Source: Pseudomonadota bacterium | Lineage (GTDB): Bacteria; Pseudomonadota; Gammaproteobacteria; Burkholderiales; Burkholderiaceae_C | NCBI GenBank assembly: GCA_052034395.1 | Contig: JBPOIP010000030.1 | Span: forward strand, 25,753 to 89,752 | Reading direction: 5' to 3' | Length of the DNA stretch: 64,000 nucleotides | Shown here: in pieces, positions 1 through 64,000 of the stretch | Layout of the letters: each line of letters starts with the position of its first letter | How positions within the stretch are numbered: the stretch's first letter is position 1 | The notes under the pieces: generated by a model | What the model saw: only the letters and a program-made list of their open reading frames with translations | Databases searched by the model: none | What the model was told of the DNA's origin: nothing | Translations under genes and position numbers: made by a program

Positions 1-2094
1 CGCAAGCCCCATCGACTGCGTCGTTGCCTCGCTGGCTTGATCCAGCAACTGCCGTTCGGAGCCATCTGGCCCGCCCTGCCCTTGCAACGCCTCATGAAAC
101 CGCCTCAGAACCTCGTGCAGCCATAGGCCAAAGTCCCTCTTGTCCACCACGGTGTCGAGTTCATCCACACTTTGCAAACCCAGCTGGCGCATGGCAAAGA
201 ACCGAAAAGGACAGGAACGCAGGTCTTCGTACGCGCTGGCAGACAGGGTCGTCACCGGCAACAATTCTCCGGTCGGACGTGGCAATGAGACCGGCGCCGC
301 CACAACCGTACGGCTCCGGCGCGGATCTGCGGCCAATGCTTGCGCACAACATGCAATTTGAGCGCTTTGGACCAAAGCACTGGGCGGAAGTGCCTCTCCA
401 GAATCGTCACTGCAGCGCCAAAGCACGTCGCAATATGGCGTACGCAACGCCTGAAACCAGGCTGTACCAAGCGCGTCCCTCAGGTCTTCGCGGGCGGGCA
501 GACCCAGCGCCGTACGCTGCGCTGTTGTCCAGCCTCCCGGAGGTTCGGGAGCGGGATCCAGTCTGACTTCATCGCACCCGGCCATGACAGCAGCTGCGAA
601 CGGACGCGCCAGCATCTGGCTCAATGGCAAGATGACAACCTGCTCATGGGTTGGGTAGACTGGAGAAAAGCTCGCACCCTCCAGAACCTGATTGACCCAA
701 TGGGTGAACTCCGCAAGGTCCATTCGCCTCTGCGACCACAGAGCAACCCCGCACAGGTTCTCCCATTCAGGCGTGGCGGGCTGTGCCAGATGCAAAGCGG
801 CCAACACCTCGGCCCCTGGTCCATCCGTCTCCAACCTGTTCCACAGGCCAATGGATTGCAGGGCATGGCGCAGTGCAGACAACCAGGCAGGTAGCGTACG
901 ACTCTGTTGCAAACTGTCCCTGAGCCCTTCGACGATGCCATGCATCGCCATTGCCTTGGATGAAGCCTGCAGTGCCTGTCCCTTTCCAGCCGCACTCCAC
1001 AGCGCCGATCGGTCGCGGCGCAGTGCGGCCTCAAGGTCGGAAACACCGTCCTCCAGGTCCGGAACCAATTTGAGCCAGCACAGGACCGCATCGCTGGTCG
1101 CACTCCATACTGCGGCCCTCAAAGTGGCCATGACCTGAGCGGCCGCATGGCTGGTGGACAGTTTCCAACCGGTTTCATCGCGCATTTGCACCCCCAAGCT
1201 CTCCAGCATGGAACGAATGCGACGGGTCAGCGCGCGGTCGGAAGACACCATGGCCACAGGAATGCGGTCTGCCGAAATATGTGCAATCGCACAGGACGCT
1301 GCACGTTGTGCCTCATCTTCAGCATCCTGGCACGCATGCCATGACAACCTGCTGTCAATTTGTTTGGGCAGTGGCTGCACATCCGCAAGAAGGGGCATAT
1401 GCACCAGCCGATCCGCCCACACCGTCTTGAGCGCGGCAACCATGGGGACGGACGACAACCCGCTTACGACGACCAGGCAATCCAGCACATCAACCGTTTC
1501 CGGGCTGAAGACCATGTCACTGGCATAGGCAGACTGTGCCGCCCACTCGACTGCAATACGCGCCAGGCTTGCTTCAATCGCCAGTGCCGGGCTTTCCATG
1601 CCGATCACGGCCGACCTTCGTGCCTGCTGTGCCCAATCCTTGCGTGCGTCGGGAAGGCAGGCCGCAGCCATGGGGGCCAACTGGTGCGCCGCCTGAACCA
1701 GCAACGCAGCCAGTTTGTCCCGTTGCGACCCGAGGCCTGCTGCGCGCAGCAACGCGCCTGCTGTGAGCGTGTCCTGCGCGACATCAAACGCAATGTCCGT
1801 TGGTCCAGGAACGAAGTTGCCCAGCGCGGTGGTCCAATTGAGGGTTGTTTCAAACCGGGGGGAAAAACCGTCAGAAAAACATCGTGTCCACAAACGAGCT
1901 GCCAGAGGTAGCAATTGCGCGTACGGCAAAAGAATCAGCGTGCGGGCAGGATGCGCATTTCGCGCGCACATTGCCTCCCGAATCCGCGCAAACAACCCAT
2001 TTGACGGATTGACCCACAGTTCGACGGAAGGATGACCATCACCAAAGTTCGCCCCCCATCCGGCCGGAGAATCAATTTTTGCTATGCCGGTCAT
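1..2094 (-). CDS. PD-(D/E)XK nuclease family protein (AddB/RecB-like), 3' end runs off the window
   Basis: Not in the ORF track because it is open at the left edge. Manual translation of both ends: ATG at 2094 gives [13 protein letters not shown]...[18 protein letters not shown]...PRFETTLNW; near the edge the minus strand reads [24 protein letters not shown]...[13 protein letters not shown], typical of AddB-like proteins. The middle was not translated in full. Confidence 0.82.
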
Positions 2095-2178
2095 AGTGTT
2101 GACGCGTCGGAAAAGGTCTTGGTTTCTGTCACAATGGCCGCCACTTTAGCTGTATCGCAAACTCCAAAAGGAAACACC

Positions 2179-2511
2179 ATGGCCAGCGCCTTGATCAAAC
2201 ACGTAACCGATGCCACTTTTGAAGCGGATGTGCTGAAATCTGCACAGCCAATTTTGGTGGATTACTGGGCCGAATGGTGCGGTCCCTGCAAAATGATTGC
2301 ACCCATTTTGGACGAAGTCTCCGCTGCCTACGAAGGCAAACTCAGCATTGCAAAGATGAACGTGGATGAGAACCGCGAAATTCCTGCCAAGTTTGGTATT
2401 CGGGGCATACCGACGTTGATGCTGTTCAAGGACGGCCAGCTTGCAGCCACCAAGGTGGGTGCGCTTAGCAAGGCACAGTTGATCGCATTCATTGACCAAC
2501 AGTTGGCCTGA
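2179..2511 (+). CDS. trxA: Thioredoxin
   Basis: WAEWCGPC active site; 110 aa from ATG 2179; directly upstream of rho. Confidence 0.97.
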
Positions 2512-2520
2512 TTTCACTTC

Positions 2521-2553
2521 AGCGACCGCGCCGCCGCTGCGTGGTCGCTTTTT
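2521..2553 (+). terminator. Intrinsic terminator after trxA
   Basis: AGCGACC...GGTCGCT stem followed by TTTT. Confidence 0.7.
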
Positions 2554-2555
2554 CC

Positions 2556-2564
2556 TGTCATAAT
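2556..2564 (+). promoter_or_regulatory. Extended -10 promoter candidate for rho
   Basis: TGT-CATAAT about 140 nt upstream of the rho start. Confidence 0.45.
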
Positions 2565-2705
2565 TCACCCGTTTACCAGCGACCCACAAGGCCTGGTCCC
2601 GCTTTACGGGCTAAGAACACAGAGGCCAGACGACAGGATCCTGCCTCGCTCCCTCTCCCCTGATTTTCTTCATTATCCGGTCAACCCCCATACGGGACCC
2701 CATCC

Positions 2706-3968
2706 ATGCATTTAAACGAACTCAAGGCACTGCACGTGTCCGAAGTCCTCAAGCAGGCTGAAGAGCTTGAGATTGAAAACACTGGCCGCATGCGCAAGCA
2801 GGAGTTGATGTTTGCCATCATCAAGAAGCGCGCTCGCACCGGTGAGCAGATCATTGCCGATGGTGTGCTGGAAATCTTGCCCGATGGTTTCGGGTTCTTG
2901 CGCAGCCCGGATACCAGCTACACAGCCAGCACGGACGACATTTACATCAGTCCCAGCCAGGTACGCCGCTTCAATCTGCATACCGGTGACATGATCGAAG
3001 GCGAAGTCCGCACACCCAAGGATGGTGAGCGCTACTTCGCACTGAACAAGCTCGACAAGGTCAACGGCGGCGGACCGGAAGAAAACAAACACAAGGTGAT
3101 GTTTGAAAATCTGACCCCCCTGTTTCCCAAGGAACAGATGAAGCTTGAGCGCGACATCAAGAGCGACGAGAACATCACGGGTCGCATCATCGACATCATT
3201 GCGCCCATCGGAAAAGGACAGCGTGCACTGCTGGTTGCTCCGCCCAAGAGCGGCAAGACGGTGATGATGCAGCACATCGCCCATGCCATTTCCGCCAATT
3301 ACCCCAATAGCCACATGATGGTATTGCTGGTGGATGAGCGTCCTGAGGAAGTGACAGAAATGCAGCGGACCGTCAAAGGTGAGGTGATTGCATCCACGTT
3401 TGATGAACCTGCCGCACGCCATGTGCATGTAGCCGAAATGGTGATCGAGCGCGCCAAGCGTCTGGTCGAACTGAAGAAGGATGTGGTCATTTTGCTGGAC
3501 TCCATCACGCGGCTGGCGCGGGCCTACAACAATGTGGTTCCATCCTCGGGCAAGGTGCTGACCGGCGGTGTGGATTCGAATGCGCTGCAACGCCCCAAGC
3601 GGTTTCTGGGCGCAGCGCGGAATGTGGAAGAAGGTGGCTCACTGACCATCATCGCCACAGCACTGGTTGATACCGGAAGTCGCATGGATGAGGTGATCTT
3701 TGAAGAGTTCAAGGGAACCGGAAACTCCGAAATACACCTGGACCGCCGCCTGTACGAAAAGCGTGTATTTCCCTCCATTCAACTCAATCGCAGCGGTACC
3801 CGGCGCGAAGAGTTGCTGCTGCAACCTGAAATTCTTCAAAAAACCAGAATATTGCGCCAGTTCCTGTACAACATGGACGAAATCGAATCCATGGACATGG
3901 TGCTCAAGCAGATGAAAGCCACGAAGACCAACAGCGAATTTTTCGACATGATGCGCAGGGGTGGATAG
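2706..3968 (+). CDS. rho: Transcription termination factor Rho
   Basis: 420 aa; DGFGFLR RNA-binding motif, APPKSGKT Walker [14 protein letters not shown]. Confidence 0.98.
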
Positions 3969-3970
3969 GC

Positions 3971-3976
3971 TATAAT
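3971..3976 (+). promoter_or_regulatory. -10 element for rpmE2
   Basis: Perfect TATAAT 65 nt upstream of the L31 start. Confidence 0.5.
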
Positions 3977-4040
3977 GTCGGGTTTACGCGAAAAGTACGC
4001 TAGATAGGCTGGCGCGGCTATTGCGATTGATGGAGATAGT

Positions 4041-4298
4041 ATGAAAGAAGGCATTCACCCCAATTACCGTGAAGTGTGCTTTATGGACATGTCAAACAAC
4101 TTCAAGTTTGTGACGCGTTCTTGTGCCAGCACCAAGGAAATGATTGACATGGAAGACGGTCGCAAGCTGCCTCTGTACAAGCTGGACACCACCAGCGAAT
4201 CGCATCCCTTCTACACCGGTACCCAAAAATCCGTGGACAACATGGGTGGTCGGGTGGAGCGTTTCCGCAACCGCTTTGGCAAAACTACCGCAAAATAA
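4041..4298 (+). CDS. rpmE2: 50S ribosomal protein L31 type B (no Zn ribbon)
   Basis: MKEGIHPNY...SHPFYTG; 85 aa; lacks CxxC pairs. Confidence 0.95.
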
Positions 4299-4330
4299 TC
4301 CGCATCAGGTTTTTGACCTGAGCCCTTACC

Positions 4331-4363
4331 AAAAAGCAGCCCGGGGTTCCGTGCTGCTTTTTT
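4331..4363 (+). terminator. Bidirectional-type intrinsic terminator
   Basis: AAAAAGCAGC-loop-GCTGCTTTTTT. Confidence 0.8.
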
Positions 4364-4379
4364 CATTGGATCGTACGCC

Positions 4380-6083
4380 TTGAACATCCCGACCCCAGCC
4401 ATCGTCACCCAGGCAGGTGCCCGTCGTTTGCCGCGCTGGGCTTTGCTGTTGCTGTGCTGCGCCTACATCTTGACGGGGTTTATTGGCAGGGAAGCTTGGA
4501 AGAGCGACGACATGGCGGCGCTGGGCTACATGACAGAACTGGTGCAGGGCAGCTCAAATTGGCTTGCGCCAACCCTTATGGGTGCAGCCACGGACAACCC
4601 CGCCGTGCTGCCCTACTGGATGGGTGCCTGGGCCATGCAGATCGCTCCCGAATGGGTTTCACCTGATTTCAGCGTGCGCATTCCCTTTGGAGTATTGCTC
4701 GGGCTTGCCATGGTTGCGACCTGGTATGGAACCTACTTCCTCGCGCGCGATCCACTGGCCCAACCGGTCGCATTTGCCTTTGGCGGCGAAGCACTGCCCG
4801 CTGACTATGCCCGGGCCATGGCGGATGGTGGGCTCCTGGCATTCATTGCCTGCCTGGGCCTGGCACGGTTATCGCATGAGACAACACCCGCCCTTTCGCA
4901 ACTCGGATTCTCCGCCCTTGTCTTTTACGCCATGGGCGCACTGCCGTATCGGAGAAATGGCGCAATCGTAGCGATCGTCGCCGGACTTTTGGGCTTGACC
5001 CTGTCAGGCGCACCCGCGATGGCGTTGGTGCTGGGCCTTGGCAGTGCAGCGCTACACTATTTCGATCGATCCAGCGACAGCACGCAAGGACAGAATCCAC
5101 AACAAATTGGAACTCAGAGCGCGCTGATTGTCCTAGCGACCCTGCTGGCAATAGCGGTTGGTATTTCGCTGGATTTGGTACGCTGGAAAATCCAGCTACC
5201 CCGTGCAGTATGGGCCGACTGGAGTGGGCATATCCAGCTCATGATCTGGTTTACCTGGCCTGCCTGGCCGTTGGCCCTGTGGACACTATGGCGTTGGCGC
5301 CATCAACTGTTCATCAGAAAATTCAGGCGCCACATTGCGTTGCCCGCTTGGTTTGTTTCGGTCTGCATCGTTGCAACATTGACAACCGGATCACCGGATC
5401 GCAGCTTGCTTCTGGCGCTTCCAGCCATGTCCACACTGGCGGCTTTTGCACTTCCGACCCTGCAGCGCCAGGTTGGCGCACTGATTGATTGGTTCACACT
5501 GCTGTTTTTTTCCGGCTGTGCATTTGTCATTTGGGTCGTGTGGGTCGCCATGCAGACGGGCGTTCCAGCTCAGCCGGCTGCAAACGTGAGCCGGCTTGCG
5601 CCTGGATTTTCGCCAAGTTTTTCGTTTATTGCTTTCGGCGCTGCATGCGTGGCCACGTTTGCCTGGGCTTGGCTGGTCAAATGGCGCGTGGGGCGGCATA
5701 GAGCAGCAATCTGGAAGAGTCTGGTATTGCCTGCGGGCGGCGCAACCCTAAGCTGGTTGCTTCTAATGACCCTGTGGATGCCTTTGCTGAACTACGCGCA
5801 AAGTTACACAGCACTGGTTCAGCGCACGGTGCAGCATATGGAGGTAACGGGGTGCGTCGAAACATTGGGACTGGGACAAGGACAAATCGCAGCTTTCCAG
5901 TTCTATGGAAAGCTCCAGCTCAAAACCATGCAAGCCCAACCGCAGTGCCCGTGGCTGCTGGTTGAACCCCTGTCAGACCTGTCGGCGCCTGCCGGTCTGG
6001 ACACTGCCGCGTGGTCACTGGAAACACTCATTGAACACCCGGCGAATGCAGGCGAATCTGTTCTGCTTTTCCGGCGAAACTGA
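4380..6083 (+). CDS. ArnT/PMT-like (GT-C fold) polytopic inner-membrane protein
   Basis: 567 aa, TTG start, many hydrophobic segments; N-terminal REAWKSDD resembles the acidic loop of ArnT-like enzymes. Confidence 0.6.
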   Translation: MNIPTPAIVTQAGARRLPRWALLLLCCAYILTGFIGREAWKSDDMAALGYMTELVQGSSNWLAPTLMGAATDNPAVLPYWMGAWAMQIAPEWVSPDFSVRIPFGVLLGLAMVATWYGTYFLARDPLAQPVAFAFGGEALPADYARAMADGGLLAFIACLGLARLSHETTPALSQLGFSALVFYAMGALPYRRNGAIVAIVAGLLGLTLSGAPAMALVLGLGSAALHYFDRSSDSTQGQNPQQIGTQSALIVLATLLAIAVGISLDLVRWKIQLPRAVWADWSGHIQLMIWFTWPAWPLALWTLWRWRHQLFIRKFRRHIALPAWFVSVCIVATLTTGSPDRSLLLALPAMSTLAAFALPTLQRQVGALIDWFTLLFFSGCAFVIWVVWVAMQTGVPAQPAANVSRLAPGFSPSFSFIAFGAACVATFAWAWLVKWRVGRHRAAIWKSLVLPAGGATLSWLLLMTLWMPLLNYAQSYTALVQRTVQHMEVTGCVETLGLGQGQIAAFQFYGKLQLKTMQAQPQCPWLLVEPLSDLSAPAGLDTAAWSLETLIEHPANAGESVLLFRRN

Positions 6084-6092
6084 GTCACCCCG

Positions 6093-7436
6093 CTACGACA
6101 TTGTCGGTGTACCCAGTGTCTTCCTGACCCTATGCACGGGAAAGCCAACAGAAAATGTCGACCCCTGCCCAGGTGTACTTTCAATCGTCAACTCAGCCCC
6201 ATGGCGTTGTGCGACATGCTTGACAATGGCGAGACCCAAGCCCGTCCCGCCGGTGTCACGGGACCGACTACGATCGACCCGGTAAAAGCGCTCCGTCAAT
6301 CGCGGAATATGCTCCTGCGCAATTCCTGGTCCCTGATCCCGTACCTGAAACAGTGCATTGCCATCGGGCAACAACCTGAAACTCACCTCGATTCGCCCTC
6401 CACTCGGCGTGTACCGAATCGCGTTACTGATCAGATTCGAAATTGCGCTATGCAGTTCCACCGAAGAACCCGCAATTTCGTAGCCGTTTTCGCGATTGAA
6501 CGCCAGTTCATGCGGCTGAACAGACAATATCCGTGAAAGGTCCAGTGCGTCCTGTTCACACTGCCGCATCAGTAGATCCACCGAAACCCAGTCATGTACC
6601 GAAGGCAATGGACTGCCCTCCAGACGAGAAAGCGTCAACAAATCACTGACCAGCGTTTGCATGCGCTGGGCCTGCTGTGACATCAAACCCAGATAACGCT
6701 GACGCTCCTTTTCATCCAGTGACAGCGTCTGCAAAGTCTCAACAAAGCCCGCCAGAACGGTCAAAGGCGTGCGTATTTCATGCGACACGTTGGCAACGAA
6801 ATCCCTGCGCATGGCTTCGGCCTGTTCCACAGCCGTGATATCACGCGACAGCAAAAGGACACGCCCTTCGCCGTAGGGATGGAGATGCACTGACAGCTTC
6901 ACCGGCTTGAATGCATTGCTTGAGCGACCTGGCATCGTGATGTCGCTGTGGAAATTGCGCGCAGACAGATAAGCCGAAAAACCCGGGTCGCGCACCAGAT
7001 TGCCAATGTGCTGCAACATGTCTCGCCGCGCATCAAATCCGAAATGCTCAGCCGCAGTCTGGTTGAACCATTCAATGCGTGTATCGGAGTCCAGCAGCAC
7101 CACCCCATTGGGCGAAGCCTGCAGCGCTGCCAGAAAGTCTTCCAGACGGCTATCGCTTTCCTTGGCCAGGCGACTGCCAGCACGCAAAATGCGTCGCACA
7201 CGATCGTGTGCCTCACCCCAGAGTCCACTTCCGAGATTCAGTTCATTGGACGCACCGTCACGCAACCATCGCAGCAAGCGCAATCCACGCACGGAGTCCA
7301 TCACAAACCAAAGAAAACTCCCAGCCATCGCCAACGATAGCGCGGTGACCCATTGGTGCCCATCCAAGGCCAACACCCACCCCAAACCTGCGCCAAAGGC
7401 CTGACACAAAACCAGGGTGATAAACCGCCAAAACAT
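6093..7436 (-). CDS. phoR: Phosphate regulon sensor histidine kinase PhoR
   Basis: FVANVSHEIRTPLT H-box, NLISNAIRY, GTGLGLAIVKH, PAS region; downstream of phoB. Confidence 0.96.
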   Translation of the reverse strand: MFWRFITLVLCQAFGAGLGWVLALDGHQWVTALSLAMAGSFLWFVMDSVRGLRLLRWLRDGASNELNLGSGLWGEAHDRVRRILRAGSRLAKESDSRLEDFLAALQASPNGVVLLDSDTRIEWFNQTAAEHFGFDARRDMLQHIGNLVRDPGFSAYLSARNFHSDITMPGRSSNAFKPVKLSVHLHPYGEGRVLLLSRDITAVEQAEAMRRDFVANVSHEIRTPLTVLAGFVETLQTLSLDEKERQRYLGLMSQQAQRMQTLVSDLLTLSRLEGSPLPSVHDWVSVDLLMRQCEQDALDLSRILSVQPHELAFNRENGYEIAGSSVELHSAISNLISNAIRYTPSGGRIEVSFRLLPDGNALFQVRDQGPGIAQEHIPRLTERFYRVDRSRSRDTGGTGLGLAIVKHVAQRHGAELTIESTPGQGSTFSVGFPVHRVRKTLGTPTMS

Positions 7437-7454
7437 CAGATCGGCCCGCAGCAG

Positions 7455-8183
7455 CTACAGGCTCGCTTTTTCTGTTGAACTTGAAACAACCGAAGCAGGT
7501 GTGGCAGTCAGGCGATAGCCCGCGCCCCGCACGGTCTCCACCATGGCACCTGCCTGCGCAAGGGATTCGCGAAGCCGCTTGACGTGGACATCCACCGTAC
7601 GCTCTTCAATGTACACATGGTCACCCCACACGTTGTCCAGCAACTGCGCACGGCTGTGAACCCGCTCCCGATGTCCCATGAAGTAGTGCAGCAGCTTGAA
7701 CTCGGTTGGACCGAGTTTCAACGGCTGATTCTCAAATGAAACCCGGTGGGTCGCGGGATCCAGCACCAAACCACCCATGGTCATTACTTCACCTGCCTGC
7801 TCCGGTGTGCGCCGACGCAGCACAGCCCGTATGCGCGCCAGCAATTCCTTGGTCGAAAAAGGCTTGGCGATGTAGTCGTCTGCACCGGCATCCAGACCGG
7901 CAACGCGGTCTGCTTCGTCACCGCGGGCCGTCAACATGATCAACGGTACCGACTGTGTTTTGGGATCCGCGCGCCAGCGCTTGGCCAGCGTCAACCCACT
8001 CTCGCCGGGCAGCATCCAGTCCAGAAGGATCAAGTCCGGCAAACCTGCATCCAGATCACGCTGGGCCGTCACGCTGTCCATGGCCCAAATTGGCCGGAAA
8101 CCGTTATGTCGCAGGTTGACCGCGATAAGTTCCGCAATGGCAGCTTCATCTTCCACCACCAGAACAGACGGCATATTTCTCAT
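7455..8183 (-). CDS. phoB: Phosphate regulon response regulator PhoB
   Basis: Receiver domain (LLDWMLPG) plus OmpR-type wHTH (RTVDVHVKRLR); ATGA overlap with the phoU stop. Confidence 0.96.
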   Translation of the reverse strand: MRNMPSVLVVEDEAAIAELIAVNLRHNGFRPIWAMDSVTAQRDLDAGLPDLILLDWMLPGESGLTLAKRWRADPKTQSVPLIMLTARGDEADRVAGLDAGADDYIAKPFSTKELLARIRAVLRRRTPEQAGEVMTMGGLVLDPATHRVSFENQPLKLGPTEFKLLHYFMGHRERVHSRAQLLDNVWGDHVYIEERTVDVHVKRLRESLAQAGAMVETVRGAGYRLTATPASVVSSSTEKASL

Positions 8184-8881
8184 TTGATGACCAACTCGAT
8201 GTTTTCCATGGATGTGTGACGCACATCCTCACCTTTGACCACATAAATGATGAACTCGGCAATATTCTTGGAATGGTCACCAATCCGCTCAATCGCTTTG
8301 GCCAGAAACAACAGATCCAGACTGGGCGAAATCATGCGGGGATCCTCCATCATGTAGGTGATCAGTTTGCGCACAAAGCCGTCAAACTCCACATCGATCA
8401 AGTCGTCCTCTTTCAAGATGGAAACTGCTGCAGAAACATCCAGTCTCGCAAACGCATCCAGCGCCTTTCTGAGCAGTCCGGAGGCCAGATCGGCGGCAAC
8501 GCGCAGTTCCAGTGAAGGAAGCGACCGCGGGGATCCACTTTGTATGATGGAGCGAACCATACGGGCAATCTTTTCCGCCTCATCGCCCACTCGCTCGAGA
8601 TTCGCTGTCGTCTTGGAGATTGCAATCAAGAGGCGAAGGTCTCGCGCAGTCGGTTGGCGTCGTGCAATGATGGATGACAGTTCGCGATCAATTTCGACCT
8701 CCATCGCATTCACGCGTGCTTCATTCGCCGTCACCTCGTCAGAGACTTCAACGCTGAACTGTGACAACGCAAAAATGGCCCGGCGAATCTGTGACTCGAC
8801 CAAACCACCGAGCTCCATGACCTGTGAGGAGACCGAAGTCAGTTCACTGTCGAATTGTGTTGATAGGTGTTTATCAGGCAT
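8180..8881 (-). CDS. phoU: Phosphate signalling protein PhoU
   Basis: RRQPTARDLR, LERVGDEA, IERIGDHSKNIAE. Confidence 0.96.
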   Translation of the reverse strand: MPDKHLSTQFDSELTSVSSQVMELGGLVESQIRRAIFALSQFSVEVSDEVTANEARVNAMEVEIDRELSSIIARRQPTARDLRLLIAISKTTANLERVGDEAEKIARMVRSIIQSGSPRSLPSLELRVAADLASGLLRKALDAFARLDVSAAVSILKEDDLIDVEFDGFVRKLITYMMEDPRMISPSLDLLFLAKAIERIGDHSKNIAEFIIYVVKGEDVRHTSMENIELVIK

Positions 8882-8943
8882 GGGGGTCTCTCAATCTGTC
8901 TGCCGCAAAGCCCATTGCTCAGCATGCAGTGTGTAACACAACA

Positions 8944-9723
8944 TCATCCAAATCTTCCGGTAATGTAGTCTTCGGTTTCCTTGCGGTTGGGCTTGAAGAA
9001 CATTTGCTCCGTAGCGCCAAACTCCACCAGATCACCCAGATACATGTACGCCGTGTAATCGCTGCAACGTGCTGCCTGCTGCATGTTGTGCGTGACAATA
9101 ACCACGGTGTAATCGCTCTTGAGCTCCACGATCAACTCCTCGACCTTGGCGGTGGATATGGGGTCAAGCGCTGAACAGGGTTCATCGAGCAACAATACTT
9201 CGGGCTTGATCGCGATACCGCGCGCAATGCAAAGGCGTTGCTGCTGTCCACCCGACAGGCTCGAACCGCTCTGGTGCAATTTATCCTTTACCTCAGTCCA
9301 CAACGCAGACTTGCGCAGTGCCCACTCCACACGCTCTTCCATATCGGTGGCGCTAAGCGACTCAAACAATTTCACACCAAACGCGATGTTGTCAAAAATG
9401 GACATCGGAAACGGCGTGGGCTTCTGAAAAACCATGCCAACCTTGGCGCGCAACAGTGCGACATCTTCCTTGCTCTTCAGCAAGTTCTCACCGTCGAGCA
9501 TGATCTCGCCCTCCGCCCGCTGTTCCGGGTACAGCTCAAACATGCGGTTGAAAACGCGCAACAGCGTCGACTTGCCACAACCGGATGGACCGATGAAGGC
9601 CGTCACCTTGTTCTCGGGAATCTGCAGGTTGATGCTTTTGAGCGCGTGGAACTTGCCGTAGTAAAAATTCAGGTCCTTGACCGAAATCTTTGTCTTTTCG
9701 GTTGCCATAGTGGTGTTCAGCAT
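8944..9723 (-). CDS. pstB: Phosphate ABC transporter ATPase PstB
   Basis: [39 protein letters not shown]. Confidence 0.97.
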
Positions 9724-9756
9724 GGAGTTTTTCAGGTTGTTAGCTGCGAAGAAGAA

Positions 9757-10620
9757 TCAGATCCTGGAGCGGGTCAGTACCCGGGCAAGAATGTTCAGAC
9801 CCAAAACCGCTGCGGTGATGATAAAAACGCCAGCCCACGCCAGCTTTTGCCAGTTCTCATAGGGACTCATGGCAAACTTGAAAATGGTCACTGGCAGGCT
9901 TGCCATCGGCTCACTGAGACTGCTGGTCCAGAACTGGTTGCTCAATGCCGTGAATAGCAAAGGCGCCGTCTCACCGGCAATACGCGCTACCGCCAGGAGG
10001 ACACCCGTGATCACGCCGGCTCGCGCCGCCTTGAGCGTGATGCTCAAAATGACCTTCCACTTGGGCGCACCCAACGCATAAGCTGCTTCGCGCAAACCGG
10101 GTGGAACCAGCTGAAGCATGTTCTCTGTGGTGCGGATAACCACCGGAATCACCAGCAGTGATAAAGCCAGGATCCCCGCATAGCCCGAAAAGGACTTGAA
10201 TCGGGACACCACAACGGCATACACAAATAGTCCGATCACAATGGATGGCGCAGACAGCAAAATATCATTCACAAAACGCGTCAAAGACGCCAGCCAACCC
10301 TTGGTATTGAACTCTGCCAGATAGATCCCCGCCATCACCCCGATGGGCGTGCCCAACCCGGTTGCCAGAACCACCATCAACAATGAACCGAAGATGGCGT
10401 TTGCCAATCCGCCCTCATCATTGGGAGGAGGCGTCATTTGCGTGAAGGTGGCGACCGACAATCCACCAATACCCAACAGCAATGTTTCCCACAAAATCCA
10501 GAACAACCAGAAGAGCCCGAAGGACATAGCCGCCAACGCCAAGGTCGTAGCCACGTTGTTCACAACTTTGCGGCGCGCAAATTTGGCTGCGCGTGACTGT
10601 TTTTCTGCGAGCGTGCTCAT
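9757..10620 (-). CDS. pstA: Phosphate ABC transporter permease PstA
   Basis: [13 protein letters not shown] motif, [11 protein letters not shown]. Confidence 0.95.
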
Positions 10621-11648
10621 GTTTTTGTACCTTCGCCTTTGCGCAGCTGGGACAGCAATAACTTGGACAGCGAGAGGATCACAAATGTAATAAAGAACAG
10701 CACCAATCCAAGGTACATCAACGATGCCTGGTGCAAGCCCTCACCCGCTTCGGCGAACTCATTGGCCAGCGCCGAGGTAATGCTGTTTGCCGCCTGAAAC
10801 AAGCTGAGCGAGTCCAACTGGTTGAAGTTTCCGATAACAAAAGTCACCGCCATGGTCTCGCCAATGGCACGGCCCAGGCCCAGCATGATTCCGCCAATGA
10901 CTCCCGCTTTTGTGTAGGGCAGGACAACCTTGGTGACAACCTCCCACGTCGTCGCGCCCAGCCCATAGGCGGACTCTTTCAGCAACGGAGGCGTGACTTC
11001 AAACACATCGCGCATCACTGCTGCGATAAATGGGATGATCATGATGGCCAGAATCACCCCGGCCGACAGGATACCGATACCAACCGGCGGTCCGGACACG
11101 AAAGCGCCAAGGTATGGAACCCCGGCAAATGCGGCCTGGAGTGGCTGTTGCACATACGTTGCCAGCACAGGCCCGAACACCAGCAAACCCCACATGCCAT
11201 ACACAATGGACGGCACGGCCGCCAGCAACTCGATAGCGGTACCCAATGGCCGCTTGAGCCACGCTGGCGACAACTCGGTCAAAAACAACGCAATACCAAA
11301 GCTCACGGGAACGGCGATCAACAAAGCGATGAAAGACGTTGCCAGCGTTCCATAAATCATCACCAGACCGCCAAATTCCTCCTTGACCGGATCCCATGTC
11401 GTGTTGGTCAAGAAACCAAGCCCGTACTTTTCAATGGCGGGCCATGCACTGATGGTCAGTGAAACCAGAATGGCAACCAGCATTCCCAAAGTTATGAGCG
11501 CAGCACCCTGGGCCATCCAGCCAAAGATACGGTCGGCCATGGGGCCGGAACGGGCCCTTTTGATAGGTGGAGGGTGGATCATTGCGCGAACTGACGGTGT
11601 TGCAGATTGGTGGGACGAAAAGTCGCCACTGGCCAGTGTAGATGACAT
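10617..11648 (-). CDS. pstC: Phosphate ABC transporter permease PstC
   Basis: [31 protein letters not shown]. Confidence 0.95.
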
Positions 11649-11689
11649 ATTCAGCTTTCGGTATCAACCCGAATGGCTTTTACCGCGCC

Positions 11690-12733
11690 TTACTTGAAGG
11701 CTATGGGCTTGCCAGAACCGTCCTTGATCTCGCCCCAGGCCTTTTCGATGGCGGCGATCACGGGCTTTGGCATGGGCACATAGTCCAGGTCTGCAGCGGT
11801 CTTTTCGCCGTTGGCATATGCCCAGCTAAAGAACTTCAACACTTCGGTCGCATTGGCAGGCTTGTCCTGCTTCGTATGCATCAACACAAAGGTGGCTCCA
11901 GAAATTGGCCAGGCGTCCTTGCCGGGCTGGTTTGTCAGAATCTGATAAAAAGACTTGGCCCAATCCGCACCAGCGGCCGCGGCTTTGAACGAGTCATCTT
12001 CCGGCTTGACGAAATTGCCGGCAGAGTTCTGCACGGTGGCATAGGTCATTTTGTTTTGCTTGACATAGGAATACTCTACGTATCCCATGGAATTTGGCAG
12101 GCGACCCACAAACGCTGCAACGCCCTCATTGCCTTTGCCACCAGCACCAACCGGCCAGTTGACGGCAGTACCCTCGCCTACCTTGGACTTCCACTCCGGG
12201 CTAATCTTGCTCAGGTAGTTGGTAAAGATAAAGGTCGTACCGGAACCATCAGCGCGGCGAACCTGCGCAATGGCGGCGTCTGGCAAAGCCAAAGTCGGGT
12301 TCAGGGCCTTCAGGGCCGGGTCATTCCAGCGCGAAATCTTGCCCAAGTAGATGTCAGCCAAAAGGGTGCCTGTCAACTTCAGTTGTCCAGGCTCAATACC
12401 CTTGACATTGATCACCGGAACAACGCCACCCATCACCGTTGGAAACTGCATTTGCCCTTTGGTCTTCAGCACTTCATCTGTTTGCGGCATGTCCGAAGCG
12501 CCAAAGTCCACTGTATTGGAGTCGATCTGCTTGATACCGCCACCTGAGCCGATGGACTGGTAATTGACCTTGACCTTGGTCGCCTTGTTGTAATCAGCTG
12601 CCCATTTGGAATAGATCGGCGCCGGGAAAGTCGCACCGGCACCGGTGATTTCCTGGGCGCCAGCGGCACCCGCAAAACCCAATGTTGATACGACCGCCAG
12701 GGACAGGAGTGGGAGTTTGAAAGTGATTCGCAT
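11690..12733 (-). CDS. pstS: Phosphate-binding protein PstS
   Basis: Signal peptide, GAGATFPAP, YQSIGSGGG, RADGSGTT. Confidence 0.97.
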   Translation of the reverse strand: MRITFKLPLLSLAVVSTLGFAGAAGAQEITGAGATFPAPIYSKWAADYNKATKVKVNYQSIGSGGGIKQIDSNTVDFGASDMPQTDEVLKTKGQMQFPTVMGGVVPVINVKGIEPGQLKLTGTLLADIYLGKISRWNDPALKALNPTLALPDAAIAQVRRADGSGTTFIFTNYLSKISPEWKSKVGEGTAVNWPVGAGGKGNEGVAAFVGRLPNSMGYVEYSYVKQNKMTYATVQNSAGNFVKPEDDSFKAAAAGADWAKSFYQILTNQPGKDAWPISGATFVLMHTKQDKPANATEVLKFFSWAYANGEKTAADLDYVPMPKPVIAAIEKAWGEIKDGSGKPIAFK

Positions 12734-12786
12734 GGATAACCTTTAGTTCGGTTGATTGAGGAATGAAAGGACTTTAAGAAAGTAAT

Positions 12787-12804
12787 GTGACAGCTATGTG
12801 ACAA
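12787..12804 (-). promoter_or_regulatory. Pho box of the pstS promoter
   Basis: Minus strand TTGTCAC-ATAG-CTGTCAC, then 10 nt, then TAAAGT (12771-12776). Confidence 0.85.
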
Positions 12805-12887
12805 ACCCATACAAATTGAGATACCCCTCGAAATGCAGCAAGGCATCAGTTCACCAGGCAACTGTGTTCAATTGACCCTTCATGGAA

Positions 12888-12905
12888 CTGTCACACGCCT
12901 GTCAC
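12888..12905 (+). promoter_or_regulatory. Pho box upstream of the fasciclin gene
   Basis: CTGTCAC-ACGC-CTGTCAC, then 10 nt, then TACGCT (12916-12921). Confidence 0.8.
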
Positions 12906-12954
12906 AAGAGGCTCTTACGCTTTGATGCTTTCAACCCCAACGATGGAACGCACC

Positions 12955-13455
12955 ATGTCACTGTTCAATGTTTCTACACCTTCCCGCCGTGCCGCTCTGG
13001 TCGCAGGTCTTGTCCTTTCATTGGCCGGCTGCGCAACGCCTTCCGGCCCGGTCAGCCTGGCAGACACCATCGCCGCCAACCCGTCCCTCAGCACCCTGAA
13101 CGAATTGGTTATCAAAGCCGGGCTCACCGACACACTGAAGACCGGTGGCCCGTTCACCGTGTTTGCACCTACCAACGACGCCTTCAAGGCCGTACCCGCT
13201 GCCGCCATGGCTGACCTGGCACAGCATCCCGACAAGCTCAAAGCGGTGCTGACCTACCACGTCATTCCCGGAAAGACCATGGCAGCCGACGTCAAGAACA
13301 GCAACGTCAAGACGGTCAATGGCGCCAATCTGGCTTTGGCGAAGGCAGGTGATTTTGTAACGGTCGAAAGCGGTGCGGTCGTGGCTTCCAACCTGGTCGC
13401 AACAAACGGCGTCATCCACACGGTGGACACGGTGCTGATGCCTCCCAAGAAGTAA
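12955..13455 (+). CDS. Fasciclin (FAS1) domain lipoprotein
   Basis: Lipobox LAGC; GPFTVFAPTNDAF and ATNGVIHTVDTVL FAS1 motifs. Confidence 0.9.
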   Translation: MSLFNVSTPSRRAALVAGLVLSLAGCATPSGPVSLADTIAANPSLSTLNELVIKAGLTDTLKTGGPFTVFAPTNDAFKAVPAAAMADLAQHPDKLKAVLTYHVIPGKTMAADVKNSNVKTVNGANLALAKAGDFVTVESGAVVASNLVATNGVIHTVDTVLMPPKK

Positions 13456-13467
13456 GACATCCAATGC

Positions 13468-13498
13468 ATTCCTTACCCCCTTTGCGGGGGCAAGGAAT
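13468..13498. terminator. Hairpin after the fasciclin gene
   Basis: ATTCCTT-A-CCCCC...GGGGG-C-AAGGAAT; no clear U tract. Confidence 0.45.
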
Positions 13499-13549
13499 CA
13501 TGCTTCATAACGAAAAGCTCCACCATCCCTTTCTGACATTACATACATA

Positions 13550-13566
13550 GCTATGTTTTTCATAGC
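13550..13566. repeat. GCTAT-N7-ATAGC intergenic palindrome, copy 1
   Basis: GCTAT GTTTTTC ATAGC. Confidence 0.6.
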
Positions 13567-13617
13567 ACTACCCAGATTTTGCATCCAAAGTATCGCCAAA
13601 ACCCAGCGCCAGCGCCC

Positions 13618-14763
13618 ATGACCCACCCACACCATCCCAACCGGCGGCAGTCGCTGCATGCTTTGCTCGGGCTCGGCGTGGCAGTTGCCACGCCCGGGTG
13701 GGCACAGTCGCCCAGGGCTTCTGCAAGCGCCCGGACTTTGACCGTGGCACAAGTGGTGGACATGTCAACAGCCCAGGTTGATGTTTCCAAGGACTTTGTG
13801 GTTGGATCGCGCACAGCCTGGCAAGAGATCAACGCAAAAGGTGGCGTTCAGGGATCACCTGTGAAACACCTTGTGATCGAAGTGGATGGCAGTGTGGCGG
13901 GTTTGCGCGTGGCACTGGAGAGCTTGAAGTCCGAGCCGCACGTTGTTGCGGTGTTTGGCACCGCTGGCGATCGAACTGCAACCCAGTTCGCGACCGCCCT
14001 GCGCCGTGAATTGCCGGACATGCCCCATGTTGCACCATGGCTGCATAACGTCGACGCCATTACATCAACGAACACTTTTCCGATTTTCGCGTCCCGACAG
14101 GAACAGATCGCGCACGCGATCAAGTCACTGTCGGTCATGGGGATTACGCAGGTAGGTACCGTATACGGATCTGCCGCAGAGTTTGCCGTCTACCGGCGAG
14201 ACCTGGAACAGATTGCGCGATCCTTGAAACTTGCTGTCACACCGTACTACACCGAAGGGGATTTGCGGGACCTCGCACAAACCCTCACGCCAGAGAGCCC
14301 CAGGGTGCTCCTGTTTGTGGGTGGCACACCCGAACTGGTTCGCTTTGCGCAGGGCGTGGAAAAGCAGGCCGCCCAGCGCTACCTGATTGCCATGTCCGAC
14401 GTCAACCTGCAAAGCATTCAGCAGCTGGGCGCTTCCCGGTTTACCCCGATGATTGCAACCCAGGTCGTGCCCATGGTCAATTCCAGCCTGCCACTCGTCA
14501 AGGGGTACCGCGTCGCGCTCGGACGGCTGTTTGACGAGCCCCCAACCCCCTTGAGCCTGGCAGGCTACGTGTCCGCACGCTACACCTTTGAAGTCATGCA
14601 GGGCATTGACGGCCCGGTGACGCGTCAGACTGCTTTGCAAGCCTTTGGCCGACGCAGCACGATAGACCTTGGCGGCTTTCGCATTGCTCCGGACGCCAGG
14701 TACCAGGGAACAGCCTTCGTAACCCAAAGCATGGTGGCGGCCGATGGCCGTCTGGTCGGTTGA
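13618..14763 (+). CDS. Orphan periplasmic binding protein (type 1, Leu/Ile/Val-binding-like), probable Tat substrate
   Basis: NRRQSLHALLGLG twin-arginine signal; AWQEINAKGGVQG motif typical of PBP1 proteins. Confidence 0.75.
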   Translation: MTHPHHPNRRQSLHALLGLGVAVATPGWAQSPRASASARTLTVAQVVDMSTAQVDVSKDFVVGSRTAWQEINAKGGVQGSPVKHLVIEVDGSVAGLRVALESLKSEPHVVAVFGTAGDRTATQFATALRRELPDMPHVAPWLHNVDAITSTNTFPIFASRQEQIAHAIKSLSVMGITQVGTVYGSAAEFAVYRRDLEQIARSLKLAVTPYYTEGDLRDLAQTLTPESPRVLLFVGGTPELVRFAQGVEKQAAQRYLIAMSDVNLQSIQQLGASRFTPMIATQVVPMVNSSLPLVKGYRVALGRLFDEPPTPLSLAGYVSARYTFEVMQGIDGPVTRQTALQAFGRRSTIDLGGFRIAPDARYQGTAFVTQSMVAADGRLVG

Positions 14764-14846
14764 CCCAGCAGCAACTGACCAAGCGAAGGGCAAGCAGCCG
14801 GTGCTATGCTCTGGCGCTACCTCCATCTTCCAAAAATAAAGAAACA

Positions 14847-16355
14847 ATGCCAATGGGAACTCGCCTGGCCGCTGTCGATTTGGGCTCGAACAGCTTTCGT
14901 CTGGAAATTGGGCGCATTGAGCACGGCGCCTTTCAACGCACGGAATACCTGAAAGAAACCGTCCGCCAGGGCGGGGGCCTGGACGAAAACCGCAATCTGA
15001 CGCCCGCCGCCATGCAAAACGGCTGGGACTGCCTGGCCCGGTTCGGCGAGCGCCTGGCCGGGTTTCAGCCTGGCGAAGTGCGGGCAGTGGCGACTCAAAC
15101 ACTGCGTGAAGCACGCAACCGCGATGCTTTCTTGCTGCGGGCAAACACCATTCTGGGCTTCCCTATCAACGTCATTTCGGGTCGTGAGGAAGCACGGCTG
15201 ATTTACCAGGGTGTGGCGCAGATGCTGCCGCAGTCCGACGAACGCCGGGTTGTCATTGACATTGGCGGGCGGTCAACCGAACTGATTCTGGGAAAGGGAT
15301 CAACGCCCCTGGTCATGGAATCGTACCGGGTGGGCAGCATTGCATGGTCAAACCGCTACTTCCCCGATGGTCAATTCACCAAAAAATCTTTCGCCATTGC
15401 GGAAATTGCCGCGAAGGCCGTTCTGGACGAAGCACTGGACGCTTACCATCCAAGCCTCTGGGATACAGCATACGGCTCTGCCGGAACGGTCAGTGCCGTT
15501 GCAGACGTGCTTGTTGCGAGTGGATGGCCAGCCGGGTCCGTGACGCAGGATGGTCTGGATTGGCTGATGGACAAGCTGATCGCAGCGCAAAGCACCGATC
15601 GGCTGCGACTGGCCGGCATGCGCGAAGACCGCAAGGCCATCATTGGCGGCGGCGTGAGTATCGTGCGGGCACTATTCAGCCTGTTAGGCATCAAAACCTT
15701 GCATCAGGCAGCCGGCGGCTTGCGCCACGGCCTGATCTGCGATTTGCTGGGTGCGTCCAGTCAGGATGACGATTTGCGCGCCCTGACCGTTCAGCGGCTG
15801 GCCAGCAAGTTTGGCGCCGATGCGACCCATGGCGAGCGCGTTGGCAAAGTCGCCGCCCAGTTGTTTGGGCAACTGGTGGCCTCACCCAACAAGTTGGCAC
15901 CTACGCAAGCCAGCCGACTCTTGCAGAAGCTGCAATGGGCCGCGCAACTGCACGAGATCGGCAGCCACATTTCACACAGCGACTACCACAAGCACGGCGC
16001 CTACATTCTCGACAACGCAGATGCCATGGGGTTTTCACTCTCGGAAATGCATCGCCTGAGCGTTCTGGTATTAGGGCACCGCGGCAAGCTGCGCAAGATC
16101 GAAGCGGAACTGGAAGAGCCCGACCTGGCAGCACAGCTTGTAGCGCTGCGCCTGGCAGTCATTCTGAGTCATGCCCGGCGCGACCCGGACCTGAATGGGC
16201 TGACCCTCACGCACACCGATGCGCAAGGGCGCAATATGCAATTGCGATGCCGTGCCGGATGGGCGGAAGCTTTTCCGCAATCAGCCTACCTGTTGCGTGA
16301 AGAAGCGCAGGCCTGGCAGAAAACTGCCTGGTCACTCGAAGTAACAGGTTGTTAA
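14847..16355 (+). CDS. ppx: Exopolyphosphatase (Ppx/GppA family)
   Basis: AAVDLGSNSFRL, ISGREEARL, DIGGRSTE, AAQLHEIG HD-like region. Confidence 0.93.
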   Translation: MPMGTRLAAVDLGSNSFRLEIGRIEHGAFQRTEYLKETVRQGGGLDENRNLTPAAMQNGWDCLARFGERLAGFQPGEVRAVATQTLREARNRDAFLLRANTILGFPINVISGREEARLIYQGVAQMLPQSDERRVVIDIGGRSTELILGKGSTPLVMESYRVGSIAWSNRYFPDGQFTKKSFAIAEIAAKAVLDEALDAYHPSLWDTAYGSAGTVSAVADVLVASGWPAGSVTQDGLDWLMDKLIAAQSTDRLRLAGMREDRKAIIGGGVSIVRALFSLLGIKTLHQAAGGLRHGLICDLLGASSQDDDLRALTVQRLASKFGADATHGERVGKVAAQLFGQLVASPNKLAPTQASRLLQKLQWAAQLHEIGSHISHSDYHKHGAYILDNADAMGFSLSEMHRLSVLVLGHRGKLRKIEAELEEPDLAAQLVALRLAVILSHARRDPDLNGLTLTHTDAQGRNMQLRCRAGWAEAFPQSAYLLREEAQAWQKTAWSLEVTGC

Positions 16356-16421
16356 GGCGGCAAAAACCGTTATCCGGGCCGCACTGGCTCAATATAGAGT
16401 CCCGCACGAGATGGCGAAAAT

Positions 16422-16438
16422 GCTATTGGTTTTATAGC
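16422..16438. repeat. GCTAT-N7-ATAGC intergenic palindrome, copy 2
   Basis: GCTAT TGGTTTT ATAGC followed by GCCC...GGGC. Confidence 0.6.
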
Positions 16439-16736
16439 TAACTATGCCCATTCCATAAGGGCTATTGCCTACTTTATGCGTGAACTTTAGTCGATCGGGC
16501 TCTCCATACTCGGCAACATGCCACCCCGCAACACGACGACGCGATGGCACACGCAGCATCAACCGAAAACTGGCCCGCCCGCAAACGCTTTGGCGCATCA
16601 GGAAAACGCAGGCACAGAAAGTCGACGACCTCGCCATCGCGATTTTTGGGCACTTCACCCAGGAACGCTATTTTGGAAGGCGCTGTGGCATTGCGCCGCA
16701 TAGATGAACTGGCCAATGATTCGAATGGCCCGATAC

Positions 16737-16774
16737 GGCAGTTCGGGGAAAGTAATAAAACAACCCGAACTGCC
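16737..16774. terminator. Hairpin between converging ppx and corA-like gene
   Basis: GGCAGTTCGGG...CCCGAACTGCC 11-bp stem with AT-rich loop. Confidence 0.6.
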
Positions 16775-16781
16775 TTTCCAG

Positions 16782-18086
16782 TCACCGCGTGGCACGGGGC
16801 CGCGACTGCCGTGTCTCAAAATGCTTAAGCGCGAAATAAGTCAGAGCACCCACCAACACCGCGCCCAGCAAAAAGCTTCCAAAAGCCAGGGGCCACGGAA
16901 CGCCCTGGGTCATCATTGAAAACTCTGACATACCTCCCACCCCGGCCAAAATGTTGATGGGCATGAACACCACACCAAACACGGTCAGCTGGTTGACCCG
17001 CTTGTTCTGGTTGATGTTGATAAAGCCAATTGTTGCGTCCATCAGAAAATTGATCTTGTCGAACAGAAACGACGTGTGACTGTTCAAGGATTCAATGTTC
17101 TGCAAGATCTGCCGGGCATCGTCAATCTGGCCAGGCGACAATATCTTGCAGCGAATCAAGAAAAGGATGGCGCGTTGCGTGTCCAGAATATTGCTCCGGA
17201 TGCGGCCATTCAAATCCTCTTCCTCGGCAATGTCACCCAGTATGGCGGCCGCCTCCCGGTCGCTGATGGCTTCACTCAAGACCTGACGCCCCACCTTGCC
17301 CAGTGTGGTGTAGATGTCCTCCAGTGAATCGGCCGAGTACTCAACATCGGCGCCGTATAGATCCATCAGCAAGTCGTTGCAATCCGACGCGTAGCCTGGT
17401 TGTGTGGCGGCTCGTCGGCGCTGCAACCGGAACACCGGCAGGTCTTCGTTGCGAAGGGAGAACAATATGCCGGCATGGACGATGAAGACCACCGGCACGC
17501 TGCGCGAATTGCCCTCGCGGTCAAGCAGGAAGTTGGAGTGCAGATAGACATCACCGTTGGCTTCCACGTGGAACCGTGTGCTGACTTCCAGATCGGTGAT
17601 TTCGCCGGGATCGGGCAGTGCCAGACCAAAATGGGCACCTACAAAGCTGCGCTCGGCTCTGGTTGCGTTGATGAGATCGATCCAGACCGGTCGAATACCC
17701 TCGAGATCTTTGCGGCTGTCGATGGCAACCTGTTGCAGCCGGCCGTCCCGCACTTCAAAAGCACTGATCTGTGTCGCATCAAATGCCGGCTCACGGTTAC
17801 CAACCAGCCGCTCCCGGCACGCGTCAGACACCTCCCACAGGATTTCGTTCTGACGACCTTCAGGCACCTGCTGCCAGAACAGGGCGGCGTCCGGGTGCGG
17901 CAATGCCTCCAGAATGGCACCGATTTCTTCGGATGGTGTTTGGGCGATGAAGTTCTGCAACTCGGCTGAGTGCTGTTTTTGCACCAGCGTTTCAATCATC
18001 TCGTGGCGCGGCATGGTTTGCCCGTGGATCATCCCCTCCACGCGCCGCTGCTTTCGCAGCATCTCCGAGACTTTTTCCATCGACAT
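16782..18086 (-). CDS. corA: CorA-family Mg2+/Co2+ transporter with an MgtE_N-like N-terminal extension
   Basis: WIDLINAT, LEVSTRF, FLFDKINFLMDATIGFININQN, two C-terminal TM helices with GGMSEF; N-terminal EIGAILEALP...EILWEVSD; GGAG RBS before ATG 18086. Confidence 0.85.
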   Translation of the reverse strand: MSMEKVSEMLRKQRRVEGMIHGQTMPRHEMIETLVQKQHSAELQNFIAQTPSEEIGAILEALPHPDAALFWQQVPEGRQNEILWEVSDACRERLVGNREPAFDATQISAFEVRDGRLQQVAIDSRKDLEGIRPVWIDLINATRAERSFVGAHFGLALPDPGEITDLEVSTRFHVEANGDVYLHSNFLLDREGNSRSVPVVFIVHAGILFSLRNEDLPVFRLQRRRAATQPGYASDCNDLLMDLYGADVEYSADSLEDIYTTLGKVGRQVLSEAISDREAAAILGDIAEEEDLNGRIRSNILDTQRAILFLIRCKILSPGQIDDARQILQNIESLNSHTSFLFDKINFLMDATIGFININQNKRVNQLTVFGVVFMPINILAGVGGMSEFSMMTQGVPWPLAFGSFLLGAVLVGALTYFALKHFETRQSRPRATR

Positions 18087-18237
18087 CCTGATTGCTCCGC
18101 TGGTTGCTTGTTGTCCATTGCATGAATAGACCAAGGAAAGGTGCCTACTGCCTGATTACATGCAATTGCAACGCAATGTCACATATTTGAAACCAGGCCC
18201 AAACACAATCGATACATTCCACTGTAGAAGCTTGTTC

Positions 18238-18498
18238 ATGTACAAAACCGACACCTCAGAAATTTCAGGTACTGGCTTGCGCTACGTATCAAAACAAGGC
18301 GGATCACCATTTCAGGGCGCGGGGAGCACAGGCGAAACAATCAGCTGCATCAAGTGCGGCAAACATCGGCTGAGAACGCGCGGATCCGTCAAACGCTACC
18401 TGAATTCGTTGCTGTTCTTCTGTTTTGACTGCAAACCAGAAAAGCCTGCCGTCATTCAGAAGATCCGTCCATCGGATCCTTCAACGATTTCCGTTTAG
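18238..18498 (+). CDS. Small hypothetical protein with C4 Zn-finger-like motif
   Basis: 86 aa; SCIKCGKHR...FFCFDCK; GLRY..K.GGSPF N-terminal block. Confidence 0.65.
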   Translation: MYKTDTSEISGTGLRYVSKQGGSPFQGAGSTGETISCIKCGKHRLRTRGSVKRYLNSLLFFCFDCKPEKPAVIQKIRPSDPSTISV

Positions 18499-20410
18499 CC
18501 GGTTCTTTTCCGCTCCAGGACTGCAACGCCCGAAGCAGTGAGCGCTTTTTCACCTGATGGCGACCCATGCGCCGCAAGATATCGTCCAGGGTACGGATCG
18601 CATCGGTTATGTACGGCCCTTTGTTCAGCATCACGCACTCGGCCCGAACACCCAGACCCGCATCCGATATCTCAGCCCGCGACGGCACGCCAGTCTTGGC
18701 CAGCGTCTCCAGAACCTGGGTCGCCCAGATCACAGGCATGTGGGCCGCTTCAGCGCACCAGAGTATCTCTTCCTGCACTTCGGCCAGACGCTCATAGCCA
18801 CATTCCACAGCAAGGTCGCCCCGGGCGATCATCACACCCGCACAGCCGCCTGACATGGCCGCCAGCATGAGTTCAGGCAGATTCTCGAAACCCCGGATCG
18901 TTTCAATCTTCAGGACAATTCCAATGTCATTGCGCCCCAAGCGCGCCAGGTGTTCACGCAACTGGTACACATCATCCGCGCGCTGCACAAAGGAAAGCCC
19001 CACCATGTCCGCCTCCTTCACAACGGCTTCAAGGTCCTGCAGGTCTTTCTCGGTCAATGCAGGCAAGTCCAGTTCGCTGTCGGGGAAATTGATGCCTTTG
19101 TCTCCGGTCAGCTTTTCACCCCCTTCGCGCGCCTGCGTAATCTCGACTTCCAACCCGTCCTGCGCAACCTTGCGGATGACACCACCAATCTTGCCGTCGT
19201 CAAACCACATGCGCTCACCAACACAGACCTGATCAATGACTTGTGGCAACGTGCAGGCAATATGCGCCATCTCCCTGCTTACGCTGCCGGAAACCCCGTC
19301 AACCGCAGCAGCATTTCCAAGACCACCGCGGGTCACCCGGATGTGATCGCCCAGATGGAGATGAAGCGATCCGGGCAAGCTTTCGATTTGCCCTGGCAAA
19401 GTCACGCGCCACTTTTTCCCTTCGTGCCCGTGAATGGTCAATTGTGTTTCGGGCGTGAGATAGGCCGTCTGCACGCTCTCGGCAACCGCACTGGTTTCAT
19501 CACGCTGAACCACCAGCAAATGCCGCTTGGCGCCTCGGGCGTCCAGAAAGTCAATTTGCGTTCCCGCCTCAAGGCGTGCCAGCCATTTGCTTTCGACGCC
19601 AATACATCCGTCCACGTTTGGCATGCGCGCCACTGCTGGATCTGAGACCATTCCCAACCGGTAGGGCTTGTAAGGACGGCCAAACTCGTCTTTCTGGGGA
19701 CGCATGCGCAGCACGGCCGGCTTTGGCGTCACGTCCCCGGTTCTGATTTTTGGCCCTCCCAAGTCCATGAGAATGCGCACCTTGCGTTGCACCGACTTGG
19801 CGGCACGGCGCACATTCTGTGCAATGGCCGTCCAGGCTTGGGCATCATCGTGCGCGCAGTTGATACGTGCAATGTCCATTCCCGCCTCAACCAACTCCCG
19901 GGCGACGTGGTAGTCCGTGGCGGCGTTGGAAGGCATTGTGACCATGATGCGCACCGACCGCCCAGAGGGGCTGCTTCCCAGCAAATCGACGCTGTGATCC
20001 TGAAGCAAGCGCCGGCTGCTGACGCTTCCCGCCGGTTCCTCTGCGGACTTGTCCAGCCAATCCTGGCCCGTGAGGCAATGCAGTATTCCCAGAACTTTGT
20101 CCAGATTGGCCAACACATGGGACTCAGAACGTCCCAGTGATGAGAGTCCCAACCAGGCCAGTTGTTCCTGCAATGGCCTGAGGTCATGCACACGCAGCGC
20201 CAGGTAATGGATGAGGTTTCGCGCACTCACCTGATACTTTTGGGACACGCGCGAAAGTGCGGTATGCATCTGCCCTTCACGTGCGTGCATCGACTGTCGC
20301 AACAGCTGAAGCTCTTCAATGAGCGAAAGACAGACCTTCTCGCGCGAGACGGTCGCCGATGGCTTGCTTGAAACGGTGCGTTTGGGCTGACGTGGTTTGC
20401 TGTTGATCAT
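18452..20410 (-). CDS. pyk: Atypical long pyruvate kinase-family protein
   Basis: RIMVTMP, ARINCAH, GPKIRTG, KGINFP, KIET, VMIARGDLAVE, ATQVLE, RAEISDA. Confidence 0.85.
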   Translation of the reverse strand: MINSKPRQPKRTVSSKPSATVSREKVCLSLIEELQLLRQSMHAREGQMHTALSRVSQKYQVSARNLIHYLALRVHDLRPLQEQLAWLGLSSLGRSESHVLANLDKVLGILHCLTGQDWLDKSAEEPAGSVSSRRLLQDHSVDLLGSSPSGRSVRIMVTMPSNAATDYHVARELVEAGMDIARINCAHDDAQAWTAIAQNVRRAAKSVQRKVRILMDLGGPKIRTGDVTPKPAVLRMRPQKDEFGRPYKPYRLGMVSDPAVARMPNVDGCIGVESKWLARLEAGTQIDFLDARGAKRHLLVVQRDETSAVAESVQTAYLTPETQLTIHGHEGKKWRVTLPGQIESLPGSLHLHLGDHIRVTRGGLGNAAAVDGVSGSVSREMAHIACTLPQVIDQVCVGERMWFDDGKIGGVIRKVAQDGLEVEITQAREGGEKLTGDKGINFPDSELDLPALTEKDLQDLEAVVKEADMVGLSFVQRADDVYQLREHLARLGRNDIGIVLKIETIRGFENLPELMLAAMSGGCAGVMIARGDLAVECGYERLAEVQEEILWCAEAAHMPVIWATQVLETLAKTGVPSRAEISDAGLGVRAECVMLNKGPYITDAIRTLDDILRRMGRHQVKKRSLLRALQSWSGKEPAKRKSLKDPMDGSSE

Positions 20411-20541
20411 CGTGCGATGATGGCACACGCATGCTGCAAATTTGTGACAAAGCGGTCGAGCAGTTCACCGCAGCAACCACGATTTGCTGTCAGATACAAA
20501 CCAGTTGGACGTTCAGGCCGCCCGGACAGAATTTTCCGGTT

Positions 20542-20757
20542 TCACGCCGGATGGTTGGTCAGGGCCTTCCAGCGATGATTGAACGATCGGCCAATTTCAC
20601 CGTGTCGGTGCACCGACCCACAACTGGTGGACCGGGAAACTTTCTCCGAGTAGGACTCAATTTCCGCCTGCAATTGCAGGACATGGGGATGATTCGCACC
20701 GAGCGCCACACCCAGTTTGTGGTGGAGCCGCTTTAAATTGCCAAGATGCTTCAGCAT
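20542..20757 (-). CDS. Small hypothetical protein, 71 aa
   Basis: GAGG RBS before ATG; MLKHLGNLKRLHHKLGVALGANHPHVLQLQAEIE reads as an amphipathic helical hairpin. Confidence 0.55.
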   Translation of the reverse strand: MLKHLGNLKRLHHKLGVALGANHPHVLQLQAEIESYSEKVSRSTSCGSVHRHGEIGRSFNHRWKALTNHPA

Positions 20758-20923
20758 ATATACCTCTGTGCACGTCAATCGCACCTGCGTGCAATCGATT
20801 GAACTGAAATCTGAGTGACCAGCCGTAGCATATACGGGTTTACCCTTAATCCTCACTTCCAATGAAAGATTTCAGTCGGCCACGCACTGTCGAAGACAGG
20901 ATGGCTCATTTAGACACTGTTTT

Positions 20924-20952
20924 GTGACAGATCGATGAAAAATTCGTGACCT
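20924..20952 (-). promoter_or_regulatory. Triple Pho-box-like repeat
   Basis: Minus strand AGGTCAC-GAAT-TTTTCAT-CGAT-CTGTCAC with 11-bp period; weak -10. Confidence 0.45.
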
Positions 20953-21098
20953 GCGAGACGGGCCACTCGATGACAACGGGCATTTCCGGGCAAATCTCCG
21001 CGAAGCATGCACAACCAGGGAGAGAGCGAGTCACAAAAAATTGCTTCAAAGGTCAATTGAATATAAACTGTATATACCGTTTATTTTCAAGGTCCTAT

Positions 21099-21551
21099 AT
21101 GACAACCGAAGCTTCCAAACCCGTCAAACCGTTGACAACCCCAGCAAAAACTGCACCCGAAGCGGCTGTCAAACCAGCAGCCAAGTCCGTAAAGGTCGTG
21201 GCATCCAAAGTGGCATCCAAGATGGCAAAAACCCCCACCACCAAGCCCAAAGCCGTGCCTGCACCCAAAGTAACGACCAAATCGGCAAGCGCACCACAAG
21301 CCGCCAAAGACGCCAAAGTCAAGAAGCCCAAAATGGTTCGCGACAGCTTTACGTTCCCGAAAGACGAGTATGCAGTGCTGGACTTGCTGAAGCTGCGCGC
21401 GGCCAAGCTGGGCAGTCCGGTGAAAAAAACCGAGTTGCTGCGCGCCGGTGTAAAGGCCATTGCGGCTATGGCAGACGATGCATTCCTGCTCTCACTGCGC
21501 GCTGTGCCCAGCCTCAAGACAGGCCGCCCTGCCAAAAGCAAGTCGGCGTAA
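21099..21551 (+). CDS. Lys/Ala/Pro-rich histone-H1-like tail plus VRDSF-type (RHH-like) C-terminal domain
   Basis: 18 Lys in the first 78 aa; C-terminal KMVRDSFTFPKDEY...KKTELLRAGV...KTGRP. Confidence 0.8.
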   Translation: MTTEASKPVKPLTTPAKTAPEAAVKPAAKSVKVVASKVASKMAKTPTTKPKAVPAPKVTTKSASAPQAAKDAKVKKPKMVRDSFTFPKDEYAVLDLLKLRAAKLGSPVKKTELLRAGVKAIAAMADDAFLLSLRAVPSLKTGRPAKSKSA

Positions 21552-21558
21552 GGCACAC

Positions 21559-22020
21559 TTACATCAAGTCAGGCGTCTGGACCGTCACCACCACGGTTTG
21601 CCCGGTGGCGTCGCGCTCACGGTAGCGCAGCCACCATACTGCCCCTTTCTTGACAGCGCATTCCGATGCGCTCAAACCCAACAAGCTTGAAACAGTCTGT
21701 CCCAGCGTGGGTTGATGGCCCACGACCAGCACACAGCCTTTGGCGTGTGGCCATTGGACCAACTCCAGCAACTGGTCTGCGGCCCCCATTGGGGCAATCA
21801 CCGGGTTCAATTTGAACTTTCGCCCCAAAGCCAGCGCCGTCTGCTCCGCACGGCGTGCGGGGCTCACCCATATGCGTGTGCTGTCTGGCAACTGGCGGTC
21901 CAGCCAGGCCGCCATGCGAGTGGCCTGCTTTTCGCCACGCGGGGTCAGCGCCCGGAGCATGTCGTCACTGTCGGCTGTGCCTTCCACGGCCTCTGCGTGC
22001 CGCCACAAAATCAGGTCCAT
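21559..22020 (-). CDS. sixA: Phosphohistidine phosphatase SixA
   Basis: LILWRHAEA, SPARRAEQT, LVVGHQPTL. Confidence 0.92.
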   Translation of the reverse strand: MDLILWRHAEAVEGTADSDDMLRALTPRGEKQATRMAAWLDRQLPDSTRIWVSPARRAEQTALALGRKFKLNPVIAPMGAADQLLELVQWPHAKGCVLVVGHQPTLGQTVSSLLGLSASECAVKKGAVWWLRYRERDATGQTVVVTVQTPDLM

Positions 22021-22034
22021 CGTTCGCTCTCCGT

Positions 22035-24128
22035 TCAGGCCTTCTCAACGTCTGCGTAACGCGCCATCAGTGCAACCTGGGCACCATGCAATGGGGTCTT
22101 TCCATCTCCCTGGAAGCGCCGGTATTTGCCGTCTGCACCCAGATCCCATGCGTCAACGCCATCGTGCAGGTAGGCCACCAGACACTCGTCAACCAGTCGC
22201 TGGCGTTGGACCGGGTCGGTCACGGGCCACGCCAGTTCCACGCGACGCACCATGTTGCGGTTCATCCAGTCGGCACTGGAGAGGTAAAGGTCTTCGTTAT
22301 CGCCTTCACGGAAATAGAAAACCCGCGAGTGCTCCAGAAACCGGCCAATCACCGAACGCACCCGAATGTTGTCAGTGTGCCCTGGCACCTGTGCGGGCAG
22401 CATGCAGGCGCCGCGCACAATCAGGTCGATCCGCACACCCTGGCGACCAGCCCGCATCAAACTGTGAATCAGCGCTTCGTCGGTCAGCGAGTTCATTTTG
22501 GCAACGATACGGGTAGCTTTGCCCCGGCTTGCTGCAGCGCCCAGTGCATCAATCCTTGCAATCATGTTGCGGTGCAGGTTGAAGGGTGCAAACCACAACT
22601 TGCGCAACCGCGGCAAACGACTTTGGCTTGCCAGATGCACAAACACATGCTCCATATCGGTTGTGAGCGCCGTGTCAGCTGTGATATGGCTTACATCGGT
22701 GTAAAGGCGTGCCGTGCGCGGGTTGTAATTGCCCGTCGACAGATGACCATAGCGTTTGAGGTTCTTGCCCTCGCGCCGCGTGATCAGCATCATCTTGGCG
22801 TGGGTTTTGAGGCCCACCACGCCATACAGCACCTGCGCTCCAATGGATTCGAGCATTTCGGCCCAGTTGATATTGGCTTCTTCGTCAAAGCGGGCCTTTA
22901 GCTCCACCACCACGGTAACTTCTTTGCCCAGACGCACGGCTTCGCGCAGCAGATCCATCAATTCGGAGTCGGGGCCAGTGCGGTAAATGGTTTGCTTGAT
23001 GGCCAATACATTCGGATCATTCACCGCTTCACGCAAAAGCCCCAGCACCCCATCAAAGCTCTCAAAGGGCTGGTGAATCAGAATGTCGCCCTGCTTCAAT
23101 TGCTCAAAAATGCTTTGTCCATTTGCCATTTGAGCAGGGTAGGACGCACGGTACGGTGTAAAACACAGGTCCGGGCGGTCAACCAGGTCAATAAGCTGGG
23201 TCAATCGCACCAGGTTCACCGGACCTGCCACGCGGTACAGGGCTTTGGCAGGCAAATCAAACTGTTTGAGCAAGAAATCAGACAGGTACTCGGAACAACC
23301 CGCCGACACCTCCAAGCGGACCGCCTGCCCGTAATGGCGGTGAACCAGCCCCTGACGCAGGGCCATGCGCAGGTTTTTGACATCGTCTTCGTCCACGGCC
23401 AGATCAGAATGCCGCGTCACACGGAACTGCGAGAACTGCCCCACCGAGCGCCCCGCAAACAGCTCAGCCAGGTGCGCGCGGATGATGCTCGACAGTGACA
23501 CGAACAGCAGGCGGTCACCCGAAACCTTGGCAGGCATGCGGATCAGGCGCGGCAGCACGCGCGGCACCTTGACGATGGCAATTTCATTCTCGCGACCAAA
23601 CGCATCCCGCCCGCCCAGACGCACGATAAAGTTCAGCGACTTGTTGGCGACTTGCGGAAACGGGTGGGATGGGTCCAGACCCACCGGAATCAGCAACGGG
23701 CGTACTTCCCGCTCGAAATACTGCTTGACCCAGTGGCGTTGCGCCGCATTGCGTTCGCCGTGGGAAATGATCTTGATGCCAAGTTTCTCAAACGCCGGCA
23801 TCAGTTTCTCGTTGTAAAGCGTGTATTGCCGCTCAACGATAGCGTGCACCGTTGCCGACAATCGCTCGAACGAGCCTACCGAAAACAGGCCCTTTCGTTC
23901 TTTGGCCTGATTGGCGGTCAGGTGCGGCTCGGCACGCACTTCAAAAAACTCGTCAAGATTGGATGAAACGATGCACAGATAGCGCAAACGCTCCAGCAGC
24001 GGAACATCATCGCGAACAGCCCAGTCCAGCACACGCTCATTGAAGGCAAGAATGCTGTGGTCGCGGTCCAGCAGATCGGGCGCCTCCAGGGGAGCCTGCA
24101 ATTTGGGGTTGCGAAGAAATGACAACAT
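22035..24128 (-). CDS. ppk1: Polyphosphate kinase 1
   Basis: SSNLDEFFEVR, SHPFPQV, IKQTIYRT, ELKARFDEEANI, KTHAK, GRFLEHSR, SSADWMNRN. Confidence 0.97.
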   Translation of the reverse strand: MLSFLRNPKLQAPLEAPDLLDRDHSILAFNERVLDWAVRDDVPLLERLRYLCIVSSNLDEFFEVRAEPHLTANQAKERKGLFSVGSFERLSATVHAIVERQYTLYNEKLMPAFEKLGIKIISHGERNAAQRHWVKQYFEREVRPLLIPVGLDPSHPFPQVANKSLNFIVRLGGRDAFGRENEIAIVKVPRVLPRLIRMPAKVSGDRLLFVSLSSIIRAHLAELFAGRSVGQFSQFRVTRHSDLAVDEDDVKNLRMALRQGLVHRHYGQAVRLEVSAGCSEYLSDFLLKQFDLPAKALYRVAGPVNLVRLTQLIDLVDRPDLCFTPYRASYPAQMANGQSIFEQLKQGDILIHQPFESFDGVLGLLREAVNDPNVLAIKQTIYRTGPDSELMDLLREAVRLGKEVTVVVELKARFDEEANINWAEMLESIGAQVLYGVVGLKTHAKMMLITRREGKNLKRYGHLSTGNYNPRTARLYTDVSHITADTALTTDMEHVFVHLASQSRLPRLRKLWFAPFNLHRNMIARIDALGAAASRGKATRIVAKMNSLTDEALIHSLMRAGRQGVRIDLIVRGACMLPAQVPGHTDNIRVRSVIGRFLEHSRVFYFREGDNEDLYLSSADWMNRNMVRRVELAWPVTDPVQRQRLVDECLVAYLHDGVDAWDLGADGKYRRFQGDGKTPLHGAQVALMARYADVEKA

Positions 24129-24166
24129 ATGCACGCCTTGACTATGACACAGGAGTGAAGAATTGT

Positions 24167-25249
24167 TTACGAAATTGATGACAGTGGTGTGACGTTTCCA
24201 TGAAGCAAGGGGCGCACATCCAGCAAGTTGCCCTTGCGCGCAGGAACCAGCTGATTTAGAAACAGTTGGGCGGCGGGACCCCAACCGAACGCCAACGCGC
24301 GCTCGCGGGCCAGGTGGCGTGGCACCGCAAGCGCCCCATACCAGGCGCGGGCCAGATCATCGTCCAGCACACCACCGGCTGGTGGTGACCCTACTACTTC
24401 CAGTGGTCCATCCACCGGGTAGGCCGCCACCGGTGTGCCGGTGGCCATTGCTTCTAGCATCACCAGACCAAAGGTTTCCGAGCGACTGGGCATGACAAAT
24501 ACATCAGCGGATGCATACACCTGGGCCAACACATCCCGCGGAAGTACGCCAAGCCAGTGCGCCTTGGGAAACCGCTGGCGCAATCCTTCCTCCAGAGGCC
24601 CGACACCACAAACAATTTTGGTCCCTGGGATGTCGAGCGTCAGAAAAGCCTCAATGTTCTTCTCGTAGGAAACGCGACCGACAAAGAGGGATATGGGACG
24701 GGCCAGCTGTCCCAGCGGTGCATAGGGCTGGGGTACCTCGCAATACGTGAACAGTTGCATGTCGACGCCATGCGTCCAGTTGCGCAGGTTGGGAAATCCT
24801 TTGGCCTGCAATATCTTCAGTACGTTGTGCGTAGGCACCAAGACGCCCGAGGAGTGCTTGTGAAAGTGCCGGAACAGCGCGTAGCCCATCCACAATGGAA
24901 CTTTCAACGCAGCTTTCAGTATTTCGGGAAACCGCGTGTGGTACGCCGTGGTGAACGCCAGAGCGCGCTTTATGCAATAGGCGCGTGCGGCCCAGCCCAG
25001 CGGACCTTCGGTGGCCAGATGAATGGCATCCGGCGCAATGGCATCGAGCCGGCGTGCCAGAGTCTTCGCAGGACGCACTGCAAGATCAATTCCGGCATAG
25101 CCCGGGCAAGGCCGGGTATCAAAAAATCCAGGATGTATGACTTCGACCTGGTGCCCCAGGGCTTGCATCTCGCGCACCAGCTCCACCAGGGTCGTGACAA
25201 CGCCATTGACCTGTGGCTGCCATGCATCGGTCACCAGGACCAGCTTCAT
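24167..25249 (-). CDS. GT4 glycosyltransferase, Agt-like (predicted glyco/glucuronosyl-DAG synthase)
   Basis: VTDAWQPQVNGVVTTL, IHLATEGPLG, FVGRVSYEKNIEAFL, SRSETFGLVMLEAMATG; 4-nt overlap with the plcP-like gene. Confidence 0.85.
   Translation of the reverse strand: MKLVLVTDAWQPQVNGVVTTLVELVREMQALGHQVEVIHPGFFDTRPCPGYAGIDLAVRPAKTLARRLDAIAPDAIHLATEGPLGWAARAYCIKRALAFTTAYHTRFPEILKAALKVPLWMGYALFRHFHKHSSGVLVPTHNVLKILQAKGFPNLRNWTHGVDMQLFTYCEVPQPYAPLGQLARPISLFVGRVSYEKNIEAFLTLDIPGTKIVCGVGPLEEGLRQRFPKAHWLGVLPRDVLAQVYASADVFVMPSRSETFGLVMLEAMATGTPVAAYPVDGPLEVVGSPPAGGVLDDDLARAWYGALAVPRHLARERALAFGWGPAAQLFLNQLVPARKGNLLDVRPLLHGNVTPLSSIS
24178..24195 (-). promoter_or_regulatory. Pho box upstream of ppk1, inside the 3' end of the glycosyltransferase gene
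   Basis: Minus strand ACGTCAC-ACCA-CTGTCAT, then 10 nt, then AACAAT. Confidence 0.6.
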
Positions 25250-26127
25250 GCCAGTGCCGCTTGAGGAGTCGGCACGGGTATCACGGCGGCCTCTGCATCG
25301 TTCCAGTAAACCAGTTCCAGCCGCCCATCGTGGTGCTCAACCAGTGCGCTGCGGCTTTCCACCCAGTCGCCATCATTGCAGTACAGGGTGCCGTGAATGT
25401 CACGCATCTCTGCGCGGTGGATATGCCCGCACACCACACCATCGTGTCCATGGGCACGCGCAGCTTGCGCCACCGCCACCTCGAAGTCGGTCACGTAATT
25501 GAGCGCTGATTTGACTTTTTGCTTCAGGTAAGCCGACAGCGACCAGTAGGGCAGCCCCATGCGCGCCCTGAGCGTATTGAGGTAACGATTGAGCTTGAGC
25601 GTGAATTCATACAGGTTGTCGCCCAAGAAGGCCAGCCACTTGGCGCATTGAATGACACCATCGAAATAGTCGCCATGCGTGACCCACAGGCGTCGCCCGT
25701 CGGCTGTGGTGTGCACGGCATCGTCACGAACCTCAATGCCGCCGAACTCATGACCCAAAAAGCCCCGGGCAAACTCGTCATGGTTGCCAGGAATGAACAC
25801 CACTTTGCAGCCTTTACGCGCGCGGCGCAGCAGTTTTTGGACCACATCGTTATGCGACTGGGGCCAGTACCAGCGCCGGCGCAACTGCCAGCCGTCCACA
25901 ATGTCGCCCACGAGGTAGAGGTGATCGCTGGAGTGAACCTTGAGAAAATCCAGCAATGCATTGGCCTGACAGCCCGCCGTGCCCAGATGAATGTCCGAAA
26001 TGAAAATGGCCCGGTAGCGCCTCGCACGCTGATCGTCATCTTCATCATGGGAGTCAACGCTGTTTGGCTGGGGCACACCCAGCATGCCTTGCATCAGGGG
26101 CGAGAAGGCATCAGGCCCGGCACGCAT
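25246..26127 (-). CDS. Metallophosphoesterase, PlcP/LpxH2-like (predicted phospholipase C)
   Basis: FISDIHLG, LVGDIVDGW, PGNHD, THGD, CGHIH, NDGDWVES; ATG overlaps the upstream TGA. Confidence 0.85.
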   Translation of the reverse strand: MRAGPDAFSPLMQGMLGVPQPNSVDSHDEDDDQRARRYRAIFISDIHLGTAGCQANALLDFLKVHSSDHLYLVGDIVDGWQLRRRWYWPQSHNDVVQKLLRRARKGCKVVFIPGNHDEFARGFLGHEFGGIEVRDDAVHTTADGRRLWVTHGDYFDGVIQCAKWLAFLGDNLYEFTLKLNRYLNTLRARMGLPYWSLSAYLKQKVKSALNYVTDFEVAVAQAARAHGHDGVVCGHIHRAEMRDIHGTLYCNDGDWVESRSALVEHHDGRLELVYWNDAEAAVIPVPTPQAALA

Positions 26128-26972
26128 CAGGCGCCCAGAAAGTGTTTGCGATAACGTGATGGCAAATCGGCAATGCGCATCATCATCGGAAGGTCCGCCG
26201 AGTTGAAGTCGGGGTCCCACGCCGGCGGGCCAAGAACCTTGGCGCCCAGGCGCAAATAGCCCTTTATCAGTGCGGGCGGCTCCACCTCCAGCGAAGCATC
26301 CAGCCGTTCAACCGGCAGGGGCAGGCGGGGGCGAACATGGTATTCAATCGGTGCCAGATGGGTGGCCTGAACCTGGCGCCAGATGCTGGCCGCCATGTCG
26401 CCACTGGCAACACCGTTGTGCAACATGGGTATGCTGGCGCACCCAATCATCGTGTCGAGCTGGTTGCGCACCATGAATGCGCCCAATGCACCCCACAACG
26501 CCATGATCACTCCGCCATGGCGGTGGTCCTTGTGCACGCAGCTGCGCCCCAGTTCCACCATGCGGTCCCGCAGGCTGCGCAGCCGGGTCAGGTCAAACTC
26601 CGTGTCGCTGTAGGTGCTGCCCACGCGCTGTGCCTGCACCGGTGTGAGCACGCGGTAGGTTCCGATAACCTGCTCGCTTGCCGCATCAATCACCAGCAGA
26701 TGTTCGCAGAAGTTGTCAAAGAGGTCGATGTCGTGCCCCGGAATGGGCGTGTTCAGCCGCGCGCCCATTTCGCCAGCGAACACATCGTGGCGCAGCCGCT
26801 GAGCGGCGCGTACTTCATCCTGGTGCCTGGCCCAGGTCACCCGAATCGCGGCGCGCTCCTGTGCGGCAGTGTGTGCGCCAGCGGCTTGTGCGGTGCAAAG
26901 GGCATCGGCCGTGCCAAAAGTCTGCGTTGTTTGCAGGGAAGATGCGCTTCCCGATGCGGTGGAACCCGTCAT
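26127..26972 (-). CDS. GNAT-fold N-acyltransferase, OlsB-like (ornithine lipid synthesis)
   Basis: AQRLRHDVFAGEMGA, DIDLFDNFCEHLLV, VIGTYRVL, VELGRSCVH, PALIKGYLRLGAKV, DPDFNSAD. Confidence 0.8.
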   Translation of the reverse strand: MTGSTASGSASSLQTTQTFGTADALCTAQAAGAHTAAQERAAIRVTWARHQDEVRAAQRLRHDVFAGEMGARLNTPIPGHDIDLFDNFCEHLLVIDAASEQVIGTYRVLTPVQAQRVGSTYSDTEFDLTRLRSLRDRMVELGRSCVHKDHRHGGVIMALWGALGAFMVRNQLDTMIGCASIPMLHNGVASGDMAASIWRQVQATHLAPIEYHVRPRLPLPVERLDASLEVEPPALIKGYLRLGAKVLGPPAWDPDFNSADLPMMMRIADLPSRYRKHFLGA

Positions 26973-26974
26973 GC

Positions 26975-27205
26975 TCAACCTCCGTGTTGCACAGTGAGGC
27001 TCAAATCGCCACCACCCTGATGGAGCGCATCAAGCCAGGGTCGCGTGCCTGCCCGAAACCGCAGGCCTCCAGGTCTATTGGCCAGTGCACGCGCCGTGCA
27101 TCGCAAAATGCGCAGGCACTGGTGTTCCAGATCGTGGGTAAATCGCTGGTGCGTAGCCGCATGGGCCTGACCGGACTGTTTTGGGTGGTGCAATTGCGCT
27201 TCCAT
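26975..27205 (-). CDS. Putative 76-aa His-rich small protein, first ORF of the olsB-like operon
   Basis: GGAG RBS before ATG; stop 2 nt before the olsB-like start; no recognisable domain. Confidence 0.35.
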   Translation of the reverse strand: MEAQLHHPKQSGQAHAATHQRFTHDLEHQCLRILRCTARALANRPGGLRFRAGTRPWLDALHQGGGDLSLTVQHGG

Positions 27206-27252
27206 CTTTTTTCTCCGTCGTGCGTGTTATGGCGCAATTCTGGGAGGCCAAG

Positions 27253-27292
27253 ATGACGCCTGCACGTCAGTTCGATGGCAGTTTCATGACAG
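27253..27292 (-). promoter_or_regulatory. Quadruple Pho box upstream of the lipid-remodelling/ppk1 operon
   Basis: Minus strand CTGTCAT-GAAA-CTGCCAT-CGAA-CTGACGT-GCAG-GCGTCAT, then 10 nt, then CAGAAT. Confidence 0.75.
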
Positions 27293-27343
27293 GCACTTTC
27301 ACCAGAAAACCAGACTAGACTGCCCGACTTAACTTGAAATGAC

Positions 27344-27357
27344 TAGGGTTAACCCTA
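27344..27357. promoter_or_regulatory. Perfect 14-bp palindrome, candidate TF site
   Basis: TAGGGTTAACCCTA, 37 nt upstream of the ORF at 27395. Confidence 0.45.
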
Positions 27358-27394
27358 ATATGTTCCAATCAAGCATGTTCAATAAGGAGCCACC

Positions 27395-27670
27395 ATGCAA
27401 ACTGTATTGACACCTGTCACACGGATACCCACTTCAGGGCGCTCCGCATTCACTGCCGGTCCTGCGATCAATGTGTCCAAACACGTAGACGAGGCAGCAC
27501 GCCTGACCATGGATATTCTGGGGCTGCCGTTTGACGTCGCCCGCGCCCAATATGCCCGGGCAGTGCAGGTCGGGCTGATCCAGCGATCCATGCTGGCATC
27601 GCGTGACTTTTCGCGCACGGTTGGCGCACTGGAACAAATCACGCTGGGACCTTGGGCGCGCCACGTCTAG
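27395..27670 (+). CDS. Hypothetical protein, 91 aa
   Basis: Strong AAGGAG RBS; ordered-looking C-terminal half (ARAQYARAVQVGLIQRSML). Confidence 0.65.
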   Translation: MQTVLTPVTRIPTSGRSAFTAGPAINVSKHVDEAARLTMDILGLPFDVARAQYARAVQVGLIQRSMLASRDFSRTVGALEQITLGPWARHV

Positions 27671-27774
27671 TGCACGCCTGCCCAATGTCGGCAGCAAGCG
27701 GTTGCCATGGAAGGCTTACCCTGGAACATTTGCAACAAAATTGGCAATTAGCCCACGTAGAATATAAGTTGTTA

Positions 27775-27791
27775 GCTATTATTTTTATAGC
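27775..27791. repeat. GCTAT-N7-ATAGC intergenic palindrome, copy 3
   Basis: GCTAT TATTTTT ATAGC. Confidence 0.6.
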
Positions 27792-27815
27792 ATCTTCTAG
27801 TGGGAAAATGTACGC

Positions 27816-29327
27816 ATGGCCAGCGAAAAGATAACTGCGGTTCCCTTTGAGGAAATTGAACTCAAGCTTTGCCTCCCCTGTGCAGACCCTTCCATTCTGG
27901 AACCACTGCTGGTGGGGCTGCCCCTGCTAGCGCACTGCAAGGCCAGACGCGAACACCTGCACAACATCTATTTCGACACCCCGGACGATCTGCTGAACCG
28001 CCAGCGCACTGCCTTGCGCCTTCGCCGAATAGGCAGTGCGAAACAGCCGGTGTGGTTGCAAACGCTGAAGATGGGCGGCAACGGAGACTCGGCGCTGAGC
28101 CAGCGTGGCGAATGGGAGACACGGGTTTCCAAAGCCACACTGGAGTTTGGCATGCTGGAGGCGACCCCTTGGGCCCAAATGGATCCCGACGGCAGCCTGA
28201 TGCGCGCTCTGACGCCGCGATTTACCACTGACTTCACCCGAACCCTCTGGACCATTCGCAACCGCGATGACGCAAGCGTGGTTGAAATCGCCCTCGATCG
28301 GGGACACATTGATGTAAACGGCCAGAACACGCCGATTTGTGAGCTGGAGCTTGAACTCAAGGCGGGCGAGCCATCCGCCCTGTTTGCCATAGCTCGCCAG
28401 ATCGCCAGCGTGCTTGCCGTCATGCCACTGGCTGCCAGCAAGGCACAGCGCGGTTTTGCATTGGCAAACCACACGCTGGATCAACCGACACGTGCCAGGC
28501 CACCCGATCTGTCAACGGAGATGTCGCAATCCGAGGCGGCTCGTTGCGTGCTGCGTGACGTGCTGCACCATTTCAGCGCCAACCTCCACACTCTGCTCAC
28601 GTCAGACGACCCGGAGGTGGTGCACCAGACCCGTATTGCATGGCGACGCATGAAAGCGGCGCTCAGTGTTTTCAGGAAAACTCCGCTGGTTCAGGATGCA
28701 CCGACCTGGCACGCGTTGAAGCCTTTGCTGGATGGACTGGGGCGCTTGCGCGATCTGGAAGTTGCCAGCCTGCAAACCTTGCCCATGCTCGCCAATGCGT
28801 ATGTTGGCGCAAGTTCCAAACGAAAACAGCATTGGCATGCGCTGCAGGTCACGTTGGCACAGGCTGCAGCCAACCAACTCCAATGGGTGCGCGGTGCACT
28901 CCACAGCCCGGGCGCTGGAGGCACATTGCTGGCACTGACCGAATGGCTGGAAACCAAGCCTGCAGGTGCGCAATCAGGCGGCACGAAACGCAAGAATAAG
29001 GCCGCGTTGAGGCCGTGGGTGCGTCAGCGCATGGAGCGCCTGCGCGACCAAATCAAGCGCACACTGAAAAAAACGCCCAACGCCGCCAACCTGCATCGTG
29101 CCCGTCTATTGGCCAAACGGCTGCGCTACAGCGTTGAAGCATTTCGATCGGTACTGCCCAAACGGCGTGCACAACGGTGGCACCGACAGGCAAACCACCT
29201 GCAAAGCACCATCGGATCCGAGCGCGACCTGCAACAGGCGCTCGCCATTGCCAGGCAGCTCAAGGCACATTCTTCCGTGCTGAAATTCCTGAATGTGGTG
29301 TCGCTCGGGCGGCACCACGCGCGTTGA
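27816..29327 (+). CDS. CYTH + CHAD domain protein (triphosphate tunnel metalloenzyme with polyP-binding domain)
   Basis: EIELKL ExExK motif, YFDTP, ALRLRR, ICELELELK; CHAD motifs VHQTRIAWRR, LGRLRDLEV, LHRARLLAKRLRY. Confidence 0.9.
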   Translation: MASEKITAVPFEEIELKLCLPCADPSILEPLLVGLPLLAHCKARREHLHNIYFDTPDDLLNRQRTALRLRRIGSAKQPVWLQTLKMGGNGDSALSQRGEWETRVSKATLEFGMLEATPWAQMDPDGSLMRALTPRFTTDFTRTLWTIRNRDDASVVEIALDRGHIDVNGQNTPICELELELKAGEPSALFAIARQIASVLAVMPLAASKAQRGFALANHTLDQPTRARPPDLSTEMSQSEAARCVLRDVLHHFSANLHTLLTSDDPEVVHQTRIAWRRMKAALSVFRKTPLVQDAPTWHALKPLLDGLGRLRDLEVASLQTLPMLANAYVGASSKRKQHWHALQVTLAQAAANQLQWVRGALHSPGAGGTLLALTEWLETKPAGAQSGGTKRKNKAALRPWVRQRMERLRDQIKRTLKKTPNAANLHRARLLAKRLRYSVEAFRSVLPKRRAQRWHRQANHLQSTIGSERDLQQALAIARQLKAHSSVLKFLNVVSLGRHHAR

Positions 29328-29333
29328 ACAGCC

Positions 29334-29444
29334 TCACCCGCGCAATCGCCAGGCCTGATAGCGGGAGCGCTGCAGCGCAAACAGTTCCACCAGTCCCCGG
29401 GCGACGCTGCCGAGCAAGGCAAGATGCCGCACCGTCTTATTCAC
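29334..29444 (-). CDS. Putative 36-aa small protein
   Basis: GTG start with GGAG RBS, overlapping the stop of the upstream sORF; MNKTVRHLALLGSVARGLVELFALQRSRYQAWRLRG. Confidence 0.45.
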   Translation of the reverse strand: MNKTVRHLALLGSVARGLVELFALQRSRYQAWRLRG

Positions 29445-29568
29445 CGGGGTACTCCACGACTGGCTGCGGCAATCGGACGGATCGCCCGGACGACAATCCC
29501 AGGGTAACCCAACCGTCATCAAACAGGGCGTCGAGCTTTTTCTGCAATCCAAACAGCTTCCACAGCAT
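29437..29568 (-). CDS. Putative 43-aa small protein (not in the ORF track)
   Basis: GGGAG RBS plus ATG; MLWKLFGLQKKLDALFDDGWVTLGLSSGRSVRLPQPVVEYPGE. Confidence 0.45.
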   Translation of the reverse strand: MLWKLFGLQKKLDALFDDGWVTLGLSSGRSVRLPQPVVEYPGE

Positions 29569-29602
29569 GGCGCACTCCCAATTTCATGGTTAATGAATTG
29601 GT

Positions 29603-29636
29603 AATCTAGCTGTCAACTGTGACAGTTTTGAGTCAA
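29603..29636 (-). promoter_or_regulatory. Pho-type promoter candidate for the two sORFs
   Basis: Minus strand TTGACTC-AAAA-CTGTCAC, then 10 nt, then TAGATT; contains the palindrome CTGTCA-ACTG-TGACAG (29610-29625). Confidence 0.5.
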
Positions 29637-29746
29637 TCGCACATACCCTGCCACAGGGGTATGGCATGACGAAATGTTTGGCGTTGAAAGCTATGCTTGG
29701 GCAATAGCGCAAAAGAATCTTTTCGAGCAACCATGACCATGCCTTC

Positions 29747-30757
29747 ATGAACCATCTACCCGAGCTCGAAGCGCTTGAGCGCATCATTGACCTCGGCGGG
29801 ACGCAACTGGACGTGAATGTTGTGGACCGCGTGACACCGCACACAGGCGCCGATTTACCGCTGTATGCCATCCGCATGGGCAACCCAACGCCTGACGTTC
29901 CGGCCATCGGTTACTTTGGTGGTGTGCACGGACTCGAGCGCATTGGGGCCGAGGTGGTGATTGCCTTTTTGCACAGCCTGGTGATGCGACTGCAGTGGGA
30001 TACCACGCTGCACCAGCAACTTCAATCCGTGCGACTGATCTTCATGCCCATTGTCAATCCAGGGGGCATGCTGATGGGCACGCGCGCAAATCCGCACGGC
30101 GTCGACCTCATGCGCAACGCGCCAGTCGATGCGGTCGACACGGTTCCATTTCTGGTTGGTGGCCAGCGCATCAGTTCCGGCCTGCCCTGGTACCGCGGTA
30201 AACCGGACGCACCCATGGAGGCTGAGAACCAGGCACTATGCGACTTGGTCAACGCCGAATTGTTGAGCCGCAAGTTCAGCATGGCACTGGATTGTCACTC
30301 TGGCTTTGGCACACGTGACCGCATCTGGTTTCCGTACGCACACACCCGCAAGCCCATCGCCCATCTGGCTGAGATGCAGGCCTTGCGTGACGTGTTTTTG
30401 CAGACCTACAGCCACCACGCTTACGTGTTTGAACCGCAAAGCCTGCAATATCTGGCCCATGGTGATGTCTGGGACCACCTGTATCTGCAGGCAAGCAGTG
30501 ATGCGAATCGCGTGTTTTTACCACTGACGCTCGAAATGGGGTCCTGGCTATGGATCAAGAAAAATCCGCGCCAGATGTTTTCCCTGAAAGGCATATTCAA
30601 CCCGCTGATTGAGCACCGTCAGCACCGGGTATTGCGTCGCCACTTGTCGCTTCTGGACTTCCTGGCGCGCGCCGCCTGCAGCCAGGAGCGCTGGACGCCA
30701 ACCGCAAGCACCCGGGCAAAACTGCATACCGAGGCGCTGAATAATTGGTACGCATAG
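29747..30757 (+). CDS. M14-family zinc carboxypeptidase-like protein
   Basis: GGVHGLE (HxxE), RANPHGVDLMRN, LDCHSG, TLEMG. Confidence 0.8.
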   Translation: MNHLPELEALERIIDLGGTQLDVNVVDRVTPHTGADLPLYAIRMGNPTPDVPAIGYFGGVHGLERIGAEVVIAFLHSLVMRLQWDTTLHQQLQSVRLIFMPIVNPGGMLMGTRANPHGVDLMRNAPVDAVDTVPFLVGGQRISSGLPWYRGKPDAPMEAENQALCDLVNAELLSRKFSMALDCHSGFGTRDRIWFPYAHTRKPIAHLAEMQALRDVFLQTYSHHAYVFEPQSLQYLAHGDVWDHLYLQASSDANRVFLPLTLEMGSWLWIKKNPRQMFSLKGIFNPLIEHRQHRVLRRHLSLLDFLARAACSQERWTPTASTRAKLHTEALNNWYA

Positions 30758-30759
30758 CC

Positions 30760-31539
30760 ATGGCAATGTGGATTTTCTTGAGAGGATTGAGTCGTGAAGC
30801 GTCACATTGGGGAGGATTCGCAGTCGAATTTGAACGCGCCATCCCGCAGGCACAGGTTGCGGCCCTGGATTTGCCTGGCAACGGCGCCCTGAGGCACATT
30901 GCCAGTCCGCTGTCCATTGCACAGTTGGTCATTCATTGCCGCGAAGAACTTCAACGCAGAGGAATACCGCCGCCCTACCATGTGCTTGCCGTGTCCATGG
31001 GCGCCATGGTCGCTGCACAATGGGCTTGTGATGCGCCGGCCGAGATCGCCGCTGCCGTGATGATCAACACGAGCTTTAAGCCCTTTAGCCCATTTCATGC
31101 CCGCCTGCGACCGGAAAACTATGGCCGCTTGCTGCGCATGATGCTGCCGGGTACCTCGGCACAGACGCTGGAAACCACGGTACTGGAACTCACCAGCAAC
31201 GCCCCCAAATGCCATAAAAACGTGCTCCCGCAATGGGTTGGCATACGGCAATCGAACCCAGTGACTCTCTCCAATACCCTGCGTCAACTTGTGGCAGCAG
31301 CGCGCTATCGTGCACCTGCCCGTCGACCCGAAAGTCCGGTTTTACTATTGGGAAGCAGCCGCGACAAACTGGTCAATGTCCAGTGCATGCACGACATCGC
31401 ACGGCACTGGAATTGCGCTCTGGCCCTGCATCCGCAAGCAGGCCATGATCTGCCGCTCGATGACCCGCAATGGGTCATTCAGAAGGTTTACGAATGGCTG
31501 ACAGAAAACGTTGCCTTCAGTCCAGCCACTTTTGCATGA
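30760..31539 (+). CDS. Alpha/beta-fold hydrolase
   Basis: LDLPGNG, AVSMGAM nucleophile elbow, RDKLV, AGHDLPLDDP; starts 2 nt after the M14 stop. Confidence 0.85.
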   Translation: MAMWIFLRGLSREASHWGGFAVEFERAIPQAQVAALDLPGNGALRHIASPLSIAQLVIHCREELQRRGIPPPYHVLAVSMGAMVAAQWACDAPAEIAAAVMINTSFKPFSPFHARLRPENYGRLLRMMLPGTSAQTLETTVLELTSNAPKCHKNVLPQWVGIRQSNPVTLSNTLRQLVAAARYRAPARRPESPVLLLGSSRDKLVNVQCMHDIARHWNCALALHPQAGHDLPLDDPQWVIQKVYEWLTENVAFSPATFA

Positions 31540-31999
31540 ACTGCGCCTGCCCCATGGCCGGGTCAAGTTCATAGTTGGCGAAACCCAGGCGCCGGTAGAG
31601 TCGTTGCGCAGCTGCATTGCCTTGCAAAACCTCCAGCGTCAGCTTGCATGCACTACGCTCACGCGCCATCTCCTGCACGAGCAACAGCATTTTTTCTGCG
31701 ACACCTTGCCCACGATACCCGGGCAACACTGCAACATCGTGCACATTGACCAATGGGCGGCAGGCAAAGGTCGAAAAGCCTTCGATGCAGTTCACCAAAC
31801 CCACCGGCATATCGGCATCAAAAGCCAGCACGCTATAGGCTTGCGGCCGGGCCGCGAGTGCGGCCACCAGGTGACTCCTGGAAAACTCGCTCAAGGGGTG
31901 ACCGCCGCCCATGGGATCACGCGCATAGGCATCCAGTACCGCGACAAGCGCTGCAGCGTGTGCCGGGTTGGAATAGTCGGCGCGACAGATGTACACCAT
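31517..31999 (-). CDS. GNAT family N-acetyltransferase
   Basis: NVHDVAVLPGYRGQGVA acetyl-CoA motif, LEVLQGN..AQRLYRRLGF. Confidence 0.88.
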   Translation of the reverse strand: MVYICRADYSNPAHAAALVAVLDAYARDPMGGGHPLSEFSRSHLVAALAARPQAYSVLAFDADMPVGLVNCIEGFSTFACRPLVNVHDVAVLPGYRGQGVAEKMLLLVQEMARERSACKLTLEVLQGNAAAQRLYRRLGFANYELDPAMGQAQFMQKWLD

Positions 32000-32050
32000 A
32001 AATACTGCGTGGTTATTGCCGCATGGAAGCTGGGGTGACCAACTGCCGCC

Positions 32051-33382
32051 TCAGGTCACCAGCGTATCTGCGATGCGCTGTGCACAGCCCTTGGCCTGCA
32101 CCAGCTCCCGTGCCTCTACCATGACGCGCACAAGGGGTTCTGTGCCACTCGCACGGATCAGAACACGCCCTGTGTCACCCAATTCCGCTTCCACGGCACG
32201 GGTTTCCTGTTCAAGACGCACATTGCTCTTCCAGTCCTGACCCGGCTTGAGTCGCACATTGATCAATACCTGTGGAAAAAGCGTCACCGATTCCAAAAGC
32301 TGCGCCAGCGACTTCCCGCTGCGCTGCACGGCCTGGAGAACTTGCAGAGAAGAAATCAGCCCATCGCCGGTGGTGTGCTTGTCCAGAACCAGCAAATGCC
32401 CGGAACCTTCACCACCCAAGAGCCAGTTGTGCTTTTCCAGCTCTTCAAGCACATAGCGATCACCCACCTTGGCACGCACAAACTGAACGCCACGCGCTTT
32501 CAATGCAACTTCGACCGCCATATTGGTCATCAGGGTACCGACTACACCAGCAAGGGGTTCGTTGCGCAGCAAGCGCTCGTCCGCCATGAGGTAGAGTAAC
32601 TCATCGCCGTTGTACAGCCGTCCACCGGCATCCACCACCTGAAGCCGATCGGCGTCACCATCCAAAGCCACCCCAAAGTCAGCACGGTGCGCTTTGACGG
32701 CATCGACCAACGCTTGAGGATGGGTCGCGCCTACATTCTGATTGATATTGAGTCCATCGGGCGAACAGCCAATGGCAACGACTTCCGCCCCCAACTCGTG
32801 AAATACCATGGGCGCAATGTTGTACGCAGCACCATGTGCCGCATCCACGACAATGCGCATCCCTTTGAGCGTCAGATCGTGCGCAAAAGTGCTCTTGCAA
32901 AACTCGATATAGCGTCCTGCCGCGTCGTCCAGTCGACGGGTTTTGCCCAATGAAGCTGAATCTGCCCAGAGCGGCGGCTCTTCCAGAGCAGCTTCCACAG
33001 ACCGCTCCCACTCGTCGGATAGTTTGGTGCCCTGAGCACTGAAAAACTTGATTCCGTTGTCACCAAACGGATTGTGGCTCGCGCTGATCACGACACCCAA
33101 CGAAGCACGCTGTGCCCGCGTCAAATAGGCAACGCCCGGCGTTGGCAAGGGTCCGAGCAGCACCACATCCACGCCTGCAGAATTGAAGCCGCTCTCCAGT
33201 GCGCTTTCCAGCATGTAGCCCGAAATCCGTGTGTCCTTGCCAATCAGTACGACGGGTCTGGATTCCGACTGCTTGAGAACCCGTCCCACCGCGTGGGCAA
33301 GGCGCATCACAAAATCGGGGGTGATGGGGGCCTGGCCGACCGTGCCGCGGATACCGTCAGTGCCGAAATATTTTCTGGTCAT
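32051..33382 (-). CDS. glmM: Phosphoglucosamine mutase
   Basis: [37 protein letters not shown]. Confidence 0.97.
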
Positions 33383-34260
33383 GTTTTTCCTTCCTCCTGT
33401 TGCATGGCAGCAAGCACGCGAAGTGCTTGCACTGTTTCTTTTACATCATGGACACGCACCACGTGCGCTCCGTTTTGAACCGCGAGTACTGCCGCAGTCA
33501 CGCTGGGCGCCAGCCGGCCCTGATTGTCAAGCGTGGCAACGTTCGACAAATTGCGTTCCGTCACGGCCGCAAGTGACGATTTCCGGGACCACCCGGCGAC
33601 GACACCATATCCTAGCGCCACAAGTTCCGGTTGGTGTGCCAGCAACGCAAAGTTTTGCCTGACCGTCTTCCCAAAGCCTATGCCAGGATCGAGGCAAATG
33701 CGCGCCTTATCCATACCCAGCTCCTGCAAATTGGACGCCGTCTGCTTCAAAAATGAGAGCACTTGATCGATAACGTCACCCTCCATGGGGGCCAGTTGCA
33801 TGCTCCCTGGATCGCGATGCATATGCATCAGGCATAGGCCGCAGTTGGCGTGGCGCATCACCACATCGCGCGCTGTTAAATCAGGTGATTCGGAACTCCA
33901 TCGCAAAGCCCAAACGTCATTGACGATGTCTGCGCCCAGGTCCAGTACCGCTTGCATCACTTGGGGCTTGTACGTATCAACCGAGACCGGAACTCCCAGC
34001 GTGACAGCGAACCGCACAACGGGCAGGATCCGTTCAAGTTCCTGATCAACCGGTAAGGGCCTTGCGCCAGGTCGGGTCGACTCACCACCAATATCCAGAA
34101 TATCCGCGCCATCCTTGAGCAGTCGCTCGCAATGCGCCAAAGCCGCATCCCGGCTTAGATGGAAACCCCCATCGGAAAATGAGTCCGGGGTGACGTTGAC
34201 GATGCCCATCACCCGGGGCTGCCTCAGGTCGATAGAAAAACGGGCCGTTTGCCAATGCAT
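33379..34260 (-). CDS. folP: Dihydropteroate synthase
   Basis: [44 protein letters not shown]. Confidence 0.97.
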
Positions 34261-34285
34261 GAGTTCTCCAATGCGCATGTGCCAT

Positions 34286-34310
34286 AAGAAACGGGGCACA
34301 AGGCCCCGTA
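34286..34310 (-). terminator. Intrinsic terminator after ftsH
   Basis: Minus strand ACGGGGC-loop-GCCCCGT-TTCTT. Confidence 0.7.
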
Positions 34311-34327
34311 AGTCATGTGTGACTCAA

Positions 34328-36244
34328 TCAGGCAACCGTGGGTGCCGCATCGGCAGCAACAGCCGGAGAACCACCGCTGCCACCGCCACCGGAACTCGGC
34401 GAGCGCGGAGTCCAGTCTTTGGGTGGACGGGGCTCCTTGCCGCCCATAATGTCATCAAGCTGATCGCTGTCAATGGTTTCCCACTCCATCAGCGCTTTCG
34501 CCATGCTGTGCATCTTGTCCTTGTTGTCCTCAATGAGCTTGCGCGCCAGCGCATACTGCTGGTCGATAATCCTGCGGACCTCAGAGTCCACTTTCTGCAT
34601 GGTGGACTCGCTCATGTTCGTAGTCTTGGTCACCGAACGCCCCAGGAACACCTCACCCTCATTTTCGGCATACACCATGGGGCCAAGCGCATCGGTCATT
34701 CCATAACGGGTGACCATGTCACGCGCAATGTGTGTCGCACGTTCGAAATCGTTGCTGGCACCGGTGGTCATCTGGTTCATGAACACTTCTTCGGCAATAC
34801 GACCTCCAAACAGCATGCTGATCTGGTTGAGCATGTATTCGCTGTCATAACTGTACCGATCTTGCGCGGGCAGGCTCATAGTGACGCCCAGCGCGCGGCC
34901 GCGGGGAATGATGGTGACTTTGTGAACCGGATCGCACTTGGGCAGCATCTTGCCAATCAACGCGTGACCGGACTCGTGGTAGGCCGTATTGCGACGCTCC
35001 TCCTCGGGCATGACCATGCTCTTGCGCTCGGGGCCCATCAGAATCTTGTCTTTGGCTTTCTCGAAGTCCTGCATTTCCACTACACGTGCATTACGACGCG
35101 CAGCCATCAATGCAGCCTCGTTGCACAGGTTGGCCAGATCTGCGCCCGACATGCCAGGTGTACCGCGGGCGATCACGGAGGGACTGACGTCTTGGCCCAA
35201 GGGAACCTTGCGCATGTGCACGTTCAGAATCTGCTCACGGCCCCGGATATCCGGCAGCGTCACATACACCTGGCGGTCGAAGCGACCGGGGCGCAACAAG
35301 GCGGCATCCAGAATGTCAGGGCGGTTGGTGGCGGCCACCACAATCACGCCGACATTGGTCTCAAATCCGTCCATCTCGACCAACATCTGGTTGAGCGTCT
35401 GTTCACGCTCATCATTGCCACCACCTAGTCCGGCACCGCGCTGGCGACCTACCGCGTCAATTTCATCGATGAAGATGATGCAAGGCGCATTCTTTTTGGC
35501 ATTGTCAAACATGTCGCGCACACGGGATGCGCCGACGCCAACAAACATTTCCACGAAATCAGAACCCGAGATGCTGAAGAATGGCACCTTGGCCTCACCA
35601 GCAATGGACTTGGCCAACAAGGTCTTTCCGGTTCCGGGCGGACCTACCAGCAGCAAGCCACGCGGAATACGGCCGCCGAGCTTCTGGAATTTGCTGGGAT
35701 CCTTGAGAAAGTCCACGACTTCCTTGACCTCTTCCTTGGCTTCATCACACCCCGCAACGTCGGCAAAAGTAACCGTATTGGTGTTTTCGTCAAGCAGACG
35801 TGCCTTGCTCTTTCCAAAGCTGAATGCACCACCCTTGCCTCCGCCCTGCATCTGGCGCATGAAATAAATCCAGACCCCGACCAGCAAGAGCATGGGGCCC
35901 CAACTGACCAGCAAAGTCATCAGCAAAGAGCCTTCCTCACGGGGTTTGACGTCAAACTTGACACCGTTGCTGATCAAATCCCCGACGAGACCACGGTCCA
36001 GGTAAGTGGCAGTTGTGCGGATCCTCCTGTCATCGGTCGTGATCGCCAGAATTTCGGTTCCACCCTGCCCCTCCTGGATGACGGCGCTCTTGATGTGCTT
36101 ATTGCGCACCTCTTCGAGAAAGTCGGAGTAACCCAACATGCTCGCGCCAGCCGTGCCCCGCGTATCAAATTGCTTGAACACGGTAAATAGCACCAAGCCA
36201 ATCACCAACCAAACTGCAACTTTCGAAAACCACTGATTATTCAA
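34328..36244 (-). CDS. ftsH: ATP-dependent zinc metalloprotease FtsH
   Basis: [28 protein letters not shown]; TTG start after GGAG. Confidence 0.98.
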
Positions 36245-36411
36245 GCGACGCTCCAATAGGGCACAAGTAGAGACACCATGCGTATCTAGGCCTCATTTTA
36301 GGCGTTTCAAGCTGGGCGGCGTGGTATTTTCCGGTTTTCTGCCACATATACCGCAAGGTTATGTCGCGGCAATGAACCCAGCGGCAATTACATCCACCAG
36401 CAGCCGGCAAA

Positions 36412-37065
36412 CTACTTCAAGCCCATGCCCACCAAAAATGTCTCCGAAGATCTATCACGCGAGGCCTTTGGCTTGAAAGGCTTCACGACCTGAAATGCAT
36501 TCTTGAAGTGCTGCACAACATCGGCGTAGCTGGAGCCATGAAATACCTTGGCCACCAGAACACCCTGACGTTTCATGTGATTTTGCGAAAACTCAACGGC
36601 CAGTTCCACGAGATGCTCGATACGCGCCGCATCAGCAGACGCTATGCCAGATAGATTGGGCGCCATATCGGACACAACGATGTCAGCTTGACGTCCGTCA
36701 AGTGCCAGCTCGAGTTGCGCCAGTACAGCGGCCTCCCGGAAATCGCCCTGAATAAACCGCACGCCTTCAATCGGTTCCATGGGCAACAAATCCAGACCGA
36801 TGATTGTCCCATTCAAGTCACCCACTGCAGCACCTGTTGGTGACAGGCGTCGGCGTACATACTGACTCCATGCACCGGGTGCACAGCCAAGGTCAACAAC
36901 AAGATTACCAGGCTTCACCAAGCCCAATGTTTCATCGATTTCCTTGAGTTTGTAGGCTGCGCGGGCCCGATAGCCCTCCCGATTCGCCAGTTTGACATAG
37001 GGATCATTGATGTGATCGTGCAACCAGGCCTTGTTGACTTTCTTGCTGCTCGTTTTGGTTTTCAT
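36412..37065 (-). CDS. rlmE: 23S rRNA methyltransferase RlmE (FtsJ)
   Basis: [37 protein letters not shown]. Confidence 0.96.
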
Positions 37066-37083
37066 TGGGGGGATAATAGCTGC

Positions 37084-37560
37084 ATGCCCCAAATTCAACT
37101 CACGCCCGCCCAACGCAAGGAACACCGCGCGGAGGCCCACCACCTGGATCCTGTTGTCATGGTCGGGAGCGATGGCCTGACCGACAACGTAAAAAAGGAA
37201 GTCGACTCAGCCCTGAACGCCCACGGTCTGATCAAAGTGCGCATCTTTTCGGATGACCGCGCGTCCCGCGAAGCCATGTTTCAGTTACTGGCAGACGAAC
37301 TGAGCGCAGCTCCGATCCAGCATATCGGAAAGTTACTTGTACTCTGGCGCCCCCGGGTAGACAAGGAGAAGGTCGTCGATGAAGACCGCATGTCTGGTCC
37401 GCGCGATGTCAAGGTGCTGAAATACAGCAAACGTGCTGGCCAGCGGCCGGAGGTCAAGACTTTGAGGGTCCTGGGGAACCAGCGACTTACTGCCGGTGGC
37501 AATGTCAAACGCGCCAAGCCCAAGCCAAAAGTAAGCCTGAAAAAACGCAGCCAAAGCTGA
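37084..37560 (+). CDS. yhbY: YhbY/CRM RNA-binding protein with basic C-terminal tail
   Basis: [30 protein letters not shown]. Confidence 0.9.
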
Positions 37561-37615
37561 CGCCGTCGGCGTGAAGTGGACAGCGCGTATGGCAGCGCCT
37601 GTATCCAGCAGTCGA

Positions 37616-38056
37616 TTAGGCTGTCCGTTCGATTCTGCGTTCACCCGTCAGTTTGGCGAGAACCACAGCGGCACAGATCCATTGCAAGAAGTACATGGCA
37701 CTGCCGACCCGGTGCCACAGCGCCAGATTGTCACGGGCGACAATGCGCGGCGACACCGCAAACTCAACCAGCAAGGCGAACAACACGCCAGCCACTGTAA
37801 AAAGTGTAGCAATCGGCGCAATATCGACAAGGGTCGAAGCCGAATTCGACCGAAACAAGATCAGCAGCAACATACCGCACGCAGCGGAAATAGCGGTTTG
37901 AACTGAAAACAGTTTGGCTGCCATCGACCCGGCCAGGGCGGGACTGGGCAAATGCATGAAGAGCATCGGAACCACAAAAAAACCCAACGTGGTCAAACTG
38001 CCCCACCAGACAGCACCAACCCATACAGGCAGAACGCGCGTCATTGCTAGCGACAT
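37616..38056 (-). CDS. DUF4149-like membrane protein
   Basis: FVVPMLF..LP..A.AG.MAAKLF; four TM segments; W...H near the C-terminus. Confidence 0.7.
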   Translation of the reverse strand: MSLAMTRVLPVWVGAVWWGSLTTLGFFVVPMLFMHLPSPALAGSMAAKLFSVQTAISAACGMLLLILFRSNSASTLVDIAPIATLFTVAGVLFALLVEFAVSPRIVARDNLALWHRVGSAMYFLQWICAAVVLAKLTGERRIERTA

Positions 38057-38532
38057 CAGATGTAATGAACGGCAACGACTTCGTAAGACTTGATACCCCC
38101 TGGGGCCTGCACCTCGGCGGTGTCGCCTTCCTCCTTGCCAATCAGCGCGCGCGCGATGGGCGAACTGATGTTGATGCGACCAAATTTCAGGTCGGCCTCA
38201 TCCTCACCCACGATTTGGTACTTGACTCGCTCACCCGTCTCCTCTTCTTCGAGTTCAACCGTCGAACCAAACACCACCCTGCCACCGGCGTTCAATTCGG
38301 AAGGATCAATGATTTGAGCGGCGGACAATTTGCCTTCCACTTCCTGAATCCGTCCTTCAATAAAGCCCTGGCGATCTTTGGCAGACTCGTATTCCGCGTT
38401 CTCGCTCAAATCTCCCTGCGCACGCGCCTCGGAGATTGCGGCAATGACCGACGGGCGTTCCACAGTCTTGAGTTTGTGCAATTCGGCTTTGAGAATCTCA
38501 GCGCCGCGCTTGGTGATTGGAATGGTTGCCAT
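38056..38532 (-). CDS. greA: Transcription elongation factor GreA
   Basis: GDLSENAEY, SPIARALIGK; 158 aa. Confidence 0.97.
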   Translation of the reverse strand: MATIPITKRGAEILKAELHKLKTVERPSVIAAISEARAQGDLSENAEYESAKDRQGFIEGRIQEVEGKLSAAQIIDPSELNAGGRVVFGSTVELEEEETGERVKYQIVGEDEADLKFGRINISSPIARALIGKEEGDTAEVQAPGGIKSYEVVAVHYI

Positions 38533-38587
38533 ATGGATACAGTTGAAACAGTAGGAATGATGAGTGACTTTGTCGGAAACCAGCCCT

Positions 38588-38631
38588 GAAAATAACAAGG
38601 ACAGCGCCGCGTCTGCACGCCGCACTGTCCT
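38588..38631 (-). terminator. Terminator/attenuator in the greA leader
   Basis: AGGACAG...CTGTCCT stem followed by TGTTATTTT; extended -10 TGG-CATAAT at 38648-38656. Confidence 0.65.
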
Positions 38632-38673
38632 ATAACCTCAGCGCCGGATTATGCCAACAGTTGGTGACCTGGC

Positions 38674-41600
38674 CTATGCCTGCAATTGCGCATGCATTTC
38701 CTGAACGGATATCACATCCAGTTTGTCCAGGTACTTCATGCCCTCAACGGCCGCCTCAGCACCGGCAATGGTCGTGTAGGTCGTGATACGGGCCAGCAGC
38801 GCAGACGTGCGAATCTGACGCGAATCGGCAATGGCATTGCGCCGCTCTTCCACGGTGTTGATCACCATGGCTAGGGGTTCATTCTTGATCATGTCCACAA
38901 TGTGGGGGCGGCCTTCGGTCACTTTGTTGACCACGGAACAGGCCACGCCTGCGGCGTTGATGCTGGCAGCCGTGCCCTTGGTAGCCACCAGCGAAAAGCC
39001 CATGTCGGCCAGCTTGCGCGCCACCTCCACGACGCGGGGTTTGTCGCTTTGCTTGACCGAGATAAAGGCCTTGCCGGCGCGCGGCAGCTTGGCACCGGCG
39101 CCTAGCTGCGACTTGACAAAAGCTTCACCAAATGTTTTACCCACGCCCATGACCTCTCCGGTGGACTTCATCTCAGGGCCAAGAATGGTGTCCACGCCCG
39201 GGAACTTGACGAAGGGGAACACGGCCTCCTTGACACTGTAATACGGGGGCGTTACCTCTTTCCTGACACCCTGCGAAGCCAATGACTGGCCGACCATGCA
39301 GCGCGCGGCCACCTTGGCGAGCTGAATGCCGGTGGCCTTGGACACGAATGGCACGGTGCGCGATGCGCGTGGATTCACTTCCAGAACGAAGATCACATCC
39401 CGGCCATCACTGTTCTGGATCGCGAATTGAACGTTCATCAGCCCAACCACGTTCAATGCGGCGGCCATGGCTGCGGTCTGGCGCTTGATCTCGGTGACCG
39501 TGGCCTCGCGCAGGCTGTAGGGTGGCAGGGAACAGGCGGAGTCACCGCTGTGCACACCGGCCTGCTCGATATGTTCCATCACGCCACCGATAAAGGTCAC
39601 GCCAGTGGCATCACGGATGCAGTCCACATCGCACTCAATGGCATCGTTCAGGAAGCGGTCCAGCAGCACCGGGGAATCGTTGCTGACCTTGACGGCCTCA
39701 CGCATGTAGCGCTCCAGGTCGCGTTGTTCATGCACGATTTCCATGGCGCGGCCGCCCAGCACGTAGCTGGGACGCACCACCAGCGGGTAGCCCAGTGCAG
39801 CGGCCTTCTCCAGCGCTTCGGACTCGGTACGGGCCGTAGCATTGGGTGGCTGGCGCAACCCCAACTCGTGCAGCAGCTTCTGGAAACGCTCACGGTCTTC
39901 GGCCGCATCGATCATGTCGGGAGACGTACCGATGATGGGCACGCCATTGGCTTCCAAGTCCAGCGCCAGCTTCAAGGGCGTCTGGCCACCGTATTGCACG
40001 ATGACGCCAACCGGCTTTTCCTTGTCCACGATTTCCAGCACGTCTTCGAGCGTCAGTGGCTCGAAGTACAGGCGGTCGGAGGTGTCGTAGTCGGTGGACA
40101 CGGTTTCGGGATTGCAGTTGACCATGATGGTCTCGTACCCGTCTTCACGCATGGCCAGCGCGGCGTGCACGCAGCAGTAGTCGAATTCGATACCCTGCCC
40201 GATACGGTTCGGGCCACCACCCAGCACCATGATCTTCTTGTTGGTCGTGGGTGCAGCTTCGCACTCTGCGCCCTCGGACTCGTAGGTCGAGTACATGTAA
40301 GCGGTGTTGGTGCCAAATTCAGCCGCGCAGGTGTCCACACGCTTGTAGACCGGGCGCACACCCAAGGCGCGGCGCTTCTCGCGAATGGCCTTGTCGGTGG
40401 TCTTGAACTGGCGCGCCAGACGGCGGTCCGAGAAACCCTTTTGCTTCAGGCTGCGCAGCGTGGCCGCGTCGATTTTGTCAAAGGCCGTGCCGCTGGCAGG
40501 TTGTGGCAGGCGCTCAATCTCCAGCTCGATCTTGACGATCTGCTCAATCTGCACCAGAAACCAACGATCAATCTTGGTCAGCGCGAACACCTCATCCACG
40601 CTCATGCCCTGGGCGAAGGCATCACCCACGTACCAGATCCTCTCGGGGCCGGGCTCACCCAGTTCCTTTTCCAACACTTCGCGGTCTTGCGTCTTTTCAT
40701 TCAAACCGTCCACCCCTACTTCCAGGCCACGCAGGGCTTTCTGGAAGGATTCCTGGAAGGTGCGACCCATCGCCATGACCTCACCCACGGACTTCATCTG
40801 CGTGGTCAGGCGGCTGTCGGCAGCGGGGAATTTCTCGAACGCGAAACGCGGGATCTTGGTGACCACGTAGTCGATGCTGGGCTCGAACGATGCGGGCGTG
40901 GCGCCGCCGGTGATGTCGTTGCGCAGTTCATCCAGCGTAAAGCCCACGGCCAGTTTGGCAGCGATCTTGGCAATCGGGAAACCGGTGGCCTTGGATGCCA
41001 GCGCAGAGGAACGGCTGACGCGCGGATTCATCTCGATAACGATCATGCGGCCATCCACCGGGTTGATGGAGAACTGCACGTTCGATCCGCCGGTGTCCAC
41101 GCCAATTTCGCGCAATACCGCCAAGGACGCATTGCGCAGGATCTGGTATTCCTTGTCGGTCAGCGTCTGCGCTGGGGCCACGGTGATGGAGTCACCAGTG
41201 TGCACGCCCATGGGATCCAGATTTTCAATGGAGCAGACGATGATGCAGTTGTCCGCCTTGTCCCGCACGACTTCCATCTCGTACTCTTTCCAGCCCAACA
41301 ATGACTCTTCAATCAGCAACTCATTGGTCGGAGAGGCTTCCAGGCCGCGTTTGCAAATGACTTCAAACTCTTCGGGGTTGTAGGCAATACCGCCACCGGT
41401 TCCACCCAATGTGAAGCTGGGGCGAATAACGGTGGGAAACCCCACACTTTTTTGGACTTCCCATGCCTCGGCCATGCTGTGGGCGATGCCAGAGCGCGCT
41501 GAGCCCAGCCCGATTTTGGTCATGGCATCCTTGAATTTCAGGCGGTCTTCTGCCTTGTCGATGGCCTCCGGTGTGGCGCCAATCAGTTCTACCGGTTTCC

Positions 41601-41949
41601 CGGTAGCTGCACCCGTGTACTTGGCGAGAACGCCGTTGTGCCACAGGTCCAGTGCACAGTTCAGCGCAGTCTGGCCACCCATGGTGGGCAAAATCGCATC
41701 CGGACGCTCTTTGGCAATGATCTTCTCGACCGTTTGCCAGGTGATGGGTTCGATATACGTGACGTCGGCCGTGGCCGGATCGGTCATGATGGTCGCGGGG
41801 TTGCTATTGATCAAAATGACCTTGTAGCCCTCTTCACGCAGTGCCTTGCAAGCTTGCACGCCGGAGTAGTCGAACTCGCAGGCCTGGCCAATGATGATGG
41901 GGCCAGCGCCAATGATGAGGATGCTTTGGATATCGGTACGTTTTGGCAT
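38674..41949 (-). CDS. carB: Carbamoyl-phosphate synthase large subunit
   Basis: [17 protein letters not shown], two ATP-grasp domains, C-terminal MGS domain. Confidence 0.98.
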
Positions 41950-42020
41950 GTTGGAACTCGAAGCTTTGGGGCTATTTACTTTTTCTTCAATGAATTCAGG
42001 ATGACTTGATTCAGAGGCGC

Positions 42021-42680
42021 CTAGTTCAGGCTCGCGGTGGCCAGTTTGGCACCAAACCAGACAAACAATCCGCCCACCCCTCCAGACAGACTGCTGGTCA
42101 GACGCTTGCGCTGGGCAAAGCCATGCGCGAGCCGTGCACCCGCAAATATCAGACCGAACAAATACAGCGCGCTGAACAACATCAGGATGGAGCTTAGGAT
42201 GAGGAACGGAATGGCGGGCATGTCATAGCTGGGGTCGATGAACTGCACAAAGAACGACAGCAAGAACAAAATCGCCTTGGGGTTGAGCAAGCTGATAACC
42301 AGTGCCCGCTTGAAGGGATGAGCCAAATGCGCGGGCGTTTCTGGAGCGGTCTTTGACTGCGGTACTTCACGACTGCGCCATTTCTGGATCGCACCCCATA
42401 ACAGATTGAATCCGACCCAAGTCAGGTAGGCAGCCCCTGCGTACTTCACCACCATGAACAGCGCGGGGTAAGTTCGCAACAGACTGGCTGCGCCCAGAGC
42501 GGTCAGGGTCAGCAGCAGGGTGTCGCCGACAAACACGCCACAGGCGCCTTGGATGCCCGCCTTGACACCACGGGACGTCGCCACCGTCAGCACGAACACC
42601 GAGTTGGGGCCGGGCAACAAGATGATGCCAAACGCGCCAACCACATAGGTCCAGATATCGGTGACACCGTAAAAACTCAT
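42021..42680 (-). CDS. leuE: LysE/RhtB-family exporter (LeuE-like)
   Basis: [27 protein letters not shown]. Confidence 0.85.
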
Positions 42681-43855
42681 GCGCGCTGACCCTTGGTGTT
42701 TTCCATGGAGCCGATGAAACGATCGAACAGGTAGCCGATGTCATGCGGTCCCGGCGACGCTTCCGGGTGGCCCTGGAAACAAAACGCAGGCTTGTCCGTG
42801 CGCTCCAGTCCCTGCAGCGTGTTGTCGAACAGGCTGACGTGGGTTGCGCGCAGATTGGCGGGCAACGTACGCTCATCTACCGCAAAACCATGGTTCTGGC
42901 TGGTGATGGACACACGACCACTGTCAAGGTCTTTTACCGGATGATTGGCACCATGGTGACCAAACTTCATTTTGAAAGTCTTGGCCCCGCTTGCCAGCGC
43001 CATGATCTGGTGCCCCAGACAGATGCCGAAGGTTGGAATACCCGTTTCAATCAATTCCCGGGCGGCCGCAATAGCGTAGTCGCAAGGCTGCGGATCACCC
43101 GGGCCATTGCTCAGAAAGATGCCGTCCGGCTGGTATTTCAGCGCTTCCGCAGCCGGTGTTTGTGCAGGTACCACCGTAACTTTGCAGCCACGCTGGGCCA
43201 ACATGCGCAAAATATTTTTCTTGACGCCAAAGTCATAGGCAACGACGTGAAATCGCGGTGCCAATTGTTGGCCATAGCCTGTTCCCAAAGCCCACTCTGC
43301 CTCAGTCCACTGAGTGGTCTGCCCGGCTGAGACCACTTTGGCCAAATCTGAACCGGACATGGAAGGGGCGGCCTTGGCAGCAGCGATAGCCTTTTCCACC
43401 GCCGCAGGCGTCACAGCCTCGCCTGGCGCCAACGCCAATATGCAGCCATTCTGCGCGCCTTGGGTGCGCAACTGACGCGTCAACTGGCGTGTATCCACGT
43501 TGGCAATGGCTACGGTCCCGGCATGAACCAAATACGCACTCAGGGTGGCGGTGCTGCGAAAGTTGGAGGCTATCAAGGGCAGATCACGGATGATCAGACC
43601 TGCTGCATGAACCTTGTCGGATTCGACATCTTCCTGGTTGGTGCCATAGCTGCCAACATGGGGATAGGTGAGAGTGACGATCTGTTGGCAATAACTCGGA
43701 TCCGTCAGGATCTCCTGGTAGCCGGACATGGACGTGTTGAACACGACCTCGCCGACGGTGGAGCCGCTAGCTCCAATGGAATTGCCAATGTAGACCGTGC
43801 CGTCTGCGAGCGCCAAAATGGCGGGGGGGGTGGTTCCCTTGAGAGACAAAAGCAC
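42677..43855 (-). CDS. carA: Carbamoyl-phosphate synthase small subunit
   Basis: [34 protein letters not shown]; GTG start after GGAG. Confidence 0.97.
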
Positions 43856-43978
43856 TGGGTTCTCCGACTGTGTTACGGGTACGCCCAAGCGTGCTCAAGA
43901 ACGATTCTTGGCGGCTGTTGTTGGTTGGGAAAGGTGCTTGAAATGCGCTTGGGACGGCTGTTTTCTGGAAAGCCTCCC

Positions 43979-43984
43979 ATTATA
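43979..43984 (-). promoter_or_regulatory. -10 element of carA
   Basis: TATAAT about 125 nt upstream of the start. Confidence 0.5.
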
Positions 43985-44025
43985 GCGGCTGGTGGCGCTG
44001 CGCCGGACCGTTCGGATGCTTTTCC

Positions 44026-44796
44026 CTATCTGGCAACCAGACTACTGGCATGCAGGCAGATAGCAGCCGCTGCAGCCACATTGAGCGACTCCTCACCGCC
44101 AGGCTGCCCAATGCGGGCATAAACCTTTGCTTGAGCCATCAAGCTGGGGCTCACACCCTGCCCTTCATGGCCAAATGCCCAGACGCAGGGTTGCGGCAAA
44201 CGCAGGTCCTGGATCAGTTCTCCATGGTGTGAGCTGGTTACGACCACAGGCACCTGCAGTGCCTGCAATTCCTCTGGCTCAACGCCTTCGAGCAGGTGCA
44301 GTCCGAAATGAGCCCCCATGCCAGCGCGCAACACCTTGGGGGACCACAGGGCGGCGGTACCCTTGATCGCTACCACCTGCCGAAAACCGAATGCCCCGGC
44401 GCTGCGCAAGATGGAGCCCACATTGCCGGCGTCCTGCACACGGTCCAGAATGACAGTGGCGACTCCGGTTTGCAGCGCAGCGTCTGCCGGCAAGTCCAGC
44501 ACAAAACCCACTCCTGCAGGCGACTCCAGGCCACTCAGTTCAGCAAAAAGCCTCGCAGGAATCACTACACTTTTGATAGCTGCTTGCGCATATTCCACGG
44601 GGGCTAGCGGCCAATATTCTTCAGTAAATACGGCGACAGCAGGCCGTTTGCCTCGCTGCAGCGCGGCGCTGCACAGGTGGTCGCCCTCTATCCAGAATCG
44701 CCCGGCTTTGCGGTAGGCGGTATTGTCCTGGGCAATCCGGCGCAACTCCTTTAGCAAGGGGTTTTCGCGCGACGTGATGGTGACTGTTTCGGTCAC
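44026..44796 (-). CDS. TrmH/SpoU family RNA methyltransferase
   Basis: [37 protein letters not shown]. Confidence 0.92.
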
Positions 44797-45410
44797 GCCA
44801 GCACCTTGGCCACCGGGCTGAAGGATTTGCGGTGCTGCGGGCAAGCGCCATGGGCCTGCAGTGCCTGCAGGTGCTCGGCAGTGCCATAGCCCTTATGACC
44901 AGCAAATCCGTACTGCGGATACTGCAGATCCAGTTCGGCACACCAATGGTCACGGGTGACCTTGGCCAAAATGGAGGCAGCAGAAATGGCCGCAATTTTG
45001 CTGTCGCCCTTGACGACGGCCTCGGCTCGCACACTTAAGGTCGGAAGCCGGTTGCCGTCCACCAGCACCAAGGCCGGCTTGAGTCGCAGGCCCTCAACCG
45101 CACGGCGCATCGCCAGCATAGTGGCTTGCAGGATGTTGAGCATATCGATTTCATCGACACTGGCTTGGGCAACGGAGCAGCACAGAGCTCTCGCCCGAAT
45201 TTCATCAAATAACTGCTCCCGCCGTCGTGCCGTCAGCACTTTGGAGTCGGCGAGGCCCAGGATTGGGTTGCGGTCATCCAGAATCACTGCGGCCGCAACC
45301 ACAGGCCCAGCCAACGGACCGCGCCCGGCTTCGTCCACACCAGCAACCAGGCCAGGCGTATCCCAAGAAAGTGCTACCTGTTCAGCGCGCAAGAACTTGT
45401 TCGATTGCAT
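44793..45410 (-). CDS. rnhB: Ribonuclease HII
   Basis: [34 protein letters not shown]. Confidence 0.97.
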
Positions 45411-46569
45411 GGGTTGCCAATGCCGTGGTGTCGCGCCGAAGACTTTTGTGCAGAGTCATGAACTGGCTTTGCAATGTCGCAATTTTTTCCGGCCGAAGGT
45501 CCATGTCCGAAAACCACTGCAAGACCGCCTGCGCCATTGCCTTCGGGGTTGCGCGATCCTGCAACAGTTCAGGAACGACAAACGCACGGCACAAAATATT
45601 GGGTAAACCCACCCAAGGCTGCAATTGCCTGCGGCGCATGATTTGCCAGGACAGCCACCCCATTCGGTAGGCGATCACCATTGGGCGCTTGTACAAGGCG
45701 GCTTCAAGCGTTGCCGTACCACTTGCAATCAGAGTGACGTCGCACGCCGCCAGAACGGTATGTGACTGGCCAACGACGATTTGAACGTACTCCCGCATGC
45801 CTGCCTGCGCCGCGGCGCTCTCAATGGCTGCACGCAATGCCGGCACGGCGGGTAAAACCAGTTTCACGTCAGGCATTGCCTGACGTATGCGCTTTGCGGT
45901 CTGGAAAAAAGAAACTGCAAGATGCTTGATCTCCGATGCCCGACTGCCGGGCAAGAGCGCAAGGACCCGGTCTTGTGGTTGCAAGCCAAGTACTGCGCGG
46001 GCAGCATCCCTGTCGGGTTCGAGCGGGATTAGGTTGGCCAGCGGGTGACCAACGTAGGTGGCGCTGATTCCGTGCGCAGCAAGCAGTTCCGGCTCAAATG
46101 GAAAGATGCACAGAACATGGTCCGCACTTGCCCGAATTTTCTCCACACGATTGGCTCTCCAGGCCCAAATGGAAGGACATACGAAATGAATGGTCCGGAT
46201 GCCCTGCGCGCGAAGACTGCACTCCAGGTCCAGGTTAAAGTCTGGCGCATCCACTCCAATGAACACATCGGGACGCTGTTCGAGCAATCGCGCCCTTAAC
46301 TGCCTCCGGATACCCACTATTTCACGGTATCGGCTGAGCACATCCCAACCATATCCATGGACGGCAAGTTTTTCGCAAGGCCACCAGGCAGAAAACCCAC
46401 GCTGCGCCATTTGCGGGCCACCAATGCCAGCCGAAACAAGATGCGGCCAACGCAAGCCAATGCCTTGGAGCACCAAACCCGCCAACAAATCCCCTGAAGT
46501 TTCACCAGCGACCATGGCAACAAACGGTTGATCATGGCCATTCGCGCCTTTGGATACCGCCATTGACAT
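45382..46569 (-). CDS. lpxB: Lipid-A-disaccharide synthase
   Basis: [36 protein letters not shown]. Confidence 0.96.
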
Positions 46570-46577
46570 GCCAGTCT

Positions 46578-47372
46578 TCAGCGCACAATACCGCGCTGGG
46601 AAGACGTCTTGTTCAGAAACGCCATCATCATTGCAACGTCTGGCGAAGCCTGCGGGTGTTCTACTTCCAACTGGGCAATGCGGACCTTGGCTTGCTCCAG
46701 CGTGAGATCATCTCTGTAAAGTGCCTTGTGGATAGCCTTGACTCCGCCAATGCGCTCAGGTGTCCAGCCTCTGCGACGCAGACCCTCAAAGTTCATGGAA
46801 CGAGCCACCGCCGGTTGCCCCTGACACATGACAAACGGCGGCAAATCGGCGAACAACAAGGAGCACATCGCGGTCATGCTGTGTGCGCCCAGTCGCACAA
46901 ACTGGTGAACCACTGTAAACCCGCCCAGAATTACCCAGTCGTCAACCTGAACGTGCCCTGCCAATTGCGAATTGTTGGCAAAAATCGTATGGTTCCCCAC
47001 GCTGCAGTCGTGCGCCAAGTGCACATAGGCCATCAGCCAGTTGTCGTTACCGACGCGGGTTACACCGGCATCACCTGGCGAACCAATATTCAAGGTACAA
47101 AACTCTCGTATCGTGTTGCGGTCACCGATATGCAATTCACAAGGCTCGCCAGCATATTTCTTGTCCTGCGGGATAGCACCCAACGAGTTGAACTGAAAAA
47201 TGCGGTTATCTTGTCCAATCGTAGTCCGGCCTTCAATTACACAGTGCGGACCGACCGTTGTACCCGACGCGATGCGCACGTGTGGCCCAATGACGGTATA
47301 CGGACCTACTGATACGGAATCGTCCAGTTCAGCCGCCGGATCGACGATGGCGCTTGGATGAATATGGGTCAC
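46578..47372 (-). CDS. lpxA: UDP-GlcNAc acyltransferase
   Basis: Hexapeptide repeats, PQDKKY, HLAHDC. Confidence 0.97.
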
Positions 47373-47390
47373 TGCATACCGCCTTACTGT

Positions 47391-47831
47391 TCAGGCAATC
47401 GTGCGCATGGTACACATCAACTCGGCTTCGCAAACCACGTTGCCCTGAACACGGGTAACTCCCTTGAATTTGAAGATACCTGATTTGAGGCGCAATAGCT
47501 CGACATCCATGATCAATTGATCGCCTGGTTCGACTGGGCGCTTAAAGCGCGCTCCATCGATCCCCGCAAAGTAATACACCGTTTTGTCATCCGGGGTAAC
47601 ACCGATGGTGTCAAAAGCCAGCAAGGCTGCTGCCTGTGCCATGGCCTCCAGCATCAAAACACCAGGCATGACAGGACGGTGTGGAAAATGTCCATTGAAA
47701 AATGGTTCATTGATCGTCACGTTCTTCAAAGCCTGGATGCGCTGACCTTTCTCGCAAGACAAAACACGGTCTACCAGGAGAAAAGGATATCGGTGAGGCA
47801 GTTGCCGCAGTATTTCGTGAATATCCATCAT
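47391..47831 (-). CDS. fabZ: 3-hydroxyacyl-ACP dehydratase
   Basis: [22 protein letters not shown]. Confidence 0.97.
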
Positions 47832-48802
47832 TTTTTTGCCTCTTTTTCCAATGTCTTTATGCGGTCACGCAAACTGTGCAGTTGCCTTAGGGAAGCGGCG
47901 TTTCGCTCCCAAGCAGCGTTTTCGTCAATCGGGAATATGCCAGTGTAATGTCCGGGCTTGGCAATGGATTTGCTGACCAGTGTTCCGGCCGAAATATTCA
48001 CGTTTGGGCCAAGCGTTAAATGCCCCAGAATGACTGCGCCGCCCCCAACTGTGCAATTCGCACCGATGGTCGTACTGCCCGCGATACCGGCACAACCAGC
48101 CATGGCAGTGTTGCGACCGACGCGCACATTGTGTCCAATCTGTATCAGGTTATCTAACTTGACCCCATCTTCAATGACTGTGTCCTGCATCGCACCACGG
48201 TCGATGCAGGTATTGGCGCCGATTTCGACATCATTGCCAATTTGCACTGCACCCAACTGCTCAATCTTTTCCCAGCTCTCCCCGTTGGGTGCAAAACCAA
48301 AACCATCAGCACCGATCACTACGCCGGAATGGACAATGCAGCGCTCACCAACCGTGCAATTCTCACCAATGGTTACCCGTGACTTCAGCACCGAAGCCGC
48401 ACCGATACGTGCGCCCCTTTCGACCACACAAAGTGGGCCAATGGTTGCCGTCGGATGTACCACGGCTTTCGCGTCCACTACAGCACTTGCATGGATGCCA
48501 CTAGAACTGTTCGAGTCAAGCCCTCGCTTCCACAATTGGGTCAAGCGGGCAAAATACAAATACGGCTGATCGGTCACGATGCACGACCCTCGCGCAACCG
48601 CGACATCCTTCATGTCAGGAGAAACGATGACACATGCAGCCTGCGAGGCTGCCAACTGCTTCTGGTATCTGGGATTGCTCAAAAAGCTCATATGGCATGG
48701 TGTCGCAAGCTCCAGCGGAGCCAACCCGGTTACAAAAATAGACGGGTCACCATGCAATTTGCCCCCTAATGAGGCGACCACCGACGCCAGGTCAAGCCTC
48801 AT
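47828..48802 (-). CDS. lpxD: UDP-3-O-acyl-glucosamine N-acyltransferase
   Basis: [29 protein letters not shown]. Confidence 0.96.
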
Positions 48803-48826
48803 GATCCCAACCCTCGCATGCAAAGA

Positions 48827-49336
48827 TTACTTTGACACTGCGTTGAGAATCTTCAAGACCTTGTCTGTGATGTCATGCTTGCTATTGACATACACCACCT
48901 CTTGCACCACGACGTCGTACTTTTCGGAGTCAGCAACCTGCCTGACCGCCTTGGTCGCCCGATCCAGGACCTGCTGCAACTCTTCATTGCGACGACCATT
49001 CAGATCTTCCTGAAACTCCCGCTGGCGCCGCTGAAGGTCGCGGGCCATCTCGGCCCCTTCCTTTTGTCGCGCACTACGCTGGGTTTCGCTCAGCGTCGGA
49101 GCGTCTCTATCAAAACGCTCGCCAAATGACTTCAGTGAGGCCTGCAAATCGGTAAGCTCTTTTTGACGTTTGGAGAACTCTTGCTCGAGTTTGATCTGTG
49201 CCGTTTTGGCAGGCGATGACTCTGTGGTGATACGTTGCGTGTTGACGTATCCAACTTTGAAATCCTGGGCCAATGCGCCAAAGGCACATCCAGCCATGGT
49301 GAGAGATAACAGCCAGCGAAATTTTGAGGTTTTCAT
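48827..49336 (-). CDS. skp: Periplasmic chaperone Skp/OmpH
   Basis: Signal peptide, KVGYVN, coiled coil, DITDKVLK. Confidence 0.92.
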   Translation of the reverse strand: MKTSKFRWLLSLTMAGCAFGALAQDFKVGYVNTQRITTESSPAKTAQIKLEQEFSKRQKELTDLQASLKSFGERFDRDAPTLSETQRSARQKEGAEMARDLQRRQREFQEDLNGRRNEELQQVLDRATKAVRQVADSEKYDVVVQEVVYVNSKHDITDKVLKILNAVSK

Positions 49337-51633
49337 TAAAAAGAGCTTCCAATCTGGAATTGCATGGACTGGATTCTATCGCTATCAAACTTCTTGATCG
49401 GCTTCGCAAAAGCAAGCCGCAAGGGGCCAACTGGCGATATCCAACTTATACCCACACCGTAAGAGCTTCGCATATCCGACAACTGCACCGCTTCATCCGG
49501 TCCGTAGATGCCACCAGCGTCCATGAACGTATAGACTCGTAAAGTACGATCCTTCCCTCCACCAGGCAACGGTGACAGAAGCTCCGCATTAAAGTTGATC
49601 TTCTTTGTTCCGCCTGTCGACGTCAGACCCAGGGCGCGCTGTGTGCCCGTTGTCAAACTTCCCTGCTCGAAACCCCGAACCGATCCCAATCCACCCGAGT
49701 AGAAATTCTTGAAAATGGGATAGGGTTTGTCATCGGTACCAGAGCCAACTGACAACTCAGCATTCAATGCAGCGGTGATCTTGTTGTTTACTGGAATGTA
49801 TTGTTGATAAGAAGCCGTCCCTCGGGCGTACTTCAAATCACCAGCGACACTCCACTCCGCTGACGCCCGAATCACCTTGCCGATTGTCGGAACCAACGCA
49901 CTGTCACGCGTATCGCGTCCCCAGCCCACGGTCAATGGCACAGCGTTGCTGGTAAACCCAAACCGGTTTGCAAAATCTTGGTAAACAACCGGTAACAAAT
50001 TACCAGGAACGACCGTCGTTTGATCAACACCCAGACCAAAATACACCGTGTCATACTCAGTGAAAGGTACGCCAAAACGCATACTGCCACCCGTTGTCTC
50101 TATGGCATAGCTATTGATGTCCACATAGGGCTTGGAATTTCTCTGATAAACGTCAATCGTTCGGGAAATACCATCTTCAGTAAAGTACGGATTGGTTGTG
50201 TTGAATACCAATGTGCGGTTCTGTTTGCTCGTATTGAGTTCAATTCCCAACGAGTTGCCAGAACCAAACGCGTTGTCCTGTTTGAAGCCAAAAGAAAATC
50301 CAAAACCATCTGCACTCGAAATTCCCGCCCCCAGGCTGATACTGCCCGTGGGTTTCTCTGCCACGGTAACGGTCAGGTCCACTTGATCCATTGAACCCGG
50401 AACCTCCGACGTATCCATGGTTACTTCCTTGAAATAACCGAGCCTATCGACACGATTACGCGACTGCCGAATTTTTTCGCCGTCGTACCAAGACGCCTCA
50501 AACTGACGGAACTCTCTGCGAATCACTTCGTCCCGGGTTCGATCGTTGCCAGCAACATTGATACGACGCACATAAACACGTCGAGACGGATCGGCCTGGA
50601 GGGTGACCTCTACGCGATTGGTCGCACGGTCGATGGTTGTTCGCGGCTCAACCCGAGAGAATGCGTAACCGAAATTTCCAAAATAGTCTGTAAACGCTTT
50701 GGTTGTAAGCGCTATCTGGTCCGCGTTATAGGGCTTGCCAACCTGAATCGCAACCAACGAACGAAATTCATCGTCCTTGCCCAAGAAATTTCCAACTAGG
50801 TTGACTTTGGAAACCACGAACTGATCGCCTTCAGACACATTGATCGTGATGCCAATATCCTGCTTGTTGGGAGATATGGCAACCTGAGTCGATTCCACCT
50901 TGAATTCGAGATACCCGCGGGCCAGATAATAGGATCGCAGTGCCTCAAGATCCGAATTGAGCTTGGTCCGCGCATAGCGGTCTGACTTGGTGTACCAACT
51001 GAGCCATCCCCCGGTGTCCAGATCAAACTGTGATCGCAGGGTTGAATCAGAAAAGACCTTATTACCAACAATTTGAATATCGTTGATCTTTGCCGGCTCT
51101 CCCTCAACGACTGAGAAACTGAGGTTGACGCGGTTGCGGTCGACGGGAGTTATCGTCGTCACAACCTCCGATGCATACATGCTCCGGTTTATGTATTGAC
51201 GCTTCAACTCCTGCTCAGCCCGATCAACCTGAGCCTTGTCAAAAGGTCGTCCATCAGCCAAGCCGATCTGCATGAGCGCCTTTTTCAGTACATCCTTGTC
51301 GAATTCCTTGGCACCAACAAAGTCAACTTCAGCGATGGTTGGACGCTCCTCCACAATTACAACCAATACGTCCGCACTCACATCAATCCGCACGTCCTTG
51401 AACAGGCCAAGACCAAACAGCGCCTTGATCGATGCAGCGGCTTTCTCATCACTGTACGTGTCACCAACACGCACAGGCAGTGATGCAAAGATTGTTCCAG
51501 CCTCGGCTCTTTGCAGGCCTTCAACTCGAATGTCCTTGACCGTAAATGGCTCAACCGCCATTGCCCCCTGAAATAGCAAAAGCGATGCGGCCGCGATGGA
51601 AGCACTGCGCAGAAAATTACGATTGAATTGCAT
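49336..51633 (-). CDS. bamA: Outer membrane protein assembly factor BamA
   Basis: POTRA repeats, SVRGFEQG, C-terminal QFQIGSSF. Confidence 0.96.
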   Translation of the reverse strand: MQFNRNFLRSASIAAASLLLFQGAMAVEPFTVKDIRVEGLQRAEAGTIFASLPVRVGDTYSDEKAAASIKALFGLGLFKDVRIDVSADVLVVIVEERPTIAEVDFVGAKEFDKDVLKKALMQIGLADGRPFDKAQVDRAEQELKRQYINRSMYASEVVTTITPVDRNRVNLSFSVVEGEPAKINDIQIVGNKVFSDSTLRSQFDLDTGGWLSWYTKSDRYARTKLNSDLEALRSYYLARGYLEFKVESTQVAISPNKQDIGITINVSEGDQFVVSKVNLVGNFLGKDDEFRSLVAIQVGKPYNADQIALTTKAFTDYFGNFGYAFSRVEPRTTIDRATNRVEVTLQADPSRRVYVRRINVAGNDRTRDEVIRREFRQFEASWYDGEKIRQSRNRVDRLGYFKEVTMDTSEVPGSMDQVDLTVTVAEKPTGSISLGAGISSADGFGFSFGFKQDNAFGSGNSLGIELNTSKQNRTLVFNTTNPYFTEDGISRTIDVYQRNSKPYVDINSYAIETTGGSMRFGVPFTEYDTVYFGLGVDQTTVVPGNLLPVVYQDFANRFGFTSNAVPLTVGWGRDTRDSALVPTIGKVIRASAEWSVAGDLKYARGTASYQQYIPVNNKITAALNAELSVGSGTDDKPYPIFKNFYSGGLGSVRGFEQGSLTTGTQRALGLTSTGGTKKINFNAELLSPLPGGGKDRTLRVYTFMDAGGIYGPDEAVQLSDMRSSYGVGISWISPVGPLRLAFAKPIKKFDSDRIQSMQFQIGSSF

Positions 51634-51681
51634 TTTTATCAATTAAAGTAGTCGGGCTATCTGGCAGCCGGCCAAAAACAG

Positions 51682-53043
51682 TCACAGCAGTAAACGCGTT
51701 ACGTCATTGACCAGCGCAATAGACATCAGCAGCAGTAAAGTAGCAAAACCGAGTTTTTGCGTACGCTCTATCCACCTCTGCGCAACCGGTTTTCCGGATA
51801 ACGCCTCCCAAAGATAATACATCAGGTGCCCACCATCCAACATTGGCACAGGTAGCAAATTAAGTACTGCCAAACTCACACTCATGAGTGCCAGGAAAAG
51901 CACGAACTGCGTTGGTCCAACGGAAGCAGATTTTCCTGCGTACTCTGCGATTGTGAGTGGACCACTAACGCTCTTGATCGATGCGGTGCCAGATACAACC
52001 TGTCCTATTGCGCGTATCGTCAGTGAAGTTATTTCCCAGGTTTGGCGAAATGCCGCGACAAACCCATCAAGCCAATCATATTGAACCCTCGAGACTGCGG
52101 GTTGAGAACCAATGAAGGCGCCGACGCGCCCAATCGTGTTACCGCCCTCTTGGACCAACTGTGGGAAAACAGAGATCTGCAATTCTTCATTGTTGCGAAT
52201 CACCGACCACATTTGCTGCTTTGTGACACCTTGGCGACCAGCCAAACGGATCATTCCACGCAATTGCGCAGCATCAACAATGTCTGTTTGGTCTACCCGA
52301 GTCACAACATCACCGGGCAAAAGTCCCGCTTTTTCTGCGGCACCGTTTGGTGTCAAAGCTCCCACTTGCGCCTTGGAGAAAGGACCAACCACTCCTATTT
52401 TCTGAAGCAGTTGATCTTGTCCTGGTTGTCCATCGACGTCTGCGAGCACCAGCAATGCGGTGCGCGTCCTAGTTGCGCCAGCGACATTGAACTCAACTTG
52501 CACATTGCGCCGATTCATTGCGGCTTGCACCAGCAGCAACCTCAAAGAATCAAAAGAGACCACGGGCTCCTGTCTGTCGTCCTCAAAACCCGCTTGCACT
52601 ATCTGCTCGCCGCCGGCAAAGCCAGATTTCGCCATCACCGAATCGACAGGAGGTTTGGCGAGGATTGCAACGGGTTGTTCAATACCCGTCCAGTTCACAA
52701 CACAATACAACACAAAGGCCAACAACAAGTTGGCAATCGGTCCTGCCGCAACAATGGCTGTTTTCTTTCTCAAAGGCTGATTGTTGAATGCGGCTTTGCT
52801 GTCTATGGGGTCGGACGACACATTTGTTTCGTCCAGCATCTGAACGTACCCGCCCAACGGTACCAGACACAAGGCATATTCGGTCCCCGAGTTTGAGGAC
52901 GTCCAACCTGCGAGCCGAGGGCCGAAACCCACTGAAAACCGCAACACTTTGACACCAGACATGCGCGCAATGACAAAATGTCCAGCCTCGTGCACCACAA
53001 TCAGTACGGCAAGGGCAACAATGAACGCTCCCAATGTCAACAT
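51682..53043 (-). CDS. rseP: RIP metalloprotease RseP
   Basis: HEAGH, PLGGYV, AAGPIAN, PDZ domains, NLLPVPMLDGGH. Confidence 0.96.
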   Translation of the reverse strand: MLTLGAFIVALAVLIVVHEAGHFVIARMSGVKVLRFSVGFGPRLAGWTSSNSGTEYALCLVPLGGYVQMLDETNVSSDPIDSKAAFNNQPLRKKTAIVAAGPIANLLLAFVLYCVVNWTGIEQPVAILAKPPVDSVMAKSGFAGGEQIVQAGFEDDRQEPVVSFDSLRLLLVQAAMNRRNVQVEFNVAGATRTRTALLVLADVDGQPGQDQLLQKIGVVGPFSKAQVGALTPNGAAEKAGLLPGDVVTRVDQTDIVDAAQLRGMIRLAGRQGVTKQQMWSVIRNNEELQISVFPQLVQEGGNTIGRVGAFIGSQPAVSRVQYDWLDGFVAAFRQTWEITSLTIRAIGQVVSGTASIKSVSGPLTIAEYAGKSASVGPTQFVLFLALMSVSLAVLNLLPVPMLDGGHLMYYLWEALSGKPVAQRWIERTQKLGFATLLLLMSIALVNDVTRLLL

Positions 53044-53061
53044 GGTCACGTGTCTCCGCGC

Positions 53062-54261
53062 TTACCCACGCAAGCGTGATACCTTTTCATTCGCTTCCTG
53101 CCGCGCCCGATTGTCAAGTTCAAGCAGATCCCCGAGTGAGCCAGGCAACTGGGGCTGAACAGAATTCAAGGTGTCAATGTTGACCTGATAAATCTGGTCA
53201 TATCTGATACGTCGATCAAGAAAAGCCGCAACAGCCACCTCATTTGCTGCGTTCAAAATCGCGGTAGTTCCTTTCGGTCCAGCCAGAGCATCCCAAGCCA
53301 AACCGATTCCAGGAAAGCGTTCCTTGTGTGCAACTGTATCAATAGCCTCAAAGCTCAGTGCCGACAGAGTCGCGAATTCCAACGCAGAGGCCCCTGAAGT
53401 AACTCTTTTCGGCCACGCCAGTCCGTAAGCAATAGGCGCGCGCATGTCCGGCGTACCCATTTGTGCAATTACCGAATGGTCCACATACTGCACCATGGAG
53501 TGAATCACGCTCTGGGGATGGATAACGACCTGAATTTGGGAGGATTCAACACCGAACAGGAACTTGGCTTCGATAACCTCAAGTGCCTTATTCATCATGG
53601 TGGCTGAATCCACAGATATTTTGCGCCCCATGACCCAATTGGGGTGGGCACAGGCCTCTTCGGGTGTTACGTGGCGGAGAGTAGACGGATCCCGACTCCT
53701 AAAAGGGCCACCCGATGCAGTCAAAATGATTTTATCAATGCTTGAAGCCCAATCCCTGGGGTTGGCGGGCAAAGACTGAAATACGGCGGAATGTTCACTA
53801 TCAATTGGTAGCAGCGTTGCGCCACCATTGGCGACAGTATCCATAAACAGTTGACCACCAACTACCAGTGCCTCCTTATTCGCCAGAAGCAATCGCTTGC
53901 CCGATTTTGCAGCAGACAGACAAGGTGCCAAACCAGCGGCACCAACGATGGCAGCCATCACGATGTCGACGGTTTCGTGTGAGGCAACCATTTCAAGGGA
54001 ACCGTTACCCCACAAGACCTGCGTCGATAGACCTTCTGCCAAGCAGGATTGCAAGAGAGCCCTGCCATGAACCTCACTCGCCATAACGGCATACTTCGGC
54101 TGGTAGCGTGCACACTGCTTCAACATCGTGTCAACACTGGTGGATGCGGTCAGGGCAAAAACCTCAAATTCATCTCGATTCCGATCAATTACATCAAGGG
54201 TATTGACACCAATTGATCCCGTCGAACCCAACACCACAACCTGCGACTTTTTCATATTCAC
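53062..54261 (-). CDS. dxr: 1-deoxy-D-xylulose 5-phosphate reductoisomerase
   Basis: LGSTGSIG, LANKE, PIDSEH, HPNWVMGRKISVDSATMMNK. Confidence 0.97.
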   Translation of the reverse strand: MNMKKSQVVVLGSTGSIGVNTLDVIDRNRDEFEVFALTASTSVDTMLKQCARYQPKYAVMASEVHGRALLQSCLAEGLSTQVLWGNGSLEMVASHETVDIVMAAIVGAAGLAPCLSAAKSGKRLLLANKEALVVGGQLFMDTVANGGATLLPIDSEHSAVFQSLPANPRDWASSIDKIILTASGGPFRSRDPSTLRHVTPEEACAHPNWVMGRKISVDSATMMNKALEVIEAKFLFGVESSQIQVVIHPQSVIHSMVQYVDHSVIAQMGTPDMRAPIAYGLAWPKRVTSGASALEFATLSALSFEAIDTVAHKERFPGIGLAWDALAGPKGTTAILNAANEVAVAAFLDRRIRYDQIYQVNIDTLNSVQPQLPGSLGDLLELDNRARQEANEKVSRLRG

Positions 54262-55103
54262 ACCATGGCCAAAAATAGCGCAAGTGGCAGGACCGGCAAC
54301 AATGCATCCAATCGATCCAGAACACCACCATGACCTGGCAACAAGCCGCTGCTGTCCTTGACACCTGCGCTTCGCTTGAACAGCGACTCGACCAAATCTC
54401 CGACGATACTCATCATCGCCAAAAACAAAACCGAAAGCACCATGAAAGCGATATGCACATCGGCCGTGCGTGTGTAAATACTGGGCGATGCAGTACTACC
54501 AGCAGAGTCCATTGCACGCCAACAGAAGCCACAGGCGGCAACGCCGATGAACCCACCAATAGCTCCCTCCCAAGTCTTTCCGGGACTGATCGTCGGTGCC
54601 AGTTTGCGCGAAAAAATGCGTCCGCCTAGAGCCCTACCAGCGAAATAGGCAAAAATGTCAGCCACCCACACCAGAACCAATATCGAAAACAAGAAATTGA
54701 TGCCAACAGTGCGCGCCTTTGAGACGGCGAGCCAAGCCAGCCAAAGTGCCCCAACACCCCCCATTAATCTCAATGCCCTGGGGATGCGCGTCCAGGCTAC
54801 AACGCCGCCGTTGAGCAACCATGCGCCCATAATTACCCAAACTCCGCCGCCAATCAGCCAAACCGACTGCAATTGAAGTTTCAATACACCCGCATACCAT
54901 GACAGGACACATACCGTCGCACAAATCAACCCGGTTGCCACGGAACCAATTGGGCCGCATTGATTCAGCTTACCCCACTCCCATGCACCCGCTGCAACCA
55001 GAACCACTGAAATCGCAAGGAACGCGCGAGCATCCTGATAAAAAACAGCCGGAACCAAAATGAACAGCAACACCAACGCTGTCATAACTCGCTGTTTCAG
55101 CAT
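54258..55103 (-). CDS. cdsA: Phosphatidate cytidylyltransferase
   Basis: SPGKTWEG, GDLVESLFKR, KDSSGLLPGHGGVLDRLD. Confidence 0.96.
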   Translation of the reverse strand: MLKQRVMTALVLLFILVPAVFYQDARAFLAISVVLVAAGAWEWGKLNQCGPIGSVATGLICATVCVLSWYAGVLKLQLQSVWLIGGGVWVIMGAWLLNGGVVAWTRIPRALRLMGGVGALWLAWLAVSKARTVGINFLFSILVLVWVADIFAYFAGRALGGRIFSRKLAPTISPGKTWEGAIGGFIGVAACGFCWRAMDSAGSTASPSIYTRTADVHIAFMVLSVLFLAMMSIVGDLVESLFKRSAGVKDSSGLLPGHGGVLDRLDALLPVLPLALFLAMV

Positions 55104-55840
55104 CAAATTTCCTTGCCAGAAACTATGGAAGTAGTGTCTGACACTTGATCCGACGTCTTGCCGAATCGTCGCTCTCGCAAGCGGTACTCCGCCAAGGCTG
55201 CATCGAGAGCAGCCTCGTCAAAGTCTGGCCACAATAATGGACAGAAATAGAGTTCTGCATAGGCTGCCTGCCACAGCAAAAAATTGCTGAGTCGAGTCTC
55301 ATTGCCGGTGCGTATGATTAAATCCGGATCTCCACAGTGAGCCAAAGACAACCCAGCAGAAAGACTTTGTTCGGAAATGGGAATGCCATCAGCGGCCAGT
55401 CTTGCGGCCGCGGTAGCTATCTCCCATCGCCCACCGTAGTTAAAACACACATTGAGCGTCAATGCAGTGTTGAGCTCCGTGGCCGCCTCAGCCTCTTCCA
55501 AGCCTCGCTTAACCCTCGAAGACAAATTGTCACGCGCTCCGATGAAACGAATCCGAACACCATCACGCTGCAGCTTCGGAACTTCGCGAGAAAGTGCCAA
55601 GGCCAAAATATCCATTAAACCCGACACTTCTTCGGCCGGGCGGTTCCAATTCTCCGAAGAAAATGCAAATACGGTTAGAGCGGATATGCCTCTACTCGGG
55701 CAAAGACTAACGATGCGTTTGAGCGCATCCACACCCTGCTTGTGGCCTGCAATACGAGGCAGGAAGCGCTTGGATGCCCACCGTCCGTTGCCATCCATGA
55801 CAATGGCAACATGGAGTGGTGCAGAAACTTTTTCACTCAT
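55103..55840 (-). CDS. uppS: Undecaprenyl diphosphate synthase
   Basis: HVAIVMDGNGRWA, FSSENWNRP, NYGGR, RLSNFLLWQ. Confidence 0.97.
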   Translation of the reverse strand: MSEKVSAPLHVAIVMDGNGRWASKRFLPRIAGHKQGVDALKRIVSLCPSRGISALTVFAFSSENWNRPAEEVSGLMDILALALSREVPKLQRDGVRIRFIGARDNLSSRVKRGLEEAEAATELNTALTLNVCFNYGGRWEIATAAARLAADGIPISEQSLSAGLSLAHCGDPDLIIRTGNETRLSNFLLWQAAYAELYFCPLLWPDFDEAALDAALAEYRLRERRFGKTSDQVSDTTSIVSGKEI

Positions 55841-55870
55841 CAATGACCACTCGTGAGATTGCGTTTGAAT

Positions 55871-56431
55871 TCAAACCGCCATGATGTCGTGTTCTTTTGC
55901 AGCGACCAAACGATCAACCTCCGTAATGTGTCGATCTGTCATTTTTTGAATTTCGGCCTCTGAACGTTTTTGATCATCTTCTGACGCCAATTTGTCTTTA
56001 ACCAATTTTTTGACGGCCTCGTTCGCATCGCGACGCAAGTTGCGCACAGCAATCTTTGCACTCTCTCCTTCCGTGCGTACAACCTTGCTCAATTCACGCC
56101 GCCGCTCTTCAGTCATCAAAGGCATCGGAACACGTATTAGGTCCCCCATACTGGAAGGATTCAATCCCAAATCACTATCGCGAATCGCCTTTTCGATCTT
56201 TGCACCCATGCCTTTTTCCCAAGGCTGCACACTGATCGTTCGGGCGTCCAACAAAGAAAGATTGGCAACCTGACTGAGCGGAAGCATCGCGCCGTAGTAA
56301 TCTACATGAACCGTATCCAGCAATGCTGGGTTGGCACGACCAGTTCGAATTTTTGTCAGATTGTGCTTAAACGCTGAAATAGAAAGGTCCATTTTGCCGT
56401 CCAGCGTCTTTTTGATTTCATCAATTGCCAT
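55871..56431 (-). CDS. frr: Ribosome recycling factor
   Basis: [25 protein letters not shown]. Confidence 0.97.
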
Positions 56432-56472
56432 AAATCACCCCCGCTCATCCGTTCCAAATTTAGGTTACCCGT

Positions 56473-57195
56473 TTACACGTACACCAACGTTCCCTCGTCG
56501 TCACCCATCACTACACGCTTCAGTGCACCGTGTTTGAAAATTGAAAAGACCTTGATCGGAAGCTTTTGATCGCGACACAAGGCAAAAGCCGCCGCGTCCA
56601 TAATTCCCAGGTTTTGAGACATCGCATCATTGAATGTGATTTTTGAATAGCGTGTTGCCTGAGCGTCCTTTTTGGGGTCAGCCGTATATACCCCATCAAC
56701 TTTCGTAGCCTTCAACACAATCTCTGCACCAATTTCGGCACCTCTCAAAGCTGCCGCTGTATCCGTTGTGAAGAATGGGTTACCGGTACCCGCAGCAAAT
56801 ATCACGACCTTACCTTCTTCCAGATACTGAAGCGCCTTTGGCCTGACATAGGGTTCTACCACTTGCTCGATTCCAATTGCCGACATGACCCTGGCAACCA
56901 AACCCGCCTTGTTCATGGTATCCCCCAAAGCCAACGCATTCATTACCGTTGCAAGCATTCCCATGTAATCAGCCGTGGCCCGGTCCATGCCTACAGACCC
57001 CCCGGCGACACCGCGAAAAATATTTCCTCCACCAATCACCACAGCCACCTCAACACCCAATCGTGTTACTTCAGCAATTTCATCGACCATCCGAACGATA
57101 GTGGCCCGATTGATACCGAACTGGTCGTCACCCATCAAAGCCTCGCCTGACAACTTCAACAGAATTCGCTTGTAGGCAGGCTTTTCATGGCTCAT
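56473..57195 (-). CDS. pyrH: UMP kinase
   Basis: [26 protein letters not shown]. Confidence 0.97.
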
Positions 57196-57242
57196 GGTTA
57201 ACTCCGGTTAGGCGAATAGGGGCAGCTGACAGTGAATTTCAA

Positions 57243-58166
57243 TTATGACAATTGCTGGGCCGCAGCAACTTGTGCGGCGACTTCAGCCGCAAAGTCATCA
57301 ACCTTCTTTTCAATACCTTCACCAACCACATACAAAGTAAACGCCTTCACTGCCGTATTGGCAGCCTTCAACATCTGCTCCACGGTTTGTTTGTCATTCT
57401 TTACGAATGTCTGATTGAAGAGCGAAACTTCCTTGAGGTATTTTTGAACCCCACCGTCAATTCGTTTGGCGACAATTTCTGCAGACTGCACGGGCTTACC
57501 CGCTGCAGTTGCAACGGCAGCATCTTCCGCCGCCTTGGCCGCAGCAACCGAACGCTCGCGCTCAACCAACTCAGCTGGCACATCATCGCTGGTCAATGCC
57601 ACAGGTTTCATTGCGGCTACGTGCATGGCAACGTCCTTGGCTGCTACTGCATCACCTTCAAACTCTACAACCACACCGATTCGGGTGCCATGGAGATAGG
57701 AAGCAAGTTGTGAGCCGCTGGAAAAGCGTTTGAACCGCCGAAAGGTCATATTTTCGCCAATCTTTCCAATCAACCCCTTGCGCACATCCTCCAACGTAGG
57801 ACCAAAACCGTCCTGCTCGTACGGCAAAGCACTCAATGCGGCAACATCGGCGGGATTGTGCTTGACAACCAACAAGGCGGCCGCGTTGGCCAGGCCAAGA
57901 AAGCTATCGTTCTTGGTTACAAAATCGGTCTCGCAGTTGACTTCCATCAAAGAGCCAATTGCACCGTCCATGCTGCAGACAACAACACCTTCAGCCGTTA
58001 TGCGCGCCGCAGCCTTGCCTGCCTTGCTTCCCAATTTCACACGCAACAGTTCTTCGGCTTTTGTCATGTCGCCATCGGCTTCAGTCAATGCCCTCTTGCA
58101 CTCCATCATGGGAGCGTCAGTCTTTCCACGCAGTTCAGCAACCATGCTTGCGGTAATTGCAGCCAT
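57243..58166 (-). CDS. tsf: Elongation factor Ts
   Basis: [25 protein letters not shown]. Confidence 0.97.
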
Positions 58167-58205
58167 TTTGTTTCTCCGTAATCAGTTCAATAGTTTAATG
58201 AGGCT

Positions 58206-58230
58206 AAAAAAAAGGGGCCACGAAGCCCCA
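58206..58230 (-). terminator. Intrinsic terminator between rpsB and tsf
   Basis: Minus strand GGGGC-TTCGTG-GCCCC-TTTTTTTT. Confidence 0.75.
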
Positions 58231-58249
58231 AGGTTCGGGCGAAAAAACC

Positions 58250-59002
58250 TCACGCAGAAGCTTCACTCACCTCAACGAATTCATCTTCACTCTCTGCAGC
58301 GACCGCCTTGACGACATCATCCATCGCATTGGCACGCCCTTCCAAAATTGCATCTGCAATACCACGTGCATACAGCGTCACAGCCTTGGACGAGTCGTCA
58401 TTTCCCGGAATGACGTAGTCAATTCCTTCAGGAGAGTGGTTCGAATCAACGACTCCGATCAACGGGATACCCAATTTACGGGCTTCCGCAATTGCAATTT
58501 TGTGGTACCCCACATCGATGACGAAAATGGCATCCGGCAAGGTCGCCATGTCCTGAATTCCGCCAATGTCCTTTTCCAGTTTTTGCAACTCACGAGCAAA
58601 CATCAACTGCTCTTTCTTGCTCATGCTATCCAGTCCGGCTTCCTGTTGCGCCTTCATTTCCTTCAAGCGCTTGATAGACGTCTTGACTGTCTTGAAGTTG
58701 GTCAACATGCCACCCAGCCAGCGCTGATCCACAAATGGGACGCCCGCACGTTGCGCTTCTGCGGCGACTGTTTCACGCGCCTGACGCTTGGTACCAACCA
58801 TCAAAATGGTTCCGCGCTTGGCGGACAACTGACGCACAAACTTCGCTGCCTCCTGAAACATCGGGAGGGATTTTTCCAAATTGATGATGTGGATTTTGTT
58901 GCGGTGACCAAAAATAAACGGAGCCATTTTCGGATTCCAGAAACGGGTTTGATGCCCAAAATGGACACCCGCCTCAAGCATTTCACGCATTGTTACTGCC
59001 AT
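58250..59002 (-). CDS. rpsB: 30S ribosomal protein S2
   Basis: [26 protein letters not shown]. Confidence 0.98.
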
Positions 59003-59026
59003 AATTTCTCCAAAAGGTTATGTCTA

Positions 59027-59148
59027 AAATTTGCTCACTAATCGGTTGCTCACTTCATCATGAACAATCAACACCTTGACCGAGCAAATTTGCGATTGGT
59101 TTGCCAGTGGTAGTTTCCTCTCACCAGCAAAGCCAATCAAGTATAACA
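59027..59148 (-). promoter_or_regulatory. rpsB extended -10 promoter and two-hairpin leader
   Basis: TGT-TATACT at about 59140-59148; stems GATTGG/CCAATC (59094-59138) and AAATTTGCTC/GAGCAAATTT (59027-59091). Confidence 0.6.
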
Positions 59149-59224
59149 TGCCCCATCGGATCACTGGAAGTGCGAGTGGTTTGCATGGTCGACATCGGTC
59201 CGTCGCGCACGTTAAGGACACACA

Positions 59225-60112
59225 ATGAAGGTCAGATTCTGGGGGGTGCGGGGGTCAATTGCGTCGCCTGGCCCGCAAACGGTCCGCTATGGTGGAAACA
59301 CCACATGCATTGAAGTTCGCACAGACAGCAATGAACTCATCATTCTGGATGCAGGCACAGGCATATTCCCACTATCGCAGACTTTGCTCTCCGAATTGCC
59401 GATTACGGCAAATGTCCTCATTACCCATTCGCATTGGGATCATATTCAAGGGCTGCCTTTTTTCGTGCCCAACTTTATTCCAGGCAACACATTACGGCTA
59501 CACGGCTGCTTCGATCCGGTTTCTGGAAAAGGCGTAGAACAAGTCATGTCAGTCCAATTGCAATATAGCTATTTTCCCGTCCGCGAGGCGGAAATGAAGG
59601 CGCGCATTGAGTACGAGACACTTGTGCCTGGTGAAACCATTCAAATTGGATCTGCCTTTGTAACTCCCTGCATGCTCAACCACCCCGTAATCAATTTTGG
59701 CTATCGCATTGAGTGCAATGGCAAGTCCGTGTTCTTCACTGGTGATCATGAGCAGCCATTCAACATCTACGAGGCCGGCGACGAAAAGCACGAGGAATAT
59801 CAATTATTTGTGGATGAAAAAATTGCCGCCATACACGAAGCCATGCGTGGCGTGGACGTTCTCATTTCTGATTGCTCGTATACGGACGCAGAATATCCGT
59901 CCAAGCGCGGATGGGGACACGGAACATTTGGTTCCGCCATAGCTTGCGCAAAAGAAGTTGGGGCTAAAGTCCTCTATTGCACGCACCACGAACCAAACCG
60001 AAGCGATGATGCATTGGAGATTGCGTTTGCCAAAGCGCTAGCCGATAACAGACCGTGGTCTGATGAAATCGATATTCGTCTCGCACGAGAAGGAGAAATC
60101 TACGACTTCTGA
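59225..60112 (+). CDS. MBL-fold metallo-hydrolase (RNase Z/phosphodiesterase-like)
   Basis: FWGVRGSIASPG, YGGNTTC, DAGTG, THSHWDHIQG, TGDHE, WGHG, HHEP. Confidence 0.88.
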   Translation: MKVRFWGVRGSIASPGPQTVRYGGNTTCIEVRTDSNELIILDAGTGIFPLSQTLLSELPITANVLITHSHWDHIQGLPFFVPNFIPGNTLRLHGCFDPVSGKGVEQVMSVQLQYSYFPVREAEMKARIEYETLVPGETIQIGSAFVTPCMLNHPVINFGYRIECNGKSVFFTGDHEQPFNIYEAGDEKHEEYQLFVDEKIAAIHEAMRGVDVLISDCSYTDAEYPSKRGWGHGTFGSAIACAKEVGAKVLYCTHHEPNRSDDALEIAFAKALADNRPWSDEIDIRLAREGEIYDF

Positions 60113-61553
60113 ACGCATCATTGATCCAAATGTCTACACGACAGTGGTCGAGCGCGACCTCTTTTCAGTCGAATCCACGCGTGAACTGGAGGCGTGGGCT
60201 AACAGCACACTACCCACACACACTCTGATGAGGCGAGCCGGGCTTGCCGTCGCCCGCCTCGCTCTGGCATTGGCGCCGCACGCCCGTTTATTCTGGATTG
60301 CATGCGGACCAGGAAACAATGGTGGCGATGGTTATGAAGCGGCTATGCATCTCAAACTTTGGGGAAAGTCCCCGATTGTCACCATCTGCCACTCTACAGA
60401 CGATCAACCAGCTGACGCAAGAGAGAGCTTCCATAGAGCGGTTCAAGCAGGTGTGACGCTGGCTCGACAAATACCAACTGAGTACGACTTCTGCATTGAC
60501 GCCTTATTTGGAATTGGCACTTTACGCGCGCTTGGTGAGACATATACGGGGTGGATTCATCAAATGAATTCCAGGGTTGCACCTGTTTTGTCCGTCGACG
60601 TGCCATCCGGTCTGAATGCGCAAACCGGAGCCGCGCAACAGCCGTGCGTTCACGCAAACACCACGATCAGTTTCCTCACACTGAAACCTGGGCTATTTAC
60701 CGGGGACGGCCGAGAAGCATGTGGAGATATCTGGTTTGACGACTTGGGCATGCTCCCACCAACAGGGTGTGTCGCAAAGCTTAGTGCTTACCCCGCATTT
60801 GCTGCTCGAGCCCACAACACCAACAAAGGCAGTTTTGGCGATGTGGGAGTGATCGGTGGTGCGTCAGGCATGTCAGGTGCCGCCATTCTGGCCGCCCGAG
60901 CATCCCTGCATGGTGGCGCGGGTCGTGTCTATTTGGCTTTGCTGGATAGGTCCACGACGGGAATTGACACTATCGAACCCGCGTTGATGTTTCGCAAATG
61001 GGCTGAACTGGCTCTTGAGTCCATGACCATAGTGGCAGGATGCGGCGGAGGTCCGGAAATTGCCGAATTGTTGCCAGCCATTCTTGAACGATCAGAACGT
61101 CTGGTGCTCGACGCGGATGCACTCAATGCTGTCGCTCGCGACACCTCTTTACAGGGACAACTATCCGCCAGAGATCCACAGACCACGGTACTTACACCGC
61201 ATCCTCTGGAGGCTGCGCGCTTGATGGGCTCTAGTTGCACCGACGTCCAGTTAAATCGCCTCGCTGCAGCCCGGGTATTGGCAAACCGCTACCAAAGCAT
61301 TGTGGTCTTAAAGGGATCTGGTACGGTGATTGCCGCGCCTGGGGTACTACCGCAGATCAACCCAACCGGCAATGCACGACTGGCCACAGCAGGAACCGGA
61401 GACACCTTGGCTGGATTGATTGGCTCCCGTATTGCTGCAGGCAGAAACCTCTTTCAATGCACGTGCGAGTCTGTTTTTAGACATGGGCTGGCAGCCGACC
61501 GTTGGCCTAACGCATTCGCGATGACTGCCAGTGACCTTATAGGTCAAATTTGA
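60063..61553 (+). CDS. nnr: Bifunctional NAD(P)HX epimerase/dehydratase; start codon uncertain
   Basis: GPGNNGGDG, DALFGIG, VDVPSG, KGSFG, DADALN, TPHPLEAARL, ATAGTGD. Confidence 0.92.
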   Translation: MKSIFVSHEKEKSTTSERIIDPNVYTTVVERDLFSVESTRELEAWANSTLPTHTLMRRAGLAVARLALALAPHARLFWIACGPGNNGGDGYEAAMHLKLWGKSPIVTICHSTDDQPADARESFHRAVQAGVTLARQIPTEYDFCIDALFGIGTLRALGETYTGWIHQMNSRVAPVLSVDVPSGLNAQTGAAQQPCVHANTTISFLTLKPGLFTGDGREACGDIWFDDLGMLPPTGCVAKLSAYPAFAARAHNTNKGSFGDVGVIGGASGMSGAAILAARASLHGGAGRVYLALLDRSTTGIDTIEPALMFRKWAELALESMTIVAGCGGGPEIAELLPAILERSERLVLDADALNAVARDTSLQGQLSARDPQTTVLTPHPLEAARLMGSSCTDVQLNRLAAARVLANRYQSIVVLKGSGTVIAAPGVLPQINPTGNARLATAGTGDTLAGLIGSRIAAGRNLFQCTCESVFRHGLAADRWPNAFAMTASDLIGQI

Positions 61554-61603
61554 CGCCACACTTAGGCAGAAATAGCCGGAAAAACTATTTGCTACGAATT
61601 GAC

Positions 61604-63868
61604 TTACCGGCGTTTCTTTTGCGACTTGTTTTGAGGTGCTCCACTCCTATCCTTAACTTTGGTATTGCGGGCAGAATCTTTCGGCGTACGCTTACGCGTT
61701 GCGGGCACGAATGACACTGTTCGTGCGGCAGGTTGCAATTCAAAGCGATCTCCCGGGCTGACACGTGATCTCGTGTCGCGGCCAGTGCCCTTGTCCATCA
61801 TCGTGCGTGAGCCGATATCGGCATCATCGTGAACGAGACGAAAGTCGATTTTGCGACCATCCAGATCGACGCGACTTACTTGAACCCGAACTCGGGTACC
61901 GATAGCGTATCGGATCCCAGTTCGTTCGCCACGTAGCTCCTGCCGTGCCTCATCAAATCGAAAGTATTCACCACCAAGTTCAGTGATGTGAACCAATCCT
62001 TCAACATACATGGCATCCAGGGTAACAAACATGCCAAAACTGGTTGCTGCGGTAACAACTCCGCCGTACTCCTCCCCCAAATGTTCCTTCATGTATTTGC
62101 ACTTCAACCAGGCCTCAACGTCACGACTCGCTTCGTCTGCGCGGCGTTCATTGGCACTGCAATGCAGCCCGGCAGCCTGCCATGCCGCAGCCTCTGCTGT
62201 CACCTTCTTGGGCGCCTGTTTGGTCTGATCAGATCGGGCGGCAACGCCCTTCTCCAATCGACGCGCCAGCTTGGCGTGGGCCTCCCCGGGGGTAGGCAAT
62301 GTTGGCAACTGATACCGTGCTTTTGCAAGAATCGCCTTGATGACACGATGTACCAGCAAATCCGGGTACCGGCGAATAGGACTGGTGAAATGGGTATACG
62401 CGCCAAAAGCAAGCCCAAAATGCCCACTATTGGTCGGCGTGTAAATTGCCTGCTGCATCGATCGCAACAACATGGAATGGATCTGTTGCGCGTCAGGCCT
62501 GTTCTTCGTTGCCTCTGCAATGGCCTGGAACTCACCAGGCGCAGGATCGTCACTAATGGACAATCCAACACCGGCTGCTTTCAGGTAGTTTTGCAGAATC
62601 TCCTTCTTTTCGGGGGTTGGACCTTCGTGAACTCGAAAAAGGCCTGGATGCTTGCTTTGAGAAATAAACTCTGCGCTACAAACGTTGGCCGCTAGCATGG
62701 CCTCCTCAATCACTCGATGCGCCACATTACGTGTGCGTGGAACAATCTTTTCTATACGCCCATTCTCATCACAAACTATCTGTGTCTCGGTCGTATCAAA
62801 ATCAACGGCCCCTCGCTTATGACGCAAATTTACCAATGACTGATACACGCCATGCAGGTTGAGCAGATCGCTCACGCGCTGTTTGCGCTTGATCGCCTCC
62901 GGACCTCGGGTGTTGCCCAAGATTGCGGCGACCTCGGTGTAAGTGAAACGCGCATGACTCCACATGACGGCCGGATAGAACTGATAGGCCTCGATATCGC
63001 CGTCACCAGTCACATGCATGTCACACACCATGCAAAGCCGTTCGACTTCGGGATTGAGAGAACACAACCCGTTTGAGAGTTTTTCCGGCAACATCGGGAT
63101 TACACGTCTTGGAAAATACACGCTAGTTGCACGGTCGTATGCATCAACGTCGATCGCCGACCCAGTTTCGACATAGTGACTGACATCGGCGATAGCGACC
63201 AGAAGTCGCCAACCCTTGACCACAGATTTGCCTCGCCCCTTTGATATCGGCTCGCAATACACAGCGTCATCAAAATCGCGCGCATCCTCACCATCAATGG
63301 TTACGAAAGGCACGTCCGTCAAGTCGATCCTGTTTGAAAAATCCTGGGGCCGAACCTTATCCGGAAGCGCTCTAGCAAGAGCAATACAAGCCTGGGAAAA
63401 CTCATGTGGCACACTGTACTTGCGCACGGCAATTTCAATCTCCATGCCCGGGTCATCCACATCACCCAGCACCTCCTTGATGCGCCCAACAGGTTGCCCA
63501 AATAATGCGGGAGGCTCTACGAGTTCAACAACCACGACCTGCCCAACTTTGGCAACACTTGTCGCGCCCTTGGGAATCAGAACATCCTGCCCATAGCGCT
63601 TATCTTCCGGTGCCACCAGCCAAACTCCACTTTCCTGCAGCAACCTGCCAATAATCGGTTGAATCGACCGCTCCAGAATCTCCACTACACGCCCCTCTGG
63701 TCGCCCCTTCCGATCACTTCGGACAATTCGCACCTTCACACGGTCTTTGTGAAGTACCGCACGCATTTCATTCGGGGGCAAATAGATGTCAGATCCCCCG
63801 TCGTCACGGGATACGAAACCATGCCCATCACGATGCCCCTGAACCCAGCCTTCGATTTCGTCCAACAT
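61604..63868 (-). CDS. rnr: Ribonuclease R
   Basis: GHRDGHGF CSD, TIDGEDARDFDDA, SVYFP, HFTSPIRRYPDL, S1 domain, basic tail. Confidence 0.97.
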   Translation of the reverse strand: MLDEIEGWVQGHRDGHGFVSRDDGGSDIYLPPNEMRAVLHKDRVKVRIVRSDRKGRPEGRVVEILERSIQPIIGRLLQESGVWLVAPEDKRYGQDVLIPKGATSVAKVGQVVVVELVEPPALFGQPVGRIKEVLGDVDDPGMEIEIAVRKYSVPHEFSQACIALARALPDKVRPQDFSNRIDLTDVPFVTIDGEDARDFDDAVYCEPISKGRGKSVVKGWRLLVAIADVSHYVETGSAIDVDAYDRATSVYFPRRVIPMLPEKLSNGLCSLNPEVERLCMVCDMHVTGDGDIEAYQFYPAVMWSHARFTYTEVAAILGNTRGPEAIKRKQRVSDLLNLHGVYQSLVNLRHKRGAVDFDTTETQIVCDENGRIEKIVPRTRNVAHRVIEEAMLAANVCSAEFISQSKHPGLFRVHEGPTPEKKEILQNYLKAAGVGLSISDDPAPGEFQAIAEATKNRPDAQQIHSMLLRSMQQAIYTPTNSGHFGLAFGAYTHFTSPIRRYPDLLVHRVIKAILAKARYQLPTLPTPGEAHAKLARRLEKGVAARSDQTKQAPKKVTAEAAAWQAAGLHCSANERRADEASRDVEAWLKCKYMKEHLGEEYGGVVTAATSFGMFVTLDAMYVEGLVHITELGGEYFRFDEARQELRGERTGIRYAIGTRVRVQVSRVDLDGRKIDFRLVHDDADIGSRTMMDKGTGRDTRSRVSPGDRFELQPAARTVSFVPATRKRTPKDSARNTKVKDRSGAPQNKSQKKRR

Positions 63869-63891
63869 GCTGCTGTTTTGGCTAATATTTT

Positions 63892-63900
63892 TGATACAAT
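63892..63900 (+). promoter_or_regulatory. Extended -10 for tRNA-Leu
   Basis: TGA-TACAAT 17 nt upstream of the tRNA 5' end. Confidence 0.5.
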
Positions 63901-63917
63901 ACTCTCTTTCCTGAAAT

Positions 63918-64000
<83 letters not shown>

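Follow-up and report, generated by a model that had tools for sequence, protein, structure and literature searches.

Do two short open reading frames lodged between a CYTH-CHAD gene and a peptidase gene encode proteins, and if so, what switches them on, and with which partner might they act? The window analysed here, a stretch of DNA 64,000 nt in length, holds pstSCAB-phoU-phoBR, and the locus in question lies within a pst-phoBR-ppk-olsB-plcP neighbourhood, 17 kb from pstS. Both frames are on the minus strand, in a 420-nt gap; they are convergent with the CYTH-CHAD gene (27816–29327, plus strand), and divergent from a gene for an M14 zinc carboxypeptidase (29747–30757, plus strand; Pfam Peptidase_M14, E = 3.9e-17).

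Two overlapping small reading frames

ORF1 (29568–29437, minus strand) begins with ATG and encodes 43 aa, MLWKLFGLQKKLDALFDDGWVTLGLSSGRSVRLPQPVVEYPGE*, while ORF2 (29444–29334, minus strand) begins with GTG and encodes 36 aa, (V/M)NKTVRHLALLGSVARGLVELFALQRSRYQAWRLRG*. Each is preceded by a Shine-Dalgarno motif: GGGAG at 29579–29575, 6 nt 5' of the ATG of ORF1, and GGAG at 29455–29452, 7 nt 5' of the GTG of ORF2 and within the last codons of ORF1. The stop of ORF1 and the start of ORF2 share 8 nt, GTGAATAA, at 29437–29444 of the minus strand, an overlap suggestive of translational coupling. Hence the coordinates and the sequence both agree with the preliminary description of this locus, which had reported two coupled frames of 43 and 36 aa, each with its own GGAG and overlapping by 8 nt.

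The ORF2 frame had also been listed by the ORF tool as a 72-aa extension starting from TTG, a version that is not conserved because it is interrupted by stops in many relatives. On the opposite strand, a longer frame at 29177–29593 is likewise open. An Rfam scan of 28800–30200 returned no match except a meaningless 13-bit viral one, and a generic scan for sigma-70 promoters and terminators gave no result at the locus; no terminator was found 3' of ORF2, with the RNA fold downstream having a z of -0.74.

Codon-level conservation and linkage

A DNA search of 40 relatives found matches confined to genomes of the same genus, at 67–80% identity, with peptide identity well above this, reaching up to 90% in the conserved parts. 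Substitution patterns were computed over 36 loci, the window included. The pN/pS of ORF1 was 0.155 over its first 25 codons, against 0.35–4.6 in the other five frames, and the column entropies at codon positions 1, 2 and 3 were 0.47, 0.16 and 1.00, respectively. For the core of ORF2, pN/pS was 0.36, compared with 0.97 and 2.0 in two other frames. The pN/pS values and the codon-position pattern therefore point to purifying selection on ORF1 and ORF2 as proteins, and comparison across relatives supports both as genuine protein-coding genes. The preliminary description had named codon-level conservation in relatives as one check, with unconserved frames or start codons forming part of what would count against the pair; the substitutions proved to be of the codon type in both frames, and the start codons of both, together with their coupling, were kept across 34–36 independent loci.

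The two genes also travel together. In 34 of 36 loci, a profile HMM of ORF2 detected it as the same-strand neighbour of ORF1. Where ORF1 precedes ORF2 (30 loci, window included), the 8-nt overlap recurs in 15 and is replaced by a gap of 3–4 nt in a further 12, and a motif comparable to the ORF2 Shine-Dalgarno sequence is found 5' of ORF2 in most loci. Such conserved overlapping or abutting of stop and start is what defines a translationally coupled operon, and the coupling originally proposed from the window alone thus recurs among its relatives. In four loci (L032, L037, L038 and L040) the order is swapped, with the ORF1 start falling within 1–22 nt of the ORF2 stop; that adjacency has outlasted a change of order argues for a joint function. 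Diverged ORF1–ORF2 pairs are also present in complete genomes of the genus, and in the cultured Acidovorax soli the corresponding genes, of 43 and 57 aa, overlap by 35 nt. ORF1 occurs without ORF2 in two loci (L043 and L045), both of which also lack the M14 gene.

Predicted properties of the two peptides

ORF1 consists of a conserved 24-residue helix followed by a variable tail. Its N-terminus, MLWKLLGLQKKLDALFDDGWV.LG, is near-invariant, with 15 invariant positions within residues 1–20; beyond residue 27 a consensus is lacking. Even close relatives differ in how long the tail is and in its residues, and in distant members it is often acidic; part of it is constrained only by the overlapping start of ORF2. 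AlphaFold2 predicted helices at 3–17 and 20–25 followed by a disordered tail (mean pLDDT 65), and on a helical wheel the residues L5, L8, L12, L15/F16 and L23 form a leucine stripe, accompanied by an acidic patch at D13, D17 and D18. The hydrophobicity of ORF1 is below that of a membrane span (best Kyte-Doolittle mean 0.5).

ORF2 comprises a short variable N-terminus, a 17-residue hydrophobic segment and then QRSRYQAWRLR; its tail, QRSRYQAWRLRG, is polybasic, and its net charge is +5 or +6. AlphaFold2 predicted a single continuous helix over residues 2–35 (pLDDT 87). Residues G17, A23, L24 and Q25 are invariant and E20, R26 and R28 nearly so; position 16 is Arg in the window and Trp in 27 of 33 homologues. 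Both peptides had initially been described as amphipathic, which understates ORF2: its best 17-residue Kyte-Doolittle mean, 1.75–2.2, is hydrophobic enough for a transmembrane helix. Hence ORF2 has the features of a single-helix small membrane protein (no more than 50 aa, with one hydrophobic helix of membrane-spanning length), and ORF1 does not.

A predicted PhoB-type promoter

A Pho box is defined as two 7-nt direct repeats, 4 nt apart, resembling CTGTCAT/C (PMC4415409). Upstream of ORF1, at 29636–29619 of the minus strand, is TTGACTC-AAAA-CTGTCAC, in which two such repeats have an 11-nt periodicity; the first (TTGACTC, 29636–29630) matches at four of seven positions, and the second (CTGTCAC, 29625–29619) exactly. 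A candidate -10 hexamer, TAGATT (29608–29603, minus strand), lies exactly 10 nt 3' of the box, with a further 34 nt to the ATG of ORF1. This geometry of a box, ten nucleotides and TAnnnT is identical to that of two other promoters in the same genome, those of pstS (TTGTCAC-ATAG-CTGTCAC-N10-TAAAGT) and a divergent fasciclin gene (CTGTCAC-ACGC-CTGTCAC-N10-TACGCT), and is likewise found in 43 boxes from 24 relatives. The ORF1, pstS and fasciclin sites are the only three matches to this geometry in the 4.55-Mb genome, although the pattern was composed with the ORF1 site in view, and so does not constitute an independent test. The sigma-70 scan was blank at the site, as expected of an activator-dependent promoter.

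Counting mismatches to CTGTCAC-N4-CTGTCAC gave numbers at chance level (299 sites observed with three mismatches, 384 expected) and was uninformative; therefore an 18-nt matrix was trained on 43 boxes, belonging to pstS or divergent promoters, that were collected from 24 further genomes of the genus. Under this matrix the ORF1 site scored 16.0 bits, ranking 14th among the 9.09 million positions in the genome. As the training boxes spanned 18.1–30.3 bits, it is a weak box. Extended to 34 nt to cover the spacer and the -10 element, the matrix was dominated by the pstS-specific spacer, and was less useful.

The box is conserved in relatives. In nearly all other loci the best matrix position, scoring 3–16 bits, falls 66–69 nt before the first ATG. 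The islands of conservation in the alignment of 29 intergenic regions are the box, the -10 element, where TAnnnT is kept, a TTCAAC block, and the GGAG of ORF1. Where the order is swapped, ORF2 is preceded by a better box (CTGACAT-N4-CTGTCAC-N10-TACCTT), at the head of the operon; hence in nearly all loci the box heads the operon at a fixed distance, whichever gene leads. The corresponding sequence in A. soli is CTGACGC-AAAA-CCGTCAC-N10-TATCTT. Additionally, several genomes have the pair and pstS on one contig, 3–17 kb apart. Like canonical Pho promoters of the E. coli pstS type, the site has, where a -35 element would be expected, two 7-nt repeats spaced at an 11-nt periodicity; it differs in that its upstream repeat is degenerate (TTGACTC), and in having a single box rather than several. 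With the repeats, the distance to the -10 element, a score above the genomic background and conservation in orthologous promoters all in agreement, we conclude that this is a weak but genuine PhoB-type promoter, as originally suggested, with the binding of PhoB and induction by low phosphate (Pi) inferred from its sequence. It is therefore most likely phosphate limitation that switches on ORF1 and ORF2.

The palindrome CTGTCA-cagt-TGACAG (29625–29610), which extends across the second half-site into the spacer, had been pointed out alongside the promoter. It is present in the window, but among the relatives it is kept only in the nearest: intact in L023, partial in L013–L015, and absent from the other loci. 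Hence it is probably not a separate functional site.

It is unlikely, though it is the strongest of the alternatives, that the frames are real yet the module lies outside the Pho regulon, with the tandem repeat bound by another regulator of the OmpR/PhoB family, or shared as a control element with the divergent M14 operon. In favour of this, TTGAC(T/G)C, the first half-site, is consistently off the genus pstS consensus of TTGTCAC, containing TGAC rather than TGTC; the matrix scores of the relatives are low (3–16 bits); no gene is linked to the pair more strongly than M14, for which no Pho role is known; and the box is only about 55 nt from a conserved block in the M14 promoter. However, the second half-site, the A that follows it, the ten-nucleotide spacing and the TAnnnT are identical to those of pstS promoters across the genus, and the rank of 14 was achieved under a matrix that had never seen the site. 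Furthermore, the box points at the small ORFs and stays with the head of their operon, and the pair recurs not only 3–17 kb from pstS, but also beside GDPD or phnC.

The divergent M14 operon and candidate functions

The divergent M14 operon, which was absent from the preliminary description, is the only constant neighbour of the pair. The M14 gene stands beside it in 33 of 36 loci, usually with an alpha/beta hydrolase gene next, and the same divergent arrangement is found in A. soli. A block on the plus strand, CTATGCT (29691–29697), is at least 90% conserved across 29 intergenic regions and occurs in A. soli as well; it is likely to contain the -10 element (TATGCT) of the M14 gene. Across 121 genomes of the genus, 60 had both ORF1 and M14, 11 had only ORF1, five had only M14 and 45 had neither (Fisher's p = 4e-17, uncorrected for phylogeny or shared ancestry); one of the genomes with only M14 still contains ORF2. 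The two genes were adjacent in 56 of the 60 genomes encoding both, being divergent in all 56, with a median gap of approximately 170 nt. Read from the DNA, the M14 protein contains HGLE, an HxxE zinc motif, and is without an obvious signal peptide. No characterised subfamily fits it, and a sequence search of the PDB gave no subfamily placement.

The CYTH-CHAD neighbour, in contrast, is variable: approximately half of the loci have it, and the downstream side of the others contains olsB, AzlCD, MarR, an M24 peptidase, GDPD (twice), a GGDEF protein or a phnC-like ATPase. The partners originally proposed for the peptides were PhoR/PhoU, PPK or the CYTH-CHAD enzyme. The CYTH-CHAD adjacency is not conserved, the M14 module is a better candidate than these targets, and gene linkage makes the operon of M14 and alpha/beta hydrolase genes the best candidate functional partner. 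Taking this further, one might suppose that the peptides and the M14/hydrolase operon form a single unit, in which, under phosphate starvation, ORF2, with ORF1 as an adaptor, would act at the inner membrane on the cytoplasmic peptidase or hydrolase, by recruiting, activating or restraining it. We regard this extension as doubtful; envelope or lipid remodelling would be a possible setting for it, beside the olsB-plcP genes.

Another reading has the enzymes acting on ORF1. On this view the M14 enzyme and the alpha/beta hydrolase would process ORF1 as their precursor or substrate, a peptide in which a conserved leader is followed by a hypervariable C-terminal region, and ORF2 would serve in export or immunity as a partner in the membrane, the whole constituting a RiPP-like or peptide-signal system. 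A leader and core would indeed resemble the invariant N-terminal 24 residues and a tail that is variable even in close relatives, the co-inheritance with a carboxypeptidase and a hydrolase is tight and genus-wide, and the tails of distant ORF1 members are acidic. Such a function is nevertheless improbable, as the neighbouring genes include neither a recognised modification enzyme (YcaO, rSAM or LanM) nor a recognised leader peptidase or C39/ABC exporter, ORF1 has no leader-cleavage motif and no Cys/Ser/Thr pattern, and part of its tail is constrained only by the overlap with the ORF2 start. Moreover, the first residues of the M14 protein show no obvious signal peptide, and ORF1 is retained in 11 genomes that lack M14.

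It is very improbable that the pair is a toxin-antidote system or serves to arrest growth, with ORF2 as a small membrane-damaging toxin and ORF1 as its co-translated neutraliser. ORF2 is short, hydrophobic and strongly cationic (+5 or +6), the genes are strictly co-expressed in a flexible order, and ORF1 is acidic where ORF2 is basic; yet the module is single-copy, syntenic and vertically inherited, without any mobile-element context, is under the control of a nutrient-type promoter, and retains ORF1 without ORF2 in L043 and L045, the opposite of addiction logic. Lastly, although GC-rich DNA often contains open frames as long as these, and the opposite-strand frame at 29177–29593 is both longer and open, it is scarcely credible that ORF1 and ORF2 are chance frames conserved on account of a non-coding RNA or promoter elements, an explanation excluded as far as sequence comparison allows by the concentration of third-position substitutions in exactly these two frames, the conservation of starts, Shine-Dalgarno motifs and stop/start coupling, a protein identity far above that of the DNA, and the lack of any Rfam match or unusual RNA fold.

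Distribution of the two families

ORF1 was found in 71 of the 121 genomes of the genus and in seven of 201 sampled genera of the family, as well as in cultured A. soli (GCA_014207955.1); a search of an order-wide sample yielded, beyond the family, only seven chance-level matches (E 0.003–0.008). A scan of species-representative genomes identified 35 loci, nearly all in metagenome-assembled genomes of Rhodoferax, with the remaining carriers being Candidatus Aalborgicola and Hydrogenophaga. Most carriers overall are metagenome-assembled genomes. In a large protein collection, ORF1 formed 44 clusters at 90% identity and ORF2 nine, all of which were unnamed or "hypothetical" and without a Pfam domain. 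An exhaustive profile search of 1.84 billion representatives recovered 73 ORF1 clusters at 50% identity, of 29–90 aa, with no fusion to a larger domain among them; the sole 1068-aa match consisted of 15 short stretches in a repetitive protein. Neither ORF1, nor ORF2, nor any of the 58 family members scanned had a match in Pfam, NCBIfam or PDB sequences, with the PDB being searched by profile. Hence these are two uncatalogued small-protein families, mostly overlooked by annotation pipelines.

Discussion

The locus probably encodes a genuine two-gene small-protein operon, transcribed from a PhoB-type promoter and most likely on at phosphate limitation, for which we infer PhoB binding, low-Pi induction, membrane insertion, an ORF1–ORF2 complex and any target. 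In the mechanism we propose, phosphorylated PhoB would bind TTGACTC-AAAA-CTGTCAC, in place of a -35 element, and recruit RNA polymerase to the TAGATT 10 nt downstream, giving a leader of approximately 28 nt bearing the GGGAG and the ATG of ORF1. Ribosomes ending ORF1 at its TAA may then reinitiate within GTGAATAA, at the GTG that lies 5 nt upstream, and both peptides would therefore be made together. ORF2 is predicted to form a single helix in the inner membrane, containing the conserved Gly and Glu, with its Arg-rich tail at the cytoplasmic face, whereas ORF1, a helix bearing a single leucine stripe and an acidic patch, would be soluble or peripheral. ORF1 may dock on ORF2, and the pair, by analogy with other stress-induced small membrane proteins, could modulate a membrane-associated partner during Pi starvation. 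The module is inherited with the divergent operon encoding a putatively cytoplasmic M14 carboxypeptidase and an alpha/beta hydrolase.

The closest parallel is YoaI of Escherichia coli, a PhoB-induced membrane protein of 34 aa that acts on EnvZ via a conserved Glu (PMC11429745). ORF2 resembles YoaI as a predicted single-helix membrane peptide of about 35 residues, with a PhoB-type promoter and a conserved acidic residue; in YoaI, partner binding requires the acidic residue, which is located within or close to the helix. The two are likened by description rather than by sequence alignment, and they differ in that YoaI is a single gene, while ORF2 has a co-translated second, soluble peptide. The distribution is also distinct, with ORF1 and ORF2 being confined to one family of betaproteobacteria, and to a few of its genera.

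A second comparison is with small DUF1127 proteins, such as YjiS and the Agrobacterium SDPs, which bind PhoR (PMC12501420). These are likewise shorter than 50 aa, tied to phosphate homeostasis, and act by protein-protein contact, and there is a loose likeness by eye in an Arg-rich stretch followed by L-x-x-L-D-x-x-L-x-D-x-G-L-S. Homology was not found: no Pfam match to DUF1127 (PF06568) was obtained from the proteins of the window or from 58 family members (25 + 33) at E values up to 10. Furthermore, DUF1127 proteins are soluble, encoded by single genes, and not known to be driven by Pho boxes.

More broadly, MgtS, MgrB, SafA, PmrR and AcrZ are single-helix proteins of similar size, induced within two-component regulons, that feed back on membrane proteins. 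All are single peptides, and none of them is known to form a coupled soluble-plus-membrane pair, or to be tied to an M14 operon. Were the peptides and the M14/hydrolase operon truly one unit, they would represent an enzyme module controlled by small proteins without a described counterpart.

Small proteins are usually skipped by annotation, and are seldom tied to a defined regulon. What is gained here is two families with comparative evidence of translation, a predicted regulator in PhoB, and a candidate partner in an uncharacterised M14 peptidase. The families occupy a narrow clade, and so constitute a solid lead rather than a surprise. Their host genus is commonly found in freshwater, groundwater and wastewater, settings in which phosphate is frequently in short supply, and A. 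soli, as a cultured carrier, makes the predictions directly testable. If confirmed, these peptides would extend the theme of Pho-regulon small membrane peptides, exemplified by YoaI, to the betaproteobacteria, and would add a two-peptide version of it.

The junctions flanking the small ORFs

Beyond the Pho box of the two coupled small-protein genes, the intergenic region separating ORF1 from the divergent zinc carboxypeptidase (M14) gene contains further conserved blocks at 29644-29669 and 29691-29697. In the window the first, CATGCCA...GGGTATG, makes up a 7-bp inverted repeat, a feature not consistently present in relatives; the second, CTATGCT (+), is likely the -10 element of the M14 gene. 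This gene, present in 65 of the 121 genomes of the genus, heads an operon with an alpha/beta hydrolase and a 175-aa ORF (29747-32038), which is itself uncharacterised, the 175-aa ORF having no match in Pfam or NCBIfam. At the opposite end, the stop codons of ORF2 and the convergent CYTH-CHAD gene are separated by just 6 nt (29325-29336), and no terminator was predicted on either strand at this junction; therefore the two transcripts probably overlap in antisense at their 3' ends.

Variation in the small ORFs

Codon 16 of ORF2 is CGG (29397-29399), which puts an arginine halfway along the hydrophobic helix, within SVARGLVEL. Tryptophan (TGG) occupies this position in 27 of 33 homologues, including proteins that are approximately 95% identical. 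Arg16 could be a genuine variant that impairs the peptide, or else an assembly error.

The surroundings of the genes vary between relatives. In Acidovorax soli, a HlyIII/PAQR-family membrane protein gene (L086:4200-4832) begins 25 nt after ORF2 on the same strand, and may share its transcript. In a Rhodoferax MAG (L043:5400-6524), ORF1 occurs by itself with its Pho box retained, lacking both ORF2 and the M14 gene; a phnC-like ABC ATPase gene follows it directly, and olsB is divergently oriented to it.

Pho-matrix matches across the contig

The ppk gene has its own Pho box, ACGTCAC-ACCA-CTGTCAT-N10-AACAAT (24162-24195, -), sited within the GT4 gene at its 3' end; the box scored 17.3 bits with the Pho matrix, ranking seventh genome-wide. 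An ATG at 24128 (-) in frame with ppk suggests that the true start lies there, in which case the TTG given by the ORF tool would be 52 codons too far upstream. Across the 4.55-Mb genome scanned, eight of the 25 best matches to the matrix fall on this single 96-kb contig, at approximately 12804 (-), 12888 (+), 18176 (+), 20941 (-), 24195 (-), 29636 (-), 36804 (+) and 63007 (+) in the window. In the window, pst-phoU-phoBR, fasciclin, a pyruvate-kinase-like gene, ppk, the olsB-plcP-GT4 genes and the small ORFs together make up a dense Pho island.
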